Under the pieces are notes generated by a model. The model was not told the origin of the DNA. It made no database searches and saw only the letters and a program-made list of their open reading frames with translations. Made by a program: the position numbers and the translations under genes. A stretch of DNA of 64,000 nt from a bacterium (GTDB taxonomy: Bacteria > UBA8248 > JACPRG01 > G963555815), in the NCBI GenBank assembly GCA_965218795.1, contig OZ244653.1:3840001-3904000 (forward strand), in the 5' to 3' direction. This document shows positions 1 to 64,000 of this stretch, in pieces. How positions within the stretch are numbered: position 1 is the stretch's first letter; every line of letters starts with the position of its first letter.

Positions 1-1810
1 CGGCGCGGGCGCCGCAGAGGGCGCGGTGGATGCCTCCAACATGCTGAAGCCGGCCCTGGCGCGGGGGGAGCTTCGCTGTGTTGGCGCCACGACCCTGGAT
101 GAGTACAGGAAGCACCTGGAGAAGGATGCCGCGTTGGAGCGCCGTTTTCTGCCCATCCTTGTGGCCGAGCCCTCGGTGCAGGACACCATCTCCATCCTCC
201 GCGGTCTCCGGGAGAAGTACGAGGTCCATCACGGCGTTCGAATTCACGACGGCGCGCTTGTCGCCGCGGCGAACTTGTCGAACCGGTACATCAGCGATCG
301 TTTCCTGCCCGACAAGGCGGTGGACCTGGTGGACGAGGCGGCCTCCCGGCTGCGGATTGAGATCGACAGCATGCCGTCACCCATTGACGAGGTCGAACGC
401 CGCGTCCGGACGCTGGAGATCGAGAAAGAGGCCCTCCGCCGGGAGGAAGATCCCGAATCGATCGAGCGTCGGCAAGTCCTCGATGGGGAGCTGGAGGGGC
501 TGCGTGTTCGAAGCGAGCAAATGCGGGCCCGCTGGCTTCGGGAAAAGGACCTGATCGGCGGCATTCGCGATCTGAAGGCCAGGATCGAAGAAGCGCGGGT
601 GGAGGAGGAACAGGCGGAGCGTTCCGGCGACCTGGGCCGGGCTGCCGAACTCCGCTACGGCGTGATCGCGGACCTGCAAAAGGAATTGGCAACGGCCCGG
701 GAAAAGCTCGATTTGGCCCAATCCGATCGGGCCATGCTCAAGGAGGACGTGGACGAGGAAGAAATCGCCGAGGTTGTCAGCAAGTGGACCGGGATTCCGG
801 TTGCGAGGATGCTTGAGGGCGAGAAAGACAAACTCGTCCACATGGAAGCCCGGGTCATGGAGCGGGTGGTCGGACAGGATGAGGCGGTCCGGGCCGTCAG
901 CAGCGCCGTTCGTCGGTCGCGGTCGGGACTCTCCGACCCCAACCGCCCGATCGGGTCCTTCATCTTCGTTGGACCGACGGGCGTCGGGAAAACGGAGCTG
1001 GCCCGCTCGCTGGCGCACTTCCTGTTTGACGACGAGCGGGCGATGGTCCGCATCGATATGTCGGAATACACGGAAAAGCATACGGTCGCCCGAATGCTGG
1101 GCGCGCCCCCCGGGTATGTCGGTTACGAGGAAGGCGGTCAGCTGACCGAGGCGGTCCGGCGCCGGCCGTACAGTGTGGTCCTGTTCGATGAGATCGAGAA
1201 GGCTCATCCGGAAGTATTCAATGTTCTGCTTCAGTTGCTCGAGGACGGTCGGCTGACCGACAGCCACGGACATACTGTGGACTTCCGAAACACGGTTGTC
1301 ATCATGACCAGCAATATCGGAAGCGACCTTATCCAGGAACTGGTTCCCCTGGGTGACGCGGCCCGGGTGGAGATGGAGGCGCGGGTGGAGGGAGCCCTCC
1401 GGTCGGCGTTCCGGCCGGAATTTCTGAATCGGGTGGACAACATCATTTTCTTCCGCAGCCTGACGCCCGAGAACCTTCAGGCGATCGTGGACATTCAGAT
1501 TGATCGGTTCCGCGACAGGCTGGCGGAGCGAAAGATGGAGTTGATCCTGACAGACGGGGCCAGGGGGCTGATCGCCCGGGAAGGGTTCGATCCCGGCTTT
1601 GGCGCCCGGCCCTTGAAGCGGGCCATCCAGCGGATGCTGGAAGACCCGCTTTCCATGAAGCTGCTGGAAGGTGGGATCCGCCCGGGAGACGCGCTCCGAG
1701 CGGATGCGGCGGAAAACGGAAGTTCCCTGGACTTCAGCCCGATCGCCAGGAAGGACAGGGCGGAGGCGGGCAAAGAGACCGAAGCGGCCGAAGCCGTCGG
1801 CACCGAGTGA
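1..1810 (+). CDS. clpB: ClpB chaperone, 5'-truncated by the window edge
   Basis: [21 protein letters not shown], coiled-coil M domain, second AAA+ Walker [29 protein letters not shown]. Confidence 0.97.
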
Positions 1811-1895
1811 GGTTGGCGTGCGGCGGTCGTTGGATGAACATGCATGGGCCGGACGAAACGGCCGAACGGATTGGATGGAAGGAGGAGCATAGATC

Positions 1896-3809
1896 ATGAG
1901 CAAGATCATCGGGATCGACCTGGGAACGACCAACTCTGTGGTTTCGGTCATGGAGGGGGGCGACGCCACGGTCATCACGAACGCCGAGGGGAGCCGTATC
2001 ACCCCGTCCGTCGTCGCCTTCACCAGAGAAGGCGAAAGGCTGGTGGGTCAGGTCGCGAAGCGTCAGGCCATCACCAACCCCACGAACACCGTTTATTCGA
2101 TTAAGCGTTTCATGGGCAGGCGTTACGGGGAGGTGGGCCGCGAGATTGAGGAGGTCCCCTATCAGGTTGTGCGGAGCTCCAACGGCGACGCCCGGGTCGA
2201 AATCTCGGGACAAGAGAACTCCCCGCCGGAAATCTCGGCCCTGGTTCTCCAGAAGCTCAAGAGCTCGGCTGAGGATTATCTGGGCCAGCCCGTAACGGAA
2301 GCCGTCATCACGGTCCCCGCGTATTTCAACGACAGCCAGCGGCAGGCCACCAAGGACGCCGGGAAAATCGCGGGACTGGATGTCAAGCGGATCATCAACG
2401 AGCCCACCGCGGCCGCGTTGGCCTATGGCCTGGACAAGAAAAAGGACGAGACCATCGCCGTGTTCGACTTTGGCGGCGGTACGTTCGATATCTCCATCCT
2501 CGAGGTCGGGGACAACGTCGTGGAAGTGAAGGCGACCCATGGCGATACCCACCTGGGCGGGGATGATCTGGATCAGCGCGTGATCGATTGGCTGGTCGAT
2601 GAGTTCAAGAAGGACCAGGGCATTGATCTCAGCACCGATCCCATGGCCCTCCAGCGTCTGAAAGAGGGGGCCGAGAAGGCCAAGGTCGAGCTCTCGACCA
2701 CCTCGGAAACGGACATCAACCTTCCCTTCGTCACGGCCGATCAGTCCGGTCCAAAGCACTTGAACATCAAGCTGAGCCGGTCGAAGTTCGAGCAGCTCGT
2801 GATGGATTTGCTGGAGCGGACACTGGAGCCCTGCCGGATGGCTTTGAAGGATGCGGAGTTGGACCCCAACCAGATCGATGAGGTCGTTCTGGTGGGAGGC
2901 TCCACCCGTATCCCGAAAGTCCAGGAGCTGGTCAAGGGGCTGTTCGGAAGGGAACCGCATAAGGGCGTCAACGCGGATGAGGTCGTTGCTGTGGGCGCGG
3001 CCATCCAGGGCGGCGTTCTCGCCGGGGACGTCAAGGACGTCCTGTTGCTGGACGTGACGCCCCTCACCCTGGGCATCGAGACGCTGGGCGGAGTGCGGAC
3101 GGCCCTCATCGAGCGGAATACCACCATCCCGACCCGCAAGACGCAGACCTTCTCGACCGCGGCGGATAATCAGACCAGCGTGGAGATCCACGTGTTGCAG
3201 GGCGAGCGCGAGATGGCGAACGACAACCGCTCGCTGGGCAAGTTTCATCTGGTGGGCATCCCGCCGGCGCCTCGGGGCATGCCGCAAATCGAGGTCACCT
3301 TCGACATCGACGCCAACGGGATCCTGAACGTCTCGGCCAAGGACGTCGCCACGGCAAAGGAGCAGGCCATCACCATCACGAGTTCCAGCGGACTGGCCGG
3401 CGATGAGATCGACCGGATGGTCAATGACGCCGAGGCCCACGCCGAAGAAGACAAGAATCGGCGGGAGCTGATCGATCTGCGCAATCAGACGGACTCGCTC
3501 GTCTACCAGACGGAGAAGACCCTGAGCGAGAACAAGGACAAGGTCCCGGCCGAGGACGTGAGCCATCTGGAGGCGGCGATTGCCGAAACCAAGAAGGCGC
3601 TCGATGGTGAGAAGAGGGAGACCATTGAGCGGGCCCGCGACAATTTGATGCAGGCGAGCCACAAGCTCGCGGAGGTCCTGTACAAGCAGACGGCCGAGTC
3701 CGGTCAGGCCGCGGACGGAGCCGATGGGGCCGGTCCGACGGACGGCGCCGGGCCCGAACAGGAAGAGGAAGTCGTGGACGCCGAGTTTGAGGATACGGAC
3801 AAGAAATAA
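1896..3809 (+). CDS. dnaK: Hsp70 chaperone DnaK
   Basis: [37 protein letters not shown]; GGAGGAG RBS. Confidence 0.99.
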
Positions 3810-3893
3810 GCGGAAGCCGGAGTGTCACGCGCGCGTCTTCCGAATCGGACGGGATTCGCGCCTGGCGGACGCCGGGCCGCGGCCAGGTGGTGA

Positions 3894-4871
<978 letters not shown>

Positions 4872-4875
4872 AGCG

Positions 4876-5292
4876 ATGAATCAGAGCGGGCGCCAAGAAC
4901 TTTTCACCATTCGGATAGTGGCTGAAATGCTGGAGGTTCATCAGCAAACCCTGCGGATCTACGAACGCGAAGGGTTGATCACGCCTGAGCGGACCCCCGG
5001 GAATACCCGGATGTACTCCCGCCAGGATATCGAACGTCTGAAGACCATTTTGAACTTGACCCGGGAGCTGGGGGTCAATCTGGCGGGCGTCCAGGTCATC
5101 CTCAACCTCATCGGGCGGATCGAGGAGCAGCAGGGGCGTATGGAAGAAATGAAGGAGTTCATCCGCCAGGAGATGTGGGTCATCCTGAAGGAAAAGTACG
5201 GGCAGGGAGAACACGGAGAAACCTCGACCTCCACGGCTCTGACACCGGTGGCCCCCCAGGGGGTCGTGCGATTCCAAGGGGGACGCCGCTGA
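4876..5292 (+). CDS. hspR: MerR-family heat-shock repressor HspR
   Basis: VAEMLEVHQQTLRIYEREGLITPERTPGNTRMYS...LTRELGVNLAGV is the HspR signature; located in the dnaK operon. Confidence 0.9.
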   Translation: MNQSGRQELFTIRIVAEMLEVHQQTLRIYEREGLITPERTPGNTRMYSRQDIERLKTILNLTRELGVNLAGVQVILNLIGRIEEQQGRMEEMKEFIRQEMWVILKEKYGQGEHGETSTSTALTPVAPQGVVRFQGGRR

Positions 5293-5570
5293 TGATCAAC
5301 CAGGTCAAAACGACGGTTCTGCTAGCTGCGCTGACGGCCTTGATTCTCCTGATTGGAAGCTGGCTGGGCGGCTCTGGAGGCCTGATCCTGGCGTTCGGCT
5401 TTGCGGTCTTCATGAACGTGGGGGCTTATTGGTATTCGGACAAGATCGTCCTGCACGCCTACCACGCGCAGCCGGTCTCCGAGACCCAGGCTCCCGAGAT
5501 CCACGCCCTGTTCAGCACCCACCCGCCCATGAAAAAACGAATCTCACGTCTTTTGGGCTTGGCGGCTTGA
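5292..5570 (+). pseudogene. htpX: HtpX remnant with in-frame internal deletion (92 aa)
   Basis: HtpX N-terminus (NQVKTTVLLAALT...YWYSDKIVL...APE) joined directly to the HtpX C-terminus (LFSTHPP..KRI.RL); no HEXXH; ATG overlaps the hspR stop (TGATG). Confidence 0.85.
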
Positions 5571-5590
5571 CCTTTTTGTCGGGCGCCGAG

Positions 5591-5612
5591 CTTGGGTTGG
5601 AGAGGACTCAAG
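5591..5612. promoter_or_regulatory. HAIR-like inverted repeat (candidate HspR operator) upstream of grpE
   Basis: CTTGGGT-N8-ACTCAAG versus HAIR consensus CTTGAGT-N7-ACTCAAG; hspR is in the same operon. Confidence 0.45.
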
Positions 5613-5616
5613 GAAA

Positions 5617-6255
5617 ATGACAGGTAAGGAACAGGAATCTCAACCAAAGGTCTCCGTCGTCGACCGGAGGCATTGGGTGAAGGAAGATGGAGGCGAAGGA
5701 ACCGATCCGCAAGCCCCTTCTCTCCAACCGACCTATATCGAAAAGCTCGAGGCCCGCTCGCGCGAGCAGGAGGAGTGCCTGAAGGAGTTCGTGGAGAAGC
5801 AGCAAGCCGAAAATGAGGCTTTTCGCGAGAGAATCCGCAAGGACGCCGAACGGCGCGCGGAAGATTCCATGGCGGCCTTGGTGGGCGAGTTCGTCGCGGT
5901 GCTGGACGATCTGGACCGCGCCCTGCAGAGCGGAAGGCAGGCGGAGAACCCTGATTCCGCCGGCGTTCTGGATGGAATCGAGATGGTGAAGGACCGTTTG
6001 GCCGGTCTCCTCAGAACTCACGGCCTGGAAACGGTTGAATGCAAGGGAGCGCCATTCGACCCCAACGTCCATGAGGCGGTCAGCGTCGTTTCCGTCGAGG
6101 ATCCTGAGATGGAAAATCGAGTGGTCGAAGAGGTCTTGCCGGGCTATCTACTCAAAGGCCGCCTGCTTCGGCCCGCTCGCGTGAACGTAGCCCAGCCAAC
6201 CCCACCGTCTCACAACGAGGACATCTCTGTTTCTCCGGATCATCAGGAAGGGTAA
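5617..6255 (+). CDS. grpE: Nucleotide exchange factor GrpE
   Basis: [35 protein letters not shown]. Confidence 0.95.
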
Positions 6256-7391
6256 TGCCCGAAAAACAGGACTACTACGAAATTCTCGGCGTCAACCGGG
6301 ATGCCGGCGAGCAAGAGATCAAGAAGGCCTACCGGCGGAAGGCCATGGAGAATCACCCGGACCGCAATCCGGGCGATCACGAAGCCGAAGAGCGCTTCAA
6401 GGCGGCCTCGGAGGCTTACGAGGTTCTCCGCGATCCGGAAAAGCGTCGGATATACAACCAGTTCGGCCATGAAGGGCTTGCCGGCACCGGATTCCAGGGC
6501 TTCGGCGGATTCGAGGACATCGCTTCGGCATTTGGAGACATCTTCGGCAATCTGTTCGGGATGGGGGGCGGTTCCGGCAGGCGGGGCCGGGGCGGCCCGC
6601 AGTCCGGCCGCGACCTCCGATACGACCTCACGCTCTCGTTCGAGGACGCCGCCCTCGGCACCGAAGTCAACCTCGAAATTCCCCGGCTGAAAACCTGCGA
6701 GACCTGCGCGGGCAGCGGGGCCAGGCCGGGGACCGGCCGTGTCACCTGCTCCACCTGCGGGGGATCTGGTCAGGTTCAGCATTCCCGCGGGTTTTTCTCC
6801 ATCGCCACGGCGTGCCCCCATTGCGAAGGCGCCGGGCAGACCCTCGAAGACCCGTGTAAGGATTGCGGAGGCGCCGGGCGCGTCGAGCATACGAAGGGTT
6901 TGAGCTTGAGGATGCCGGCGGGCATTGATACCGGAGGCCGCTTGCGGCTGCAGGGAGAGGGAGAGGACGGACCGGTCGGAGGCCCTCCGGGCGACCTCTA
7001 TGTGTATGTCGCCGTCGAGTCCCATCCGTTCTTCCAGCGCGACGGCAAGACTTTGTTTTGCCGGATGCCCGTTTCCTTCGCACTCGCCGCGCTCGGTGGA
7101 AAACTGGAGGTTCCCACCCTCAATGGGGAGCGTCGCGTCACGCTGCCCGAGGCCACCCAATCAGGAGAGCGGTTCCGCGTCCGCGGGTCGGGTATTGAGG
7201 ATGTGCACGGCGGTTCCCCCGGTGACCTGGTGGTCGAGGTATTTGTAGAAACACCCAAGAAGCTCTCTTCCAAGGCGCGAGAGCTGCTGGAAGAGCTCCG
7301 TGACATCGAAATGGCCGAGGCTGACGCGGCAGCCGGGAAAAGCGGAAAAGACGCCAAAGAGGGTTCCGGGAAATGGAAATTGTTCGGCTGA
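6255..7391 (+). CDS. dnaJ: DnaJ chaperone (class A)
   Basis: HPD J domain, G/F region, four CxxCxGxG zinc-finger repeats. Confidence 0.97.
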
Positions 7392-7526
7392 GCCGGATTG
7401 CCGGAGACCGCGGGTGCAGGCGGGCTTTATCAATTTGCCATCCACAGGGCTGGGCATCCGGATAGTTGGAGTTTGGAAGACCCGGGCCGTTGCCGTTGCT
7501 CTGGTCTATCGAGGAGGGAGAGAGCC

Positions 7527-8003
7527 GTGGAGAACGACGAGGGGGAACCGAAAAAAGGATTCACCGTAACCGACCGGCGAATTGCCAAACGGGCCACGGA
7601 GAAGTCCGGCGGGGAAGAGGAATCGTACGAGGCGAAGGAAAGTCAGCCGGAGCGACAGCCCGAGCCTGAAGAACCCTTGCCCGAGCAGGCGCCCGAACCT
7701 GAGGAGCCGCGGTCGGATGCGTCCCCTGAATCCTCGACGGAGGAGGGCCAGCTCTCGAAGCCGGATTTTGCCGGGTTCGTTCTGTCTTTGGCCAACACGG
7801 CCATGTTGAATCTTGGGGTCATCCCGAACCCGATGGGCGGCGACACCGAGGTGAACATCGAAGGCGCCAGACAGATGATTGATATCCTGGAGATCCTCGA
7901 TGAGAAGACGCGGGGAAACCTGACTGAGGAAGAGGATCACCTGCTCAAGCAGATTCTTGCGGAGTTGCGGATGCAGTTTGTTGGAGTTGCGGGGAAATCT
8001 TAG
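7527..8003 (+). CDS. DUF1844 family protein
   Basis: GFTVTDRR N-terminus, acidic linker, FVLSLANTAMLNLG...ARQMIDILEILDEKTRGNLTEEE; GTG start after a GAGGAGG RBS. Confidence 0.85.
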   Translation: MENDEGEPKKGFTVTDRRIAKRATEKSGGEEESYEAKESQPERQPEPEEPLPEQAPEPEEPRSDASPESSTEEGQLSKPDFAGFVLSLANTAMLNLGVIPNPMGGDTEVNIEGARQMIDILEILDEKTRGNLTEEEDHLLKQILAELRMQFVGVAGKS

Positions 8004-8119
8004 AATCGGGTTTGTCCCTGCGCTTTTGAAGACAATGGATGGGCCGGCGAAGGCCGGGGGTATGCGGCCCTGATGAAAAGTCTGAGAACCGAAACATCTG
8101 GAAGAGGGGGTTGATATTG

Positions 8120-8371
8120 ATGGCGGATCAATCGATGCTGACACAGGCGCTCGAGCGCGTTCAAAACCGCTTTCTTCTGACCAATGTTCTGGCCAAACGT
8201 ATTATGCAATTGCGGAAAGGTTCGGACCCGTTAATCGAAACGGATGAAAAAGATATAGAGACCATTGCGCTTCAGGAAATCGTCGAAGGGAAACTGAAAT
8301 GGGAGATGGGAGGTGGAGCCTTGCCTCCCGAGGAAGTCCAGGCCCCGATCGAAGAAACCGATGAAGGCTGA
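8120..8371 (+). CDS. rpoZ: RNA polymerase omega subunit
   Basis: ALERVQNRFLLTNVLAKRIMQL...IALQEIVEGKL. Confidence 0.88.
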   Translation: MADQSMLTQALERVQNRFLLTNVLAKRIMQLRKGSDPLIETDEKDIETIALQEIVEGKLKWEMGGGALPPEEVQAPIEETDEG

Positions 8372-8525
8372 AAAACGGACAATTTTCGTATTTGATGAAA
8401 GAAGAGCCTGAAGGGGGGAATTCCGTGCCTCCGCCCTGGAGGTCGTTTCTCCCCTTCCGGTTATTGATTCAGGTTTGCAGAAGACTCCTCCAGGCCTCCG
8501 CCGTTTCCAAAACCGAGCAAACTCC

Positions 8526-8554
8526 TTGATTTCTTTTGAGTTCTGAGTTATAAT
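8526..8554 (+). promoter_or_regulatory. sigma70 promoter for the HU/IHF gene
   Basis: TTGATT-17 nt-TATAAT. Confidence 0.7.
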
Positions 8555-8652
8555 CTCTTTACACCTTATAGAGAAGAGCCAAGTACCAGGGAGGGGTTGT
8601 CGCCCATCCAGGGTTGAGAAATGCCGGAATGGCTGCGGGGAGGAACATTTTC

Positions 8653-8955
8653 GTGACAAAGATAGAGATCATCAACCGGGTAGCGGAAAATACTGGATTG
8701 ACCAAGGTCAAAGCAGAGGAAGCCGTTGAGACGATCATCGATGTCGTCAAGGATACGCTGAGACAGGGCGAGCCGGTCATTTTGAGGCGTTTCGGCTCCT
8801 TCCGAGTACGGGCCAAGGCGGACCGGGTCGGCAGAAACCCCAAGACCGGCGAAGAAGCCCCGATTGCCGCGCGAAAAGTGGTGCGGTTCAAATCAGGCAA
8901 GCATTTCCGGGAAGCCGTGAACGGTCAGCTTTCATCGGCCTCATTCGAGCTTTAG
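8653..8955 (+). CDS. HU/IHF family nucleoid protein
   Basis: TKIEIINRVAENTGL...FGSFRVR...GRNPKTGE...VRFKSGK. Confidence 0.95.
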   Translation: MTKIEIINRVAENTGLTKVKAEEAVETIIDVVKDTLRQGEPVILRRFGSFRVRAKADRVGRNPKTGEEAPIAARKVVRFKSGKHFREAVNGQLSSASFEL

Positions 8956-8980
8956 GCCCGACGGAATCGGGACTTCCATC

Positions 8981-10036
8981 TCAAAGAATCAACATCGCAT
9001 CCCCGTAACTGTAGAAACGATACCCTTCGCGCAGCGCTTCTTCATAGGCGTGGATGATTGTCTCTCGCCCCGCCAATGCCGAGACCAGCAAAAGCAGTGT
9101 GGAGCAGGGGAGGTGAAAATTCGTCACCAGACCGCTCACGACCTGAAATTCGTAGCCGGGCGTGATAAAGAGCGAAACCGGCGCCCGCCCCGATAATACG
9201 GCGGTCCTCCCTTCCGCGTCCCTCTCGGCCCGGCCTTCGAGCGTTCGGACGACCGACGTTCCCACCGCAACGATTCGTCGCCCCTGGTTGCGTGCCTTGC
9301 TGATCCGGTCCGCCGCATCCGGGCTGACCCCGGTCATCTCCGGATCCATCCGGTGATTCTCTACCTGCTGGGCACGGATGGGACGAAATGTCCCCGCCCC
9401 AACGTGAAGGGTCACCGTGGCTTGCTCGATTCCGCGTTCCGTTATGTCATTCAAGACCCGGGTTGTGAAGTGAAGACCGGCGGTGGGCGCGGCGACGGCC
9501 CCCTCCGTACGCGCGTAGACCGTTTGGTATCGTTCCCGGTCCTCGGGTCTGTCGATGCGACGGATATAGGGGGGAAGCGGGACGTGTCCCCGGTGTTCAA
9601 GCCAGTCGCGAAACGTCGGGCCCGATACTGAGAATCGGATGGGAACCCGATCCCCCTCCCCCTTCGCCTCGACCACCCCGCGCACCCCTTCGTCGAACTG
9701 GATGACCGAACCCTTTCGGAGACGGCCGGCCCCCTTGGCCATGCAGTCCCAAAGTTCGATTTGAGGATCGCAATCCCGCTTCTCCAACAAGAGGCATTCG
9801 ACCTTTCCGCCCGTCCGCTCTTTGGCGCCGTAAATTCGTGCGGGGATGACCTTCACATCGTTGAGGACAACCAGGTCGTCCGGTTCGAGGAGAGCCGGAA
9901 GTTCCCGAAACAGGTGGTGAGCGAGCTCGCCGGACCGGCGCTCCAGGACCAACAGCCTTGATGCATCCCGTTCAGGTAGAGGATCCTGGGCGATCCGTTC
10001 CGCGGGAAGATGGTAGTCAAACTCGGAAAGTTCCAT
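8981..10036 (-). CDS. queA: S-adenosylmethionine:tRNA ribosyltransferase-isomerase
   Basis: FDYHLP..RIAQ, PLPPYIRR, AAPTAGLHFT, TNFHLP, YRFYSYGDAMLI. Confidence 0.97.
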   Translation of the reverse strand: MELSEFDYHLPAERIAQDPLPERDASRLLVLERRSGELAHHLFRELPALLEPDDLVVLNDVKVIPARIYGAKERTGGKVECLLLEKRDCDPQIELWDCMAKGAGRLRKGSVIQFDEGVRGVVEAKGEGDRVPIRFSVSGPTFRDWLEHRGHVPLPPYIRRIDRPEDRERYQTVYARTEGAVAAPTAGLHFTTRVLNDITERGIEQATVTLHVGAGTFRPIRAQQVENHRMDPEMTGVSPDAADRISKARNQGRRIVAVGTSVVRTLEGRAERDAEGRTAVLSGRAPVSLFITPGYEFQVVSGLVTNFHLPCSTLLLLVSALAGRETIIHAYEEALREGYRFYSYGDAMLIL

Positions 10037-10063
10037 TAGGGGCGTTCCGAATGATCCAGGAAA

Positions 10064-11320
10064 TCAGCGGAGAAGGAGGCTCAGATCATCGAATCCCTGA
10101 GGGACCAGGATACTCTCATCAGGAAAGGTGGCCTGTTCCACCCGCTGGAGTGCTGTGCCCGGGTAAAAGAATGACAGTATCTCGATGTATCCTTTCCCTT
10201 GTTCCGCCATCAGGCGCGCTCCCTGTTGCGACATGCCGACCCCATGCCCGTATCCGCGGCCCCGGAAGACCACTTCGTTTCCATCCCGTTCGGGCGTGAA
10301 GAGCGTACTCCGAACCCTGCGGTAGCCTAATATTTGCCGAAGGCGGGAAGAGAATAGGCGAGTCCGCCCGTCCCGGTGAGTAATCTGGACTTCTTTGGCC
10401 CGGCCGGAGGGCGTTCGGGAATGGACGGTCACTTCGCGAATCTCGCCCACCCTGTGACCGGCATGCGCCAGTTCCCTGCGGAGCTCACTGAGTCGGAACC
10501 GCGATTCCCATGACTGGCTGGGGTCTTTCCGCTCGGAGGGGACCGGAGTCGCCCGCAAGTACGATGCGCTGATGGACGGCCATACGGCATGAGCCATCTC
10601 GGTATGACCTCCGGAGGCCGCGTGAAAGAAGGTGAGGGCAATCCTGCCCTCCGCCGTCAGGACCAGGTCACGGGTGTCGGTAACCGCCGCGTCAATGGCC
10701 GGATGTTCGGCCCGGACTCCGCCGTACACCTGATCGCCCGTCCCTGCCGTCAGGTGGTAGAGCGGATGTCCGTCCTCCCTCCGTTCCGCCCGCGCTCGAA
10801 TCAACAGGGTGAAGGTGCGGGCGGCCACGGTCTGGGCCCGAAGGGCGGCCGCCGGCCAGTGGGAGGGGATCTCTTGGCCGACGACGCCGCGAAGGTAATC
10901 TTCCAGGCGGACGATGTTGATGACCCATATCCGCCCGCCGGATGGGACGATGTCGATAGCGCCGCGGTAGGGGGCCCCGTTCATCCGGATGGGCGCCCCC
11001 TGCGCTCGAAAGCGGGCGCCGCCCGGGGGCAGAGAGCGCCACGGACTCCTCCCGAGACGGATTCGGTCGCCTCGTGCGGTGACGCGGAGGGTTCGGCTCT
11101 CGGTACTCAGTTCGACCAAACGCTCCTCCGCCAGGGAATAGATTCGGACCGGACCGGTTGATTCCATCCGGGCGGACCATCCTGCCCGTACCAGGAGGAC
11201 ACGGACCGTGACCCGGGCCTCCGCCGCGCCAGCGGCCATTAGCGCAATGGGCAGGGCCGCGAATATCAAGGCCCGAAGAGTCGTGGGCATCCGGGTCGCT
11301 CGCTTCGGTCCGGGATTCAC
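10064..11320 (-). CDS. SpoIID/LytB domain protein (secreted)
   Basis: Signal peptide, LEDYLRGVV..E, ALRAQTVAART, DQVYGG, GRGYGHGVGMSQ; start codon uncertain. Confidence 0.9.
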   Translation of the reverse strand: MNPGPKRATRMPTTLRALIFAALPIALMAAGAAEARVTVRVLLVRAGWSARMESTGPVRIYSLAEERLVELSTESRTLRVTARGDRIRLGRSPWRSLPPGGARFRAQGAPIRMNGAPYRGAIDIVPSGGRIWVINIVRLEDYLRGVVGQEIPSHWPAAALRAQTVAARTFTLLIRARAERREDGHPLYHLTAGTGDQVYGGVRAEHPAIDAAVTDTRDLVLTAEGRIALTFFHAASGGHTEMAHAVWPSISASYLRATPVPSERKDPSQSWESRFRLSELRRELAHAGHRVGEIREVTVHSRTPSGRAKEVQITHRDGRTRLFSSRLRQILGYRRVRSTLFTPERDGNEVVFRGRGYGHGVGMSQQGARLMAEQGKGYIEILSFFYPGTALQRVEQATFPDESILVPQGFDDLSLLLR

Positions 11321-11538
11321 CTTCGAAAGAACAGTGACAGAATCAAGGAAAGAAGGATGCTCAGGACGATGCTCGTTCCAAGGGGAAAATAGAACTGGAA
11401 GTTGCCCCGCTTGAAGTGGATGTCGCCCGGTAGATGGCCCAGCCAGGGGATTTTTCCGGTCAGGCTCATCAGCCCGCCCACAATGAAGATCACACCCCCG
11501 ACGATCATGAGGAACTTGCCGAGTCCGCCGAAGAGCAT
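11317..11538 (-). CDS. DUF2905 family membrane protein
   Basis: LGHLPGDIHFKRGNFQFYFPLGTSIVLS; conserved position between ruvB and spoIID. Confidence 0.9.
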   Translation of the reverse strand: MLFGGLGKFLMIVGGVIFIVGGLMSLTGKIPWLGHLPGDIHFKRGNFQFYFPLGTSIVLSILLSLILSLFFRR

Positions 11539-11540
11539 CG

Positions 11541-12626
11541 TTATTCCAGTCCCGGAGCCCTTGAGTCCTCCGTTCCTAATGACAGATTCCCTTGCGGAGC
11601 GGATCGTGGAAGCGAGGCATCGTCGGTCGGCGGTGATTCTCCCAGATGTCCGATTCCGGCGGCCGTGACCCTTCGGCCCTGGGGAGTTCGGACGAGGAAC
11701 TCGGACTTGAGCAGGTAAGGCTCGACCAGGTCCGTCAAAGTGTCCGTTTCTTCGTTCAGTGTAGCGGCCAGCGCATCGACCCCGACCGGACCGCCGCGGT
11801 ACACGGAAAGGATCGTCCGGAGAAACCTGCGGTCCAATTCATCCAGTCCGGCCTCGTCGATTCCTTCCAGGCTGAGAGCCTCCCGGACGGACTTCTCCGA
11901 CAGCCTCCCATCGCTCTTCACTTCGGCGTAGTCTCGAACGCGCCGCAGCAGGCGGTTGGCGACACGGGGCGTGCCTCTCGAGCGAGTGGCGAGGAGATCC
12001 GCCGCCGATACATCAAAGGGAAATTCCAGGAGAGATGCCGAGCGGCAAACGATCCGGGCCAAATCTTCGGCCGGGTAAAAATCCAGGTGATTCATAATTC
12101 CAAATCTTTCCCGCAGCGGGGCGGACAGCAGCCCCGCACGGGTGGTGGCCCCGATGAGGGTGAACGGTTTGACGGGGATGTTGATCTTCTTGGCGAAGGG
12201 GCCCTTGTCAATGATGAAGTCGACCCGGTAATCCTCCATGGCCGGGAAAAGGAACTCTTCGACTGTGACGGGCAGGCGATGGATTTCATCCAGGAATAGG
12301 ACGCTGCCGGATTCCAGGTTCGTGAGAATCCCCATCAGGTCCGCGGGACGTGTGATGGCCGGCCCCGAGGCAGTGACCAGCGGGGCGCCCAATTCATGGG
12401 CGATGATATGAGAAAGGGTCGTTTTACCCAGGCCGGGAGGACCGTAAAAGATGATGTGATCGATCGGCTCGCCGCGCTGAAGGGCTGCATCGATTGCGAT
12501 GCGAAGCCGCTCCACCAAGATGGGGTGACCGACGAACTCTTCCAGCTTCCGAGGTCGAAGGGTCGCGAGGACGACTTCCTCTTCGGCGGAGAGGGCCTCT
12601 CCCATCACCATTCGCTCACGGGTCAT
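11541..12626 (-). CDS. ruvB: Holliday junction helicase RuvB
   Basis: LRP..LEEFVG, GPPGLGKTTL, FLDEIHRL, SRGTPRVANRLL. Confidence 0.97.
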   Translation of the reverse strand: MTRERMVMGEALSAEEEVVLATLRPRKLEEFVGHPILVERLRIAIDAALQRGEPIDHIIFYGPPGLGKTTLSHIIAHELGAPLVTASGPAITRPADLMGILTNLESGSVLFLDEIHRLPVTVEEFLFPAMEDYRVDFIIDKGPFAKKINIPVKPFTLIGATTRAGLLSAPLRERFGIMNHLDFYPAEDLARIVCRSASLLEFPFDVSAADLLATRSRGTPRVANRLLRRVRDYAEVKSDGRLSEKSVREALSLEGIDEAGLDELDRRFLRTILSVYRGGPVGVDALAATLNEETDTLTDLVEPYLLKSEFLVRTPQGRRVTAAGIGHLGESPPTDDASLPRSAPQGNLSLGTEDSRAPGLE

Positions 12627-12637
12627 TCAATGCGCCT

Positions 12638-13279
12638 TCAGTCCTGTTTTTGGAAAACTTCTTTGATGAGGGCATCCACCGTTTCCAGACCGGGATTGCG
12701 GTCCAGGGCCTTCCGGACAAGCTCTTCCGCTTCGTTTTTCTTATAGCCCAATTGGGTAAACACCTCAATCGCCTGCGGGCGAAGCCCGTCATCCTCCGGC
12801 TCTGACGGCGGTGGGCCCTCATCCTGCGGGAAACGGAGGAGGGCGAATTCGGTCACCTTGCCGCGGAGTTCCGCCACGATCTTTTCCGCCGTCCGCTTGC
12901 CGATCTCGGGAAGCTTCACAAGGGCTTCGATGTTTCCCCGTTCAATGGCTTCCGCCAGTTGCCGGATCGGGAGGGTCAGGGACCGAAGCGCCTTCCGGAT
13001 TCCCAGGCCCTGAACGGCGGTGTAACGCTCGAAAAATTCCAGGTCTTTGCGGTGGAGGAATCCGACCAGCCGGGGGTGGGCGTTGCCCATGCCGCCGATT
13101 CCTTCAATGTAATACAAGGTATGAAGGCTGAGCTCCTGCTCGGGCTCGCTGCGCCATCGGTGCTTGAGCGACTCCACGGCGGATGCGGGTACGAAAATTT
13201 GGTACGTCAGGTTCCCGACCCGCAGGAAAACAGCATCTTCTTCAATCCGTTCCGGGATTCCGGTGAGTCTGGCGATCAT
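12638..13279 (-). CDS. ruvA: Holliday junction binding protein RuvA
   Basis: MIARLTG, HhH motif LPEIGKRTAEKIVAELRGK, C-terminal LGY domain; ATGA overlap with ruvC. Confidence 0.93.
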   Translation of the reverse strand: MIARLTGIPERIEEDAVFLRVGNLTYQIFVPASAVESLKHRWRSEPEQELSLHTLYYIEGIGGMGNAHPRLVGFLHRKDLEFFERYTAVQGLGIRKALRSLTLPIRQLAEAIERGNIEALVKLPEIGKRTAEKIVAELRGKVTEFALLRFPQDEGPPPSEPEDDGLRPQAIEVFTQLGYKKNEAEELVRKALDRNPGLETVDALIKEVFQKQD

Positions 13280-13816
13280 GGACGAGACAGACGGGCCCCT
13301 TCGGCCCGGGATTCCAGATGGCACAGTGCGGCGGCGAGCGCGTCGGCGGCGTCCGGAGGCTCAGGGATGGCGGGAAGATCCAGGAAAAACGCGATGGCCC
13401 GCTGCACCTGGTCCTTGGGCGCGAGGCCGTTTCCCGTGAGAGCCCGCTTGATGCGGGTGGCGCCGTAATCGCATACCGGTATTCCACGGGAGGCGGCGGC
13501 GCAGCAAATCACGCCCCGCGCGTGGCCCATCAGGATGGCCGTTCGCGGGTGGGCATAATGGGAATAAAGGGCCTCGATGGCGACGGCGGACGGGACGAAC
13601 TCCTTCAGAATCTCCTGCACTCCATCTTGAATTTCGAGAAGACGGGCCTCGATCGGCTCCCGGTCCGAAGTGCGAATCACACCGGCTTCCACATAGACGG
13701 CCGAATCAGGATCGCCCGGAGCCGGTGCGGCCCGCACCAGTCCGTACCCCGTGATGGAAAGCCCGGGGTCGATACCGAGAATGAGAGAGGAAGGTGGGTG
13801 GGGAATGGCGGCTCAC
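13276..13816 (-). CDS. ruvC: Holliday junction resolvase RuvC (start anomalous: frameshift near the 5' end or non-canonical start)
   Basis: ILGIDPGLSITGYG (read upstream of the listed ORF), AIEALY, GHARGV, KRALTGNG.A.K.QV, DAADALAAA; in-frame TGA just upstream; the RBS-linked GTG at 13816 is out of frame. Confidence 0.9.
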
Positions 13817-13959
13817 CCTTTCCGCGGTTCGGCGCTGGTTAAAAGGGATTGACGGGCATTACAGCGAACTGGCACCTCGCCATGGATGCGCAGGCAGGGG
13901 GCAATCACATCGACTCCAGAGATAATCTAGCACGCGCCTCGATCCCCGGCAAGCGCGGC

Positions 13960-13987
13960 TTGATTTGTCCGCCCCAGGAACTATGAT
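13960..13987 (+). promoter_or_regulatory. Candidate sigma70 promoter ~300 nt upstream of nadX
   Basis: TTGATT-16 nt-TATGAT. Confidence 0.45.
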
Positions 13988-14287
13988 GCACAAAGGATCG
14001 ACAGGATCTCCCTACTGATGAATCGAGCTCTATTGAACAAGGATCCGGCCATGCGCGCGGATTGGGTGAAGATCGGATGGGAAAGGGTATCCAGGTTCAA
14101 GCGAATCCAAAGACGGGGCTTTTGATCCTCAGTGGAGAACCGACCGGACCGCACTGGTCCCGGGCTGGGTTCCCCAGATGCTTCTTATTCAACGCGGCGT
14201 GCGGACGACCTTTGTGACCGTCGGGTCCGGCTCATTCCACCGAGCCCAAAGGGAATGAATGGATGACTCGGTCTCCCCCTGCGGAGG

Positions 14288-15115
14288 GTGAACATGGTTG
14301 AACAGAACCATCTTCTGAGAATTGGAATCGCCGGCTGCGGGGCCATCGGACGGGTGGTTGCCACAGGAGTGGAGCAGGAAGACTTTCCCGCCCGGCTGGC
14401 GGGACTGACGTCGAGAACGCAAGCCAGTGCCGAGCGACTGGCGTCGGAATTGAAGACACATCCGCCGGTGATGGGGTTGCCGGAGCTGCTGGCGGAGGCG
14501 GATTTGATGGTAGAGGCTGTATCCCCTGAATCCGCACAAGACCTCATCGATCAGACCCTGCGAGCAGACCGGGACATCATGGTGCTGACGGTCGGGGCAT
14601 TGATTCTTCACCCTGAGCTTATTGATCTGGCCAGGGAACGGGGCCGGAGGATTCACGTTCCCTCCGGCGCGATCGTTGGCCTGGACAGCGTCAAGTCGGC
14701 GGCTGTCGGGCGGATCGATCGGGTGGTCATCACCTGCACGAAATCCAAGAAGTCCTTCCGCGGGGACCCCGAAGTCGAGCGGCAGGGCATCGACCTGGAG
14801 GCGTTGGAAGGGCCCAGGGTGCTGTTCGAAGGGCCGGCGCGGGAGGCCATCAAGAAATTTCCGGCCAACGTCAACATCTCCTGCGCCCTGAGTCTGGCGG
14901 GTGTGGGGCCGGACCGCACCGTCACACGGGTCGTGGTCGATCCCGCGGCGGAACGGACGGTCAATGAGATAGAGGTGGAAGGAGAATTCGGCCGATTTGT
15001 CACGAAGACCGAGAACGTCCTCTCTCCCGACAACCCGAAGACCAGCCACTTGGTCAGCCTGTCCACGCTGGCCACGATCCGGGGGATCGTCGATCCCGTC
15101 CGCGTTGGAACGTAG
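14288..15115 (+). CDS. nadX: L-aspartate dehydrogenase
   Basis: IGIAGCGAIG Rossmann motif, VPSGAIVGLD, FEGPAREA..FPANVNI, SPDNPKTS. Confidence 0.92.
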   Translation: MNMVEQNHLLRIGIAGCGAIGRVVATGVEQEDFPARLAGLTSRTQASAERLASELKTHPPVMGLPELLAEADLMVEAVSPESAQDLIDQTLRADRDIMVLTVGALILHPELIDLARERGRRIHVPSGAIVGLDSVKSAAVGRIDRVVITCTKSKKSFRGDPEVERQGIDLEALEGPRVLFEGPAREAIKKFPANVNISCALSLAGVGPDRTVTRVVVDPAAERTVNEIEVEGEFGRFVTKTENVLSPDNPKTSHLVSLSTLATIRGIVDPVRVGT

Positions 15116-15126
15116 GGGAAACCCGC

Positions 15127-15969
15127 TTGCGATCGGAGACCGTGGAAGAGTCAGGCGTCAGCGGCCTTCACCGCATCGGCCAGGAAGAGGCGCCGGCCCT
15201 GATCGCTTATCTCCGGGAGCATGGGCCGGAGACGATCAAGTTTGTCGCCCAGCTGGAGGAGGAAGGCGAGCGGATCGGGTTCTGGTGGACGGATCGCTGG
15301 CCCCGTCCGAAGGCGGTGCTGTGCCGCGGGAGAAGGTCCTATTCGCTGTGCGCGGAGGATGAGAAATCGGCGGCGTACGTGCTCGACAGCATTGACTGGA
15401 GCGGCGGCGTCTGGTTCTCAGCCCTGGAGTATCGGTTTCTGCCGCTGGTCCGGGAGCGGGGGAAGGATGTTCAGGATAACCCCTGCTTCCTCTATCGGCT
15501 GGAGCGAGCGCGTTTTCGCCCCTACGAGTTGCCCGACACGGGCGATCACCCGATTGAACCCCTTCGCCGGGAAGACGCAGACCTGCTTACGCTCCATTGG
15601 ACCTATGGGGATACCGAAGACTATCCCCTGAGCCGGATCCTTCAGGCGCCCACCGCCTGCATCCGGATAGGCGGAGAACCTGTTGCCTGGGCCTTGATTC
15701 ACCACGATGGGTCGATCGGGATGGTTTATACGCTGCAGGAGCACCGGCGGAAGGGGTATGCGAAGGCTGTCGTTTCGGTGTTGGCGGAGAAGCGATTGCT
15801 GGCCGGCCGCACGCCGTATTGCTTCATCGTTGAAGGCAACGAGACGTCGGAAAGGCTGTTCGAGGAACTCGGTTTTGCCCTCCAATCCAAGCTGGGGTGG
15901 GTCCACTGCGCGCCGGAGAAAGAGCGAAGGGAGCCGAATCGGCCGACCCGAGATGCGATCCATAGATGA
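15127..15969 (+). CDS. GNAT-family acetyltransferase (C-terminal FR47-like domain)
   Basis: IGMVYTLQEHRRKGYA acetyl-CoA motif, NETSERLFEELGF. Confidence 0.85.
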   Translation: MRSETVEESGVSGLHRIGQEEAPALIAYLREHGPETIKFVAQLEEEGERIGFWWTDRWPRPKAVLCRGRRSYSLCAEDEKSAAYVLDSIDWSGGVWFSALEYRFLPLVRERGKDVQDNPCFLYRLERARFRPYELPDTGDHPIEPLRREDADLLTLHWTYGDTEDYPLSRILQAPTACIRIGGEPVAWALIHHDGSIGMVYTLQEHRRKGYAKAVVSVLAEKRLLAGRTPYCFIVEGNETSERLFEELGFALQSKLGWVHCAPEKERREPNRPTRDAIHR

Positions 15970-16004
15970 GAGGGGGCGCCTGCCTGTCGGAAGGAAAGAG
16001 ACGC

Positions 16005-17119
16005 TAGTGGACTGTAACATTGAGATAGCCAGTAATGTTTGGTACAGTATCATGCATGCCAAACACCCCCATTCAGCTGACTTCCGATGAAAGAGAAGAA
16101 CTGCAACGGCGATCCCGTTCGCGCGTGCTGCGGTCCGAAGACGTCCGACGAGCCCAAGTCATTCTGATGCTCGATGCCGGGGAGTCCTATTTGAGGATCC
16201 AGCGCGCCGTGGGCTGCGATGCCCGGTATGTGAGCCGATGGAAGACCCGGTTCCAACAAGAGGGACTGGCCGGCTTGTATTCCAGACATTGCGGTCGAGC
16301 GGTTCACAAGCGCACCCCCCGGCTGGAGGCTCGGATTCTGGACTGGACCAGGCGCCGACCACCGGACGGAGCGACGCACTGGAGTAGTCGCAAGCTGGCG
16401 CGGCAGTTGGGCACCAACCACATGATGGTGGCCCGGGTTTGGAAACGTGCGGGTCTGCAACCCCACCGCATTCAACGTTACATGGCATCGAATGATCCGG
16501 ACTTTGAGAAGAAGGCGGCCGATATCATTGGCCTCTATGTCAACCCGCCGCAACACGCCGCCGTTTTCTGTGTGGATGAAAAAACCGCCATTCAGGCCTT
16601 GGACCGATTCGATCCCGTGTTGCCGCTTTCTCCGGGTCGCGCCGAGCGTCACGGTTTCGAGTATTACCGGCACGGAACGCTCTCGCTGTATGCGGCCCTG
16701 AATACAAAGACCGGCGAGGTCATCGGCAAGACCGCAGCGAGGCACACCAGCGAGGCCTTTGTGGCTTTCCTTTCTGGCATCGTGGCCAGACAACCCAAGC
16801 GGCGTGAAATTCACATCATCGCAGACAATCTGTCGGCTCATAAGAGCCGCCGCGTGCGACAGTTTCTTGACGCTCACCCGCGCGTGCATTTGCATTTCAC
16901 CCCAACTTATTCCTCTTGGTTGAATCAGGTCGAAATCTGGTTCGCAAAAATCCAACGCGACGTCATTGCCCGCGGCGTCTTCACTTCGGTTCCTGATTTG
17001 GCTCGAAAACTGATGCGCTATATTCGACAGTGCAACAAGAAACCCAAACCCATCAAGTGGAGCTATACTGATGGCTCACGGCGAATCACCACTAGCAAAG
17101 TCTCTGTTACAAGGTACTA
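16005..17119 (+). mobile_element. IS630-family insertion sequence, apparently intact
   Basis: Imperfect TIRs GTGGACTGTAACA / revcomp GTACCTTGTAACA, each flanked by TA within CTAG (16004-16007 and 17117-17120). Confidence 0.93.
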
Positions 17120-17120
17120 G
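16056..17120 (+). CDS. IS630 transposase
   Basis: HTH, THWSSRKLA, FCVDEK, IIADNLSAH, SWLNQVEIWF (DDE triad). Confidence 0.96.
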   Translation: MPNTPIQLTSDEREELQRRSRSRVLRSEDVRRAQVILMLDAGESYLRIQRAVGCDARYVSRWKTRFQQEGLAGLYSRHCGRAVHKRTPRLEARILDWTRRRPPDGATHWSSRKLARQLGTNHMMVARVWKRAGLQPHRIQRYMASNDPDFEKKAADIIGLYVNPPQHAAVFCVDEKTAIQALDRFDPVLPLSPGRAERHGFEYYRHGTLSLYAALNTKTGEVIGKTAARHTSEAFVAFLSGIVARQPKRREIHIIADNLSAHKSRRVRQFLDAHPRVHLHFTPTYSSWLNQVEIWFAKIQRDVIARGVFTSVPDLARKLMRYIRQCNKKPKPIKWSYTDGSRRITTSKVSVTRY

Positions 17121-18091
17121 TACCATTTTTCGAAATGGATGTTCCCCCGTTCTCCCTGTCCCTTGACCACCGGGTCCGTCTGAAATCCGAACCGGGTTTC
17201 CAATAGTTCGATGAGGCCCCCTTGGCCCGTCACCCGGTCTTTCGGATAAACCTTCCGGCGGGTCTCCCGCTCGATGCCCGGAACTCCAATGAGGGAATCG
17301 CTCCCGCAGAGGAAAAAGCTGAAGTTCTCCGGGCCGGGTTTCCAGCCGGTTCTCGCCTCGAACTCCCCGTCTTGAATAAATTCCTGTACGGTCATTTTCC
17401 CGGAGCCTGAGGCATTTTCCTCCGTCGCCAGCCAGACGCGCGTGTAGTTCCCGTATAGGGATTCCAGGCTTTCGTGGGCGGGGCGATAGGCGAGATCGGC
17501 TTCGCGGCGGACACTGACAATCGATGTGATCGGCCCCTCATACCCCGTCCGGAGGAGCTCCCAGATCATGGCGTTATGCGGCGCTTCGCCGGTTCCGTTG
17601 GAAGCGAAAACGAGGTGCCTGCCGGTGGAGAGATCTTCCAGTCCGAGGGTGTACGCCCCCTTGACCTTTCGGTCGCAGAAGATGCGCGAGCCTGCCCCGA
17701 TGGCCGGATGGTAAAGCCTCGGCGTGAACTCCGGGGGTTTGACGTCCTCCGGACTATGGGTGACGAGGTTCATCAAGAATTCGTGATGGTTCAGCTCATC
17801 CGGCTGAAGGAGCCGGTTGCAGTCTTCGGTCAGGATCGGATGCGAAAAGGATTGGGGACGCCGGGCGAGCCGATCCCGCTTCTGCTTTTGGCGTTCGGAT
17901 TCCTCCTGACTGCCCTCGACGCGCTCTTCCCAGAACCCAAACCCCAAGGTCGCGTATTGGCCCGGCTCGAAATCCAGGAGCCCCTCATCCGGACGAATCC
18001 GAAGCGCCATCAGGCCCGGGTGAATCCACCGGATGGAAACGATCGAGGCGTTGTATTTCTCCGCGGCGAGCGCCGCCGCATCAATCGGCAT
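17117..18091 (-). CDS. Ferredoxin-NADP+ reductase-like flavoprotein
   Basis: FEPGQYATLG, RRPQSF, ASNGTGEAP, FFLCGS, C-terminal IHFEKWY. Confidence 0.82.
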   Translation of the reverse strand: MPIDAAALAAEKYNASIVSIRWIHPGLMALRIRPDEGLLDFEPGQYATLGFGFWEERVEGSQEESERQKQKRDRLARRPQSFSHPILTEDCNRLLQPDELNHHEFLMNLVTHSPEDVKPPEFTPRLYHPAIGAGSRIFCDRKVKGAYTLGLEDLSTGRHLVFASNGTGEAPHNAMIWELLRTGYEGPITSIVSVRREADLAYRPAHESLESLYGNYTRVWLATEENASGSGKMTVQEFIQDGEFEARTGWKPGPENFSFFLCGSDSLIGVPGIERETRRKVYPKDRVTGQGGLIELLETRFGFQTDPVVKGQGERGNIHFEKWY

Positions 18092-18121
18092 GAATTTTTT
18101 CGCTCCGGCTGGACGCCGGAT

Positions 18122-19381
18122 TCAGCGTGGGGACACGGTTTCCCGGACCGGATGGATACGGACATCGAGTCTGCGGTAGGCCTTGCGAAGCGCGACTTCC
18201 GCCGCTGCCGGCGTATCCGCGCGGGAGAACAGAAATCCCAGGTATCGAGCGCCTTCCGGAAGGGGAACGACCTCCTGACCCTGCGGGATCAGGATCGCGA
18301 GGTCTTCAATGCCTTCTACGGCCTCTGCTTCTTCCTGCCCGCGGACTTCTTCCAAAATGCCTGCGCGCCGAATGGGGAGCATCATGGCGCCCGCGCCGGA
18401 AGATTCCCGCTCATGGATGGATTCCTCCATCCCAAGCGCGTTCGAAAGGATGAGCTCTTCTAAAGACCGTCCGGTTCCAAACCGCAGGGCCCGGGAGCAC
18501 AATCCGCCGATGGAGCGCGCGGCGACTTCAATCGGCCAGACGCCTTGATCATTGATTCGAAACTCAGCGTGAACGGGCCCGTGTCGAAGTCCGAGGGCGG
18601 CTGAAGTCCGGCTTGCGCAATCGAGGATGGAATCACGGGTTTTTTTCGGAAGGCGCGAAGGTGTCACGTAAATCGTCTCTTCAAAATATGGTCCGTCCAA
18701 TGGATCGGGTTTGTCGAAAAGCGCCAGGGCCCGCAGCCGTCCCTTTGTGAGCATCCCTTCCAGGGCCACTTCGCCGCCTGGGAGAAAATCTTCGACCAGA
18801 ATCCGGGTCGCCGCCTCGCCCCCCCGGGAGGCGACGTCTTTGTCCTCCAGAATCGCCTTGACCCGGAGAAAGGCTTCAACGAATTCTTCCGGGTCATCCG
18901 CCCGAATCACCCCCCGACTGGCGGAGAGAAAGACAGGCTTGAGGACGCAGGGATACGGAATCTCCGTTGCGACCTCCAGTGGATCATCCTTGACCGAGAA
19001 CAGTTCGAATCGGGGAGACGGGAGCCCGGCTTCCGCCAGAGACTGCCGGAACTGGTGCTTGTCCCGGACGGCAAGGACGGACTCCACGGCGTTGTGCGGA
19101 AGGCCGAGCGCCTTGGAAGCCGAAGCGCCGACGACTGCGGTATCGTCATCGACCGGTATCACCGCGTCCAGCGGAAACCGATCCGAAAACAGGGCGATAT
19201 CCCGTGCGGCCCGTTCGGGGTCTCTGAAGTCCAGGGTGAGGGTTTTCCCGGGAGCTTGCGCTTCAAGGACCTGCGGCAAATCCGACCCGACGACTACGTC
19301 GATTTCCATTCGCCGGGCGGCGTCCATGAAGTCGGCGGTCCGGTAAGACGTCGTGGGGAGCAGGAGGAGAACGCGAGGCAT
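18122..19381 (-). CDS. ATP-grasp domain protein
   Basis: VRDK..FR..L, PCVLKP..SASRGVIRAD, LVEDFLPGGE, HAEFR, IEVAARSIGG. Confidence 0.9.
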   Translation of the reverse strand: MPRVLLLLPTTSYRTADFMDAARRMEIDVVVGSDLPQVLEAQAPGKTLTLDFRDPERAARDIALFSDRFPLDAVIPVDDDTAVVGASASKALGLPHNAVESVLAVRDKHQFRQSLAEAGLPSPRFELFSVKDDPLEVATEIPYPCVLKPVFLSASRGVIRADDPEEFVEAFLRVKAILEDKDVASRGGEAATRILVEDFLPGGEVALEGMLTKGRLRALALFDKPDPLDGPYFEETIYVTPSRLPKKTRDSILDCASRTSAALGLRHGPVHAEFRINDQGVWPIEVAARSIGGLCSRALRFGTGRSLEELILSNALGMEESIHERESSGAGAMMLPIRRAGILEEVRGQEEAEAVEGIEDLAILIPQGQEVVPLPEGARYLGFLFSRADTPAAAEVALRKAYRRLDVRIHPVRETVSPR

Positions 19382-19558
19382 CAGGCAAACCTCTATCTTT
19401 GGCGAGGAGCGGATGGAAGCGGTCAAGGAATGGTCAAAAAACGGTGAGCGCCGGGTCGGGGGTCGCCCTTGGCATGGTCCAGCCGTTTGTCTTCCCGGGG
19501 TGGGCCCGTCATCGGAGGATGTTCCCGGCGGATGCCGCTTTCATCCTCCATGAGGGGC

Positions 19559-20086
19559 TTAAAGCGTGGGCGAGCCCTTGCCGGGTTGGTAATAGGGGTT
19601 GGTCCCGCCGCGGTGATCGGTGGTATCCACCAATTCCTTGATTTCGGGGATCACCTCGTTCATCCGGGCCTCGATCCCCTGCTTCAACGTCACATTGACC
19701 ATTCCGCAACCTTGGCACCCGCCCCCCATCTGGACGAAGGCGATCTGGTCCTGGATGTCTATCAGGGTGACGACTCCGCCGTGCGCCGCCACCGCCGGAT
19801 TGATCTCTTCGTCCAGAAACTGCTGAAACCGCAGCTTCAAAGGCTCGTCGACTTCCGGATTTCCGGTCCCATTCGACCCATCGGAGCCGGCCGCGAGGGA
19901 CTTGGCGGCCTGAATCTCTTCCTGAAGCGCCCCCATCCGCTCCTCGAGCCTGGCGGCGATCGAAGAGATACGGTCATTGAGGGGCTCGATGGAACCCGTC
20001 AGCCGCTTGTATTGCAGATGGGCCCGAACAAACAAGAAAACAATAATCAGACCAGCGGCGATCCAGGCAGCGATGACCATTTTCAA
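19559..20086 (-). CDS. NifU/NfuA C-terminal domain protein with N-terminal TM helix and coiled coil
   Basis: INPAVAAHGG, MGGGCQGC, LKQGIE, VDTTDH..GTNPYY; hydrophobic N-terminus. Confidence 0.85.
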   Translation of the reverse strand: MKMVIAAWIAAGLIIVFLFVRAHLQYKRLTGSIEPLNDRISSIAARLEERMGALQEEIQAAKSLAAGSDGSNGTGNPEVDEPLKLRFQQFLDEEINPAVAAHGGVVTLIDIQDQIAFVQMGGGCQGCGMVNVTLKQGIEARMNEVIPEIKELVDTTDHRGGTNPYYQPGKGSPTL

Positions 20087-20443
20087 CCTCTCCCGCTTCT
20101 TAGGGGGCGGCCGTCGGAACCCGGTCAGTCCACCCCCTGAAAGAATGGCAAATTTCGAGATTCACGGCCCCATCACTTGTCGGGGGGAATCAACGCTTCT
20201 TATTTTATCCCAATGGAGGTGGAAGATCAACACTTCGGTAGAGGTCGCATGGCGGGAATGAGAGATGGAAGGCGGTGCGTTTCCGGATTTGTCAGGTCCC
20301 TTGCCTGGAAGATATCGAAATATCCCTTGACGGGACCTGACCGACTGTCCGAGCATACGGCTCGACGGAAGGAAGATTCGAGGGTGCGGAAGGCCCGACG
20401 AATCGCGAACTCTGAATCGAACTTGAGACATGGCGGGAGACCC

Positions 20444-21722
20444 ATGACGGATCTCTTGATTCAGAACGGTACGGTAATCACCATGGAATCCGGCTGCGAA
20501 GTCTTGAGCGGCACGGCGACCTCAAGCGGATGGGCTTCGGCGAGGGAAAGACGCTGAACGCCCGGGGCCATGCGGTCCTTCCGGGACTTGTGAACGCGCA
20601 TGCCCACGCCGCCAGCGTGCTTCTCAAAGGGCTCCCGGAGGACACCTCCGCCCGCGCCCGGATGCAGCGGGTCTTGCGGCTCATCTTCAAGGAAGCCGAC
20701 GCGCCGGAGACACAGACCCTCGCGCGGGCGTCCTTCCTGGAGGCCATCAAAAGCGGCGTGACCTGCCTGGGGATCCTGGATCGCCACGCCTTGGATCTGG
20801 AAGAGCCCGTCCGGGAATCAGGAATCCGCGCTGTGCTCACGGAAGCCATCGCGGAAGCCGATATCGTTTCCGCGGCCGGCGGGACTGCGCCCAAGACCGA
20901 TGCGTCGGCGGGCGCAGCCGCCCTGGATGAATTCCTGTCCAGGGCCGAGGGGATCAACCCGGACGGGATGGGTCGAACGACCGTCCGTCTCGGGATGTAT
21001 TCACCCTCTGTCTGTTCGGATGAGACCCTCGAACGTATCGCCTCGGAGGCCCAAACCCGAAAGCGCGGCCTCCATTACCACCTTGGGGTTTTCCCCGGGG
21101 AAACCGAGGCGCTCAGGAACCGGGCGGGCGGAGACCTCTGGGGATTCCTGCGGCGGTTCGACCTGTTGCGGTCGAATACCCTTCTGGCGGGTGGGAACGC
21201 GCTCCACGAGGACGACCTCAACGGGTTCCGCGGCTCCGCCGCGCAGATGCCGCGCGGGGCGTCCGGATCCGCCTGGCCGGTTATCTTCGCAACAGGATCC
21301 CCGTGGTCTTGGGGACGGGCGGAATCGGTCATGATCTCTTCGCCGTGATGCGCGTCTTCGTTCTCTCGGCCCGTCTGGACGCGGAGAGCGCCGGTATCGT
21401 CGGCCCGGCCGACGCGCTCCGCATGGCGAGCCGGGACGGGGCGAGGGCTTTGGGGCTGCTGGGCAGCGTGGGTTCCATCGAGATAGGAAAGAAGGCGGAC
21501 CTGATCTGCGTGTTCCTGGACCCGGCCAGGGTCCCGCTGCGGGAAACCGGGAACGTCGAGGAGATCGTCGCAGAGGCCTGCGGCCCGGGCGACGTGACGG
21601 ATGTCATTGTGGACGGTGAGGTGTTGATGGAGGGCGGGAAGGTCAGGTCCTTCGATGAGAAGGCGGTCGTCAAGGAGGCCCAGAAGGTGGCGGCCGCCAT
21701 CTGGAAGCGGATGGAGGGATGA
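20444..21722 (+). pseudogene. Amidohydrolase (MTA/SAH deaminase-like) split over three frames
   Basis: MTDLLIQNGTVITM, then VLPGLVNAHAH, then GARALGL..GSIEIGKKADL..DVIVDGEVL in successive frames, with segments missing at the junctions. Confidence 0.8.
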
Positions 21723-21747
21723 GCCGAAAGCGGAGGCGATATCGAAC

Positions 21748-22077
21748 ATGCTTATTTTGACGACACCGAACATCGAGGGAAAACGGATCACAAGACATAT
21801 CGGACTGGTCAGCGGTGAGGCCATACTCGGCGCCAACATTTTCAAAGATTTCTTTGCCGGTATCCGGGACATCGTGGGGGGCCGATCGGCCGCCTATGAA
21901 GAGGAACTGCGCAAGGCGAAGGATCTGGCTATCGCGGAGATGGAGATCGAGGCTGCCGGACTGAATGCCAATGCCGTCGTGGCCGTCGATCTGGATTATG
22001 AGACCATCGGCACGGGCTCGGGCGGGAACATGCTCATGGTGAGCGTCAGCGGAACGGCCGTTGTCTTCGAGGATTGA
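21748..22077 (+). CDS. UPF0145/YbjQ family protein
   Basis: [43 protein letters not shown]. Confidence 0.95.
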
Positions 22078-22155
22078 GCCCATCTCCGGTCCGCGTTGCC
22101 TCGGAAGACCTCGGCCGGTTCGGGTTCCAATTCAGAAGAAAATGGACGCTTCCTG

Positions 22156-23159
22156 TTATTTCAGCTTCGGCAGCACCTTTTCTCCGAACAGCCTGATTGA
22201 TCGAAGCGCGTCCTCTCGCGTGAGGTCGGGATAAACGAACCGACAGGAGAGAAGCGTCGGGTTCAGCTCTTCCTGATAACGACTGATCTCATCCACGACC
22301 TCTTCCGGCGAGCCCAGAATCCATCGGTCCTCATGAAGACGGTCCAGGTCCACCTCTCCCGATTGGGTCAGGGGGGGCTTCAACGCCGGCCGCTGCATGT
22401 GCTTCTGGGCGATGAAAGTGTTCTGATTCGCCTTCAGCATGGTCTTCCACTCCACTTCCTCGACCCGGCGGGGATCTTCGTCCACGTAGACTTCCCGAAG
22501 GATGAAAATTTCCGCATCCTCCGGCCTTTTCCCTTCTTTTCCCAGGCGTCGAAAAAGACTGTCCGGCACTCCTTGAGCCCCTCAAGATGCCCCGATGGGC
22601 CTCCCATCCACCCGTCTCCCAGACGGGCGGCGCGCGTGACGGCCTTGTCCGCCCATCCTCCGAACATCATGGGAGGACGGGGCTTCTGGACAGGCCTGGG
22701 AAAGATCGTCAGATTCTTCACCTGCGTGTACCGGCCCTCGAAATCCACGGCCTCCTCCGTCCATAGCCGTTCGATAAGCCTGGCCCCTTCCTCCAGCCGG
22801 GAGCCCCGTTGCCTCAACGGCACCTGGAAGGCGTCGAATTCCTCCTGGACGTATCCCTGGCCCAATCCCAGGATGAGCCGACCTGCGGACATCATGTCCA
22901 CAAAGGCGGCGTCCTCCGCCACGTGAACCGGGTGATAGAGGGGAAGAAGAATGACGCCCGTTCCGAGCTTGAGGGTACGGGTGCGCTGAGCGAGACCGGC
23001 GAGGGCGAGGAGGGGCGACCCCGAGGCGGTCGCGTGCTTCCAGAAATGATGTTCCGCCAGGAGCAGCGCGTCGAATCCCAGGCTTTCGGCAAGCTGACCG
23101 TCCTCCAGAAATTCCTCGTAACGGTCATCCCACTGCGTTGGCGCGATTGCGAATTTCAC
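22156..23159 (-). pseudogene. LLM-class flavin-dependent oxidoreductase with one frameshift (~22530)
   Basis: AESLGFD..L.EHH, GRLILGLGQGY, PRPVQKPRPP; C-terminus (ILGSPEEV, LFGEKVLP) in another frame; shift lies in A-rich runs and may be an assembly error. Confidence 0.8.
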
Positions 23160-23413
23160 GGTCCAATCTCCTCGTTCACCCCGGCCCATCCAGAAGTCGC
23201 GGGGAAAATCCTCTTCCATCATACGTTACCGAAAGGCGGAGGAGGGGACGGATGAATATCCAAGACTCAGGATTGACCATGAAGCCCGCCTGGATCGTCT
23301 CCGATACCGATGCGAATGGCTTCATCTCCGTTTGTCGGCTTTCGGTATACTCTTGGGGAGGAAAGAGGCGGCAGCGGATCAGAGTCCGGAAGGAGAGGAG
23401 GGAGGGGAGGTCC

Positions 23414-23827
23414 ATGCTTTCACGCATCCACCATATCGGTATCGTGACGGAGGATACGGAATCGGTTCTCCGAATTTTTGAAAAAGCCCTGAATTGCAAG
23501 TTCGAAAAGGAATTCGCGTACTCCGGATTCGTGAAGTCCATCTTCCTGCATTTTGAAAACGTCCAGATTGAGATCACCGAGCCGAACGAACCGGGCAGTT
23601 TCTACTCCGACATGGTCGAGGAGAAGGGAACCTGTTTTTCGCATATTGCTTTTGCCTCCGAAGATGTGGAAGGCGAATGCGACGAGATTGCAAAGCGTGG
23701 AGGCCGATTCCGGGAGGGATTCGGTCCTGGAAGGGTCACCCCTCGGGGCTATCGTATCGCCTTCATTGATCCGGACGATACCGAAGGGGTTCAGGTCCAG
23801 CTCATTTCCGAAAAGCCGGTCAAGTAA
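23414..23827 (+). CDS. VOC family protein (methylmalonyl-CoA epimerase-like)
   Basis: IHHIGIVT, IEITEP, SHIAF..EDVE, IAFIDP.DTEGV. Confidence 0.85.
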   Translation: MLSRIHHIGIVTEDTESVLRIFEKALNCKFEKEFAYSGFVKSIFLHFENVQIEITEPNEPGSFYSDMVEEKGTCFSHIAFASEDVEGECDEIAKRGGRFREGFGPGRVTPRGYRIAFIDPDDTEGVQVQLISEKPVK

Positions 23828-23874
23828 CAGTCTCCACCCGTACCCTCGCATCCTTGTGCAGAAGGAGGTGAAAG

Positions 23875-24456
23875 GTGAGCCGGAGATTTCGACGCCAAAT
23901 TGTGATTCTCGCTCTGTTGGTCTTGTGGATTCATCCGCTCCGATGGGTTGATGCGTCCGAAGCCGAGAAAACGGAACGACTTCCCAAGGCGATCGAATAC
24001 TGGCAAAAAGGCTACGTCTATCACATGCTCGGGAGGTATCATCTGGCCGTTCGCCAATACAGGGAATCCATTGCGCTTCAGCCGACGGCTGAGGGCCATA
24101 CCTTTTTGGGGTGGTCCCTGAGCGCCCTGGGAAAGTACGAGGAAGCCATCGCGGAGTGCAAGGAGGCCATTCCTCTCGACCCGGAATTCGGCAATCCCTA
24201 CAACGATATCGGTGCGTATCTGGTCGAGCTGGACCGTGTCGATGAGGCGATTCCCTTCTTGAAAGAGGCCATGCGAGCCAAGAGATATTGTTGTTACCAG
24301 TTTCCCTATTTCAATCTGGGCCGGATCTTCATGTTGAAGGGGAAGGAAAAGGAAGCCAGGAAGTTGTTCAAGAAGGCCCTGGAGATCGATCCCGGCTACG
24401 AGCCCGCGCGTCAAGCCCTTCAGTTGCTGAGAAGGAAGGGGGGCTGGGATCTCTGA
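23875..24456 (+). CDS. TPR repeat protein with signal peptide
   Basis: Tandem TPR motifs (AEGHTFLGW, GNPYNDIG, PYFNLGR, ALEIDPGY). Confidence 0.88.
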   Translation: MSRRFRRQIVILALLVLWIHPLRWVDASEAEKTERLPKAIEYWQKGYVYHMLGRYHLAVRQYRESIALQPTAEGHTFLGWSLSALGKYEEAIAECKEAIPLDPEFGNPYNDIGAYLVELDRVDEAIPFLKEAMRAKRYCCYQFPYFNLGRIFMLKGKEKEARKLFKKALEIDPGYEPARQALQLLRRKGGWDL

Positions 24457-24591
24457 GAATCGATTCGGGTTTCCCATATCTGTCGCGTCGGTAGGCTAGC
24501 TCGAATTTTCGTGGGGCTGTCCGGCCCGCTCTGCCGAGTCCGACGGAATATTCCCGGGCAGACCCTTCTTTTCACCGAATCACCCGTTCAT

Positions 24592-25487
24592 ATGAATCCC
24601 CTGATCCTCGCTCAGTTCTTCGGGCTCTTCACGGCCTTTGCCTTCGCAGCCGGCGACACGACCATGCGGTTCGCGCTGCGCAACTCGACCCCGATCTCAG
24701 GCACATTGGTTCAATCGTTGTTGACGCTGGCGATATACGGTCCCTTCGCGATAGCCAGCACATCCCCGGATTCGCTGAAGGCCTCCGGTCTCCTCCTGCT
24801 ATTCGCGGCGGGTATCGCCTCACCGGGATTGGCGTCCATCTTTTACTACTCGAGCTTCAGGAGGATCGGATTGTCCCGCTCCTCCTCCATCATCGGCTCC
24901 TCGCCGCTCATCACCGTGATCATCGCCGTGCTGGTCTTGGGCGAGCGGCCGAGGCTCGCGGTTTACCTGGGGACCCTGTTGATTGTCATCGGGGTGATAT
25001 CCCTTGCGCGGGAACGGGGATATTCATCCCCGGAGACGGCGGGGAGAAAGTCCGTCTGGCATTACTTCCTGTTCGCCTTCATGGCGACGCTCATGTTCGG
25101 CCTGACCGCAGTCCTTCGAAAGGCCGGTCTTGCCATCACCCCCACGTTGAGCGTCGCGATGTGCGTGGCCGTCATCGGGACCCTGACCGTGGTGGCGTCC
25201 GTCAATCCGATACTCCCCAGAGAATTCCGCGTTACGCTCGACGGACCCAGCTTGAGACTGTTTCTGTTGAGCGGCTTGTGCCTGAGCACCGGCCACCTTT
25301 CTTTTTTGCCGCCTTGCAGAGAGGCTCGGTATCCAATGTGGCCCCGCTCGTGTATACGACCCCGATTTTCGCCTTGGGCTTCTCCTGGCTGTTGCTTCGT
25401 GAGGTCGAACGGCTCAACGCGCGCCTGTTGTTCAGCGGGATTTTGATCTGTGCGGGGGCGGCCTTGGTGGCGATATCGCGCGGGTAG
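24592..25487 (+). pseudogene. EamA/DMT transporter with frameshift in a T6 run (25302-25307)
   Basis: Ten-TM EamA pattern (LVLGER); last two TMs (AALQRGSVSNVAPL...LLLREVE) are in another frame; one extra T restores the gene. Confidence 0.8.
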
Positions 25488-25564
25488 CCGGTGGGGAGCC
25501 ATCGGGAGGGGTCAGGCGCCCATCTGATCCGGTATGCCGGGATTGGGAAGGCGGAAGCCTGGAT

Positions 25565-27223
25565 ATGGAAGCTGAAACTCCGGTGCTTATTGCGGGCGGG
25601 GGACCGGTCGGGCTGACCCTGGCGATGGAGTTGGGCTTGCGAGGCATCCCCTGTGTGCTCCTGAATGACGAGCCTGCGACCGCTCAGCATCCCAAGGCCA
25701 ATGCGGTCGGGGCGAGGACGATGGAGCACTTCCGGCGCCTGGGTGTGGCGTCACGCCTCCGGGACGCCGGCCTCCCTCTGGATCACCCGACCGATCTCTG
25801 CTACCTGACTCGTCTCACGGGGCACGAGCTGGCCCGGATGCCGATGCCTTCATCCTCCGAGGCGATGAGGCTTGCCCGCGAAGGGAAGGGAAGCTGGCCC
25901 ACGCCCGAGCCTCCTCACCGCGTCTCTCAAATCTTTTTGGAAGCCATCCTGAGAGAGCACGCGGAATCCATTTCGAATGTTTCAGTCCGCTTCGGCTGGC
26001 GGCTCGAATCCCACCGGCGGGAAAACAGTCGTGTCGTCGCGGAGGCCGTAGAGACCGCAACGGGCCGGCAGGCGACAATCCGCGCGAAGTATCTCGTCGG
26101 TTGCGACGGGCCCAGGAGCATGATCCGAAAGTCATTGGGTATCGAATATGAGGGAGAGAGCGGGGTCGTCCGGCCCTTCATGGGAGGGTCCATGCTGGCC
26201 GTCTACTTCCGGGCGCCCGACCTGAGGTCAAGACTTATGGTTGACCCGGCCTGGATGTACTGGATCCTGAATCCGGACATCCGGGCTTTCTTCGTGGAGA
26301 TCGACGGGGCTGATCGCTGGTTGTTTCATACGCAAATCCCGCCGGGTGTCGCCCCTTCCCAACTGGATTCCGTTTCGCTCATATGCGCGGCGGCGGGAAT
26401 CGACTTTCCCGTGGAGATTCTCTCGGCCCTCCCCTGGACGGCCGGATACAGCCTGGTGGCGCAAAGGTACGGAAGCGGTCAGGTTTACCTGGCCGGAGAT
26501 TCGATTCATCTGTTCACGCCCACGGGCGGGCTTGGAATGAATACTGGGGTGGACGACGCGGTGAACCTCGGCTGGAAGCTGGCCGCGGTTCTCCAGGGAT
26601 GGGGAGGCCCGAACCTCCTGGATAGTTTTGAAGCCGAACGAAGACCGATCGGCATTCGAAACGTGAACTTCGCCAAGGGCTTTGCCGTGTCCGTGGGAAC
26701 GCAGTCCATCTCCAAGAATTTCGAGGCGGACACGGTGGAGGCCGGCGAGGAACGCAGGCGCGTCGGGGAACGCCTGTTCGACCACGCCCGGCGCGAGTTC
26801 ATCATTCCGGGTATCTGGCTGGGGCTGCGCTACGACGACTCGCCCGTCTGCTGGGCCGACGGCTCGCCGCCGCCTCCGGATGAGCCGAACGATTTCATTC
26901 CGTTGGCTCGGCCCGGCGCCCGCGCCCCTCACCTATGGCTTCCGGACGGGAGCGCCCTCTTCGATCGCTTGGGGAAGTATTTCACCCTTCTGCGATTGGG
27001 CCCGGAGTTGTCCGATCAAACGGAGATGGAAACCTCTGAACTCGAATCCGCCGCCGCGGTCAGGAATGTGCCGATGGAGGTTTTCGACGTTCCGGACCCG
27101 GCCGGCCGGGACTTGTACGAAGCGAGATTCGTGCTGATCCGTCCCGATCATCACGTCGCCTGGCGGGGAGACCGGATGCCGAAGGATTTCATGGCGGTGA
27201 TCGATCGTGTACGCGGAGCTTGA
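25565..27223 (+). CDS. FAD-dependent aromatic monooxygenase (PheA/TfdB-like)
   Basis: IAGGGPVG, VGCDGPRS, LAGDSIH..PTGGLGMNTG, RPD.HVAWRG. Confidence 0.92.
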   Translation: MEAETPVLIAGGGPVGLTLAMELGLRGIPCVLLNDEPATAQHPKANAVGARTMEHFRRLGVASRLRDAGLPLDHPTDLCYLTRLTGHELARMPMPSSSEAMRLAREGKGSWPTPEPPHRVSQIFLEAILREHAESISNVSVRFGWRLESHRRENSRVVAEAVETATGRQATIRAKYLVGCDGPRSMIRKSLGIEYEGESGVVRPFMGGSMLAVYFRAPDLRSRLMVDPAWMYWILNPDIRAFFVEIDGADRWLFHTQIPPGVAPSQLDSVSLICAAAGIDFPVEILSALPWTAGYSLVAQRYGSGQVYLAGDSIHLFTPTGGLGMNTGVDDAVNLGWKLAAVLQGWGGPNLLDSFEAERRPIGIRNVNFAKGFAVSVGTQSISKNFEADTVEAGEERRRVGERLFDHARREFIIPGIWLGLRYDDSPVCWADGSPPPPDEPNDFIPLARPGARAPHLWLPDGSALFDRLGKYFTLLRLGPELSDQTEMETSELESAAAVRNVPMEVFDVPDPAGRDLYEARFVLIRPDHHVAWRGDRMPKDFMAVIDRVRGA

Positions 27224-27316
27224 GACCGAAATTGCAAAGAACGGTTGAGTGACCTCACCGGAACAAACAATGCGGGTGGGATGCCGGGTTGAGTCAATCC
27301 AGCCGGTGCGCTGATC

Positions 27317-27697
27317 TCACCGATGGGCGATGAGCTCAATCTGCACCCGGGCTCCGTGGACGTGTCCTTTGACGGCGTTCGTCGTCCGCACGGGCGGGTC
27401 GGCCGGAAAGTATTCGTTGAAGACCTCGTTCATCTCCATCAACTCGCCCACGTCCGCCATGAAGATGGTGACCTTGAGAGCTTTGTCCAGCGAGGATCCG
27501 GCGGATTCGAGAATCCGTTTGAGATTCTCGCAGCACTGCCGGGTCTCGGTCCGGATCCCGCCTTCCACCAGCTTGCCCGTATCCGGATCCAGCCCGAACT
27601 GGCCCGAGCAAAAGATCAGGCCTTCGAACGCCATTCCCAATGAGTGAGGAACAACCCCCCGCGCGACGCCCGGTGGATGAATGACTTCTTTCTTCAT
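27317..27697 (-). CDS. RidA/YjgF family protein
   Basis: FCSGQ..LDP.TG, NLKRILESAG, PPVRT, IELIA. Confidence 0.9.
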   Translation of the reverse strand: MKKEVIHPPGVARGVVPHSLGMAFEGLIFCSGQFGLDPDTGKLVEGGIRTETRQCCENLKRILESAGSSLDKALKVTIFMADVGELMEMNEVFNEYFPADPPVRTTNAVKGHVHGARVQIELIAHR

Positions 27698-27903
27698 TTT
27701 GGTTCCTTCTGATGATGACCCATCAGAATTTGCAGGCCTTTATGAAAGCCGGCCCCCAAACCCTCGGGAAAATCTTCTTTTACGATAGGGCGTTGCCCTA
27801 ACGGGCCAGGACCTGTCGCAAAAAACCGGCGTCCACCCGGTCAACTGATCGTTCGGTGAAGAACGATTGGCGAATCACCGTTGCAGTGAACGCCGAAGAC
27901 CCA

Positions 27904-29103
27904 TCACCCGCATTGGAATAGTTCCACAGACAGGTCGTCGTCGAGCGTCTCGCATCCGTCCTCCGTGACGGCGATATTGTTTTCGACGTTCAGGCCATAT
28001 CGCCCTGCCACGTAGTAAGGCGCTTCGATGGCCAGTGTCATGCCCGGTTCCAAAGGCGTGTCATTGTCCGGTGTGATGAACGGCTCTTCATAGTGGCCCA
28101 GCCCGAGCCCGTGACCCATGTTGCCGCGCTGGTAATCGGGATATCCCGCCGCCTTCACGGTTTCGACCGCGGTTCGGAACAATTCCTTGACCGGCAAGCC
28201 GGGCTGAATCGCGGCCATCATTGCCTGCTGGGCCTCAAAGAGCGCATCGTAGAGACGCCGGACCTCGTCCGGAGGCGGCCCCACCGCGGCGCAACGGGAA
28301 AGGTCGGAGAAATAGAACTGATGGACGGCGGTCACGTCGAACCGCGCGGCATCTCCCGCCCGCAGGATATAGTCGGCCGCGATGATGTAGGATTCACCGC
28401 TGCCGGGTCCCGCTCCAAACGCCGCCGACTCCCAATCACAGCCCATTTCACGAAGTTTCCCCTTGAAGGCTTCCATGACGTCCCGTTCGACGGCGTCTTC
28501 CCGGATCACATCCAGCGCCGCCCGGATTCCCGCTGTATTCACTCGGTTGGCGCGGCGCATTTTTTCGATCTCGTCCGGGGTCTTGATCCGCCTGAGCTGG
28601 AAGAAGACGGAGCGGGCATCCTCGAAAGTGAGCTCCGGGAGGTTGTCCCGGAGATGCAAGAGCGTCCCCGCCGATAACGGGGCCATCTCAATCCCCAGGC
28701 GTCCGCTCTGCAGGTCGAGTTCCCTCAGGGTGGAAGTCAGATTGTCAGGCGGGGTGGGCGCGTTGACCGGGCGTTCGACGCCGTCGGGCCATTCGATGAA
28801 CATCCCGGTGCCCGAATATCGAGTCTCGACCCCCGGACAATGGACTTCTGCCATCCCCGCCAGCCCGACGGTGATCAGCAGGATGGGACTCCGTCCTTTC
28901 GGCAGCAGAACCGCCACGGCTTCCGAAGTTCGCAAAAGGAGGGAAAGCCCCCGGTTGCCCGCCGTTAGCGGTGCCGGGAAACGGCTCGTGTAATAGATGT
29001 TCTCGGGCGAGGAGGCAAGAACCGCGTCGAGTCCCGCCGCGTCCATGCAGGCGTCGAGCTTGGCTTTGTCCATCTGAAGGCCTTCGCGGGAAAGCGGAAG
29101 CAA
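27904..29103 (-). CDS. M24 family (Xaa-Pro) peptidase-like hydrolase
   Basis: ENIYY, RRIKT.DEI, SDLSR, GHGLGL..YEEP, LAIEAP. Confidence 0.88.
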   Translation of the reverse strand: MLPLSREGLQMDKAKLDACMDAAGLDAVLASSPENIYYTSRFPAPLTAGNRGLSLLLRTSEAVAVLLPKGRSPILLITVGLAGMAEVHCPGVETRYSGTGMFIEWPDGVERPVNAPTPPDNLTSTLRELDLQSGRLGIEMAPLSAGTLLHLRDNLPELTFEDARSVFFQLRRIKTPDEIEKMRRANRVNTAGIRAALDVIREDAVERDVMEAFKGKLREMGCDWESAAFGAGPGSGESYIIAADYILRAGDAARFDVTAVHQFYFSDLSRCAAVGPPPDEVRRLYDALFEAQQAMMAAIQPGLPVKELFRTAVETVKAAGYPDYQRGNMGHGLGLGHYEEPFITPDNDTPLEPGMTLAIEAPYYVAGRYGLNVENNIAVTEDGCETLDDDLSVELFQCG

Positions 29104-29169
29104 CGGGGCTCCTCCTTGAGTGAGGATCCCCTTACACCGTTTGAAACCGAGCCAATGGGCCGGCCAATA

Positions 29170-29646
29170 TCATTCGTCGAACCTGTACATCTCGCAGAAA
29201 ATCTCGATGCGGTTTCTATCTGGATCCAGGAAGTAGAAGGAGCGGTTTTCGCCCCAGGAGCCGTCCCCGTCCGGGGCGGTCGTGCTGTGCTTGACCGGAC
29301 CCATTACGATTTCGACGCCCTTTCCATTGAGATCCTCCAGCATTTCGTCGAAATCTTGCCGGGTATCCACTTCGAATGCGAAATGGTGGACGCCGATATC
29401 GAGATTGTCGTCCCCGCCGCTGTCCCCCCGGCTTTCGCGTCCGGCCCAATCCGGCGAATAGATCAGATTGACGTGATGGTGATCGCGTTCGCACCGCATG
29501 AGACAAAGGCCCGGATACCCGGGGGCTTCCCCAGGCTCGTGGCGCTCGGAGACTTTCAGGCCCAGCACATCCCCATAAAACGCCATGGAGCGCTCGATAT
29601 CCGAAACCTTGATGCCGATGTGCTGCAGTCTCTTCAACCGACCCAT
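29170..29646 (-). CDS. VOC/glyoxalase family protein
   Basis: LQHIGIKVSD..RS..FY..VLG, HHFAFEV, FYFLDPDRNRIE. Confidence 0.88.
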   Translation of the reverse strand: MGRLKRLQHIGIKVSDIERSMAFYGDVLGLKVSERHEPGEAPGYPGLCLMRCERDHHHVNLIYSPDWAGRESRGDSGGDDNLDIGVHHFAFEVDTRQDFDEMLEDLNGKGVEIVMGPVKHSTTAPDGDGSWGENRSFYFLDPDRNRIEIFCEMYRFDE

Positions 29647-29793
29647 GTGAGATCTCCTCATGAAATGACGGGGAGGGGGATCGTTCGATGAATCAAGGGT
29701 TTTTCTCTTCCATTGGCTCACGTGGGAAATCACTTTATACTGAACCTAGAGGTCTAAAGATAGTTTCCGTCCTTGGTTCAAGGAGCCCGTCGA

Positions 29794-30453
29794 GTGTCCG
29801 AGCATGAGGACCCGCTGGATTCAGCCCCCTCCGGCGAATCCGGCTTACGGAGGCAAGTCCCCGTTTTTCCCCTTCCGAACGTCGTGTTTTTCCCGAATTC
29901 CCGATTGCCCCTTCACATCTTCGAGGCCAGGTATCGGAAGATGGTGAGCGACTGTTTGGCGGGGAGCAGGATCCTCGGCATGATGCTGATGAAACCGGGG
30001 TGGGAGACGGGGGAGATCGAATACTATGAGATCGGGGGGCTCGGCCGCATTTCCAATGTCGTCAAGTATCCGGGCGGAACCATGGACATCATCCTGAACG
30101 GACTCTGCCGTTACCGCGTCCATCGGTACATCCAGGAAACTCCCTACCTCATCGCCGAGGTGGAAACCTTCGAGGACGCCGGCTGGGAGGACGACCCCGC
30201 AACCCGGAGGACCGCGAAAGAGATGGTCCAGTTGTTTGAGAGAACGCTATACAAACAGGACGAGGAGATTCGAAAACCCATCGTTGCTCAACTTCGACTT
30301 CTGGAAAACGTTCTGGACATCACGAACTATGTTGGTTCCATCCTGGGCGGGAAGCATGAGTTGCGGCAGCGGCTGCTGGAGTCGTCTGATCCCAAGGAGC
30401 GCGTCCAATTGCTCACGGCCATTTTCCGCGGGGAGCTGGCTGAGCTCAACTGA
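29794..30453 (+). CDS. Lon peptidase N-terminal substrate-binding domain protein
   Basis: VPVFPLPNVVFFP..LPLHIFE.RY..MV. Confidence 0.9.
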   Translation: MSEHEDPLDSAPSGESGLRRQVPVFPLPNVVFFPNSRLPLHIFEARYRKMVSDCLAGSRILGMMLMKPGWETGEIEYYEIGGLGRISNVVKYPGGTMDIILNGLCRYRVHRYIQETPYLIAEVETFEDAGWEDDPATRRTAKEMVQLFERTLYKQDEEIRKPIVAQLRLLENVLDITNYVGSILGGKHELRQRLLESSDPKERVQLLTAIFRGELAELN

Positions 30454-30504
30454 GTATCATTGGATGATCCGTTTCCCTTCGCCGGAGGGTCCCGGTCAAG
30501 AGAT

Positions 30505-30954
30505 ATGCGCGCGGTTCTCCAACGAGTCGGGGAGGCATCCGTTACGATTGACGGTCAGGTCCAAGGGGTCATCGGCGCCGGTCTGATGATCCTTTTGGGA
30601 GTCGGTGAGGGTGACACCGGGGATGCCGCCCGCAAGCTGGTCGAGAAAATTGTTCACCTGAGAATTTTCGAGGATGATGCGGGCAAGTTCAATCGGTCGC
30701 TGTTGGACGTTGACGGTTCCGCCCTGATCGTTTCCCAATTCACCCTGTATGCCGATTGCCGAAAAGGAAGGCGCCCCTCGTTTACAGCGGCGGCCAAGCC
30801 GGAGGACGCGGAGGCGCTCTACGACATCTTTTGCAGTCTTATGCGGTCTCATGGAGTCAATGTGAAAACCGGGGTGTTTGCCGCAATGATGGATGTGCGC
30901 CTCAACAACCAGGGTCCGGTGACCATCTTGCTGGATTCAGAGGATCTCGGGTGA
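30505..30954 (+). CDS. dtd: D-aminoacyl-tRNA deacylase
   Basis: [24 protein letters not shown]. Confidence 0.96.
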
Positions 30955-31817
30955 GCGCGATTCTGAAAGACCGGCTGGAGTATCTCTACTCGACATTCGA
31001 CATCCGTTACTTGTCTCCTGATCCTCTGGAAATCGTCCATCGCTACGTCCGCCGGGAGGACCGGGAGGTCGTGGGTTTTTTGGCGTCCTCGCTGGCGTAC
31101 GGCCGGGTGTCTCAAATTATTGCAAGCGTGAACCGGCTGTTGGGGATCATGGAAGCGGATGGGGGATCGCCGGCTGAATTCGTTCGGAGGTTTGACCCGG
31201 CGCGGGACGGCGGTTCATTGATGAATTTCCGTCACCGGTTCAACAACGGGGAAGACATGGCCTGTCTGATCTATTGGATGCGTCAGGCCATGGAGGAGGG
31301 CGGATCGTTGGGCGGATATTTTCTTGCCGGATACCGGCCCGAAGAGTCCAATCTGGGCCCCTCTCTGTCCCGATTCGTTCGACGGCTGCTGAAGTTGGAT
31401 CGGGGCCCTTTTTTCCCTGCCGGTCTCCCAGCCCCGGGTCAGCAGGTGAGGTATCTCCTCCCCGCGCCGGAGGACGGGAGCGCGTGCAAACGACTCAACC
31501 TGTATCTTCGCTGGATGGTCAGGCGGGGGGACAACCTGGACTTCGGCCTTTGGAAAGAGGTCTCCACCGCCCAGTTGGTGATCCCCCTGGATGCCCATGT
31601 CTCGCGCATTGCTCGATATCTGGGGTTGACGACCCGCCGGACTGCGACATGGCGGACGGCTATCGAGGTGACAGATCACCTGCGAGCCCTCGATTCGAAA
31701 GACCCGGTAAAGTACGATTTTTCTTTGTGTCGCCTGGGGATTTTGGAATTCTGCCCGAAGAAAAGACACTTCTTGAAGTGTAGAGCCTGTCCATTGGTGG
31801 ATGTTTGTCGGCTCTAA
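30951..31817 (+). CDS. TIGR02757/DUF2400 family protein
   Basis: [33 protein letters not shown]. Confidence 0.92.
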
Positions 31818-31844
31818 ATCAGTTGCAAGAGAAGTCATTGGGAT

Positions 31845-32509
31845 TAGGGCCTGTTACCAGTAGCGCAGTGCATCGACGATGAGCGCGAACAGGATGAACC
31901 CGAGGTCAGGGCGTCGAGTTTCTCGAAGCGGGTGAAGATCCGTCGAAAGCCCTTCAATCGGCGGAACAGACGATCGACTTCGTTGCGCCTCTTGTACGTC
32001 TCCCGGTCGTACGCCCAAGGGGCGACCCGGGTCTAGAGAGGCGGAACCACGGGCGCGTACCCCAGCGCCAAGGCCAGTGGGCGTGTCTCGCTGCCCTCGT
32101 ATGCGCGATCCATGACCAGGGACGGGTTGCCCGACCGCCGACCCAAGCGGTTCAGCAGCTTGCGCCCTTCCGACGCATCGAGGCGCTGTCCAGCGACACC
32201 GCCTCGAGCTGGATGCGCACGATCCGTTCCCGTTGGAGCTGCTCGAAGACCCGGTCGAGCACCCCGTTCCTGGACCAGCGGTTCATGCGCGTGTAGATGG
32301 TGTGCCAGTTACCGAACCGAGTCGGCAGCCCCCGCCACTTGCAGCCATGCTCGGCGACGTACAGGATGGCGTTGAGCACTTGCAGGTTCGACACGCTGAC
32401 GTTGCCGCGCTGCACCGGCAGGGAGGGCGCAATGCGTTCGTACTGAGCTTGGGTGATCTCCATCCGCAAAGGATAACAGGATCTCAACCATTAGTGTTAA
32501 CAGGCCCTA
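31845..32509 (-). mobile_element. IS5-family (IS427-like) remnant with internal deletion and nonsense codon
   Basis: TIRs GGGCCTGTTA (31847-31856) / TAACAGGCCC (32498-32507) flanked by TA; LNAILYV..GCKWR.LP..FG.W N-terminus, DRAYE and YKRRNEV.RLF C-terminus; in-frame TAG at ~32034. Confidence 0.9.
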
Positions 32510-32580
32510 GAATGGAACAGTCAGTGAAGGCGTATGATCGTATTCAACTCTTCCCGGGGGGTGACAGGAGTTATTTTCGA

Positions 32581-33012
32581 ATGGGCGATGGGATGTTTTT
32601 TCAGAAGCAAAAGGGCTTTGTTGCGTCCCTTTTCAGTCTTCGATGGATCCTGATCTCGCTGGCCCTCGTTGGATTGACGGCCTGCGGGTTTGCGCGGACG
32701 GCCGTCTTTCCTCCGGAACCATCGGATGTTCAGACGCTGAAAGACAAGGCGGCAGGGCGAGGATATCAGATCCTGGGCGTGATTCAGATCGATGGCCATA
32801 ATTTCTCGACAAGAGGGGCCCTGCTGGCCCGCCTCCGTGAAAAGGCCCGTGAATTGGGAGCCGATGAAGTCCTCAACGCACGGGTGCTTTCGCTTCCCAG
32901 AGGGAAGGGTTTCCTCAAATACCATATCCTGACGGCGGAAGGGATTGCCGTGCGCTGGGATCGGTTTTCCCGCCGGGATGAGACTGATCTGGTCCAGGAA
33001 CAGTTCGAATAG
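32581..33012 (+). CDS. Putative lipoprotein with YbjQ-like fold
   Basis: Lipobox LTAC after a hydrophobic stretch; LREKARELGADEV...AEGIAV pattern. Confidence 0.65.
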   Translation: MGDGMFFQKQKGFVASLFSLRWILISLALVGLTACGFARTAVFPPEPSDVQTLKDKAAGRGYQILGVIQIDGHNFSTRGALLARLREKARELGADEVLNARVLSLPRGKGFLKYHILTAEGIAVRWDRFSRRDETDLVQEQFE

Positions 33013-33073
33013 AATCCCTGAGCGTGAAGAGCGGAGGGCGCTCTTCGGGTTCGGGACTCGAGCGGCGCCGTCT

Positions 33074-33898
33074 TCAGCCGGACCTCTCTGCAAGGGTAGA
33101 CAGCATCTCGGATTGTATCCTTCCGTTACTGGCTACGACCTCCCCACTGTAGACATAATCGTCTCCCCATGAAAAATCCGTCACACGGCCCCCTGCCTCC
33201 AGGACGAGCAGCGTTCCCGCTGCAACGTCCCAAGGACTGAGCTTCAATTCCCAATAGCCGTCCAGCCGGCCTGCGGCGACGTAGGCGAGGTCCAATGCCG
33301 CCGATCCTGCGCGCCGGATTCCCTGAACGCGAAGGGCGAATCGCTGAAAATGGTCGAGATTGTTGACGGGGCTTTCCCGCTTGTCGTAGGGAAAACCGGT
33401 GGCAATCAGCGAGCGGTCCAGTTCGGTCGTATCCGATACCCTGATGGTCTTTCCATTGAGCGACGAGCCCTGCTCCTTCTCGGCGAGGAAAAACTCCTCC
33501 CGGAGGGGATCGAAAATCGCTCCCAGTTTCATTCGGCCTCGTTGCTCGAACGCAATGCTCACGCAAAACATCGGAAACCCGTGCACATAATTGTTCGTTG
33601 CGTCCAGCGGATCAATGATCCACAAGTTCTCGGATTTCCTCGGTTCTTGCTCCCGTTCCTCGGTCAGGACGTCGTCATCCGGGAAGCTTTCGTTCAGCCG
33701 TTGGAGGATGAGGTCTTCAGAGGCGTGGTCCACTGCTGTCACGAGGTTGACAGCTCCCTTGTATTCGATCGATTGGGGCTTCCTGAAATTTTCGAGCAGT
33801 ATGCTGCCCGCCTCACGGGTAATTTCTTCCAGAATGCGGCGCCTTTCTTCCAACGATGATCTCCTTCCGGTTGAGTCGGGCGATGCGTGTTCGTGCAC
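33074..33898 (-). CDS. suhB: Inositol monophosphatase family
   Basis: WIIDPLDATNNY, RRAGSAALDL..VAAG, WDVAAG. Confidence 0.93.
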   Translation of the reverse strand: MHEHASPDSTGRRSSLEERRRILEEITREAGSILLENFRKPQSIEYKGAVNLVTAVDHASEDLILQRLNESFPDDDVLTEEREQEPRKSENLWIIDPLDATNNYVHGFPMFCVSIAFEQRGRMKLGAIFDPLREEFFLAEKEQGSSLNGKTIRVSDTTELDRSLIATGFPYDKRESPVNNLDHFQRFALRVQGIRRAGSAALDLAYVAAGRLDGYWELKLSPWDVAAGTLLVLEAGGRVTDFSWGDDYVYSGEVVASNGRIQSEMLSTLAERSG

Positions 33899-34028
33899 AG
33901 TGGATTCTCACCTGCAATCGGGGCAAACGACAACCCCGTTCCTGTACACTACAGTTCATGTGGATACGTGTTCTGTTGTGAGCGGACCAGGATTTGGGCT
34001 GAACCCCCCGGTTGCCGGTTGAGGGAAA

Positions 34029-35195
34029 GTGAATTTGAACCGCTCATTGATGTCAAGAAATTTAACTTTCCTGGTTCTCAGCAATTCGTTCCTGTTTCTT
34101 GCCTATCTGAGCTATCAGCTCCTGCCGCTGCACATCAAGGCGTTGGGCGGGGGGGAGTCGGACATCGGCAGGGTCATGGGTGTACCCAACCTGATGTCCG
34201 TTATTCTGACCCCCACCTTCGGCGTCCTTGTAGATCGTTTTGGCCGAAAACCAATCATCCTCCTCGGTCAAGGATTCGTCTTGGCTCCATGTCTGGGCTT
34301 CCTTGGAGCAGGGGATTCCTTCTTCCTTTTCGGGGTTTTCCGTGTCCTGCAAACTATCGGGATCGCGATGGCCTTCACTGCGGCGGGCGTGCTGGTGGCC
34401 GACACCACGCCTCCCGGCCGGCTGGCCCAAGCGCTGGGCCTGTATGGCCTCTCGGGTCTCGCCACACATGCCATCGCCCCGAGCGTGGGCGAGATCGTAA
34501 TTGACGCCGGAGGTTTTTCCGCACTGTTCGCACTCTCCATCGTCTATAGCGTGCTGGGTTTCGGGCTGGCCTCAAGGATCATCGACAAATCTCTGGAACA
34601 TGGAATTGCGCGAGGAGAGGGATCACTGTGGAAGCTATTCACCGCACCGGGATTCTCGCAAATTCTTCTCATCGGATTTGTGATGGGCGCGACCCTCGGC
34701 ACGGTGTCGACGTACATTCCCACTTACATTCGAAGCCGAGGGATTCAATGGATCAGCCTCTTTTATATCACTTACGCCCTGACGGCCATCTTTGTCCGGA
34801 TTGCGCTGGGGAGGATGTCTGACCGAATTGGCCATGAACGGATGGTGACGCCCGCATTCGGGGGTCTGGCGATCGCGGTTGTCTTGCTGAGTCAGGCTCA
34901 AGCTCAATGGATGTTTGCGCTTTCGGGCATGTTCAATGGCGCTTCGCACGGATTTCTATATCCCGCAACGAACGCGATGGCGCTGAATCGGGCGGGCAGG
35001 GAAAACGCGGGCAGAGCCCAGTCGCTCTACGGCGCCTCATTCAGCGCAGGGATGACGGCGGGAGTTTTCCTCAACGGCTATTTGGCCGACTTTTTCGGCT
35101 ACAGTGTGATGTTTCTCGGGATGGGTGGATGGATACTCATTGCTCTGTCGGCCTTCTACGGACTGGAGCGCCGCAGGCCGCCGGTTCCATCGTGA
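34029..35195 (+). CDS. MFS transporter
   Basis: G.L.DRFGRK motif A, repeated as GRMSDRIG; about 12 TM segments. Confidence 0.92.
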   Translation: MNLNRSLMSRNLTFLVLSNSFLFLAYLSYQLLPLHIKALGGGESDIGRVMGVPNLMSVILTPTFGVLVDRFGRKPIILLGQGFVLAPCLGFLGAGDSFFLFGVFRVLQTIGIAMAFTAAGVLVADTTPPGRLAQALGLYGLSGLATHAIAPSVGEIVIDAGGFSALFALSIVYSVLGFGLASRIIDKSLEHGIARGEGSLWKLFTAPGFSQILLIGFVMGATLGTVSTYIPTYIRSRGIQWISLFYITYALTAIFVRIALGRMSDRIGHERMVTPAFGGLAIAVVLLSQAQAQWMFALSGMFNGASHGFLYPATNAMALNRAGRENAGRAQSLYGASFSAGMTAGVFLNGYLADFFGYSVMFLGMGGWILIALSAFYGLERRRPPVPS

Positions 35196-35211
35196 ATCAA
35201 TAATCGATGAT

Positions 35212-35258
35212 CATCAATATCTTGTAATTTTTTCGAATTTTTCATCTATATATTGTAT
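35212..35258. promoter_or_regulatory. Tandem NrdR-box-like operators
   Basis: catCAATATCTTGtaa (35212) and catCTATATATTGtat (35243), 31 bp apart; consensus acaCwAtATaTwGtg. Confidence 0.7.
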
Positions 35259-35264
35259 TTTTTC

Positions 35265-35294
35265 TTGACAACATGCCCAAAGAGCGATTAGGCT
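35265..35294 (+). promoter_or_regulatory. sigma70 promoter for the candidate ncRNA
   Basis: TTGACA-18 nt-TAGGCT; predicted +1 near 35301 coincides with the 5' strand of the terminal helix. Confidence 0.65.
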
Positions 35295-35300
35295 TCTTAT

Positions 35301-35595
35301 GGGCTTGGGCGCTTTTGGGGCTCGTGAGGTGTCACTGGTCTGGTGATAAGTTGGCAGGGGAGGCCTGAAGACATCACGGGTTTCTATGTTGCAAGGCGCC
35401 GGGAAGGAGGTGATGATTAGGGGAAGTCGGACCGCAGACTGACCGAAATCAAATTACGCTCCAACGGAAGACGTGGTGGCGGTTCAAGTGCAAGCCACGA
35501 GGACATGTAAAGAATTTGAGGCGTCGAGGATTTCGTAAGCCGGTCGAGCAGAAACTTCGGTCAGTAGTCGGCGACAGAAAGAAGCGCCCAAGCTC
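35301..35595 (+). ncRNA. Unidentified ~295-nt structured RNA
   Basis: 16-bp closing helix 35301-35316/35580-35595 with G-U pairs; nested helices 35321-35327/35374-35380, 35438-35447/35556-35565, 35454-35458/35534-35538, 35472-35477/35494-35499; no credible ORF. Confidence 0.7.
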
Positions 35596-35629
35596 AAAGT
35601 TTTTCTCCTGCAAAGCTCTCTGTTCTACA

Positions 35630-36271
35630 TCACCGTTTGGATTTCTTGTAGCCTCTCCGGATCGCCTCCCTCTCGGTCTTGAACTCGACGCGGAACCTGC
35701 TTTTTTTCATCAAGCCGTAATACCTCCCCCCCTCAACGTGAAACTTGCGGGTTTTCGAATTGCCGATGATCGGCGGGTTAAGGCTGCGGCTCCGGGCCCT
35801 CCCCATGGAAATCCCCGCCCATAGACCTTTGCGTTGGGTTCTGGCCGTCCGCTCCAGGCGACGAAACAAATTCGCGTACTTCAGGTTGGGGGGATAGGGC
35901 GATGCGCGCGCGTAACCCTCAGAGATCAGCATGGCGTTCACCAGCCGTCCGTCGGCCAGGAATACGTATACCTGAAGCCGGCCGTATCGGTCCCATCTCT
36001 GCCGGCCGAACCGGATCCGAACCCTCTTGCCCTGAATCAGGTTCTTGAGAAATCTGCTCGCATCTTCTCCATAATACTCGACGGGTTTCCGGGGGTGACG
36101 GGTTTCAGGCGTATCGACCCCGATCAAACGCAGATGAACCTCAAATGTATCGCCGTCAATGACCCGCTGCACGCGGATATCCTGGGCTTGCGCCATGGTG
36201 CTTCGGGTCAAGCCGTAGGATCCTGACAAGATGAAAAATCCGAGAATCATTGTCGTAACGGTGACGGACAT
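35630..36271 (-). CDS. Thermonuclease (SNase-like) with signal peptide and C-terminal Ada-like module
   Basis: VIDGDT, RLIGVDTPE, DRYGRL..YV, AR...GLW; IIGNSKTRKFH...F.TE.EA...GY. Confidence 0.92.
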   Translation of the reverse strand: MSVTVTTMILGFFILSGSYGLTRSTMAQAQDIRVQRVIDGDTFEVHLRLIGVDTPETRHPRKPVEYYGEDASRFLKNLIQGKRVRIRFGRQRWDRYGRLQVYVFLADGRLVNAMLISEGYARASPYPPNLKYANLFRRLERTARTQRKGLWAGISMGRARSRSLNPPIIGNSKTRKFHVEGGRYYGLMKKSRFRVEFKTEREAIRRGYKKSKR

Positions 36272-36557
36272 CGAAGATACTCTTTCGTAATAAATTTCTT
36301 ATACTTTCGTTTTAGATTAGTCTAATTATGTTCCTGCAGCAATCCTGAATATCGCAGCAGTCCACAAGTGTGTGGATTCAGCGTTTGATTGCGGGCGAGT
36401 AGAACGTATTTCGAGTTCAGTCTTCTCCATTGATGAGGCGTTATTGGAGCAATATGTATAATTGATGCCTCGATAAGGCTTGAAGTACCTCCGGTTATTC
36501 CATTGCTCGAAAGGTTGAAAGCTCTTGAACGCTCGATAGGAGCGCATCACGGTACCG

Positions 36558-38312
36558 ATGAAAACCGCTGATTCTCAAAAAGGTTCGATGTGGGAGCTCG
36601 CAGGCTGCTTCCGTAAGTATCGGGGCCGTCTGGTCTGCGGATTTCTGCTCCTCATGGGGGCGAACGCCATGGGGATCAGCATCCCCTGGCTGATCAAGGA
36701 TGCGATCGAAGGGCTTCGGGCCGGCCTGGACCTGGGGGTCATCCGGTGGTTCGCCCTGGCCATCGTCATCGCGGCTGTCATCCAGGGGGTTGTACGGATT
36801 GCCTCCAGGCATTTGTTCCTCGGCGTGAGCCGGGGGATCGAATTTGACATTCGGACGAAGCTGTTTCGGCGTCTTCAGTCGCTGTCTCTGACATTTTTTC
36901 AGAAGACCACCACCGGTGACATCATGTCGCGGGCCACGAATGACCTCAATGCCGTTCGAATGGTGCTGGGCCCCGGTGTCACCCACGGCTTGAATTCAAT
37001 CATCGTGTATCTTTTCGCGGTCTCCGCGATGATGGCGATCAGCTTCAAGCTGACTTTTCTGGCCGTCATTCTCTTCCCGATCTGGATCATCGGAATGCGC
37101 CGTTTCTTCATTCGGATGAACGAAGTGTCCCGACGTTCACAGGAGGCCTTGTCGGACATCAGCACGCAGGTTCACGAGAACCTGAGCGGGATGATGGTCG
37201 TCAAGCTGTTCGTCCAGGAAGGCAATGAAAAGGAGCGGTTCGCCCGCCTGAACGACGCCTATATCGGATGGACCGCTCACTACGCGAGGCTTCGAGCGTT
37301 TATCTTCAGCCTCATGACGGCGTTGGGGGGGATGGGCGTGCTGATCATCCTCTACGTTGGCGGGCGGGGGGTCATCACGGGTCAAATCACGCTGGGGGCG
37401 TTCGTGGCGTTCGCCAGCTACTTGGCCATGCTCCTCTGGCCGACTATCGCCTTGGGTTGGATCATCGGTCTCTTTCAGCAGGGCAAGGCATCTTGGGAGC
37501 GTGTGAGCTGGCTGTTGAATCAACAGCCGGAGAGCCGGGAAGAAAGCGCTCACCCCTCCATCATCCGCGGAGAGATCCAAGTCGAGAATCTTTCGTTCGC
37601 CTATGACGGCGGGCCGGACGTGCTCAACGGCCTCAGCTTCCGCATCGCTCCGGGCGAGAAGGTCGCATTGGTGGGAGGGATTGGCTCAGGCAAGTCGACG
37701 CTGATCCGACTGCTCACTGGATTGTTACCAGCCCCCAGGGGGGTCATCTTCTTTGACGGGTCGGACGTGAACGACTATTCGCATGATGCCATCCGCCGGT
37801 CGATCGCCCTCGTTCCCCAGGAGCCTTTTCTCTTCTCCCGGACGGTGTATGACAATGTGGCCTTCGGGGGCGAGTCCCCGGATTTTCCGGCGATTCGCGC
37901 CGCAACCGACGCTGCGCATTTCACCGCGGAGGTGGAGCAGTTTCCCGAAGGCTTTCAAGCGGTTCTCGGAGAGCGCGGGCTGACCCTTTCCACCGGCCAG
38001 CGCCAGCGAACCACCATCGCCCGGGGGATTGTGGATAAGCACCGTGTCCTGATCCTGGACGACGTACTCTCGAGCCTGGATGCAGGAACCGGCAGGGGAA
38101 TCCTGGAAGACATTCGGGAATGGGGAGAAGACCTCACCCTCCTGTTCATCTCCCACAACCTGGCGGCCGCCCGGCAGGCGGACCGAATTCTGGTCATCGA
38201 CCAAGGGCGGATCGTCGAGGAAGGCGCCCACGATGACCTGCTTCAGCAAGACGGCCGCTACGCACGAATGCACGAGCACCAGCGGCTGATGGCCGAATTG
38301 GAGACGCTCTGA
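36558..38312 (+). CDS. ABC exporter permease/ATPase, subunit 1 of heterodimer (degenerate NBD)
   Basis: Six-TM domain with TGDIMSRATND; GSGKST, LSTGQ, Walker B ILDD. Confidence 0.93.
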   Translation: MKTADSQKGSMWELAGCFRKYRGRLVCGFLLLMGANAMGISIPWLIKDAIEGLRAGLDLGVIRWFALAIVIAAVIQGVVRIASRHLFLGVSRGIEFDIRTKLFRRLQSLSLTFFQKTTTGDIMSRATNDLNAVRMVLGPGVTHGLNSIIVYLFAVSAMMAISFKLTFLAVILFPIWIIGMRRFFIRMNEVSRRSQEALSDISTQVHENLSGMMVVKLFVQEGNEKERFARLNDAYIGWTAHYARLRAFIFSLMTALGGMGVLIILYVGGRGVITGQITLGAFVAFASYLAMLLWPTIALGWIIGLFQQGKASWERVSWLLNQQPESREESAHPSIIRGEIQVENLSFAYDGGPDVLNGLSFRIAPGEKVALVGGIGSGKSTLIRLLTGLLPAPRGVIFFDGSDVNDYSHDAIRRSIALVPQEPFLFSRTVYDNVAFGGESPDFPAIRAATDAAHFTAEVEQFPEGFQAVLGERGLTLSTGQRQRTTIARGIVDKHRVLILDDVLSSLDAGTGRGILEDIREWGEDLTLLFISHNLAAARQADRILVIDQGRIVEEGAHDDLLQQDGRYARMHEHQRLMAELETL

Positions 38313-40240
38313 TGCCCCATGTCTCCGGAGCGGTCTATGAAGAAAAGAACCCGGGGCGCGCCTATGATGGCCGGCTTCTGAGGCGGTTGGTCAAGAGGTA
38401 TGTGAGGCATCTTTGGAAGCTCCTCCTGGGCACGCTCGTTTGCCTTCCGGCTGCGGCTGCCCTGGAGCTCGTCCAGCCCTATCTCATGAAGGTGGTCGTC
38501 GATGAACACCTCACCAACGGACGGTTGGAGGGCCTCCTTCCTTTGTGCGCGCTCTTCTTCAGTGCCGTGATCGGGCTGACCCTGGTCCGTTTCGCCCAGA
38601 CGTACTGGATCATGATGCTGGGCCAGCGGGTGACGTACCGGATGCGCGAAGAGGTGTTCGCGCGGGTTCAGGATTTTCCCCAGTCGTACTTTGACCGCAC
38701 TCCGGTCGGGCGGTTGCTGACCCGGATGACGTCCGATGTCGAGGTGATTCAGGAGATGTTTTCGTCGGGAATTGTGACCGTCGTGGGGGACGTTTTTCTC
38801 CTGGCCGGAATCATGGGCGCAATGCTGTGGCTGAACGTCAAACTCGCCCTGCTGACCTTCATGGCCATTCCGGTCTTGTTGGGGGTCACGTTCTGGGTGC
38901 GCCCCCGCATTCGCGAAGCCTTCCGCCGGGTTCGAGCCAAGCTTTCCGAAATCAACTCCTTTTTGGCGGAACATCTGAGCGGGATGACCGTTGTGCAGCT
39001 GTTCAGGAAGGAGGAGGCGTCGAACCGGCTCTTCGACGGGCTGGCGGATGAATACCGCGAACAGGCCCATCACGCCATTCTCTATGATGTGAGCCTCTAT
39101 GCCGTGGTCGAGGCGACCGGCGCCGTCGTGGTCGCCGGCCTGATTTGGTATGGCGGGGGGGAGATCCTGGAAGGGGCGCTTACCTTCGGCGTGCTGGTCG
39201 CCTTCCTGGGCTATATCCAGAAATTCTTTTCTCCCCTCATGGACCTGTCCTCCAAGTACACCATCATGCAGTCGGCGATGGCGGCGTTGGAGCGTATATT
39301 CAACCTCCTCGATGAACCGGTCGAGCCGGTGCTGGGGGGGAATACCGGCGCCGATGCGATTCCAGAGGGCAGCGCGTCTGCCGTGTCAGTGTTGCCCAAG
39401 GAGCCGGCGCCGGAGGGGAAGGGGCCCGCCATCTCCTTCGAGGACGTGTCCTTTTCGTATGACGGGAATCAGCCGGTTCTGGAAGGTGTCTCGTTTCGAG
39501 CCGATCCCGGAGAGACCGTCGCACTCGTGGGAGCCACCGGAGCGGGGAAAAGCACCTGCCTGAAACTGCTCTGCCGCTTGTATGAACTCGAGCAGGGCCG
39601 GATTACCCTGGACGGCGAGGACCTCCGGGAGATTCCCTCCCGGCGGCTCCGTTCCAGAATCGGAATGGTCATGCAAGACGTCTTTCTCTTCACGGGGGAT
39701 ATCGACCGGAACATCCGGCTGGGAGACGGGTTCATCGAAGAGGAAAGCGTCCGAAAAGTGGCCGACGAGCTCGGCCTGTGGAAAATCGTCCGCAAATTCC
39801 CGGATGGATTTGAATCGAGCGTTCGGGAGCGAGGGAGCAACCTTTCGGCCGGAGAGCGTCAGTTGCTTTCGCTGGCGAGGGCTGTGGTTCGAAGACCCGA
39901 GATCCTGCTCGTCGACGAGGCCACCTCAAACCTGGATCCCTCCACGGAGTACGAGATTCAGCGGGTGTTGAGCTCGGTGTATGGAAGGACGACGACACTG
40001 GTGGTCGCCCACCGACTCTCGACCGTCCAGCGGGCGAATCGCATCGTAGTTCTTCACAAACGTCAGGTCCGGGAAGTCGGGACGCATTCCGAATTGCTTG
40101 CGCAGGGGGGGATTTACGCCCGGCTTTACGAGCTTCAGTACCGTCGGCAGGAGATTGGCCCCCCATCCGATGGCGAACCTTCAGGAGATAGCCGGCCATT
40201 GCCTCATCTGGATGCCCGGCCGGAAGGCATCGGACCATAA
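38312..40240 (+). CDS. ABC exporter permease/ATPase, subunit 2 of heterodimer
   Basis: PVGRLLTR.TSDV, GATGAGKST, LSAGERQ, LVDEATS, AHRLST; translationally coupled to subunit 1. Confidence 0.93.
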   Translation: MPHVSGAVYEEKNPGRAYDGRLLRRLVKRYVRHLWKLLLGTLVCLPAAAALELVQPYLMKVVVDEHLTNGRLEGLLPLCALFFSAVIGLTLVRFAQTYWIMMLGQRVTYRMREEVFARVQDFPQSYFDRTPVGRLLTRMTSDVEVIQEMFSSGIVTVVGDVFLLAGIMGAMLWLNVKLALLTFMAIPVLLGVTFWVRPRIREAFRRVRAKLSEINSFLAEHLSGMTVVQLFRKEEASNRLFDGLADEYREQAHHAILYDVSLYAVVEATGAVVVAGLIWYGGGEILEGALTFGVLVAFLGYIQKFFSPLMDLSSKYTIMQSAMAALERIFNLLDEPVEPVLGGNTGADAIPEGSASAVSVLPKEPAPEGKGPAISFEDVSFSYDGNQPVLEGVSFRADPGETVALVGATGAGKSTCLKLLCRLYELEQGRITLDGEDLREIPSRRLRSRIGMVMQDVFLFTGDIDRNIRLGDGFIEEESVRKVADELGLWKIVRKFPDGFESSVRERGSNLSAGERQLLSLARAVVRRPEILLVDEATSNLDPSTEYEIQRVLSSVYGRTTTLVVAHRLSTVQRANRIVVLHKRQVREVGTHSELLAQGGIYARLYELQYRRQEIGPPSDGEPSGDSRPLPHLDARPEGIGP

Positions 40241-40374
40241 ATCCACTGTTTATTCTGAACCTCCCGTAGCTTCGGCAATCCTCGAATTTTGTGGATCTCG
40301 TGCCACCGATAGGCATTCCCTGTCGATTCGGAAGCGGGAAAATCCCACGGGACTTGTCAGTGAAAGAGGCGAGG

Positions 40375-40423
40375 TTTTCCACATCTTGTGGATACAATGT
40401 CCATAAATAACAAGATATTGACG
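40375..40423. promoter_or_regulatory. Tandem NrdR-box-like sites overlapping DnaA-box-like sequences, upstream of nth
   Basis: CCACATCTTG (40379) and CAAGATATTG (40411), 32 bp apart; TTTTCCACA at 40375. Confidence 0.55.
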
Positions 40424-40447
40424 TAACCATTTCATTTCGTGGAGTTT

Positions 40448-41209
40448 ATGCAAAAAGTCCAGCGAAAGAAAAGGCCGGGCGGGAGTCAAAATCCAAGAGT
40501 CAGGCTTCGCCGTGTCTTACAGGCGATGGCGAAGCTCTACGGAGCCCCCGTTTGGGGGGGCTCGGATTCGGAAGGCGGCGCGGACGTCCTGAGTGCTCTG
40601 ATCATGACGATGCTTTCACAGGCCACGACGGACACAAACCGTGACTTGGCGTATCGCCGCCTTCGGGAGAGGTTTTCCACCTGGGAGGAAGTCCTCCGTG
40701 CGGATGTGGCAGCGGTGGAAGAGGCCATCCGGCCGGGTGGGCTGAGCCGGCAGAAGAGCGTCCGGATCCAAGGGCTTCTCGCCTGGCTGAAGGAGACCCG
40801 GGGTGAACTGACGGCCGACTTCCTGTGCGACCTCTCGCTTGAGGAGGCCATCGAGGAATTGGGCCACCTTCGAGGGATAGGGATCAAGACGCTGAGCGTC
40901 GTATTGATGTTCACCTGCGGCCGGGATGTTTTTCCCGTGGACACCCATGTCCACCGGGTCAGCCGCCGCCTGGGATTCATCAGCGAGAAGTGCTCTGCGG
41001 AGAAGGCGCATGGCGAGATGAGCGGGATCTTGCGGCCTGGAGAGAGCTACCCGGCCCACATCAATTTCTGGAAGTTCGGAAAATTCATCTGCAAGTCCCG
41101 GCGGCCCCGTTGCGGAGAATGCCCTCTCGTGCGGGATTGCGTCTATCCCGACAAAAACCTGTCAACCGCCGAATTCGTTCCGTCTGAACAATTGGAAGAA
41201 TCAAATTGA
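40448..41209 (+). CDS. nth: Endonuclease III-family HhH-GPD glycosylase
   Basis: LSQATTD, L.GIG.KT, FPVDTHV.RV..RLG, C-X6-C-X2-C-X5-C 4Fe-4S motif. Confidence 0.88.
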   Translation: MQKVQRKKRPGGSQNPRVRLRRVLQAMAKLYGAPVWGGSDSEGGADVLSALIMTMLSQATTDTNRDLAYRRLRERFSTWEEVLRADVAAVEEAIRPGGLSRQKSVRIQGLLAWLKETRGELTADFLCDLSLEEAIEELGHLRGIGIKTLSVVLMFTCGRDVFPVDTHVHRVSRRLGFISEKCSAEKAHGEMSGILRPGESYPAHINFWKFGKFICKSRRPRCGECPLVRDCVYPDKNLSTAEFVPSEQLEESN

Positions 41210-41715
41210 TGTTCAGAAGGGTGCACGAAACGATGTCGGTTTCGCTTGACCCCTGAACTGACTTCCTCCCTGGCAGCGTAACCTCGAACGAAAAATTTAC
41301 CGCCCTCGGAATTCCTGAGCAACGTCCGGGAAGGGCGATCTTTCATTGTCTCCAAAAGCGTCAACCTGTTCGGTCATTCCGCAATGGTTGCCCGATTCAT
41401 CAAGGATGCTATCCAAGCCCAGTCCTTCGGGCATTCGCATGCCGTTCCCCTGCAGATGCGCATCGGTGAGCCTCTGGACCGTCTCATTGCGATGCTGACG
41501 GGAGGATACTTCGCGGGAAAACCCAAGCGGCGGCACCTCGCCGAGGCCGTCGTGGTCTCACGGGCCTTTCTCGTGAGCGCATTGATCCTGGCGCCGCAGA
41601 TGCATCACCATTCCCTGCTGGCGATTTCCAGACAGCCAATTCGGCGACGTCGCAAGCGATCTTTTCATCATCGAGAAAAATTGACTTCGGGACGATTGGT
41701 CTGAGGGGGTCCTCC

Positions 41716-42200
41716 GTGAAACGAATACTTCTGGTGACGAACACCCTCGGCAATTGGGGGGAAACGAACGGCGTCGAATATAGGGCGATGGGCCCTTCAA
41801 GCAGAAAATGACACGCAGGATCCCCGGGCGCGATTCACGGGAAAACTGACGGGCCTTGCCTTATTGCGCGCCTTCGCCGATGCGGACTTTTTCGTATTCC
41901 CCTCTGAAACCGATACGTTCGGAAACGTGGTCCTGCAAGCGATGATCTCGGGGCTTCCGGTCGTTGTGACAGACAAGATGGCGCCCAAGGAGCAGGTCAG
42001 TCACGGAATTGACGGTGTCGTCGCGTCGAACGCCAGCGAATTCGGATCCGCGGTTGATCGGTTGGCAAGGGAGGAAGGGCTGCGGCTGAGGATGGGCAAA
42101 GCGGCCCGTGCCCACGCCGTACAGCAGAGCTGGGGCAAGGTGTTCGACCGTCTTTTAAAACATGATGAACTGGCCGCAGAATTGCACCAAGCCAAGACGC
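41716..42200 (+). pseudogene. GT4 glycosyltransferase relic with large internal deletion
   Basis: VKRILLVTNT...ETNGV start, then out of frame FTGKL.G..L..AFADADFFVFPSETDTFGNVVLQAM.SGLPVV; central region absent; end approximate. Confidence 0.75.
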
Positions 42201-42432
42201 CGGTCGTCAGGCGGCTGGCCGTCTTCCGCTTCCACTCCCTGCGCGCTTTCGGCCTGACGCCCTCTGATGGATCATCGCCGCCGGCCGGATTTGACTCGAT
42301 TCACGAAAATCAGGGATCATCCATCTCCGTAACATTTCCTTTCAAAACCCCGGCGTCCCGTCAGATGCTCCTAGCGCCGGGACCTCCGCCCAAGGTCCCG
42401 GCTGATTGAGGCGGAGGCCGTACAGTCAGGCC

Positions 42433-44691
42433 TCAGAGGGATTTCAGGATCTTTTCAGCGGTCAGCGGCAGGTCTTTCAGCCGGACCCCGACGGCGTGAT
42501 AAATGGCGTTCGCGGTCGCCGCGGCCGTCGGATTGATCGGGGCCTCGGAACACCCTTTCGCCCCATAGGGGCCGATCGGGTCATGGGACTCGATCAGGAA
42601 AGAGTGAACGGCTGGCGCGAACTCGGCGTTCGGCAAAGAGTAGTCGGCCAGGCTTCCGTTCATCGGCTGACCCCCGGCGTATATCAGGCCCTCGGTGACG
42701 GAATATCCCACCCCCTGGATCACCGCGCCGTGGACCTGCCCGTCCGCAGTGAGGGGATTGAGGACGAATCCCACGTCGTCCGCCGCCCAGATGCTCAGAA
42801 CCTCGATCTGCCCGGTCCGGGTGTCGACCTCCACCTCGACGGCCTGGGCGGTGAACTCGTAACCCGGGGCGAAGTTCCCGTAGAGATCTTTGTCCAGCAC
42901 GAAGTCGTTGGGCGCATCGTAAACACCGTGACCGACAATGGGCCGGCCGTTCCTGCGGATGAGGTTGGACTGGACGGCATCCGCGACGGAGATCTTCCGG
43001 TCCGGAGCGTTCTTCACGGACACCATTCCCTCCTTCAATTGGAGATCCTCCGGCCGGACCTCGAGTTGCTCCGCCGCCGCGGCCAGAATCTGGTTGCGGG
43101 CGTCCTCCGCGGCCATGCGCGCGGCATTGCCGCCGATCATCGTGAGACGGCTTGCATAGGCCCCGAATCCGTAGGGGCTGGTGTCCGTGTCGGCGGAGGA
43201 AACGGCGACCTCCCGTGTTGAGACGCCCAGTTCCTCGGCCACGATCTGGGCGAGCACGGTCTTGGATCCCTGTCCGATGTCTCCTTCGCTGCAGACCAGG
43301 CCCACTCCCCCGTCCTCGTTCACCTTCACGTCCATGCAAGCGCCGTCCCAGTCGCCGTAGACCCGGGCCCCGCTCGTATGGATGGCGCATGCGATCCCGA
43401 TGCCCCGCCGCCGATCGCCGGTTTCCCTCCGCGCGCGTTTTTTCTCCCAGCCGCATGCCTCCATCACCTGCCGGATGCAGCGATCCATTTCACAGGACTC
43501 GATCCTCCACCCATGGACGGTCGTGTCGCCCTTCTGGGTGGAATTCTTCAGGCGAAGATCGGCCGGGTCCATGTCGATGGCCTCGGCCAATGCGTCCAGG
43601 TGCTGTTCCATGGCGAAGCCCATCTGCGGGTTTCCGTAACCGCGGAACGCCCCCTTTGGAGTGGTGTGCGTATAGACCAGGAGACCCTCGGTGTGGATAT
43701 TCGCCTGCCGGTAATGGTTATCCATCCGCATGGAGCCCGCGCTGAGGATCCCAAGGCATTTCCCGACGTAGCACCCCGTGTCCGCGATCATCCGGCACTC
43801 CTTCGCCTGGATCTCCCCGGATTTCCTGATTCCCATCTTGAGCTGAATCGTCATGGGAACCCGCGGCCGGCCGGCCTGAAATTCCTCCAGGCGCGTATTC
43901 AGGAGCCGGACGGGAGCGCCGGCTTCCCCGGCGAGCAGGGCCGCGATCATGGCGAGCGGCTCATCCACGTATTTCCCGCCGAAACCGCCGCCCACGGCGG
44001 ACTGGATGACCCTTACGTTGGAGATCGGGACGCCGATGGCCTTGGCGATTTTCTTTCGCGCGTAGAAGATGGCCTGGCAGGGCGTCCAGACGGTCAGCCG
44101 TCCATCCGCACCCCACTGGGCGAGGGCGCCGACGGGTTCCATGTAGGCCTGGGAGACCACGGAAGTCCGGTACGTATCTTCCAAGACCACGTCCGCATCC
44201 CGGAATCCCGCCTCCGCGTCCCCCCGGTTGAACTCAATCCGTGCGGCCAGGTTTCCGTCTTCATGGACCTTGGGAGCGTCAGGCTCCAGGGCCAGGTCCA
44301 TGTCGAGGGTCGCCGGGAGGGGCTCGTACTCCACGTCGATCAGCTCCAGGGCGTCCAGGGCCGTCGCCTCATCCACGGCGGCCACCGCCGCCACCTCATG
44401 ACCGGTATACAGGACCCGATCGACCGCCAGCGTTGTCTGGTCGTCGATGACGGACCCCCACGGGGCGGAGGGCGCATCCGCGCCGGTCAGGACGGCCTTG
44501 ACGCCCTGAAGCCTTTTCGCGCGGGATGTGTCGATGCGGGCGATTCGCGCGTGGGGGAGGGGGCTTCTGAGCACCTTGGCGTGGAGCATACGGGGCAGCG
44601 TCATGTCGGCGACGTAGTTCTGGCTGCCCGTTACCTTGAAAGGCGCGTCAAGCATCGGTGTCGGTTTGCCAATGACGGAATATTCAGGCAT
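42433..44691 (-). CDS. Xanthine dehydrogenase-family molybdopterin-binding subunit (4-hydroxybenzoyl-CoA reductase alpha-like)
   Basis: KVTG...YVAD, VGGGFGGK, AFRGYG.PQ, DIGQGS.T, GQVHG..IQG.G, GAKG.SE. Confidence 0.93.
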   Translation of the reverse strand: MPEYSVIGKPTPMLDAPFKVTGSQNYVADMTLPRMLHAKVLRSPLPHARIARIDTSRAKRLQGVKAVLTGADAPSAPWGSVIDDQTTLAVDRVLYTGHEVAAVAAVDEATALDALELIDVEYEPLPATLDMDLALEPDAPKVHEDGNLAARIEFNRGDAEAGFRDADVVLEDTYRTSVVSQAYMEPVGALAQWGADGRLTVWTPCQAIFYARKKIAKAIGVPISNVRVIQSAVGGGFGGKYVDEPLAMIAALLAGEAGAPVRLLNTRLEEFQAGRPRVPMTIQLKMGIRKSGEIQAKECRMIADTGCYVGKCLGILSAGSMRMDNHYRQANIHTEGLLVYTHTTPKGAFRGYGNPQMGFAMEQHLDALAEAIDMDPADLRLKNSTQKGDTTVHGWRIESCEMDRCIRQVMEACGWEKKRARRETGDRRRGIGIACAIHTSGARVYGDWDGACMDVKVNEDGGVGLVCSEGDIGQGSKTVLAQIVAEELGVSTREVAVSSADTDTSPYGFGAYASRLTMIGGNAARMAAEDARNQILAAAAEQLEVRPEDLQLKEGMVSVKNAPDRKISVADAVQSNLIRRNGRPIVGHGVYDAPNDFVLDKDLYGNFAPGYEFTAQAVEVEVDTRTGQIEVLSIWAADDVGFVLNPLTADGQVHGAVIQGVGYSVTEGLIYAGGQPMNGSLADYSLPNAEFAPAVHSFLIESHDPIGPYGAKGCSEAPINPTAAATANAIYHAVGVRLKDLPLTAEKILKSL

Positions 44692-44759
44692 GGATTTTTC
44701 CACCCTATTTCCAAGTGGCGTTGAGGCTCACTGTCCGGTATGGATCGGACGGTGAGCGG

Positions 44760-45845
44760 CTAATTGATACGCTCCTCCGTCTTCCGGTCGAAGAGGTGGA
44801 GATGTTCCGGAGCGAAAGCGAGGCAAGCCCGCTCCCCCGGCTTCCGCTGCGTCCCAGGCGGAGATAGCGCGCGGACGACCTCGCCGCCAACCTGGTAATA
44901 GAGTATGGTCTCCGCACCCAGCGGCTCCAAAAGAGACAGCTCGGCGGGAATCCCTTCGGCCGAAGGCGGCTCGATCCGCAGGTGTTCGGCGCGAATGCCC
45001 ATCAGCAGCTCGGGATCTTTCAAGCGTCCGTTCAATGAATCCTGAACTCCAGGTACGTTCACCTGGAACCCCGGCCCCTCCAGGCGCGCCAAAGGACCCT
45101 CCGTCTTCAAAGTGCAGGGCAGAAAATTCATCCCGGGGCTGCCCATGAATTCCCCGACATAGCGGGTCTTGGGACGATGATAGACCGCTTGCGGCGGCCC
45201 GACCTGGTGAATGACGCCTTCGTGGATCACGGCCAGCCGATCGCCCATGGAGAGGGCCTCCGTATGGTCGTGCGTGGTGTACACGAACGTTTCCCGGAGG
45301 TCCATCTGCAATCTCTTGAGCTCGGAGCGCATGTTCAACCGGATGAGAGCGTCCAGGTTGGCCAGGGGTTCGTCCAGCAGAAAGAGATCCGGCCTTCGGA
45401 CCATCGCCCGGGCCAGAGCCACCCGCTGGCGTTCCCCGCCGCTGTAGGTCGCCGGTTTTCGGCCCAGCAAGGGGAGAATCCGCAGGGTATCCGCCACATC
45501 CTCAACCCGTCTCCTGATCTCGGATTCGCGCAGTTTCGCCTTCCGTAAAGGGGAAGCGATGTTCTCGTAGCCCGTCCGGTTCGGATAGAGCGCGAGGTTC
45601 TCGAACACCATGGCGACGTTGCGATCGCGGGGATGGACGCGAAACATCGAACGGCCGTCGTAGGCGACTTCACCGGCGTCGGCTTCGGTCAGACCCGCAA
45701 TGATCCGGAGAAGCGTCGTTTTCCCCGCGCCGGGAGGGCCGACGAGGCAGAAGAACTCCCCTTGGGGGATCTTCAATGAGATGTCCCGGAGCGCCTGGGT
45801 TGTACCGAAGCGTTTCGAAATTCCATTGACTTCGAGACTCGCCAT
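44760..45845 (-). CDS. CUT1-type ABC importer ATP-binding subunit
   Basis: GPPGAGKTT, YSGGERQR, LLDEPLANLD, TOBE domain. Confidence 0.93.
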   Translation of the reverse strand: MASLEVNGISKRFGTTQALRDISLKIPQGEFFCLVGPPGAGKTTLLRIIAGLTEADAGEVAYDGRSMFRVHPRDRNVAMVFENLALYPNRTGYENIASPLRKAKLRESEIRRRVEDVADTLRILPLLGRKPATYSGGERQRVALARAMVRRPDLFLLDEPLANLDALIRLNMRSELKRLQMDLRETFVYTTHDHTEALSMGDRLAVIHEGVIHQVGPPQAVYHRPKTRYVGEFMGSPGMNFLPCTLKTEGPLARLEGPGFQVNVPGVQDSLNGRLKDPELLMGIRAEHLRIEPPSAEGIPAELSLLEPLGAETILYYQVGGEVVRALSPPGTQRKPGERACLAFAPEHLHLFDRKTEERIN

Positions 45846-45870
45846 GAAGAGGGGTTCTCCCGAATCGAGC

Positions 45871-46968
45871 CTAAAGTTCTTCGGCCAACGAGTTTCCGGT
45901 CTCCGCATCAAAAAATCGAAGCGCGTCCCGGTTGAACCGGAGGCCGATATTCTGTCCGCTCGCGAAATCCGCCTGCTCCGGGCCTTGTGCGCGCAGAACG
46001 TCCCCGCCGATCTGAACGCTCAAGAGAGTTCGCCGGCCCAGCTTTTCCGCGAGGACGACCTGGCCGGGGATTCCTTCTTTCGCGCCGCCGTTTCCAATCG
46101 GTTCGATTTGCTCCGGCCGGATCCCGAGGATGATTTTCCGGGATTCACGATTTGCGCGTCCTGATCCGGCGCCATCGATCGGACAACGAAACCCGGGACT
46201 GTCAAACCAGAAATCCCCACCTTCGGATCGGATCGTCCCTTCGACGAAATTCATCGGCGGGTTCCCGATGAACCCGGCAACGAAAAGGTTGGCCGGCCGA
46301 TGATACACCTCGTCGGGCGGTCCGACCTGCTGGAGGACGCCGAGATTCATAATGGCGATGTTGTCCGCCAACGACATGGCTTCCAATTGGTCATGGGTCA
46401 CGTAAATGACGGTTTGCCGCAAGTCTTTCTGGAGCCGTTTGAGCTCGGCCCGCATGGTGTCTCGGACCGAAGCATCCAAATTGCTCAGAGGTTCATCCAG
46501 TATGAGAAGGGCCGGCCGGGTGATGAGCGTCCGGGCCAGGGCCACGCGCTGCATATCGCTCAGGGAAAGACGACCGGCCTTGGCGTTCAGCAGATGGGAC
46601 AGGTGGAGGAGTTCCGCCAACCGGTCGACTTCCTTCCGGAGATCCTCCCGGGAGGATCCCTGAATCTCCAATCCGAAGGCGATGTTCCGGTAGACGGTCA
46701 TGTGGAGAAAGAGCGCATAGCTCTGAAAGACGAGGCCGACGTTCCGTGCACGGGGGGGAAGATGGTTCACGGCGACGTTGCCGAACCGTATCGTTCCGGA
46801 CGTGGGATTTTCGAGACCCGCAAGACAATGAAGGGTCGTCGTCTTTCCGCACCCCGAGGGGCCCAGAAGGCACAGGCATTCGCCTTCCTCCACCGTGAGG
46901 GTCAAATCGACAACGGCCTTCACCTCCCCAAAAAATTTGTGCAGTCCCTCCACGGCCACTCTGGTCAT
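45871..46968 (-). CDS. CUT1-type ABC importer ATP-binding subunit
   Basis: GPSGCGKTT, degenerate signature LSLSDMQR, ILDEPLSNLD. Confidence 0.93.
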   Translation of the reverse strand: MTRVAVEGLHKFFGEVKAVVDLTLTVEEGECLCLLGPSGCGKTTTLHCLAGLENPTSGTIRFGNVAVNHLPPRARNVGLVFQSYALFLHMTVYRNIAFGLEIQGSSREDLRKEVDRLAELLHLSHLLNAKAGRLSLSDMQRVALARTLITRPALLILDEPLSNLDASVRDTMRAELKRLQKDLRQTVIYVTHDQLEAMSLADNIAIMNLGVLQQVGPPDEVYHRPANLFVAGFIGNPPMNFVEGTIRSEGGDFWFDSPGFRCPIDGAGSGRANRESRKIILGIRPEQIEPIGNGGAKEGIPGQVVLAEKLGRRTLLSVQIGGDVLRAQGPEQADFASGQNIGLRFNRDALRFFDAETGNSLAEEL

Positions 46969-46978
46969 CGCCGAGCCC

Positions 46979-47836
46979 CTAGCCCCCCTTCACCGCGCCG
47001 AACGTGATGCCGCGGACGAAGTGTTTCTGGATCAGATAGCCGATAATCACGACCGGAATGGTGGCGACGACCGACAGCGCCGAGACCGGCCCCAGCATGA
47101 GACCCATGTTGGAGAAGTATTTCTGCAGCTGGACGGGTACCGTGAACGCTTTGGAGTGCGTGAAGATGAGCGCGAAGAGAAACTCTCCCCAGTTCAGAAT
47201 CAGCACGAACAACGCGGAGGCCAACAGGGGTCCCCGGACGAGGGGGAGGATGATTTTGAACAGGATCTCCCACTCCGCGTAGCCCTCCAGGATGGCCGCT
47301 TCTTCCAATTCCAGCGGAATTTCATCGATGAAACCCTTCATCATCCAGACGACGTAGGAGAGGGTCACCCCCGCGTACATGATGATCAGTCCAATGTGCT
47401 GATCGACCAAACCGAGGCTCGAGTACATCAACAGCAACGGGACGGCGACGGCAATGGGCGGAAGCATCCGTGTTTGAAGAATGAAGATGAACAACTGGGT
47501 CCCCCCCGTTCGGTATCGGGAGATGCTGTAAGCTGCGAGGAAGCCCGCAAAGGCCGCGATCACGGTGGAGAGGACGGCCACGATCAAGCTGTTCACGAAG
47601 GGAAGGATCGCCGGCGTTGAGAAACCGCCCATCCGGGCGATGGAATCGACCGGCTTCACCAGCACCCGGTAGTTGTCGAACGTCATCGTTTTGGAAATCC
47701 AGACCGGCGGCTTCATGAACCACTCATGGGGCGGTTTCACCGAGGAGGAGACGAGCCAAAACACCGGGAACAGGACCGCCGCCATGATGAGCAAGACCAG
47801 AACGTAATCGATGATCCGACCCAGCGTCGCCCGCAT
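46979..47836 (-). CDS. CUT1-type ABC importer permease
   Basis: IP.ELEEAA..EG EAA loop, WGEFLFA. Confidence 0.93.
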   Translation of the reverse strand: MRATLGRIIDYVLVLLIMAAVLFPVFWLVSSSVKPPHEWFMKPPVWISKTMTFDNYRVLVKPVDSIARMGGFSTPAILPFVNSLIVAVLSTVIAAFAGFLAAYSISRYRTGGTQLFIFILQTRMLPPIAVAVPLLLMYSSLGLVDQHIGLIIMYAGVTLSYVVWMMKGFIDEIPLELEEAAILEGYAEWEILFKIILPLVRGPLLASALFVLILNWGEFLFALIFTHSKAFTVPVQLQKYFSNMGLMLGPVSALSVVATIPVVIIGYLIQKHFVRGITFGAVKGG

Positions 47837-47843
47837 GATTCCG

Positions 47844-48797
47844 CTACTCCTGGCCGGCCGGTTGAAGGAGGGGCCGGGCCACGAAGATCACCACCAGCGT
47901 AATGGCAATCATGATCATGATGGCGCCCGCGCCGATGTACGCCAGGCGGCCAAAGGAGAACCCCTGGAGGTACATGTAGATGGAGATCGTCTCGGTCGCC
48001 GTTCCGGGGCCGCCCCCGGTCATGATGAAGGGGACGTCGAACAGCTTGAAGACCTCGAGGCTCCGAATGACGAGGGTCAGATAAACCACGGGTTTCAGCA
48101 TGGGGAGGGTGATCCGGCGGAACACCTGCCACTCCGTGGCGCCCAGTACGCGGGCGGCCTTCAAGGGCTCCTCCGGTAGGGTCAGCAATCCGGAATAGAG
48201 GATGATGAACATGAACGGTGTCCATTGCCAGACGTCCGCCAGGATGACGGCCGCCAATGCCGTGGACGGATTTTTCAGCCAATCGATGGCGAAGTCCGTT
48301 CCGGTCAGGTACCGCAGGATGTCGTTGATCGGTCCGTCACGATAGAAAAGCGTGAAAAAGTTGTACCCGACCACCGCCGGCAGGATCATCATCGGAATGA
48401 GAAGAAGCGAGACGTAGAGCTTCCGTCCCCAGAGGTCCCAACGCGAGGCGAAGAAAACGGCGAAGGCCAAGCCCAGGAGGAACTCCAAAGGAACCGCGAC
48501 GACCGTGATGAGAAGCGTCCGGCCGACCGAGGCCAGAAACCGATCGTCCCGAAGAATTTCGATGTAGTTCTCCAGACCGACGAACTCTCCGTTCCACCAA
48601 TCGCCCATCAAGGGCGTCCAGGAGGTCATGCTCAGATAGAGCAGGAGAACGCCCGGGACGATCAGAAGAAAGCAGAGGATGGCCTCCATGGGGAGAATCA
48701 GGAGGACCTTCCACGGGCAGAGACGCACCAATCCCCGCCACAGGCCTCCTTCCTTTCCTCCCCGTTCCCCGTGGAGACCGATTCGGGCTACTTCCAT
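47844..48797 (-). CDS. CUT1-type ABC importer permease
   Basis: DVWQWTPF, EAA-like KAARVLGA, TGGGPG.ATET; start uncertain. Confidence 0.93.
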   Translation of the reverse strand: MEVARIGLHGERGGKEGGLWRGLVRLCPWKVLLILPMEAILCFLLIVPGVLLLYLSMTSWTPLMGDWWNGEFVGLENYIEILRDDRFLASVGRTLLITVVAVPLEFLLGLAFAVFFASRWDLWGRKLYVSLLLIPMMILPAVVGYNFFTLFYRDGPINDILRYLTGTDFAIDWLKNPSTALAAVILADVWQWTPFMFIILYSGLLTLPEEPLKAARVLGATEWQVFRRITLPMLKPVVYLTLVIRSLEVFKLFDVPFIMTGGGPGTATETISIYMYLQGFSFGRLAYIGAGAIMIMIAITLVVIFVARPLLQPAGQE

Positions 48798-50227
48798 AGG
48801 TCTCGGATGACCTTGGGAAACTGGTTTTGGATGACGGCCCATTGCTCTCGGGCGTGTTTCTTCCCGTACCGCTTGATGGTCTTGGCCCAGTTCTTCGCCG
48901 CCTCGTCCAGCGCTTCCTTGGCGGTCAGTTTGCCAACCGCGGAAGAGTTCAGCGAGATCGACAGGGAGTTCATCAGCTCGTTGAATCCCCGAAGCAGAAG
49001 GGGCGGCGCCGAGACGGGAATGGCCTCCCGGATGACTTCCAGTTCCCCGTCGGGATATTTCTTGGCGATCGGCTTATGTTTGAAGTGACAGCTTCGAAAC
49101 GGATCGAAGGCCCCCGGCTGGGTAATTCCTTCCAGGCTCATCTTGGGACTGTTCACATACTGAAGGAAGAGATAGGCCAGCTCCGGGTTTTTCGAGTGGC
49201 GCGAAACGATGGCGCCGTATCCGCTGACGAACGCCGAGGTCTGGACCCGCTTCCCGTTGACGACGGTGGCCGGGGGAAGCGCCGCGACGATCTTTCCCTT
49301 CGTCTTGCTGTTGGGGAACAGTGTGAACGCCCCCAATGACGGCCAGGCCATCGCGGAGTAGGCTCTCCCCCCGGGGAATTGCGAGTAGAGCACGCTCCAG
49401 TCGCCGGTGATCGTAATCGTGTCCATATTCTTGTTGAGGGCGTTCATCTCCTCAACGACCGAGACGCCGATGGCCGAATTGAACGTTGGATTCATGTCGG
49501 CATCGAAGACCTTCCCGCCTTTCTGATAGAAGCGGATGAAGAATTCGTTGGACATCTGATTCTTGTTCCGGAACAGCCAAGCCCCCCGCAGGTTCGGGGG
49601 CCGATCGAAGAAGGCGACCTGATCCCCGTATTCCTTCCACGTTTTCGGAACGTCCAGGTCATACCCGTATTTCTTTTTGAACGCGGCCTTCTCTTTCGGG
49701 TCGGTCAGCAGATCTTTTCGGAGGAAGAGCAGCCAGATATCTCCATCCGTCATCCACCCGTAATATTTCCCCCGGACGTTGCCGTACAGGTGAAGAGGCC
49801 AGAGGACGCCGCAGTCCCCCCCGGGTCCCCATTCCGGATCGTGCTTTTTCATCCATCCGTTCAGCTCGGCCGCCAAACCCGCGGATGCAAAATCGGCGAT
49901 AAAGTCCGTGAGGCTGGTAATGATGTCCCACGTTCCGCTCTTGGCCACGGCCTCCTGCATGCCCTTGATGTACGTATCGGGAAAGTTGAGTTCTACGAAC
50001 TTGACGGGGATTCCCGTTTCCTTTTCCCAGGCCTTGGCGGCGGGAGCCCATTGGGCCTTGGTGGCCGTCAGCTGCATGATGGTCAGCGTTGTCCCCGCCG
50101 GGGCCTTCTTGGCAAGGGCCTTGGCGGCTTTCACCGCGCGATCGGCCGCCCCCGCGAAGGCGAACGAGGCCGTGAACATGATCGCCCACGCGACCGCGAC
50201 GACACCGGCAATCCCTGATCGCTTCAT
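48788..50227 (-). CDS. ABC importer extracellular solute-binding protein
   Basis: Signal peptide, WEKETGI.V, RKDL, P.TW.EY; first gene of the CUT1 operon. Confidence 0.9.
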   Translation of the reverse strand: MKRSGIAGVVAVAWAIMFTASFAFAGAADRAVKAAKALAKKAPAGTTLTIMQLTATKAQWAPAAKAWEKETGIPVKFVELNFPDTYIKGMQEAVAKSGTWDIITSLTDFIADFASAGLAAELNGWMKKHDPEWGPGGDCGVLWPLHLYGNVRGKYYGWMTDGDIWLLFLRKDLLTDPKEKAAFKKKYGYDLDVPKTWKEYGDQVAFFDRPPNLRGAWLFRNKNQMSNEFFIRFYQKGGKVFDADMNPTFNSAIGVSVVEEMNALNKNMDTITITGDWSVLYSQFPGGRAYSAMAWPSLGAFTLFPNSKTKGKIVAALPPATVVNGKRVQTSAFVSGYGAIVSRHSKNPELAYLFLQYVNSPKMSLEGITQPGAFDPFRSCHFKHKPIAKKYPDGELEVIREAIPVSAPPLLLRGFNELMNSLSISLNSSAVGKLTAKEALDEAAKNWAKTIKRYGKKHAREQWAVIQNQFPKVIRDLWK

Positions 50228-50651
50228 GGTGTTTTCTCCTCCTGCCGCCTCTCGCAACAAAGAGCGGCGAAAGGGCTGGGGCTCGCCCCGCCCGGGGCAT
50301 TCGCACCGGAACGGGGGCCTTCAACAGCGGAAGTCCGCTCAGGCCCACTCTCCTGAATGGATTGGAATTTTTTCTGAGTGTAACAGGGAACCGGAAAATC
50401 GTCAATTGCAGGGGATTCGAGGGGCCCATCGGGATGGGGGATGCCGCCGGAGGGACCGAGGGGAATCCTTCTGCTGCGATGGGGAGTCTTCCGCCTGGAT
50501 GGAGCTGATTTGGAGCGGTTCCGAGGCGCCGCGCAATATGGGAATGATAGGCTTGACGAGCCAGGGGTATCATTCTCACGGAGATTCCCGTGGGCCCGTA
50601 TCTCGCCTCGAGATCGTCAGGCGCCGCGCAAGTCGATTTCTCCATCGAGAT

Positions 50652-50925
50652 GGATTCCCGCTCAGGTCGGGGAGTGGATTCCTGCTTGCGCAGGAATGAC
50701 AAATGGCAAACGAGGCCCGCGCCCAACAGCCTGTCATTGCCGCGGGGCTTGTCCCCGAAGGCTTGGGTCGGGGGCGGGAATGGCAACCAGAACCATGCCG
50801 ATCCCCCAGCGAGCCCGCCCCCCGATAGGCGCACTCGGGGGTCATTCCCGCGGAAGCATGTCCTCGAATGCTTCACTCGGGGGCGGGAATCCAGAAAAAC
50901 ATGTCCCCGAGTGCGCCTATCGGGG
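50652..50925. repeat. REP/REPIN-like palindromic cluster
   Basis: GTCATTCCCGCG...GCGGGAATCC-type units in both orientations; perfect 21-bp inverted repeat 50820-50840/50905-50925. Confidence 0.75.
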
Positions 50926-51320
50926 AAGACCTGGCTCGTCAAGCGTATTATTTCCCGCAATATCGCGTTCCCGGCGGTCCTGTATTCCGTTGTAACCTGG
51001 ACGGGCGTACCCGCTCGGTCTGTCCGGCTCATGGGATGGCCCTTCGGGTCTCCAGGGAGCCGGGTCGCGCCGTTCGCAGTCAATGCCCCATGCCGGCGTC
51101 CTGATGATTCTCTGCTCGATGACCGGTCTTTGGACCCTTTCGCGGCCGATCATCAAAGCGGGTTGAGGGCGGCAAAGGAGGCTCCTGGTGGAATGGCTTG
51201 AATCCGCCCGGTATAATGCGTCCATTCTCATATCCCGTATTGCCGCTCGAGCCTCTCCGGTCATTGGGTGGGGGGCGGCCTTCCCGCGTGATCGCGGATT
51301 GGATGTCTCGAGGAGATGAA

Positions 51321-53099
51321 ATGAGCCGACAGAAGAGCGAAGTCAGAGACGGAATGCGCATCGATTGGGATGTCCCGATCGAAATGGACGACGGCCTCGT
51401 CGTGCGCGCCGATGTCTATCGGCCGAACGAGAAGGGCCGCTATCCGGTCATCCTGAGCTACGGGCCGTACGCCAAAGGGCTCGCCTTCCAGGAGGGCTAC
51501 AAAGACCAGTGGGATCGGATGGCGGAGCAGCACCCGGACGTGGCGGCGGGCTCGACGAACAAGTACCAGTCCTGGGAGGTCGTCGATCCCGAGAAGTGGG
51601 TTCCGGACGGTTACGTCTGCGTCCGGGTCGATTCGCGGGGGGCCGGCCGCTCGCCGGGATTCATCCAGCACTTCTCCCCCCGGGAGACCAAAGACTTCTA
51701 CGACTGCATCGAGTGGTCCGGAATCCAGCCCTGGAGCAATGGGCGGGTGGGATTGAACGGCATCTCCTATTACGGGATGAACCAGTGGGCGGTGGCCTCG
51801 CTTCAGCCGCCGCACCTGACGGCCATGTGCGTATGGGAAGGCGCCGCCGACTGGTATCGCGACAGCACCCATCATGGGGGGATCCTGTCCACGTTTTGGG
51901 ACAACTGGTACGACATGCAGGTCAAAACGGTGCAGTACGGCCTCGGGGAACGGGGTCCGCGAAGCCGCGTCACGGGCGACTTGGTGTGCGGCCCGGAGAC
52001 CCTTTCGGAGAAGCAGCTCGCCAAAAATCGCGCCGACTTCGGCAATGAGGTCCTGTCGCATCCCATGGACGACGACTACCACAAAGCGCGGTCGCCGGTC
52101 TGGTCGAAGATCATCACACCCTTGCTGACCGCGGGGAACTGGGGGGGGCAGGGGCTGCACCCGCGCGGGAACATCGAAGGGTTCGTCCGTGTCGCCTCGA
52201 AGGAGAAGTGGCTGGAAGTCCACGGGCTGGAGCACTGGACGCATTTCTACACCGACTACGGCGTGAATCTCCAAAAGCGGTTTTTCGACTTCTACCTGAA
52301 AGAGAAGAAGAACGGCTGGAAGCGGAAACAGCCGCGCGTTCAGCTTCAGGTGCGCCACATCGACAAGTTCGTCGAGCGCAAGGAAGAGGAGTGGCCCCTG
52401 AAGCGGACGAGGTGGACGAAGTTCTACCTGAACCCGGCCGACTCGAGCCTGAGCGCGAAGCAGGTGTCGGCCCGGAGGAAAATGACGTATGACGCGCTCG
52501 GGGACGGGCTCACCTTTCTGTCGCCCCCGCTTCTGAAGGAGACCGAGATCACGGGCCCCTCGGCCGCCAGGTTATGGGTCTCCTCCTCGTCGCGGGACGC
52601 GGATTTGTTCCTTGTCCTGCGGGTATTCTCGCCGAACATGGAAGAGGTGGTTTTTCAGGGAGCCCTCGACCCGCATACCCCCATCGCCCAGGGCTGGCTC
52701 CGGGCCTCGCACCGCAAGCTCCACAAGGCGATCAGCAGGGCCTACCGGCCGTATCACGCGCACGACGAGAAACAGCCGCTGAAGCCGGGACAGGCGGTTC
52801 AGCTGGACATCGAGATCTGGCCGACTTGCATCGTCGTTCCGTCCGGCTACCGGATCGCCCTGACCGTTCGCGGGAAGGACTACGAGTATCCCGGCGGCCC
52901 GGGGCAGGGTCTTGCGACGATGAAGAACGTGTTCCGGGGATGCGGGCCGTTCCTCCACGACGATCCTCGTGACCGGCCGAAGAGCGTCTTCGGCGGGAAA
53001 AACTCCCTCCACTTCGGTCCCAACCGGCAGCCGTACGTTCTGTTGCCGATCATCCCGCCGAAACAGGGGAGGGCCGGGGCCCGAAGCGTCCGGGCGTAA
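51321..53099 (+). CDS. CocE/NonD family hydrolase
   Basis: PYAK oxyanion motif, DSRGAGRSPG, QPWSNGRVG..GISY nucleophile elbow, C-terminal jelly roll. Confidence 0.93.
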   Translation: MSRQKSEVRDGMRIDWDVPIEMDDGLVVRADVYRPNEKGRYPVILSYGPYAKGLAFQEGYKDQWDRMAEQHPDVAAGSTNKYQSWEVVDPEKWVPDGYVCVRVDSRGAGRSPGFIQHFSPRETKDFYDCIEWSGIQPWSNGRVGLNGISYYGMNQWAVASLQPPHLTAMCVWEGAADWYRDSTHHGGILSTFWDNWYDMQVKTVQYGLGERGPRSRVTGDLVCGPETLSEKQLAKNRADFGNEVLSHPMDDDYHKARSPVWSKIITPLLTAGNWGGQGLHPRGNIEGFVRVASKEKWLEVHGLEHWTHFYTDYGVNLQKRFFDFYLKEKKNGWKRKQPRVQLQVRHIDKFVERKEEEWPLKRTRWTKFYLNPADSSLSAKQVSARRKMTYDALGDGLTFLSPPLLKETEITGPSAARLWVSSSSRDADLFLVLRVFSPNMEEVVFQGALDPHTPIAQGWLRASHRKLHKAISRAYRPYHAHDEKQPLKPGQAVQLDIEIWPTCIVVPSGYRIALTVRGKDYEYPGGPGQGLATMKNVFRGCGPFLHDDPRDRPKSVFGGKNSLHFGPNRQPYVLLPIIPPKQGRAGARSVRA

Positions 53100-53176
53100 A
53101 TCTTCATTCATCGGCATCCGGCCGGAGGACGCAAGAGGGGCCGGATCCCCGGGATGGCGGCGGACAGGTCTTCCAT

Positions 53177-54073
53177 ATGCCTCGATTACGCCCGGTCTCG
53201 GCCTGGGATACCGGCCTCGTCGATGTGGGCGGGGGATGTTTCGCGTATATCCAGTCGGGGGGGTTGAACGTATCCAACGCCGGGCTGATCACGGGCTCGG
53301 ATTCCTGCATGGCCGTGGACGCGCTCTATGTCCGGTCCATGACCCGGGCGTTTCAGCGCGCCATCCGTCGGGTCACCCGAAAACCCCTGCGCCGGATCGT
53401 CTGCTCCCATCACCATGCCGATCACACCCTCGGCCTTGCCTGGTTTCCGCCCGGTTCGGACGTCATCGCTCACAAGCTCATGCGCGCGGAGATGCTGCGC
53501 GCGGGATTGGATCTGGCGCATTACCGGGAGGTGAATCCGGAGTACGCCGCTGAGCTTCGGGGTCTTGAGCAGCGTCTTCCGGATACGACGTTCGAGGGTT
53601 CCATGACGATTGACCTGGGCGGCCGCAGCGTGGAGCTTCTGCATTTCGGACACGCCCACACCCGGAGCGACCTCCTGGTCCACGTACCGGATCAGCGTTT
53701 GCTTTATACCGGCGATGTGTGCTTCAACTTTGTGACGCCCGCCACCTTTGACGCGGACATCGGCAACTGGATACGGGTGGCCAGGCGCATCCTGACGATG
53801 AGGGTGCGGACCATCGTGCCGGGGCACGGTCCGGTGTGCGACAATCGGGCGCTGCGGGAGATGGTCGGCTATTTCGAGCGGGTCCGGCGGGAGGCGCGCA
53901 AGCGATTTCGAGCCGGGATGACCGCGCGGCGCGCCGCCGCGGATATCCGCTTGGGCGCCTATGAAAACTGGCTGAAGCCGGACCGGCTTCTCCAGACCGT
54001 CATGAAGCTCTATCAGGAGTTCCGGGGCCGTCCCGGGCGGGGGTTATCGCTTCGGGCCGCGCGGGGGGGCTAG
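53177..54073 (+). CDS. MBL-fold metallohydrolase (cyclase-like)
   Basis: SHHHADH, AHT.SD, YTGD, VPGHG. Confidence 0.92.
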   Translation: MPRLRPVSAWDTGLVDVGGGCFAYIQSGGLNVSNAGLITGSDSCMAVDALYVRSMTRAFQRAIRRVTRKPLRRIVCSHHHADHTLGLAWFPPGSDVIAHKLMRAEMLRAGLDLAHYREVNPEYAAELRGLEQRLPDTTFEGSMTIDLGGRSVELLHFGHAHTRSDLLVHVPDQRLLYTGDVCFNFVTPATFDADIGNWIRVARRILTMRVRTIVPGHGPVCDNRALREMVGYFERVRREARKRFRAGMTARRAAADIRLGAYENWLKPDRLLQTVMKLYQEFRGRPGRGLSLRAARGG

Positions 54074-54291
54074 CGGGAATGCATGCAGCCGCGGAATAGA
54101 AGGGGCCTTATCCGGTGAGTCGTTCCGCGCAGAGTTGCCGGCGGGCTGCCGCATGGACGCAGGACAGCCGGCTTCCGTCGGAAACCGGCATCAATTCCGG
54201 GACGGCATTGGAGGGGGAGCCGTTTCCCGGCGGCGGCTCCAGCGCGCCCCTGCTTCCCTGAAGCCGGACCCGCTCTCCGCGGTCGCCGCTT

Positions 54292-54382
54292 CTCCTCCCC
54301 CGTCCCCCTCCCCACGGGAGGGGGCTCAAAGGTCCTCTCCCTTTCTTTTCCCTCTCCCTTTGGGAGAGGGTTGGGTGAGGGC
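54292..54382. repeat. REP-like CCCTCTCCC-GGGAGAGGG palindromes at the island boundary
   Basis: CCCCCTCCCCACGGGAGGGGG and CCCTCTCCCTTTGGGAGAGGGTTGGGTGAGGG; a related degenerate copy near 61376-61411. Confidence 0.65.
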
Positions 54383-54437
54383 AACCTGGGCGTCCGCGGC
54401 GTCGATCAGGTGATCGGCTGCGGTTCGAGGAACCGAC

Positions 54438-57400
54438 GTGCCCGGCCAGTTATTCACTCATTATTTTCTCGCCGACGGCATAAAGGACACGGACGAGTGG
54501 CGGGAGTCCGCCGGCCGGCCGGAGGCGTTCGCCGCGTTCAGGGACGGTGTTCTTTCCCGTTACGAGGCCCTCCGCGGGTTTCGCGACCCCAACGAAGCCG
54601 TTACCGAGCAGGAGCTGATCCGTCCGGTTCTGGAGCTCCTTGGATGGGCCGACTACCTGCCCCAGCAGGGCGCGGCGCGGAACGAGGACATCCCCGATCA
54701 CCTCCTGTTCCCCGACGCCGGCTCCAAGGAACGCGCCGCCGCGAAACGGAACGCCAGCGATCGCTATCCGGATGCATCGGTGGTCGAGGAGAGCAAGCGG
54801 TTCGGTCTGCCTTTGGACTCCCGCGACAAGAAGGACGAGGCTCCGGCCGGTACGCCCCACGGCCAGATCCTCAGGTATCTGGGGACGGCCGAGACCGTTT
54901 CGGACGGGCGGATTCGATGGGGGATCCTGACCAACGGCCGCGCGTGGCGTCTCTATGACCACCGCGCCCGGCCCCGCGCCGCCGGCTATTTCGAGGCCGA
55001 CCTGGCGGACATCCTCCAGCCCGGCGGGGAAGACGCCCTGCGCGCGTTCCACCTGCTCTTCCGCCGCGAGTCCTTCGCGCCCCGGCAGGGCGCCGCGGCC
55101 ACCTTCCTGGAAGCCGCGATCGCCGAGGGCCGGCGCTACGAGGAGCAGGTCGCGCAGGACCTTTCGGGCGTGGTCTTCGAGCGCGTCTTCCCGCGCCTCG
55201 TGCAGGCCCTTGCGGACGCAACGGAGGAAAGCCTGCCGAAAATCCGGGAAGCCGCCCTGATTTTCCTGTATCGACTGCTCTTCGCGCTCTACGCCGAGGA
55301 CCGGGGCCTGCTGCCCGTCAACGATTCGCGTTACGACGACTACGGCCTGCGGAAGCGGGTGCGGGACGACGTTGCCCGCAGGATGGCGGATCAGGACGTC
55401 TTTTCGACTCACGCCTCCAGCTACTACGACCACCTGATGACGCTCTTCAGGCTCATCGACAAGGGCGACGATTCCATCGGCCTGCCGCCCTACAACGGCG
55501 GCCTGTTCGCGCCCGAAACCGCTGCGCTGCTGGAGAAGGTCCGCCTGGCCGACGCGGAGATCGCCCCAATCGTCTACGACCTGAGCCACAGCAGGGGCCC
55601 GCGCGGGGAGCGCCGCTTCGTCAACTACCGCGACATGTCCGTCCAGCAGCTCGGCTCGATCTACGAGCGCCTCCTGGAGCGCGAGCCGGTCCGCCATGAC
55701 GACGGCGCAATCACCATCCGTCCCAATTCCTCCGCCCGCAGGGACAGCGGCAGCTTCTACACCTCCCAGGAGCTGGTCGACCTCATCGTCGAGCGGACCC
55801 TCAAGCCCTTGGCGGAGGAGCGTCTCGCGGCGTTCGAAGCCGGGGCCGCCGCGCTCAAGAGCGACCGCCGGCCAAAGGCCGAGCGAAAAGCCGAGCTTCT
55901 CGAGCTGGACCCGGCCGAGGCGGTCTTGAACCTGAAGGTCCTGGACCCGGCCATGGGAAGCGGCCACTTCCTGGTCACGGCCGTGGACTTCCTGTCCGAC
56001 TACGTCGCCGATCTGATCGAGTACGTCCCCGCGGTCCCGGATTGGCTCGACGGCGGCTACGCTTCGCCGCTGGTGGAGCGCGCGGCCTCCATTCGCAGAG
56101 ACATCCTCCGGCGGGCCGAGGCGTCGGGCTGGGCGGTGGACGAAGCCCAGCTGACCGACCAGGCCGTCATCCGCCGGATGGTGCTCAAGCGGTGCATCTA
56201 CGGGGTGGACAAGAACCCGCTGACCGTCGAGCTGGCCAAGGTGTCGCTGTGGCTCCACAGCTTCACCGTGGGCGCGCCGCTCTCGTTCCTGGACCATCAC
56301 CTGCGCTGCGGCGACGCTCTGGTCGGCCTCCGGGTGCCGGAGGCGTTGGGCGACTTGCGGCGGCTGGCTGAACTGTTTCTCGGCAGCGCCATCGCCGGGG
56401 CGGAGGCCGCGGCCCAGGGCATGCAGCGCATCGAGGAGATGTCCGACGCCGACGTGGCCGAGGTGCGGGAGTCCGCCGCGCTGTTCCGGGGCGTCGAGGA
56501 CACGACCGCGGACCTGCGCGGCCTGCTCGACTTCCTGTGCGGGCTTCGCTGGCTCGCCGCGGGGATGAACCGGAGAGACCGCGCCGCCTTCGAGACCCCC
56601 CTGCTCGATACCATCGACCGGCAGCCCGAGAGCGCGTACAAACTCCTGGTAAAAGGCCCGGACGCCGTCGGTCCCGAACACCTTGGTGAACAGGACGCCT
56701 CCCGGCGGCGGTTCAAAGAGTTGTGGGATGACGCCAAGTCCATTGCCGACCGCGAGGGCTTCCTGCACTGGGAGGCCGCCTTCCCGGGGGTGTGGCGCGG
56801 GTGGCAGAACGTTCGTCCGGAAGGCGGCTTCGACGCCGTGATCGGCAACCCGCCCTGGGACCGGATCAAGCTTCAGGAGGTGGAGTGGTTCGAGACCCGC
56901 GCTCCCGAGCTCGCCCGCGCACCGACCGCGGCCGCGCGGACCGCCGGCATTCAGCGACTGCGAGACCGGGGAGCGCCCCTGGCCGCCGAGTTCGACGCGG
57001 CCAAGGAGCGGGCGGACAAGCTCGGCCAATTGATTCGCGCGTCCGGCCACTATCCCCTGCTGGGGGGAGGCGACATCAACCTGTATTCGCTGTTCGTGGA
57101 GCGGGCCATGGGCCTGATCAGGCCCGACGGCTTCGTGGGCCTGCTCACGCCGTCCGGCATCTACGCCGACCTGACCGCGGCCCGGTTTTTCAAGTCCGTC
57201 TCCACGGGCGGGCGCGTCGCCGGCCTGTTCGATTTCGAGAACAGGCGTCTTGAAACCGGCCTGCCGCCCTTTTTCCCTGACGTGGATTCAAGGTTCAAGT
57301 TCTGCGCCCTCATCTTCGGCGGCGAGAAAAGGACGTTCGACCGGACCCAGTGCGCCTTCTTCCTCCACGATACCGGCGCCATCAATGACCCGGAGCGCTG

Positions 57401-58181
57401 CTTCCCTCTGTCTCCCGCAGACTTCGCCCGCGTGAACCCGAACACCGGCACCGCTCCGATTTTCCGCGCGCGGCGGGACGCGGAGATCACTCGCCGCATC
57501 TATGAGCGGCATCCGGTGCTGGTGGATCGATCCAGCGGCGAGGAGCGCCGGGCTTGGCCGGTGAAGTACGTGCGCATGTTCGATATGACCAACGACTCCC
57601 ACCTGTTCCGTACCGCGGAGCAGCTCGAAGCCGAGGGCTTCTACTCCGTCGAGGGCAACCGCTGGAAGAAGGGCGAAGAGCTGTACCTGCCGTTATATCA
57701 GGGGCGGATGATCTGGCACTTCGATCATCGAGCCAGCTCTGTAAGGGTCAATCCCGATAACGTGCACAATCCATACCTGAGCGAGGCGGTCACAGAGGCG
57801 CAACATGCGGACCCTGATTTCCTTCCCCAAACGCAGTATTGGGTGCCAGCCCAAGATGTGGAGGAGGCTTTGCCCCAAAGTCGCGGGTACGCGTTGGGGT
57901 TTCGCGATATTACCAATCCTACGAACATGAGAACCATGGTCGCCTCAATAGTTCCTTGGGCCGGTTATGGAAACACAGTCCCTCTACTTGTTGGAGCCGA
58001 TGGCATGGCCGCCACCTGTCTCGTTGCGAATCTGAATGCAATGTGTGTGGACTTCGTTGCTAGACAGAAGGCTCAAGGCACACATCTGAACTGGTACATT
58101 GTCGAACAACAAGTTGCATTGACGATCAGAGGTTCGAGAGGGGTTCTCCAAGCCGGAGAGCCGGGTAGTGTCCTAATTTGA
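54438..58181 (+). CDS. Type IIG (Eco57I-like) fused restriction endonuclease/N6-adenine methyltransferase, probably 3'-truncated
   Basis: PD...ESK nuclease, ILTNG..WRLY, YNGGLF, LGSIYE.LL, DPAMGSGHF, IGNPPW; family-like sequence stops at HLNWYIVEQ (~58110). Confidence 0.88.
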   Translation: MPGQLFTHYFLADGIKDTDEWRESAGRPEAFAAFRDGVLSRYEALRGFRDPNEAVTEQELIRPVLELLGWADYLPQQGAARNEDIPDHLLFPDAGSKERAAAKRNASDRYPDASVVEESKRFGLPLDSRDKKDEAPAGTPHGQILRYLGTAETVSDGRIRWGILTNGRAWRLYDHRARPRAAGYFEADLADILQPGGEDALRAFHLLFRRESFAPRQGAAATFLEAAIAEGRRYEEQVAQDLSGVVFERVFPRLVQALADATEESLPKIREAALIFLYRLLFALYAEDRGLLPVNDSRYDDYGLRKRVRDDVARRMADQDVFSTHASSYYDHLMTLFRLIDKGDDSIGLPPYNGGLFAPETAALLEKVRLADAEIAPIVYDLSHSRGPRGERRFVNYRDMSVQQLGSIYERLLEREPVRHDDGAITIRPNSSARRDSGSFYTSQELVDLIVERTLKPLAEERLAAFEAGAAALKSDRRPKAERKAELLELDPAEAVLNLKVLDPAMGSGHFLVTAVDFLSDYVADLIEYVPAVPDWLDGGYASPLVERAASIRRDILRRAEASGWAVDEAQLTDQAVIRRMVLKRCIYGVDKNPLTVELAKVSLWLHSFTVGAPLSFLDHHLRCGDALVGLRVPEALGDLRRLAELFLGSAIAGAEAAAQGMQRIEEMSDADVAEVRESAALFRGVEDTTADLRGLLDFLCGLRWLAAGMNRRDRAAFETPLLDTIDRQPESAYKLLVKGPDAVGPEHLGEQDASRRRFKELWDDAKSIADREGFLHWEAAFPGVWRGWQNVRPEGGFDAVIGNPPWDRIKLQEVEWFETRAPELARAPTAAARTAGIQRLRDRGAPLAAEFDAAKERADKLGQLIRASGHYPLLGGGDINLYSLFVERAMGLIRPDGFVGLLTPSGIYADLTAARFFKSVSTGGRVAGLFDFENRRLETGLPPFFPDVDSRFKFCALIFGGEKRTFDRTQCAFFLHDTGAINDPERCFPLSPADFARVNPNTGTAPIFRARRDAEITRRIYERHPVLVDRSSGEERRAWPVKYVRMFDMTNDSHLFRTAEQLEAEGFYSVEGNRWKKGEELYLPLYQGRMIWHFDHRASSVRVNPDNVHNPYLSEAVTEAQHADPDFLPQTQYWVPAQDVEEALPQSRGYALGFRDITNPTNMRTMVASIVPWAGYGNTVPLLVGADGMAATCLVANLNAMCVDFVARQKAQGTHLNWYIVEQQVALTIRGSRGVLQAGEPGSVLI

Positions 58182-58387
58182 AAGAACCAGCCCAGGTTGG
58201 ACCTTACGTTGGATGGGTAATACATTCACCTTTCGGACTCCCTTGATTTCCCGATTGCAAGGATAGTACCGAAGGGTGTAACTTATGACTTAGTGGGACT
58301 ATCGTTTCGGTTCCTCGAATCGGGCGGTGAACTTGGGAACCCTGAGACTTGGCTGAGTGGAAGGGTTTCCATCTTTAAGATTTCGGG

Positions 58388-58458
58388 TGGTGGAGGTGGG
58401 GGGAATCGAACCCCCGGGGCGAGCCTTCCAAACTGCGACCCCGCAACCTGCCACCCCC
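58388..58458 (-). ncRNA. 71-nt tRNA-like RNA (tmRNA/Ala-type acceptor, T-arm, encoded CCA)
   Basis: GGGGGTG/CACCTCC acceptor with G3-U70, discriminator A, CCA; T-arm GGGGG-TTCGATT-CCCCC; no canonical D or anticodon arm; no tag ORF. Confidence 0.75.
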
Positions 58459-58464
58459 CTTTAT

Positions 58465-58501
58465 GGACCCCGGAGGCGTTCCCGCTTCCGGGGTTCTTTT
58501 T
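58465..58501 (+). terminator. Rho-independent terminator (also the leader hairpin of the minus-strand RNA)
   Basis: 14-bp stem GGACCCCGGAGGCG-TTCC-CGCTTCCGGGGTTC followed by T5. Confidence 0.75.
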
Positions 58502-58530
58502 AATTTACGGCCCCGGGAACATCCTGTCAA
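58502..58530 (-). promoter_or_regulatory. sigma70 promoter for the tRNA-like RNA
   Basis: TTGACA-17 nt-TAAATT on the minus strand. Confidence 0.7.
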
Positions 58531-58572
58531 TATTTATCTCGTAATTTATCTCGGATAAAACTGAATTATGTC

Positions 58573-58601
58573 TTGATTATATCAACACTCCGGTATATAT
58601 T
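58573..58601 (+). promoter_or_regulatory. sigma70 promoter for the cassette ORFs
   Basis: TTGATT-17 nt-TATATT; -35 lies inside the palindrome TTGAT-TAT-ATCAA. Confidence 0.6.
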
Positions 58602-58644
58602 TATTGGAGCTACAGCAGGAATCCAGGCAACAAAAGAGGAGAAC

Positions 58645-59445
58645 ATGACAATGACCGATGAAACCTCAATAGATAACGCCAAAGCAGAGACCACCAAGGG
58701 AAAGCGGGACAGGAGCCCTTCCTATCCGTTTATCTCGCTCAAGGAAGCCCTTGAGAAGGCAAAGAAATTTGCAGGCCAATATAAACGTCATCAAGCCAGA
58801 GTTTCAAATGCTGTGCGCGTTTGGGGCTATTCACCCAAGAGTAGTGGAGGGATTCAAACGATAGCGGCTCTGAAAGCTTTTGGCCTTCTAAAAGTCCAAG
58901 GCAGTGGGGATGACCGCAAGGTTGAACTAACGGCACTTGCATGGCGGATTCTTGAGGCAAATCAGGAATCCACACGGAGAGAGGCAATTTCGGAATCGGC
59001 TCTAAAACCCTCAGTTATCTCAGAATATCGAGGAAAGTGGGGGGCGGAACGACCGCCGGATGCCGAATGCCTAGACCACCTGATTTTTGAGAGGGATTTC
59101 AACAAAGACTCAGCAAGGCGTTTCCTGAAGATATATGATGACACCATTTCCTACGGAAATTTGACTGAATCTGATATATATACACTGGGTGAAGATCAAA
59201 ATAATGGTGGTGAATCTGGTACAGACGATAAACCGCAAACCGTGAAAGAGAGACAGTGGCGAAAGGAATTTGTATGGCCCCTTTCAGATGGAACAACTGC
59301 TGAATTGGTAATTGACGGTGTCCGTCCGGGAATGGATGAGATCGAGATTCTGAAAGCGAACTTTGATGTTGCCAAGAAGGTTCTGGAAAAAATCGCCAAG
59401 CACCCACCAGAAGGTGGGTCGGACGCCGAGGCTCCCCAAGAATGA
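58645..59445 (+). CDS. Hypothetical protein, probable winged-helix N-terminal domain
   Basis: GAGGAG RBS; RSPSYP.ISL.EA...WGY...SSG..TIAALKAFGLL..G...V.LT pattern is wHTH-like; low GC. Confidence 0.75.
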   Translation: MTMTDETSIDNAKAETTKGKRDRSPSYPFISLKEALEKAKKFAGQYKRHQARVSNAVRVWGYSPKSSGGIQTIAALKAFGLLKVQGSGDDRKVELTALAWRILEANQESTRREAISESALKPSVISEYRGKWGAERPPDAECLDHLIFERDFNKDSARRFLKIYDDTISYGNLTESDIYTLGEDQNNGGESGTDDKPQTVKERQWRKEFVWPLSDGTTAELVIDGVRPGMDEIEILKANFDVAKKVLEKIAKHPPEGGSDAEAPQE

Positions 59446-59768
59446 CCGCCGATGTTCTTGTCCGGATGGCCCACGCCCGTCTTATGGGTTTAAAGGAAAG
59501 CCTTGATCAAAGAAAGGCTGCCAATCCCACGACGCTCGCAACCAAGGAATTTATTGATGACTACCATGACATCCTTAAGGATCTTGAAAGTCTCGAAAGT
59601 CCCAAAGTTGAATTGAAAAGATTCAGAATTCCCGACTCTGCGACTCAATCCTATGAGGATTCCATGTGGTGTGACATCGATTTTATGACTTCCAAACTTG
59701 GCGGTTTACTTAACCTATTCACGGTATCCCAGGATAAAACCAAGATCGGTTTCCTCGACCGAGCCTAA
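59442..59768 (+). CDS. Hypothetical protein (108 aa)
   Basis: ATGA overlap with the upstream ORF; stop 12 bp before the right TIR; protein-like composition. Confidence 0.7.
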   Translation: MTADVLVRMAHARLMGLKESLDQRKAANPTTLATKEFIDDYHDILKDLESLESPKVELKRFRIPDSATQSYEDSMWCDIDFMTSKLGGLLNLFTVSQDKTKIGFLDRA

Positions 59769-60134
59769 TCGCATAGAAACCGAATTAGAACACTACCGAG
59801 CGCCTTGGATTCGCTCGTCCCCATCGGAACAAAGCAGGCCGCGGACTCGCGATCCTGGCGGGTCCCGACGAGGGCGGGAAGTCCGCCCCCGGCGAATCGC
59901 CGCGCGCGTTCTCAGAACCCGCGGGGCGATTCGAGCGTCAACGAGCGTGAGAGAAACCCCAGGGATTTGTCGATTACCCTGCAAAACAACATGCCAAACA
60001 GTCACCGGATCAACCTTTCACCTTTTCCTTGTCGGATATATAATGAATTGAACATCAATGGGATATGAGCGTTTTTCCATGTCGGATTCTTTGTCAGATA
60101 GATCGTCATGTAATTCGCCGAACAGGGAGCGGAA

Positions 60135-61328
60135 ATGGACTGGAAACGATTCGATTTTGCATACCGTCTGGACAGGTCGGACCACGGGGACGCCTTGCTC
60201 TCCATCGAAACCTCCAAAGGAGTGGCTTTGAATCTGGTCCTTCCTCCCGACTGGAAGGAAAGCCTGGATAAACTCAACCGGATCCGCGCCGTTCATGGCA
60301 CCACGGCCCTGGAAGGAAATCCCCTCTCCGAGGCCGAAGTGTCGCAACAAATGGACATTCAAGAGCAATCCGCAGAACCTTCATATGCCGCTAGGCCCAG
60401 CAGAGAGCAGATTCAGATCAGGAACGCCGGGGCCGCGCAGGCATGGGTCCAAAAACGATTCAAGCCCGGAAGCGACCCCTTCGCGCTTTCCGATATTTTG
60501 CGCATGCACCGAATGATTACGGAGGACGCGGACATAACCGACAATACACCCGGAAAGCCGAGGGCCTTCGGGGTTCAGGTAGGAAGCCCGGAACTGGGGG
60601 GCGTTCACAGAGGCGCGCCGCATGAGCGGTTGCCCGAGCTCATGGGAAAATACATCGAATTTCTGCGATCGGGGAAAATGGCTTCCGAACACCCCGTAAT
60701 CCGGGCATTATTGGCTCATTTTTTCCTGGTGACCATTCACCCGTTCGGCGATGGGAATGGAAGAACGTCCCGGTTGGTGGAAGCCGGAATACTGTTTCAG
60801 GGAGGGTACAACATACACGGGTTTTATGGGTTGTCCAATTATTTCTACCGCCATGACCTCCAATACAAGACCTTGCTTCAGAAATGCCGGGGAAAACAGC
60901 CTTTTGACGTTACGCCGTTCATTGATTTCGGGTTACAGGGATTCGTGGAAGAATTAAAGGGGATCAACAACTTCATCAAGACAAAGCTGAACCGGGTCGT
61001 CTATCGGTCGATGCTGGTCCGCGCTCGCAACCAGAAGGTAGGAGAGCGCCGCCGCCTCGTCAATGAAAGGGAATATAATCTGCTTGATTTTTTGATCTCG
61101 GAAACAGAGCCGCTCGATCCGTTTTCCGAACAGCCCTCAAGGAAAATCACCCTCTCCGAACTGCTGGAAGCGTCATATATCCGGGAGGCCTATAAAAATG
61201 TCACCACGAGAACGTTCGTAAGAGAGTTGTTAAGGCTCTCGGAGTTCGGTTTCATCAAATTTTCAGCGGACGCGGGAACGGAAGATCTGGTTATCGAAAT
61301 GGACTTTGACGCCATAGGCAAATACTGA
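60135..61328 (+). CDS. Fic family protein
   Basis: Canonical HPFGDGNGRTSR; TTALEGN; probable C-terminal wHTH. Confidence 0.93.
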   Translation: MDWKRFDFAYRLDRSDHGDALLSIETSKGVALNLVLPPDWKESLDKLNRIRAVHGTTALEGNPLSEAEVSQQMDIQEQSAEPSYAARPSREQIQIRNAGAAQAWVQKRFKPGSDPFALSDILRMHRMITEDADITDNTPGKPRAFGVQVGSPELGGVHRGAPHERLPELMGKYIEFLRSGKMASEHPVIRALLAHFFLVTIHPFGDGNGRTSRLVEAGILFQGGYNIHGFYGLSNYFYRHDLQYKTLLQKCRGKQPFDVTPFIDFGLQGFVEELKGINNFIKTKLNRVVYRSMLVRARNQKVGERRRLVNEREYNLLDFLISETEPLDPFSEQPSRKITLSELLEASYIREAYKNVTTRTFVRELLRLSEFGFIKFSADAGTEDLVIEMDFDAIGKY

Positions 61329-61581
61329 TTCGACCGCGCTCCGTCTGCCTGCTGCGCAATCCTGCGCCATTATCCCCCCTCTCCCGCGGCCCCTGACGCG
61401 GGGAGAAAGGGTTTGCCCCGCCCGCGCGACGCGGGGTTTTCGCAGAATCCGTTCTCTTGCGCTCAGTGCGTCCACCGCCTTTTCCGCCATGAGGAAGAGG
61501 CGCTTCCCGCCGCTTTGTGAATTGAGTCGGTTTTGACAGAACGGAGAGAATCCTATACAAAATAAGGCTTTGGAGGTTCCC

Positions 61582-62784
61582 ATGAACAGATTGGTTTCAA
61601 AATGGGTTTTCCGGAGACTCCGTGCGTTTTTGGCGGCGCTCCCCGTTTTTCTCCTGCTCTGCTCTCAGGCAAACGCTGAACCGCCGGACGGCTCGGCGGA
61701 CAAGTTCTATGTCAGGGCGGGCGGCGGCGTTTTTTTTCTGGACCTTCCAGAGTCGAGCCCGTTTATCAGGACAAACGGCGCCGAAGAGGCCGTCGCTTTC
61801 CTCGAGCACTACGACGCGTCCTATCGGGCCGGGCCGCTGGTCAGTCTTGCGGTCGGCGGCGAATACAAAGCCTTCGGGCGCAGTCTTTTCACCGAGGCGA
61901 GCGGTTTCCACACTTCCCACAGCTCCAGGCATGTCAACGTACACAGCTCGCCCACCGAACCCTGGACGGACGTAGAGACGACTTATATGGACACGTACTG
62001 CCAAGGGATATCACCAGAAGAATGTTCCTTTACACCGGCCAGAGAGCAGGGGTTAGTGCGTTTGGTAGAAACCGATCCGCACGTCAGATCTGTTGGTTGG
62101 ATTGGAGCGATAGATGGAAAGGCGTTGGATTTCGGCACGCCCAATTTCGCCTGGGGCGATCCCATACGCATCACGACGGAAAGGGACGTGAAATTCTGGG
62201 GCGGCGATTTTGTTACCGGAATTTCCTTCGGCCTGGAAGGGCAGCGCAAAGTCTCTCTTTTTATCGGTCCAAGCTTCAAGAGGCTGCGTCAGGCGTTCGA
62301 TATTTTCGCCTATGAGTCCAACAGGGACCCGAACGTCAACCATATGACGCTGAAAGAGGAGCTGAAAGCCTCGTATTACGGCGGCGTTGTCGGCATCCGC
62401 CTTGACGTTCCGTTCAAAGAGCGCTGGAAGCTCACGATAGACGGCGAATTGGGGGGATATTACCTTGATTCCGAATATGAGGGACGCCAGAGAACTTTCC
62501 TGTCGTCGTTGGATTCGACTCTGGATGTGTCCACCGATTCGAAATTCAATGATTCAAACGCCGCCGTGTCATTCAGTTTTCAACCGTCGCTGAGCGTCAC
62601 GTTCCTTGAAAGCCTGACATTTCAGGCAGGGGCCGGAATTGAATATCTGTCTCGTGCTCCGGTTATACGCTACGCGAGCCTGGGAGAAAGTTTTCAATCC
62701 GGAGTTCGCCACGCTCCGGTGCGTATAGAGTATTCGAGAGCGTTCGGAGTTCTCAGCACATTTTCCATCACCTATGAGTTTTGA
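61582..62784 (+). CDS. Putative outer-membrane beta-barrel protein
   Basis: Signal peptide ending ANA, amphipathic beta strands, C-terminal SITYEF beta-signal; GGAGG RBS. Confidence 0.75.
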   Translation: MNRLVSKWVFRRLRAFLAALPVFLLLCSQANAEPPDGSADKFYVRAGGGVFFLDLPESSPFIRTNGAEEAVAFLEHYDASYRAGPLVSLAVGGEYKAFGRSLFTEASGFHTSHSSRHVNVHSSPTEPWTDVETTYMDTYCQGISPEECSFTPAREQGLVRLVETDPHVRSVGWIGAIDGKALDFGTPNFAWGDPIRITTERDVKFWGGDFVTGISFGLEGQRKVSLFIGPSFKRLRQAFDIFAYESNRDPNVNHMTLKEELKASYYGGVVGIRLDVPFKERWKLTIDGELGGYYLDSEYEGRQRTFLSSLDSTLDVSTDSKFNDSNAAVSFSFQPSLSVTFLESLTFQAGAGIEYLSRAPVIRYASLGESFQSGVRHAPVRIEYSRAFGVLSTFSITYEF

Positions 62785-62894
62785 CAGGGGTTCCCGCCGA
62801 ATCCTCTCCTGAATAAGGCGCCAGGGGCGCCCCTCGTGGGCGCTGGGCCGGGTTGCAGCCGCGCCCTCCCTGCTCGGAGGCGCGGGGACGTGCC

Positions 62895-63169
62895 TCATGG
62901 CGCCCCGGAACCTCCTCGCGCGCGGATGTCTTCGGCCTCTCCTTCGGTATAGGCTCCGGTAACGGCGCCGCTGTCTTCCGGCAGTTCACTGCTTTCCGGC
63001 TTGTCGATTGCGGTCTCAGCATCTCTCGCCATCTCCCTGCTTCTCCATCGGACAAGCCTTCGACGAGGGAGTCCGCATCTGCCTGGCTTATACCTCCGCC
63101 GCAAATCACTCCCGACAGCTCGCTTTCTTTGCCTGTCCGATTCCTGATGCGTTCCGTAAAAGTCATCAA
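62895..63169 (-). pseudogene. Frameshifted C-terminal fragment, tentatively of a pentapeptide-repeat protein
   Basis: FTERIR..GKESELSG..GGISQ.D.DSLVEGLSD then LPEDSGAVTGAYTE.EAE in another frame; family assignment from memory only. Confidence 0.4.
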
Positions 63170-63198
63170 GAGATCGCTACTTCCGTCCCCTTGCAGGC

Positions 63199-63453
63199 GT
63201 GTCCCGTCAAGAGCCGCCCCTTGCAGATGCGGTCCGGACCCATCATCTCATCGCGTTCCGGCAGGCTTGGAAACGGTTCGAGGAAGCCATCCCCGGACCG
63301 GTGAGATTGGGTTCCACAGCAGGAACTGCGTACGGTGCTGAACGGGATGACCAAGCCATGCAGGGCATGATACTCGGCGATGTCCCGGATTTCGGATGGG
63401 CCATGGAACAGCTTCATCGCGCCGAAGCCGCGATCAACGGAATCCAGCCTTAA
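63199..63453 (+). pseudogene. C-terminal fragment of an AbiEii/AbiGii-like nucleotidyltransferase toxin
   Basis: FRQAWKRFEEAIPG..RL...D..AMQGMILGDVPDF.W..E.L...E..IN resembles AbiEii C-termini. Confidence 0.6.
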
Positions 63454-63505
63454 AAGAAACCCTCAAATCCGACATGGCATGGGTATCGTTCAGGGGCGTA
63501 CCAGC

Positions 63506-63604
63506 TTGACTCATCCATTCTTCGAACAGCCTGTGCTCAATTCGCCTTACGAGCGCCCGAGCCGGCACTGGGAACTGGACGAGAGGGGGCATCCGGCCCA
63601 AAGG
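63506..63604 (+). pseudogene. N-terminal fragment of a type III restriction enzyme Res subunit
   Basis: PFFEQPVLNSPYERPSRHWELDERG.P, after which similarity stops. Confidence 0.7.
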
Positions 63605-63785
63605 CTCACGTCCGGGTCTCCGGGTCAGCAGGTTTTTCTCGGGAGATACCTACCGGAGCGAGCCGGATGGCGGAAGGGTCGGCAGGCATCATCCACGGGT
63701 CATCCATCGCAGGACTGGCCAGCGAAGCCAATCTTGCCTTTTGACCTGTTTGCGGCCTATATTCAGTCCGCAAAGGAGGTGACTC

Positions 63786-64000
63786 ATGAAACTGTCCAGC
63801 CGGATCAAGCCGATCAGTTACCTCAAGGCCCACGCCGCTGAGATCGTGCGCACGCTTGGGGACCGGCGGGAACCCTTGATCATCACCCAGAACGGCGAAG
63901 CCAAGGTGGTCATGCAGGATATCGACAGCTACGAGCAGACGCAGGAGACCGTTGCGCTGCTCAAGATCCTCGCGCTGGGCAGCCGCCGGATCGAAGCGGG
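63786..64000 (+). CDS. Phd/YefM antitoxin, 3'-truncated by the window edge
   Basis: IKPISYLKAHAAEIV...PLIITQNGEAKVV.QD..SYE..QET.ALLKILALG; AAGGAGGTGA RBS; not in the ORF track. Confidence 0.93.
   Translation, partial: MKLSSRIKPISYLKAHAAEIVRTLGDRREPLIITQNGEAKVVMQDIDSYEQTQETVALLKILALGSRRIEA

Follow-up and report, generated by a model that had tools for sequence, protein, structure and literature searches.

The interval 35301-35595 on the forward strand of the window (the whole stretch of DNA that was analysed, 64,000 nucleotides in length) is very probably a stand-alone gene for an abundant, compact noncoding RNA of about 295 nt, which has its own conserved sigma70-type promoter and no match in Rfam. 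The evidence set out below largely establishes this, and largely establishes also that, within the searches made, the RNA family occurs in only one bacterial family (Nitrospinota label). We read the RNA as a new class; the newness is claimed for the RNA family, for which the searches returned neither a matching model nor a paper, and not for a proven new mechanism. Large, highly structured bacterial RNAs of no known function are rare, and earlier orphan structured RNAs have led to RNP machines, RNA cages, and global regulators. The present RNA offers testable handles in its covarying fold, its conserved strong promoter, and a contig of its own in the RNA libraries of three studies; an invariant tract that could clamp the anti-Shine-Dalgarno (anti-SD) tail of 16S rRNA is a further handle that is both specific and falsifiable. 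The features of the locus, in window positions, are:

34029-35195, forward strand: upstream neighbour, an MFS transporter (Pfam MFS_1, E 2.2e-53); context only
35217-35263, forward strand: AT-rich region upstream of the promoter, with two copies of ATAT(C/A)TTGTA(A)TTTTTT (35217-35233 and 35248-35263) read from the sequence
35265-35294, forward strand: sigma70-type promoter, with TTGACA at 35265-35270, an 18-nt spacer, TAGGCT at 35289-35294, and +1 at about G35301
35301-35595, forward strand: the RNA gene, about 295 nt, single copy, with a conserved fold and library contigs over 35310-35585
35301-35313, forward strand: 5' strand of the terminal helix P1, pairing with 35583-35595 (13 pairs, 100% of cells paired, five pairs changed on both sides)
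35317-35384, forward strand: 5' domain, made up of P2 (35317-35327 with 35374-35384) and, within it, the P3 hairpin (35332-35346, loop GGUCU) and P4 (35350-35372, apical GGAGG)
35387-35397, forward strand: 5' strand of P5, pairing with 35567-35576 and closing the 3' domain (nine pairs, 96% paired)
35401-35414, forward strand: purine tract GGGAAGGAGGTGAT in the P5/P6 junction, complementary to the 3' tail of 16S rRNA
35410-35435, forward strand: P6 hairpin, apical loop UAGGGGAA, with AGGGGAA invariant in the main clade
35438-35565, forward strand: 3' domain; P7 (35438-35444 with 35559-35565) closes it, and it contains inner helices and a variable tip
35583-35595, forward strand: 3' strand of P1, followed by a U-rich run at 35596-35607
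35630-36271, reverse strand: convergent neighbour, a SNase-family protein of 213 aa (Pfam SNase, E 4.7e-25); context, with no demonstrated part in the system

Sequence conservation among the aligned homologues begins at the promoter and ends directly 3' of GCTC. The TTGACA box is identical, with TAnnnT at a fixed distance, in the main clade, in the g2 clade, and in a second copy of the gene found in the relative G003, and the G at +1 (35301) is kept at the same geometry in both clades. This conservation bears out the earlier note, which had given the RNA a sigma70 promoter of its own, although a consensus promoter scan makes no such call; the scan found no forward-strand promoter at the RNA, its sole match being on the reverse strand, and it misses this one because the -10 box TAGGCT fits the consensus at just three of six positions. 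The proximal copy of the AT-rich repeat (TAT.GTA.TTTT ahead of CTTGACA) is kept in all aligned homologues, and the full proximal motif has its only occurrence in the genome upstream of the RNA gene; the repeat region is a candidate UP element or activator site. At the other end, U-rich tails follow P1 in the homologues too, and a terminator scan found none 3' of the RNA, with one terminator-like match at 35075-35088, inside the MFS gene.

The sequence quoted in the earlier note agrees with the letters of the window, and its forward strand has a folding energy of -114.3 kcal/mol (z = -4.08), equalled by none of 200 shuffles; on the reverse strand z is -2.38 and four of 200 shuffles are as good. 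The consensus fold has 89 pairs, with 92.7% of cells paired as against 34-42% when the partners are slid. Pairs changed on both sides number 20, as against 3-7 with slid partners, and none of 500 shuffles reaches that number; covariation is thus present and exceeds both controls. G-U pairs are frequent, one P2 pair being G-U in six of six sequences, and therefore favour the forward strand, as had been proposed.

In the modelled architecture the 13-bp P1 closes two domains, which are joined by a purine-rich junction. P1 is kept in g2 with a different sequence, and P2, 97% paired, is kept there despite many changed bases; for P3 and P4 the paired share is 97-98%. Sequence is almost invariant in the 5' domain (P2-P4), whereas the 3' domain (P5-P7 and the inner helices) differs between the clades. 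The invariant motifs of the 5' domain are GGTCTGGTGA and TGGCAGGGGA(G/A)GCC, and in one homologue (G005) the P3 loop has C>U and the P4 loop G>A, a matched double change that would fit a loop-loop contact between P3 and P4. P5 in g2 has GUUAC/GUAGU in place of GUUGC/GCGAC, and the g2 3' domain differs both in sequence and in fold. Four of the seven pairs of P7 are changed on both sides, and the inner helices are 77-90% paired. In run X9 a strain variant has A>G at 35416 and T>C at 35427, by which an A-U pair of P6 becomes G-C; it has also C>T at 35432, by which the A.C mismatch between this position and 35413 becomes A-U.

Eight helices had been drawn in the earlier note, and on the six-sequence main-clade alignment (A7) four of them hold and four are not conserved. 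CTCGTGA/TCACGGG (95.2% of cells paired) and CAGG/CCTG (95.8%) stand. The terminal helix, proposed as 16 bp, stands in its first 13 pairs, five of them double-changed, and its last three pairs are broken in two to four of the six sequences; ACTGACC/GGTCAGT holds over its first seven pairs, four of them double-changed, and six of the full ten pairs originally proposed are double-changed. The helices that fall are TGTC/GACA (75% paired), GTCG/CGAC (58%), TTACG/CGTAA (57%), and the CGTGGT/GCCACG hairpin with its T-loop cap (65%, no pair changed on both sides). The T-loop-like stretch itself, GGTTCAAGT, does not persist as a hairpin. The consensus fold makes GGTTCAA one strand of a helix that has a single covarying pair, and the g2 clade lacks the stretch altogether. 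The original observation is thus confirmed in part; among the details of the fold as first drawn, the 3' domain and the T-loop find no support.

All four RNA-library runs (sponge microbes), from three studies, have exactly one contig each, of 258-276 nt, on a 1401-nt stretch; these contigs lie wholly within 35310-35585, without loose ends. Because they were taken from assemblies they show neither strand, ends, nor level, and the libraries could contain DNA. Six runs of unrecorded library type, probably DNA, have 94-100% of the words of the stretch. Separate short contigs are a weak hint of discrete transcript ends; for the discrete transcript of about 295 nt anticipated earlier they are suggestive in all four runs, and not proof of its ends. 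The same four runs have no contig on 35000-35309 or 35586-36400, an absence that is not counted as evidence.

Homologues were found in all seven genomes of one family and in none of 44 other genomes of the phylum, and also on two metagenome contigs; besides the genome of origin, five of the six family-mates were found by BLAST and the sixth through the sequence of a relative. A covariance model (R1) recovers all seven family genomes at 89-124 bits. The structure it was given automatically is incorrect, as partner strands were missing from the truncated alignment, and the absence outside the family rests on BLAST together with this model. The matches of R1 outside the family all have E > 0.01, and one is inside a 268-aa ORF; five further matches, in g7, have the same 95-nt length as this one and a similar score. 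Two of 69 metagenome loci are homologous and 67 are chance matches. A 16-mer scan of genome contigs was unspecific, with at least 119 loci; among the matches listed, L083, L126, and L136 fit the profile, the latter two being probably the same records as the G004 and G001 loci because their scores are identical. A 31-nt match in G057 lies in the flank, outside the RNA, and was set aside. In the literature, titles and the openings of abstracts give no description of this RNA.

None of the 4227 Rfam models matches the window at gathering thresholds, and at E<=10 none matches the RNA within 35100-35800, where the sole match is a chance XIST-repeat (E 7.6) outside the RNA. The hallmarks of RNase P RNA, tmRNA, SRP RNA, and 6S RNA had been judged by eye to be lacking, and rightly so; the candidate matches none of these models, and all four RNAs are elsewhere in the same genome. 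RNase P RNA (RF00010) scores 324.6 bits at G000:C1:3367213-3367588, a full tmRNA (RF00023) 200.7 bits at C1:4046707-4047067, SRP RNA (RF00169) 65.9 bits at C1:3496875-3496974, and a canonical 6S RNA (RF00013) 87.6 bits at C1:4826982-4827164. The hairpin of 6S is long and irregular, with a bubble at its centre, and the candidate has two multi-helix domains. ARAGORN reported nothing at the RNA. A likeness of part of P3-P4 to the TPP riboswitch, and of another part to a tRNA D-loop, was noted by eye; Rfam gives it no support. A bacterial Y RNA (YrlA-like) was rejected: the Ro/TROVE domain PF05731 has no match in the genome of origin (the control was positive in two genomes, including Deinococcus), and the T-loop hairpin is 65% paired, has no covariation, and is absent from g2. 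A CsrB/Rsm sponge was likewise rejected, as CsrA (PF02599) has no match in the genome, which is 98.9% complete and in one contig (controls were positive in E. coli, B. subtilis, and T. maritima), and GGA is not above chance (8 occurrences against 9.43 +/- 2.08 in 1000 dinucleotide shuffles). Nor is the locus a small protein-coding gene. ORFs of at least 15 codons vary in position and length among the nine homologues, so that no ORF is conserved; an ATG at alignment column 92 has ORFs of 18-51 codons in five of six main-clade sequences but no ORF of at least 15 codons in G003 or g2, and the indels among homologues, of 1, 10, and 13 nt, are not multiples of three.

The purine tract of the junction bears on what the RNA might do. 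Its GGAGGTG (GGAGGUG) is invariant in nine of nine sequences, and the 16S gene of the genome of origin ends GGATCACCTCCTTTCT. The predicted duplexes of tract and tail have 13-16 contiguous pairs and -20.5 to -26.6 kcal/mol in all nine homologues, computed with the 16S tail of the genome of origin, the same tail being assumed in the relatives. Compared with 76,897 SD-core sites in the genome (1st percentile -20.8, 0.1st percentile -24.1), the weakest duplex is at about the 1st percentile and the best is beyond the 0.1st; at least 40 other genome sites reach -23.4 or better, and any purine run pairs fairly well, because the tract consists of purines only and the tail of pyrimidines only. As read from the alignment, five positions of the tract vary, by A<->G exchange only and all opposite a U of the tail, and the eight positions opposite C or A never vary; a variant in run X5 (35405 A>G) fits the same exchange rule. 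With only about three to four independent lineages, the invariance of G opposite C is a weak statistic. In the consensus fold of either clade about nine nucleotides at the 5' end of the tract are unpaired in the junction; the consensus fold with 89 pairs places its last three (GUG) within P6. Partition functions of single sequences give the tract unpaired probabilities of 0.00-0.99 with partners that differ between homologues, and no internal partner for GGAGGUG is conserved across the clades. No start codon after the tract is conserved in the nine homologues. The organism uses SD-led initiation: upstream of the first ATG of 6,959 long ORFs, the SD core shows a 3-4-fold peak in frequency at -15 to -9.

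The junction tract may bind the 16S tail, so that the RNA tethers or titrates 30S subunits; this is put forward as a tentative reading. The RNA would act in trans via its purine junction, with GGAGGUG and the purine flank pairing over 13-16 bp with the anti-SD, which is the pyrimidine tail at the 3' end of 16S rRNA; through this duplex the RNA would dock on the 30S platform, no start codon being involved. The RNA could then titrate initiation-competent 30S, as an RNA-based translation brake or hibernation device, or it could be tethered to the ribosome so that the conserved 5' domain works there. The fuller proposal is more doubtful: docked on 30S through a 13-16-bp anti-SD duplex, the RNA would be the counterpart in RNA of hibernation or silencing proteins, or a ribosome-tethered cofactor, and would determine how many initiation-competent 30S subunits are available in a lineage to which slow-growing sponge-associated bacteria belong. 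Among 51 genomes, HPF is present in eight (four of the seven family genomes, that of origin included, and two of 42 in f2) and bS21 in 48, and neither distribution is complementary to that of the RNA. The equally invariant motifs of the 5' domain are left unexplained by anti-SD binding. No bacterial RNA that acts in trans by binding the anti-SD is known to us, and the abstracts searched describe none. If the binding is real, this would be the first trans-acting RNA known to us that is aimed at the mRNA-docking site of the ribosome, and it would give a new view of translational control in uncultivated slow-growing symbionts; if it is not, the RNA is still a new class.

The RNA may instead be a decoy or scaffold for a protein, comparable to 6S, CsrB, or Y RNA, with the invariant 5'-domain motifs and the purine loops GGAGG and AGGGGA as recognition sites for a protein that the abundant RNA would sequester or assemble; this is a possible reading but not one to be accepted with confidence. 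GGTCTGGTGA and TGGCAGGGGA(G/A)GCC are invariant whatever their pairing, as is typical of protein or tertiary contacts, and AGGGGA occurs twice against 0.29 expected, a count reached by 32 of 1000 shuffles; the closed, compact architecture and the separate contig in RNA libraries are also in keeping with a decoy. However, there is no candidate partner, neither CsrA nor TROVE/Ro having been found in the 98.9%-complete, one-contig genome, GGA is not enriched (8 against 9.4 +/- 2.1), and a canonical 6S RNA is encoded elsewhere in the genome. No gene is linked at all loci, the SNase gene being lost in G001 and replaced in G004, and the MFS gene being absent from G001 and g2.

Several conserved G-rich elements are single-stranded or in loops, and the RNA is 60% purine, both of which would suit a base-pairing regulator or sponge of C/U-rich RNAs other than 16S, such as small RNA or mRNA seeds. 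This is unlikely; seed-pairing RNAs do not usually devote most of their length to a conserved fold, as this RNA does, and the best-conserved complementarity is to the universal 16S tail. It is slightly less credible that the RNA is catalytic or structural, as a ribozyme or the RNA subunit of an enzyme, with the 5' domain as active site or ligand pocket. The multi-helix fold with junctions, the clustering of invariant nucleotides in one domain beside a variable peripheral domain, and the candidate loop-loop contact with its one matched double change in G005 all agree with such a role, but no ribozyme or riboswitch similarity appears in Rfam at E<=10, the locus has no substrate context (flanking exons, repeats, or tRNA genes), and the distribution is very narrow.

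The earlier note had described the next gene as convergent, and it is, being the SNase-family gene on the reverse strand, 34 nt from the 3' end of the RNA in the window. The RNA faces an SNase-family gene at its own locus and at five of seven other loci (G003, G006, L176, G002, and G005), in both clades; the gene is lost in G001 and replaced in G004 by transposase-like ORFs, and the RNA is intact in both. An MFS gene likewise precedes the RNA in G004, G006, and L176, whereas none does so in G001, G002, or G005, and no protein gene among those examined is linked at all loci. The RNA is accordingly not a leader, as had been argued, since the downstream gene is either convergent or different from locus to locus, and a same-strand ORF lies 3' of the RNA only at the decayed second copy in G003; a riboswitch or 5' leader was set aside on the same grounds, the next gene being convergent in most loci and different in G001 and G004, with no Rfam aptamer match. 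The facing 3' ends and the 34-nt gap might instead point to a cis- or antisense-acting element of the SNase gene, that is, a shared terminator or a regulator of the 3' end of the nuclease mRNA. This is very improbable: the RNA persists where the SNase gene is gone or replaced, it has its own conserved promoter, and 295 nt of conserved fold far exceeds what a terminator needs.

The locus is not a MITE or other dispersed repeat, because the gene has one match in its own 5.17-Mb genome; many dispersed copies, which the earlier note had named as an alternative, were looked for, and G003 alone has a second, diverged copy. It is scarcely credible that the locus is no functional gene but a mobile element in decay, a pseudogene, or a fold due to chance, for although the second copy in G003 keeps the promoter and folds no better than shuffles (z = 0.0), the genome of origin carries a single copy in a syntenic core-gene context, with compensatory changes in many helices, a conserved promoter, and presence in RNA libraries. 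The suggestion of a stand-alone stable RNA, possibly of a new class, is therefore supported by the lack of an Rfam match, the covariation, the single copy, and the separate library contigs.

Anti-SD binding, if it occurs, would place this RNA beside several known agents of translation. SD elements of mRNAs pair with the 16S 3' tail in the same duplex as is proposed for the RNA. RMF is a protein factor that occupies or masks the anti-SD region. In Bacteroidia, bS21 is reported to mask this region (PMC7797042, PMC13000453). The proposed effect of the RNA, a block of SD-led initiation, resembles that of RMF and of bS21 in Bacteroidia; in contrast to these and to SD elements, the agent here would be a noncoding RNA without a start codon, and the predicted duplex is far longer (13-16 bp). 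Like 6S (and the 6S-like Ms1), the RNA is abundant and has paired 5' and 3' ends, and it is proposed to titrate a core machine of expression through ligand mimicry; unlike 6S, it has two multi-helix domains, and its proposed target is the ribosome and not RNA polymerase. It shares with CsrB and RsmZ a purine-rich sequence with SD-like GGA or GGAGG in loops and junctions, but its fold is ordered and conserved, whereas theirs is a string of similar hairpins. A terminal helix joins the 5' and 3' ends in tmRNA and bacterial Y RNA as well, and the T-loop-like GGTTCAAGT had suggested a further likeness; here, however, that stretch is not conserved as a hairpin and is missing from g2. OLE, ROOL, and GOLLD are larger than about 295 nt. 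From these three and the raiA motif RNA the present RNA differs, in a comparison made through Rfam only, in matching none of them in sequence or structure, and it is in another phylum and without the gene contexts of those classes. With these classes it shares a stand-alone gene, a covarying multi-helix fold, a narrow range, and a function that is not to be deduced from its neighbours, and it too appears in RNA libraries.

The gene at 35301-35595 (plus strand), for which the earlier note quoted a sequence that matches the window, is rated here as encoding a new class of RNA. It is present as a single copy in its 5.17-Mb genome, between two protein genes and behind its own putative promoter:

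34029-35195, plus strand: MFS transporter gene (Pfam MFS_1, E 2.2e-53), on one flank
35217-35263, upstream of the promoter: AT-rich region with direct repeat ATAT(C/A)TTGTA(A)TTTTTT, the proximal copy conserved
35265-35270, plus strand: -35 box TTGACA, kept in the main clade, the separate clade g2 and the second copy in genome G003
35289-35294, plus strand: -10 box TAnnnT, 18-nt spacer from the -35 box, kept in the same three groups
35630-36271, minus strand: SNase-family gene (Pfam SNase, E 4.7e-25), convergent with the RNA gene, on the other flank

The SNase-family protein has, as judged by eye, a putative N-terminal signal or membrane segment. Its Pfam match covers residues 47-152, and a C-terminal extension outside the match ends in the motif …F.SE.(E/D)AI…Y.KSKR, also found in the orthologues of G003, G006 and metagenome contig L176. 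In family-mate G004 (locus L005, 2084-3180), the position of the SNase gene is taken by ORFs that by eye resemble transposase genes, and the adjoining RNA gene is intact.

The plus strand of the RNA gene (35.6% G, 60% purine) folds at -114.3 kcal/mol with z = -4.08 (0/200 shuffles as good), and the minus strand gives z = -2.38 (4/200 as good). The fold tested by alignment was the RNAalifold consensus of six main-clade sequences, comprising 89 pairs in 11 helices. Paired cells amount to 92.7%, versus 34-42% with partners slid 1-3 columns, and both sides have changed in 20 pairs, versus 3-7 when slid; none of 500 shuffles did as well in percentage paired, in double-change counts or in covariation score, which upholds the structured RNA of the earlier note. 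Half of the eight helices drawn there hold in the alignment and four fail, and its “T-loop” finds no support. The best-supported helices are terminal P1 (13 pairs, 5 covarying), P2, P7 (4/7 pairs covarying) and those within P7. The g2 clade keeps P1, P2, P3 and P5 with other bases, for example GUUAC/GUAGU for GUUGC/GCGAC, and has a different 3' domain. A strain variant in RNA-library run X9 adds independent support for the fold: 35416 A>G with 35427 T>C turns A-U into G-C in the P6 stem, and 35432 C>T mends an A.C mismatch. In G005, a g2 genome, two otherwise invariant loops change together (P3, GGUCU>GGUUU; P4, GGAGG>GGAAG), preserving a C-G/U-A pair between them; this one event may reflect a P3-P4 loop-loop contact.

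The RNA has a narrow distribution. BLAST of 51 genomes of the phylum found it in 5/6 family-mates and in none of the 44 genomes from the other three families. A search with the congener's sequence revealed the homologue of the remaining family-mate, G005 (92% identity), and a weak match in G002 turned out to be a full-length homologue once its sequence was read. All seven family genomes thus carry the RNA, as confirmed by its covariance model at 89-124 bits. Every match of the model outside the family had E > 0.01, and the one inspected lies inside a 268-aa ORF. Among 69 loci from a pattern scan of metagenome contigs, two (L176 and L160) are true homologues by nhmmer. G003 has a second, diverged copy (L225, ~1000-1290; model match G003:C22:26344-26456), in which the upstream motif, the TTGACA promoter and the GGAAGGAGGT tract are retained. 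The invariant motifs of the 5' domain have been lost from this copy, and its fold is on a par with those of shuffled sequences (z = 0.0). Downstream of it is a 274-aa same-strand ORF with, by eye, a putative signal peptide start.

Conservation among homologues sets in ~70 nt before the -35 box and breaks off right where the terminal helix ends. A G six or seven bases after the -10 box is kept in the main clade, g2 and the second G003 copy. A consensus promoter scanner did not call this promoter, since the -10 box matches at 3/6 positions only. Most homologues have a U-rich run after the terminal helix, and no canonical terminator was called there by scan. Elsewhere in the genome, the motif ATCAACATCTGGTATTTTTTGCTTGAC, similar to the direct repeat, stands at G000:C1:5089490-5089525 before a gene for a seemingly MutL-like product; judged from sequence, the two sites may share a regulator or UP element.

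The earlier note proposed a stand-alone transcript of ~295 nt. Of the words sampled from a 1401-nt region surrounding the gene, RNA-library runs contain 6-16%, and six runs whose library type is unrecorded (probably DNA) contain 94-100%. Four runs from three studies were mapped (X1, X3 and X9, labelled sponge metatranscriptome, and X5, whose RNA type is a guess). A single contig of 258-276 nt came from every run, wholly inside 35310-35585 and without loose ends, with 0, 0, 1 and 9 differences from the gene. That RNA contigs of several studies share approximate end points where DNA-type runs go on hints weakly at a discrete transcript, assembled contigs being blind to strand, true ends and level, and the libraries possibly containing DNA. 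Taken with promoter and fold, the contigs make a separate ~295-nt transcript very likely but not proven.

ORFs of at least 15 codons vary in place and length across the nine homologues, among which there are indels of 1, 10 and 13 nt. An ATG inside the RNA (frame 35386-35442, plus strand) is common to the main clade, with frames of 18-51 codons in 5/6 sequences and none that long in G003. Within the clade, similarity over its first nine codons reflects conservation of the bases themselves. With its varying length and no ATG in g2, the frame was rejected as a gene and read as a pseudo-ORF; on these patterns the RNA gene is read as non-coding.

The RNA could be placed in none of the known families that were tested. 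It has no Rfam match at gathering thresholds in the whole window, where the sole match is 58388-58458, or at E<=10 in 35100-35800, where the sole match is a chance XIST-repeat (E 7.6) outside the RNA. ARAGORN has no match at the gene. The earlier note saw no hallmarks of RNase P, tmRNA, 6S or SRP RNA in it, and all four lie elsewhere in the same genome (324.6, 200.7, 87.6 and 65.9 bits, respectively). Neither a CsrA nor a Ro/TROVE gene was found in this genome (98.9% complete, single contig), control genomes being positive for each, and GGA motifs in the RNA are at chance (8 vs 9.4 +/- 2.1). No paper describing the RNA was found among titles and abstract openings.

The one Rfam match in the window is a separate gene:

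58388-58458, minus strand: 71-nt tRNA-like gene (cmscan and ARAGORN), own putative TTGACA/TAAATT promoter

Its promoter-like TTGACA is at ~58528-58523. ARAGORN calls it tRNA-Ser(GGA), a type for which the gene is too short. As tmRNA it scores 49.1 bits, with matches to both ends separated by only 22 nt; the real tmRNA of the genome lies elsewhere. In its sequence we read a G3.U70 pair, A73 and an encoded CCA, marks of alanine-type identity.

Conservation within the RNA is highest in the 5' domain, which contains GGTCTGGTGA and TGGCAGGGGA(G/A)GCC, and in a purine tract in the P5/P6 junction, whose core GGAGGTG is invariant in 9/9 sequences. The 16S gene of the genome ends GGATCACCTCCTTTCT, and 13-16 contiguous predicted pairs with this tail are possible in every homologue (-20.5 to -26.6 kcal/mol). 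Genome-wide, 76,897 sites contain a Shine-Dalgarno (SD) core, and these energies rank among about the best 1% of them; at least 40 other sites score -23.4 or better against the tail. In the alignment, by eye, five tract positions vary, by A/G exchange only and all opposite U, and positions opposite C or A never vary; run X5 has a further A>G of the same kind. SD-led initiation is in use in the organism, and the nine homologues share no start codon position downstream of the tract. Tract conservation, tail pairing, SD-led initiation and the missing start codon are the grounds for proposing that the RNA might use the anti-SD tail of 16S rRNA to dock on the 30S platform, where it would either titrate 30S subunits or stay tethered. 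We hold this model tentatively and regard it as doubtful. The case is weak because purine tracts readily pair with pyrimidine tails, because the independent lineages are few, because accessibility predictions for the tract disagree, because the model leaves the invariant 5' domain unaccounted for, and because HPF and bS21 show no distribution complementary to the RNA in 51 phylum genomes. A model in which the RNA acts with a protein partner carries about the same low weight, and other explanations carry smaller ones. The hibernation factor domain Ribosomal_S30AE occurs in 8/51 phylum genomes (2/42 in the largest family) and 11/14 control genomes, an unusually sparse count for the phylum by comparison.

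Interest in the RNA is lowered by its narrow distribution and lack of assigned function, and raised by the strong comparative and RNA-library evidence and by the testable anti-SD idea. In behaviour, the RNA is similar to the orphan large structured RNAs, and the logic proposed for docking would be like that of 6S RNA, namely a decoy for a core machine.

Follow-up and report, generated by a model that had tools for sequence, protein, structure and literature searches.

A transposase-less mobile-element cassette with an RNA gene resembling the tmRNA tRNA-like domain and a divergent predicted winged-helix gene

Described systems and the layout of the cassette

Transporter insertion sequences (tIS), as Siguier, Gagnevin & Chandler are said to have described them in 2009, are members of the IS1 and IS1595 families that carry passenger genes, together with non-autonomous derivatives. 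Transposons may also carry toxin-antitoxin pairs, for example in the Tn3 family, and amino-acid operons have leader-peptide transcription attenuators.

The cassette in this report occupies positions 58164-59797 of the window, by which we mean the whole stretch of 64,000 nucleotides of bacterial DNA that was analyzed (GCA_965218795.1 OZ244653.1:3840001-3904000). It shares with tIS the short terminal inverted repeats, the presence of non-transposase genes between the ends and probably the 8-bp target duplication, which is degenerate here, and its complete relatives encode one DDE transposase (PF03400, or PF12762 plus PF12760). It differs in that the passenger is not random cargo but a recurrent divergent pair, a tRNA-like RNA gene and a predicted winged-helix gene, and in that this pair is common to IS1-type and IS1595-type elements despite their different ends. 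Like the toxin-antitoxin pairs of Tn3-type transposons, the cassette has two small overlapping genes, the first with a predicted DNA-binding fold, and a sister end in the same genome flanks a Panacea-type pair; however, no described family of toxins or antitoxins is matched, the second gene is unconserved, and the conserved partner is the RNA gene. Type III toxin-antitoxin systems have tandem repeats co-directional with and upstream of the toxin, whereas the RNA gene here is divergent and single, and the only repeats are a pair, 10 nt each, in the DNA that separates the promoters.

An earlier note on this DNA had described a transposase-less mobile cassette with one RNA gene and two open reading frames (ORFs), and this description holds: the ends, flanking octamers, RNA gene, hairpin, promoters and both ORFs were all located as it had listed them. 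The features, including the gene that runs into the left end, are as follows.

54438-58181, plus strand: methyltransferase gene, type IIG / DrmMI-like (PADLOC, Pfam), truncated at its C-terminal end
58156-58163, no strand: left copy of the 8-bp target-site duplication, degenerate, gagagccg, 6/8 identical to 59798-59805
58164-58180, plus strand: left terminal inverted repeat, GGTAGTGTCCTAATTTG
58181-58387, minus strand: 3' tail of the RNA unit, with a weak terminator-like site at 58203-58189 (terminator scan)
58388-58458, minus strand: RNA of 71 nt resembling the tmRNA tRNA-like domain (TLD) (Rfam RF00023, ARAGORN, fold)
58465-58496, no strand: 14-bp G+C-rich hairpin, 14 pairs, then TTTTTAATTT on the plus strand
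58502-58530, minus strand: promoter-like site for the RNA, sigma-70-like, TTGACA-17-TAAATT, 10/12
58532-58553, no strand: two direct repeats with a 12-bp period, ATTTATCTCG, between the divergent promoters; candidate operator
58573-58601, plus strand: promoter-like site for ORF1-ORF2, sigma-70-like, TTGATT-17-TATATT, 9/12
58645-59445, plus strand: ORF1, 266 aa, the conserved protein of the module
59442-59768, plus strand: ORF2, 108 aa, ATGA overlap with ORF1, near-orphan
59781-59797, minus strand: right terminal inverted repeat; the plus strand reads CGAATTAGAACACTACC
59798-59805, no strand: right copy of the 8-bp target-site duplication, degenerate, gagcgcct

ORF2 stops 12 bp short of the right end. 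The cassette is present once in its genome, and variants about 98.5% and about 93% identical, with the right flank unchanged, were found in contigs of other samples; the latter (run X8) lacks 11 nt at the 58532-58553 repeats. The low GC content that the earlier note had counted as a mark of the cassette is present but not specific to it, since the low-GC tract begins near 57650 and ends about 62700, exceeding the cassette on both sides.

Ends, target duplications and element family

The left end and the reverse complement of the right end are identical at 15/17 positions. A repeat search recovered a 15-nt core of these ends at 93%, ranking ninth of 61 inverted pairs within 3 kb; by our own estimate, about 0.3 inverted pairs of this quality are expected by chance. 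Taken by itself, the inverted repeat is not significant, and its reality is established only through comparison with other loci.

Such a comparison is provided by five complete elements of 2.6-3.6 kb (L034, L085, L145, L046, and L197), which have the same family of ends and perfect 8-bp duplications, and by a sixth (L152) with a duplication matching at 7/8 positions. The cassette ends differ from theirs by 0-3 mismatches in 17. All six encode an ORF1 homologue and a transposase typed by tblastn as IS1, a typing that rests on the PF03400 match (Pfam), which was confirmed in one member only, L031. A 32-bp mini element at 5103-5134 of L039 consists of ends only, two of 15-17 nt abutting each other, between copies of a duplication, CAACCGAT, that is 8/8 perfect as in the five complete relatives. 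Left-end sequence that is identical or nearly so occurs in L039, L046, L197, L200, L120, and L095; some 20 other ORF1 loci have related ends. G004, a genome of the same family, holds a decayed copy made up of the ORF1 C-terminus, an ORF2 remnant and a right end, CAAATTAGGACACTACC, positioned after that remnant as in the window; ORF2 has a stop codon, an IS3-type element takes the place of the left part, and the right flank differs. Finally, a solo copy of the end lies at C1:1729290 in the genome of the window, ahead of a Panacea (SocA) antitoxin gene and a 188-aa ORF. Further copies of the repeats, which the earlier note had proposed to look for, thus exist in other elements, in the mini element, in G004 and in the same genome; the empty site that it had also proposed to find was not seen in 40 relatives or in the joints listed for 4 runs.

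An assignment to the IS1595 family, as first suggested, is not borne out. We rejected it since the ends belong to elements with PF03400-type transposases rather than PF12762/PF12760. Of the resident IS1595 copies, those examined (L102-L105) end differently from the cassette, and the IS1595-type elements that do carry the module have different 26-bp ends: L059 (perfect; CGGAAGTATGTACC...) and L072 (CGGAATGATATACTT...), both of which enclose a tRNA-like gene, ORF1 and an IS1595 transposase. No transposase similarity was found between the cassette ends, so we file the cassette as a deletion derivative and not as an autonomous insertion sequence. Positions 58181-58387, the place taken by the transposase gene in intact relatives, were not significantly similar to any IS1 or IS1595 transposase from the loci, the best E being 0.027, and a search of the genome for an intact IS1-type transposase returned broken genes only. 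With the ends of IS1-type elements but no transposase, the cassette is very likely a transposase-deleted tIS of the IS1 family, and it is probably immobile now.

The RNA and its divergent partner

The best match of the RNA in cmscan against Rfam was tmRNA (RF00023), with 49.1 bits and E 1e-17 (gathering score, 47). Its acceptor stem, GGGGGUG/CACCUCC, contains G1-C72, G2-C71, and G3·U70; the D-loop analogue, GCAGGUUGC, aligns to the tmRNA consensus; the T arm reads GGGGG-UUCGAUU-CCCCC; and the 3' end has A73 with CCA encoded. The stems are perfect, and over 50 nt the 3' half shares 85% identity with the 3' end of the host tmRNA. These are tmRNA features, but the RNA has neither tag reading frame nor pseudoknots, it is transposon-borne, and the host genome has a normal tmRNA of 361 nt. 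Since 22 nt stand where the model has 318 positions, with a short hairpin at the place of the mRNA domain, and since ARAGORN reported no tmRNA and no tag peptide at this RNA, we regard it as TLD-like only and not as a tmRNA; by sequence and predicted fold it corresponds to the tRNA-like domain of tmRNA with the mRNA part missing. The tRNA mimic of the earlier note is thus a tRNA-like RNA, though not a generic mimic. A reduced tmRNA that likewise lacks the mRNA-like part is described for jakobid mitochondria (PMC3590771).

A canonical tRNA, a cloverleaf that has a D stem, an anticodon stem of 5 bp and a loop of 7 nt, was considered and rejected, since the D stem is absent and the best fold contains a bulged hairpin whose loop has 3 nt. 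ARAGORN labels the RNA tRNA-Ser(gga), but tRNA-Ser normally has a long variable arm, which this 71-nt RNA lacks.

The RNA recurs with ORF1. A tRNA-like gene occupies the same divergent position in about 38/150 ORF1 loci, so the co-occurrence that the earlier note had suggested checking is repeatedly seen; together with the further copies of the ends, this goes against the outcome by which the note would have been refuted. ARAGORN made 32 tRNA calls over 158 ORF1 loci, 27 of them minus-strand calls lying 221-510 nt upstream from the ORF1 match, and a relaxed scan for acceptor stem plus T arm found candidates on the minus strand at 32/150 loci versus 7/150 on the plus strand. In four other TLD-type lineages (L043, L136, L022, and L141=L142=L147) G1-C72, G2-C71, and G3·U70 are kept and pairs 4-7 covary, while in sister elements cloverleaf tRNA-likes take the position of the TLD-like RNA. 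Across 17 IS1-type tRNA-likes, 91.8% of cells are paired and 12/21 pairs show double changes; 0/500 shuffles matched these paired-cell or covariation scores.

Linkage to transposases was counted over the 107 loci whose upstream flank is 1500 nt or longer. Of those that bear the RNA, 27/28 hold a transposase of the IS1 or IS1595 type, as do 31/79 of the RNA-less loci, an association that is overstated because related loci are not independent. By these counts the RNA follows transposases and not defence genes. The pair of RNA and predicted winged-helix gene recurs in many related transposons and is apparently undescribed; our literature search found no paper on such an RNA in the IS1 or IS1595 families.

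ORF1 is predicted to contain a winged-helix and a helical domain, with a small beta-beta-alpha domain at the C-terminus (AF2, mean pLDDT 85.7), and the fold search gave weak winged-helix matches. We collected 57 homologues, with 6185 representative clusters at E<=0.001, and no Pfam family was found in the 57 members; the models point to a winged-helix protein, and its family is large and unannotated. ORF2 appears to be translationally coupled to ORF1 through the ATGA overlap. It has one homologue besides itself (83% identical), no relatives among the downstream ORFs of 78 ORF1 loci, and a three-helix AF2 model (pLDDT 67.8), and is a lineage-specific near-orphan. At some loci ORF1 stands by itself, lacking both the RNA and a transposase, and such loci count against a mechanism in which the module is a control circuit.

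On the minus strand, the 58465-58496 sequence gives the RNA a 5' hairpin that precedes the TLD by 6 nt; on the plus strand, it has the form of an intrinsic terminator against incoming transcription. A hairpin and short spacer ahead of the tRNA-like domain are also found at L043, L072, L077, L059, and the IS1-type loci. Intact IS1-type relatives have the order promoter, optional leader ORF, hairpin, tRNA-like domain, and transposase, the RNA unit being the 5' part of the putative transposase transcript, and the alignment of relatives has a TTGAC box at the place equivalent to the RNA promoter of the cassette. The leader ORF (M-x-R-R...; about 29 codons) precedes the hairpin in 34/145 loci. In the relatives this arrangement resembles an attenuator, with tandem AGR arginine codons in a short ORF, then a hairpin and U-rich sequence, and after these the tRNA-like domain and transposase; it differs in that a transposon transcript would be controlled, and the leader ORF is absent from the window copy. 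Between the divergent promoters, ORF1 is predicted to bind the 58532-58553 repeats. A TTATC/GATAA motif is enriched about 3.3-fold upstream of ORF1 homologues over mononucleotide shuffles, a null against which the enrichment may reflect AT-rich promoters.

Possible roles of the module

Our preferred reading, held tentatively, is that the module is a transposon-intrinsic regulatory and processing circuit. The cassette has kept the conserved non-transposase core, a divergent pair of RNA gene and ORF1 with back-to-back sigma-70-type promoters, the RNA being read towards the left end and ORF1 in the opposite direction, with the lineage-specific ORF2 after it. By binding the repeats between the promoters, ORF1 would set the expression of both arms. 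Host tRNA enzymes would recognize the tRNA-like domain, RNase P on the 5' side and the 3' trimming and CCA enzymes on the 3' side, and their cuts would divide the primary transcript in three: a leader, a stable tRNA mimic and a downstream transposase message. Because the alanine identity set (G1-C72, G2-C71, G3·U70, A73, and CCA) is kept, the released RNA is probably charged by AlaRS. We infer processing by tRNA enzymes, alanylation and a regulatory effect on transposition from these features. In IS1595 elements of the L059 type the transposase does not lie downstream of the RNA, and a purely cis-acting leader role is therefore not general.

Two further points count against this reading. The identity set is kept, which RNase P processing alone would not require. 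Moreover, the cassette in the window still has intact ORFs, perfect RNA stems and a 10/12 promoter, whereas its ends and duplication are decayed, a hint that its function may not depend on transposition.

Alternatively, the RNA could be a trans-acting aminoacylated tRNA mimic that works on host translation as an addiction, stress-gating or anti-host/anti-phage device. The TLD type, charged with alanine, would enter stalled ribosomes with SmpB and EF-Tu and offer no frame on which to resume; the cloverleaf types would act through odd or suppressor-like anticodon loops, and ORF1 would be the repressor. We consider this unlikely, although several observations suit it. The AlaRS identity set is common to 5/5 distinct D-arm-less sequences, the remainder of their acceptor stem covarying, A73 and CCA or CC are encoded in several of the RNAs, and the D-loop analogue follows the tmRNA consensus. 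In some relatives the anticodon position reads UUA or CUA, or else UGG on a class II body. The RNA is served by a separate consensus-like promoter, in L059 by a separate terminator as well, and the window copy looks maintained after the loss of the transposase. Decoding is argued against by the commonest RNA class, in which the anticodon stem is 76.8% paired and the loops have 8 nt, and at L165 an IS1595 transposase beside a CUA-type RNA has no in-frame stop. The near restriction of the RNA to transposase-bearing loci also speaks against this role.

The earlier note had favored an undescribed defence or toxin-antitoxin system, with ORF1-ORF2, with or without the RNA, as cargo in a defence island, which we now find quite improbable. 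The ATGA overlap and the predicted DNA-binding fold of ORF1 are seen in many type II antitoxins, a conserved first gene with varying small downstream ORFs recalls promiscuous antitoxin domains, and the sister end precedes the Panacea gene. The methyltransferase, whose final codons and stop codon fall inside the left end of the cassette, matches the PADLOC profiles DrmMI (E 1.8e-88) and REase_MTase_IIG (E 1.2e-65) and Pfam Eco57I. Its homologues in L121 and L122 align to residue 1224 only (about window 58110) and then run for about 130 residues more that are missing from the window. A SoFic gene is also in the neighborhood (PADLOC). The defence island that these two genes represent is a thin one; no DISARM partners were found upstream of the methyltransferase. 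The system itself is not upheld: against the defence systems of PADLOC-DB 2.0 the two proteins gave marginal, non-significant matches only (ORF1, a Type I specificity subunit at E 0.007; ORF2, E 0.032), and Pfam, NCBIfam, and PHROGs yielded nothing significant for either. ORF2 is not conserved, several ORF1 loci have no small downstream ORF at all, and the RNA follows transposases. At L061, the sole Thermoanaerobaculia locus annotated, a lone ORF1 adjoins sulfate-assimilation (housekeeping) genes.

The RNA gene and ORFs could also be an inert relic of a dead transposon, functionless in this genome. The lost transposase, the imperfect ends and duplication, the single copy, the want of an intact IS1-type transposase in the genome and the decay of the G004 copy would all fit. 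This too has a low probability in our judgment, since both ORFs are open, the RNA stems perfect and both promoters consensus-like, and since the two variants persist in contigs of other samples with a shared right flank.

Last, the tRNA-like piece could be a tmRNA-gene remnant of an ssrA-integrated island and the inverted repeat a chance occurrence, as the likeness to the host tmRNA 3' end and the within-chance quality of the repeat would allow. tmRNA genes are often integration sites (PMC11915505). This reading is so improbable that we ruled it out: a distance of 148 kb separates the piece from the true tmRNA gene, which is on the opposite strand, and the ends recur elsewhere with perfect 8-bp duplications. 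Unlike integration repeats, the piece also has the 5' acceptor strand and D-loop analogue, and similar RNAs lie in the same place beside ORF1 homologues in unrelated genomes.

The cassette, its ends and its transposon family

The cassette occupies positions 58164 to 59797 of the window, and all of the features that an earlier note had listed for it from the sequence are present: ends, octamers, RNA gene, hairpin, promoters and two ORFs. They are arranged as follows.

58164-58180 and 59781-59797: inverted ends, 15 of 17 positions paired
flanking the cassette: octamers, 6 of 8 positions identical
58388-58458, minus strand: tRNA-like gene, 71 nt
58465-58496, plus strand: strong hairpin and T run
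58530-58502, minus strand: consensus-like promoter, back to back with the plus-strand promoter
58573-58601, plus strand: consensus-like promoter
58645-59445, plus strand: ORF1, a 266-aa winged-helix protein, overlapping ORF2 by ATGA
59442-59768, plus strand: ORF2, a 108-aa near-orphan, stop codon 12 bp before the right end

The lower G+C content noted for the cassette is present but is no marker of it, because the low-GC stretch starts near 57650 and runs to about 62700. Directly upstream of the ORF1 ribosome-binding site, 24 nt (58609 to 58632) match the core (…GCAGGAATCCAGGCAAC…) of a dispersed repeat of roughly 100 nt or more, found in more than 20 places in the same genome (e.g., loci L011 to L016); the window shares the core only.

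The cassette is present as a single copy in its genome. Its inverted repeat is unremarkable when taken alone, ranking ninth of the 61 inverted pairs in 3 kb, with about 0.3 such pairs expected by chance according to our own estimate. Copies of the ends elsewhere show that they are true ends of a transposon. At 5103 to 5134 of the fetched locus L039, the 15-letter core of the cassette end occurs twice, head to head, forming a 32-bp element of two ends alone that has a perfect 8-bp duplication, CAACCGAT (5095 to 5142 with flanks), and that is the smallest possible derivative of the window's transposon. The left end of the cassette, run as a probe over all fetched loci with up to 3 mismatches in 17, was found in the expected orientation in about 25 loci, lying beyond the transposase gene and/or downstream of an ORF1 homologue. 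Six loci have both ends, and BLAST clustering and tblastn place an IS1-group transposase inside all six elements.

Table. Elements bounded by two window-type ends
Locus; element length; flanking duplication
L034; 3221 bp; perfect, 8 bp
L085; 3574 bp; perfect, 8 bp
L145; 3530 bp; perfect, 8 bp
L046; 2608 bp; perfect, 8 bp
L197; 3558 bp; perfect, 8 bp
L152; –; 7/8

The IS1 label comes from a PF03400 match in the member at L031 (36.4 bits, compared to a cut-off of 24.1) and was extended to the remaining members by BLAST clustering and tblastn. A naive search found no inverted repeats in five IS1-type loci; their ends lie further out and surfaced only with the window-end probe. A decayed copy in G004, a genome of the same family, still has the exact right end in the same place, together with the C-terminal part of ORF1 and a stop-containing remnant of ORF2; an IS3-like element lies at its left, and its right flank differs from that of the window. 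The window's own genome contains a third copy of the end, at C1:1729290 (L095, G000:C1:1727790-1730804, locus positions 1501-1517), which directly adjoins a fragment of an IS1595 transposase gene (…VEVDETYIGGK…). Beyond this end lie a gene for a Panacea (SocA) antitoxin and, coupled to it, a 188-aa ORF that belongs to no known family; no right end matching this copy was found.

Because its ends recur on elements that enclose IS1-group transposases, the cassette can be assigned with high confidence to the transporter ISs of the IS1 family, as a derivative that has lost its transposase. The same ends overturn its previous assignment to IS1595, and the resident IS1595 copies that we examined (L102 to L105) have other ends. 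An origin as a tmRNA integration remnant or as a chance repeat is refuted by the tmRNA gene 148 kb away, the L039 duplication and the complete two-ended elements. The IS1-type transposase genes in the window's genome are all broken (one with two TGA stops, plus fragments), and the cassette is probably immobile at present.

Transporter ISs with passenger genes are known, and the window's genome contains another one at L103 (G000:C1:4624970-4628392, locus positions 901-3236), with 30-bp ends (87%) that resemble those of L072. Between these ends are an IS1595 transposase and two ORFs, one cysteine-rich (144 aa) and one membrane-like (228 aa).

An empty site, which the earlier note had proposed as a check, was not found: a DNA search of 40 relatives turned up the SoFic gene and the methyltransferase gene separately, with no joined flanks, and no joint crosses the cassette among the joints listed in the contigs of four sequencing runs. 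In run X9, 58470 to 59753 is uncovered and no contig bridges it, so that this run speaks neither for nor against an empty site. The gene upstream of the cassette (54438 to 58181) encodes a type IIG/DrmMI-like methyltransferase that is truncated, with a break near 58110: homologues align to residue 1224 (about 58110 in the window) and then continue for about 130 C-terminal residues that are missing here. Similarity to these homologues ends near 57661 at the DNA level and at 58110 at the protein level, the final ~180 codons fall within lower-GC DNA, and in the compared runs, contigs of other organisms also diverge from the window at 58110. With 54 bp between this break and the left end, the cassette cannot have arrived by simple insertion into an intact gene.

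The tRNA-like RNA and its relatives

The best Rfam match of the window RNA is tmRNA (49.1 bits, compared to a gathering score of 47), in an alignment that reaches both model ends, with 22 nt replacing 318 internal positions. Its acceptor stem, GGGGGUG/CACCUCC, contains G3·U70; the RNA also has an analogue of the D loop, a short hairpin with a bulge, a canonical T arm, A73 and a gene-encoded CCA. The genome's own tmRNA gene is intact and lies on the other strand, 148 kb from the window RNA, whose 3' half is 85% identical to the host tmRNA over 50 nt. Because the order on the minus strand is promoter, hairpin, tmRNA tRNA-like domain (TLD) and a 207-nt tail reaching the left end, the hairpin previously described as a plus-strand terminator is also the 5' hairpin of the minus-strand RNA. 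The tail includes a weak terminator-like site (58203 to 58189) and no significant transposase remnant was found in it. Jakobid mitochondria are reported to have a reduced tmRNA that lacks the message part (PMC3590771). The TLD-only RNA with alanine identity is a natural “minimal tmRNA” outside mitochondria and offers a handle on the role of a message-less tRNA-like domain in the bacterial cell.

The link between such an RNA and ORF1 homologues was borne out in the related loci. Among 158 loci (78 from genomes and the best 80 of 154 from metagenomes), ARAGORN made 32 tRNA calls, 27 of them on the minus strand and upstream of the ORF1 match by 221 to 510 nt. When an acceptor stem plus T arm was sought under relaxed rules, 32/150 loci were positive on the minus strand, compared to 7/150 on the plus strand. 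Together with three loci recognized in the alignment, and with L135 and L184 left out by eye as not tRNA-like, these searches give a tRNA-like gene in about 38 of 150 loci; the Rfam tRNA model scored above its cut-off in 7 of the 13 loci submitted. At L046 (3239-3313), L037 (5033-5108) and L087 (5219-5308), a tRNA or tRNA-like gene is located downstream rather than upstream of ORF1, on the opposite strand; the one at L046 lies within the right end of the element and is a 75-nt “tRNA-Ser(gct)” that lacks a long variable arm.

Table. Kinds of tRNA-like RNA in the related loci
1; class-I cloverleaf, U1-A72, invariant UAC in an 8-nt loop; IS1-type elements
2; class-II bodies, UGG or AGG at the anticodon position; IS1595-type elements
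3; UUA or CUA at the anticodon position; three loci
4; TLD-like, without a D arm; L043, L136, L022 and L141=L142=L147

In 17 class-I cloverleaves of the first kind, 91.8% of cells are paired and 12 of 21 pairs have changed on both sides; none of 500 shuffles matched the observed percentage paired or the covariation score. Covariation sits in the acceptor stem (6/7 pairs) and the T stem (4/5), and the anticodon stem is only 76.8% paired. In five distinct TLD-like sequences, pairs 1 to 3 are invariant as G-C, G-C and G·U, which is the AlaRS identity set, and pairs 4 to 7 vary with compensation, pair 5 being G-C, C-G, A-U or U-A. UUA or CUA occupies the anticodon position of the genes at L139, L159 (loop CUUUAAA) and L165 (loop UUCUAAA), which are class-II tRNA-like genes on transposons and received the ARAGORN labels “Stop” and “Pyl.” That a suppressor-like tRNA is needed to read the transposase was rejected at L165, because the neighboring IS1595 transposase has no in-frame stop.

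The RNA as a transposon component

A transposase gene is present in the fetched flank of 69 of the 158 loci, which include the best 80 of 154 metagenomic ones; 40 are IS1-type, 28 are IS1595-type and one locus has both. At L059, perfect 26-bp ends surround a tRNA-like gene, ORF1 and an IS1595 transposase, and at L072, 26-bp ends (92%) surround the same three components with the transposase first. Because these two loci have the RNA and ORF1 beside IS1595 transposases and others have them beside IS1-type transposases, the module is a passenger of two related transposon families with different ends.

Table. RNA and transposase in the 107 loci with at least 1500 nt upstream; the loci are related to each other, so no significance test is fair across them
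RNA-bearing loci (n=28); transposase present, 27; absent, 1 (L077)
RNA-less loci (n=79); transposase present, 31; absent, 48

In IS1-type elements, the sequence order places the RNA unit in the 5' part of the transposase transcript: a TTGAC-type promoter, an optional leader, a G+C-rich hairpin with a U-rich stretch behind it, the tRNA-like domain, more hairpins and finally the start of the transposase. The leader, which a regular-expression count places in 34 of 145 loci and which the window lacks, is an ORF of about 29 codons that begins M-x-R-R behind a ribosome-binding site, contains AGG/AGA codons and ends in …GxAATPIP or similar. It lies on the minus strand, 100 to 210 nt upstream of the ORF1 match (e.g., L031, L034, L042, L076, L138 and L183), and runs into the hairpin that precedes the tRNA-like domain. 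Leader and hairpin look like a candidate leader-peptide attenuator, and the conservation may be that of the peptide or of the RNA. Many ORF1 loci in Acidobacteriota/Thermoanaerobaculia have neither transposase nor RNA; in the one annotated, L061, a lone ORF1 sits beside sirohaem and sulfate-assimilation genes.

Full-text searching of the main texts of papers uncovered no description of an RNA gene of tRNA-like or TLD-like form that recurs in IS1 or IS1595 elements, and a position-fixed, recurrent, structured tRNA-like RNA gene in these DDE transposons is new to the literature searched. Views of other IS families have lately shifted with the recognition of RNA partners, as for IS200/IS605 and, with its bridge RNAs, IS110; a tRNA-shaped RNA in one more family would add a case of another sort to this series.

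The two proteins and the function of the module

A word-indexed search found 57 relatives of ORF1, and a profile search found 6185 representative clusters at E<=0.001, 2284 of them at E<=1e-30; Pfam gave no common family for the 57 members. This large, unannotated family now has a genomic context, and questions about the cassette are directly testable, since cultured strains such as Methylocella silvestris TVC, Xanthobacter sp. V3C-3 and Thiomonas delicata carry relatives. No relative was found in the plasmid collection. In the AF2 model of ORF1, with a mean pLDDT of 85.7, a winged-helix domain (about 30-93) is followed by a helical one (95-179) and, across a disordered linker, by a small beta-beta-alpha domain (203-250). 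Foldseek found nothing in the PDB at E<=0.001, MarR/ScoC and the Roquin ROQ domain being among the weak winged-helix matches beyond that limit, and the ESM Atlas label, DUF5343 at 0.89, serves as a lead only. ORF2 has one homologue (83% identity) besides the decayed copy in G004; the ORFs downstream of ORF1 in 78 loci include no relative of it. Its AF2 model has three helices at low confidence (pLDDT 67.8), and the predicted complex of ORF1 and ORF2 scored 0.00 against a mark of 0.32, a result that counts neither for nor against binding.

Two ATTTATCTCG repeats lie between the divergent promoters of the window. A variant of the cassette from run X8 (another sample, roughly 93% identical) lacks 11 nt at 58541-58553, which is one of these repeats. 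Upstream of ORF1 homologues, TTATC/GATAA is about 3.3-fold enriched relative to mononucleotide shuffles, whether or not the RNA is present. It is a reasonable inference from these motifs that ORF1 autoregulates its own promoter region.

We tentatively favor transposon-intrinsic control and processing as the function of the module, a reading that falls somewhat short of probable. ORF1 would regulate the divergent promoters, and the tRNA-like domain would serve as a handle for host tRNA-processing enzymes, which would cut the transcript and release a stable tRNA mimic; the window copy would then be a leftover of the transposon's control circuit. The main competing explanation, which we consider rather unlikely, is that the mimic itself is the effector, charged (with alanine for the TLD type) and acting on translation. 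Several observations speak for it: the alanine identity set is conserved, the RNA has a promoter of its own (and, in L059, a terminator), and the window copy appears to have been maintained after loss of the transposase. In an extended form of this explanation, to which we give a similarly low weight, IS1/IS1595-group DDE transposons would encode their own aminoacylatable mimics as effectors, whether alanine-type tmRNA-TLD minis, degenerate forms or cloverleaves whose anticodon loops are suppressor-like or mismatched. A dedicated winged-helix regulator would control these mimics, many elements would also place a leader-peptide attenuator in front of them, and the window copy would be a domesticated or addictive remnant that the host has kept since the transposase was lost. 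Through the mimic, the expression of the transposon or the survival of the host would depend on how translation is faring, for example, by way of competition in ribosome rescue.

Improbable by comparison with intrinsic control is the proposal, made in the earlier note, of an undescribed defense or toxin-antitoxin module; the architecture makes it plausible, but we found no positive evidence for it. That the cassette is an inert relic seems equally improbable. No DISARM partners were found upstream of the cassette. Downstream of it is a SoFic-type Fic protein (60135 to 61328, PADLOC E value of 9.8e-43), and at the window's end is an open ORF (63786 to 63998), whose N terminus presumably resembles that of a Phd/YefM-type antitoxin.
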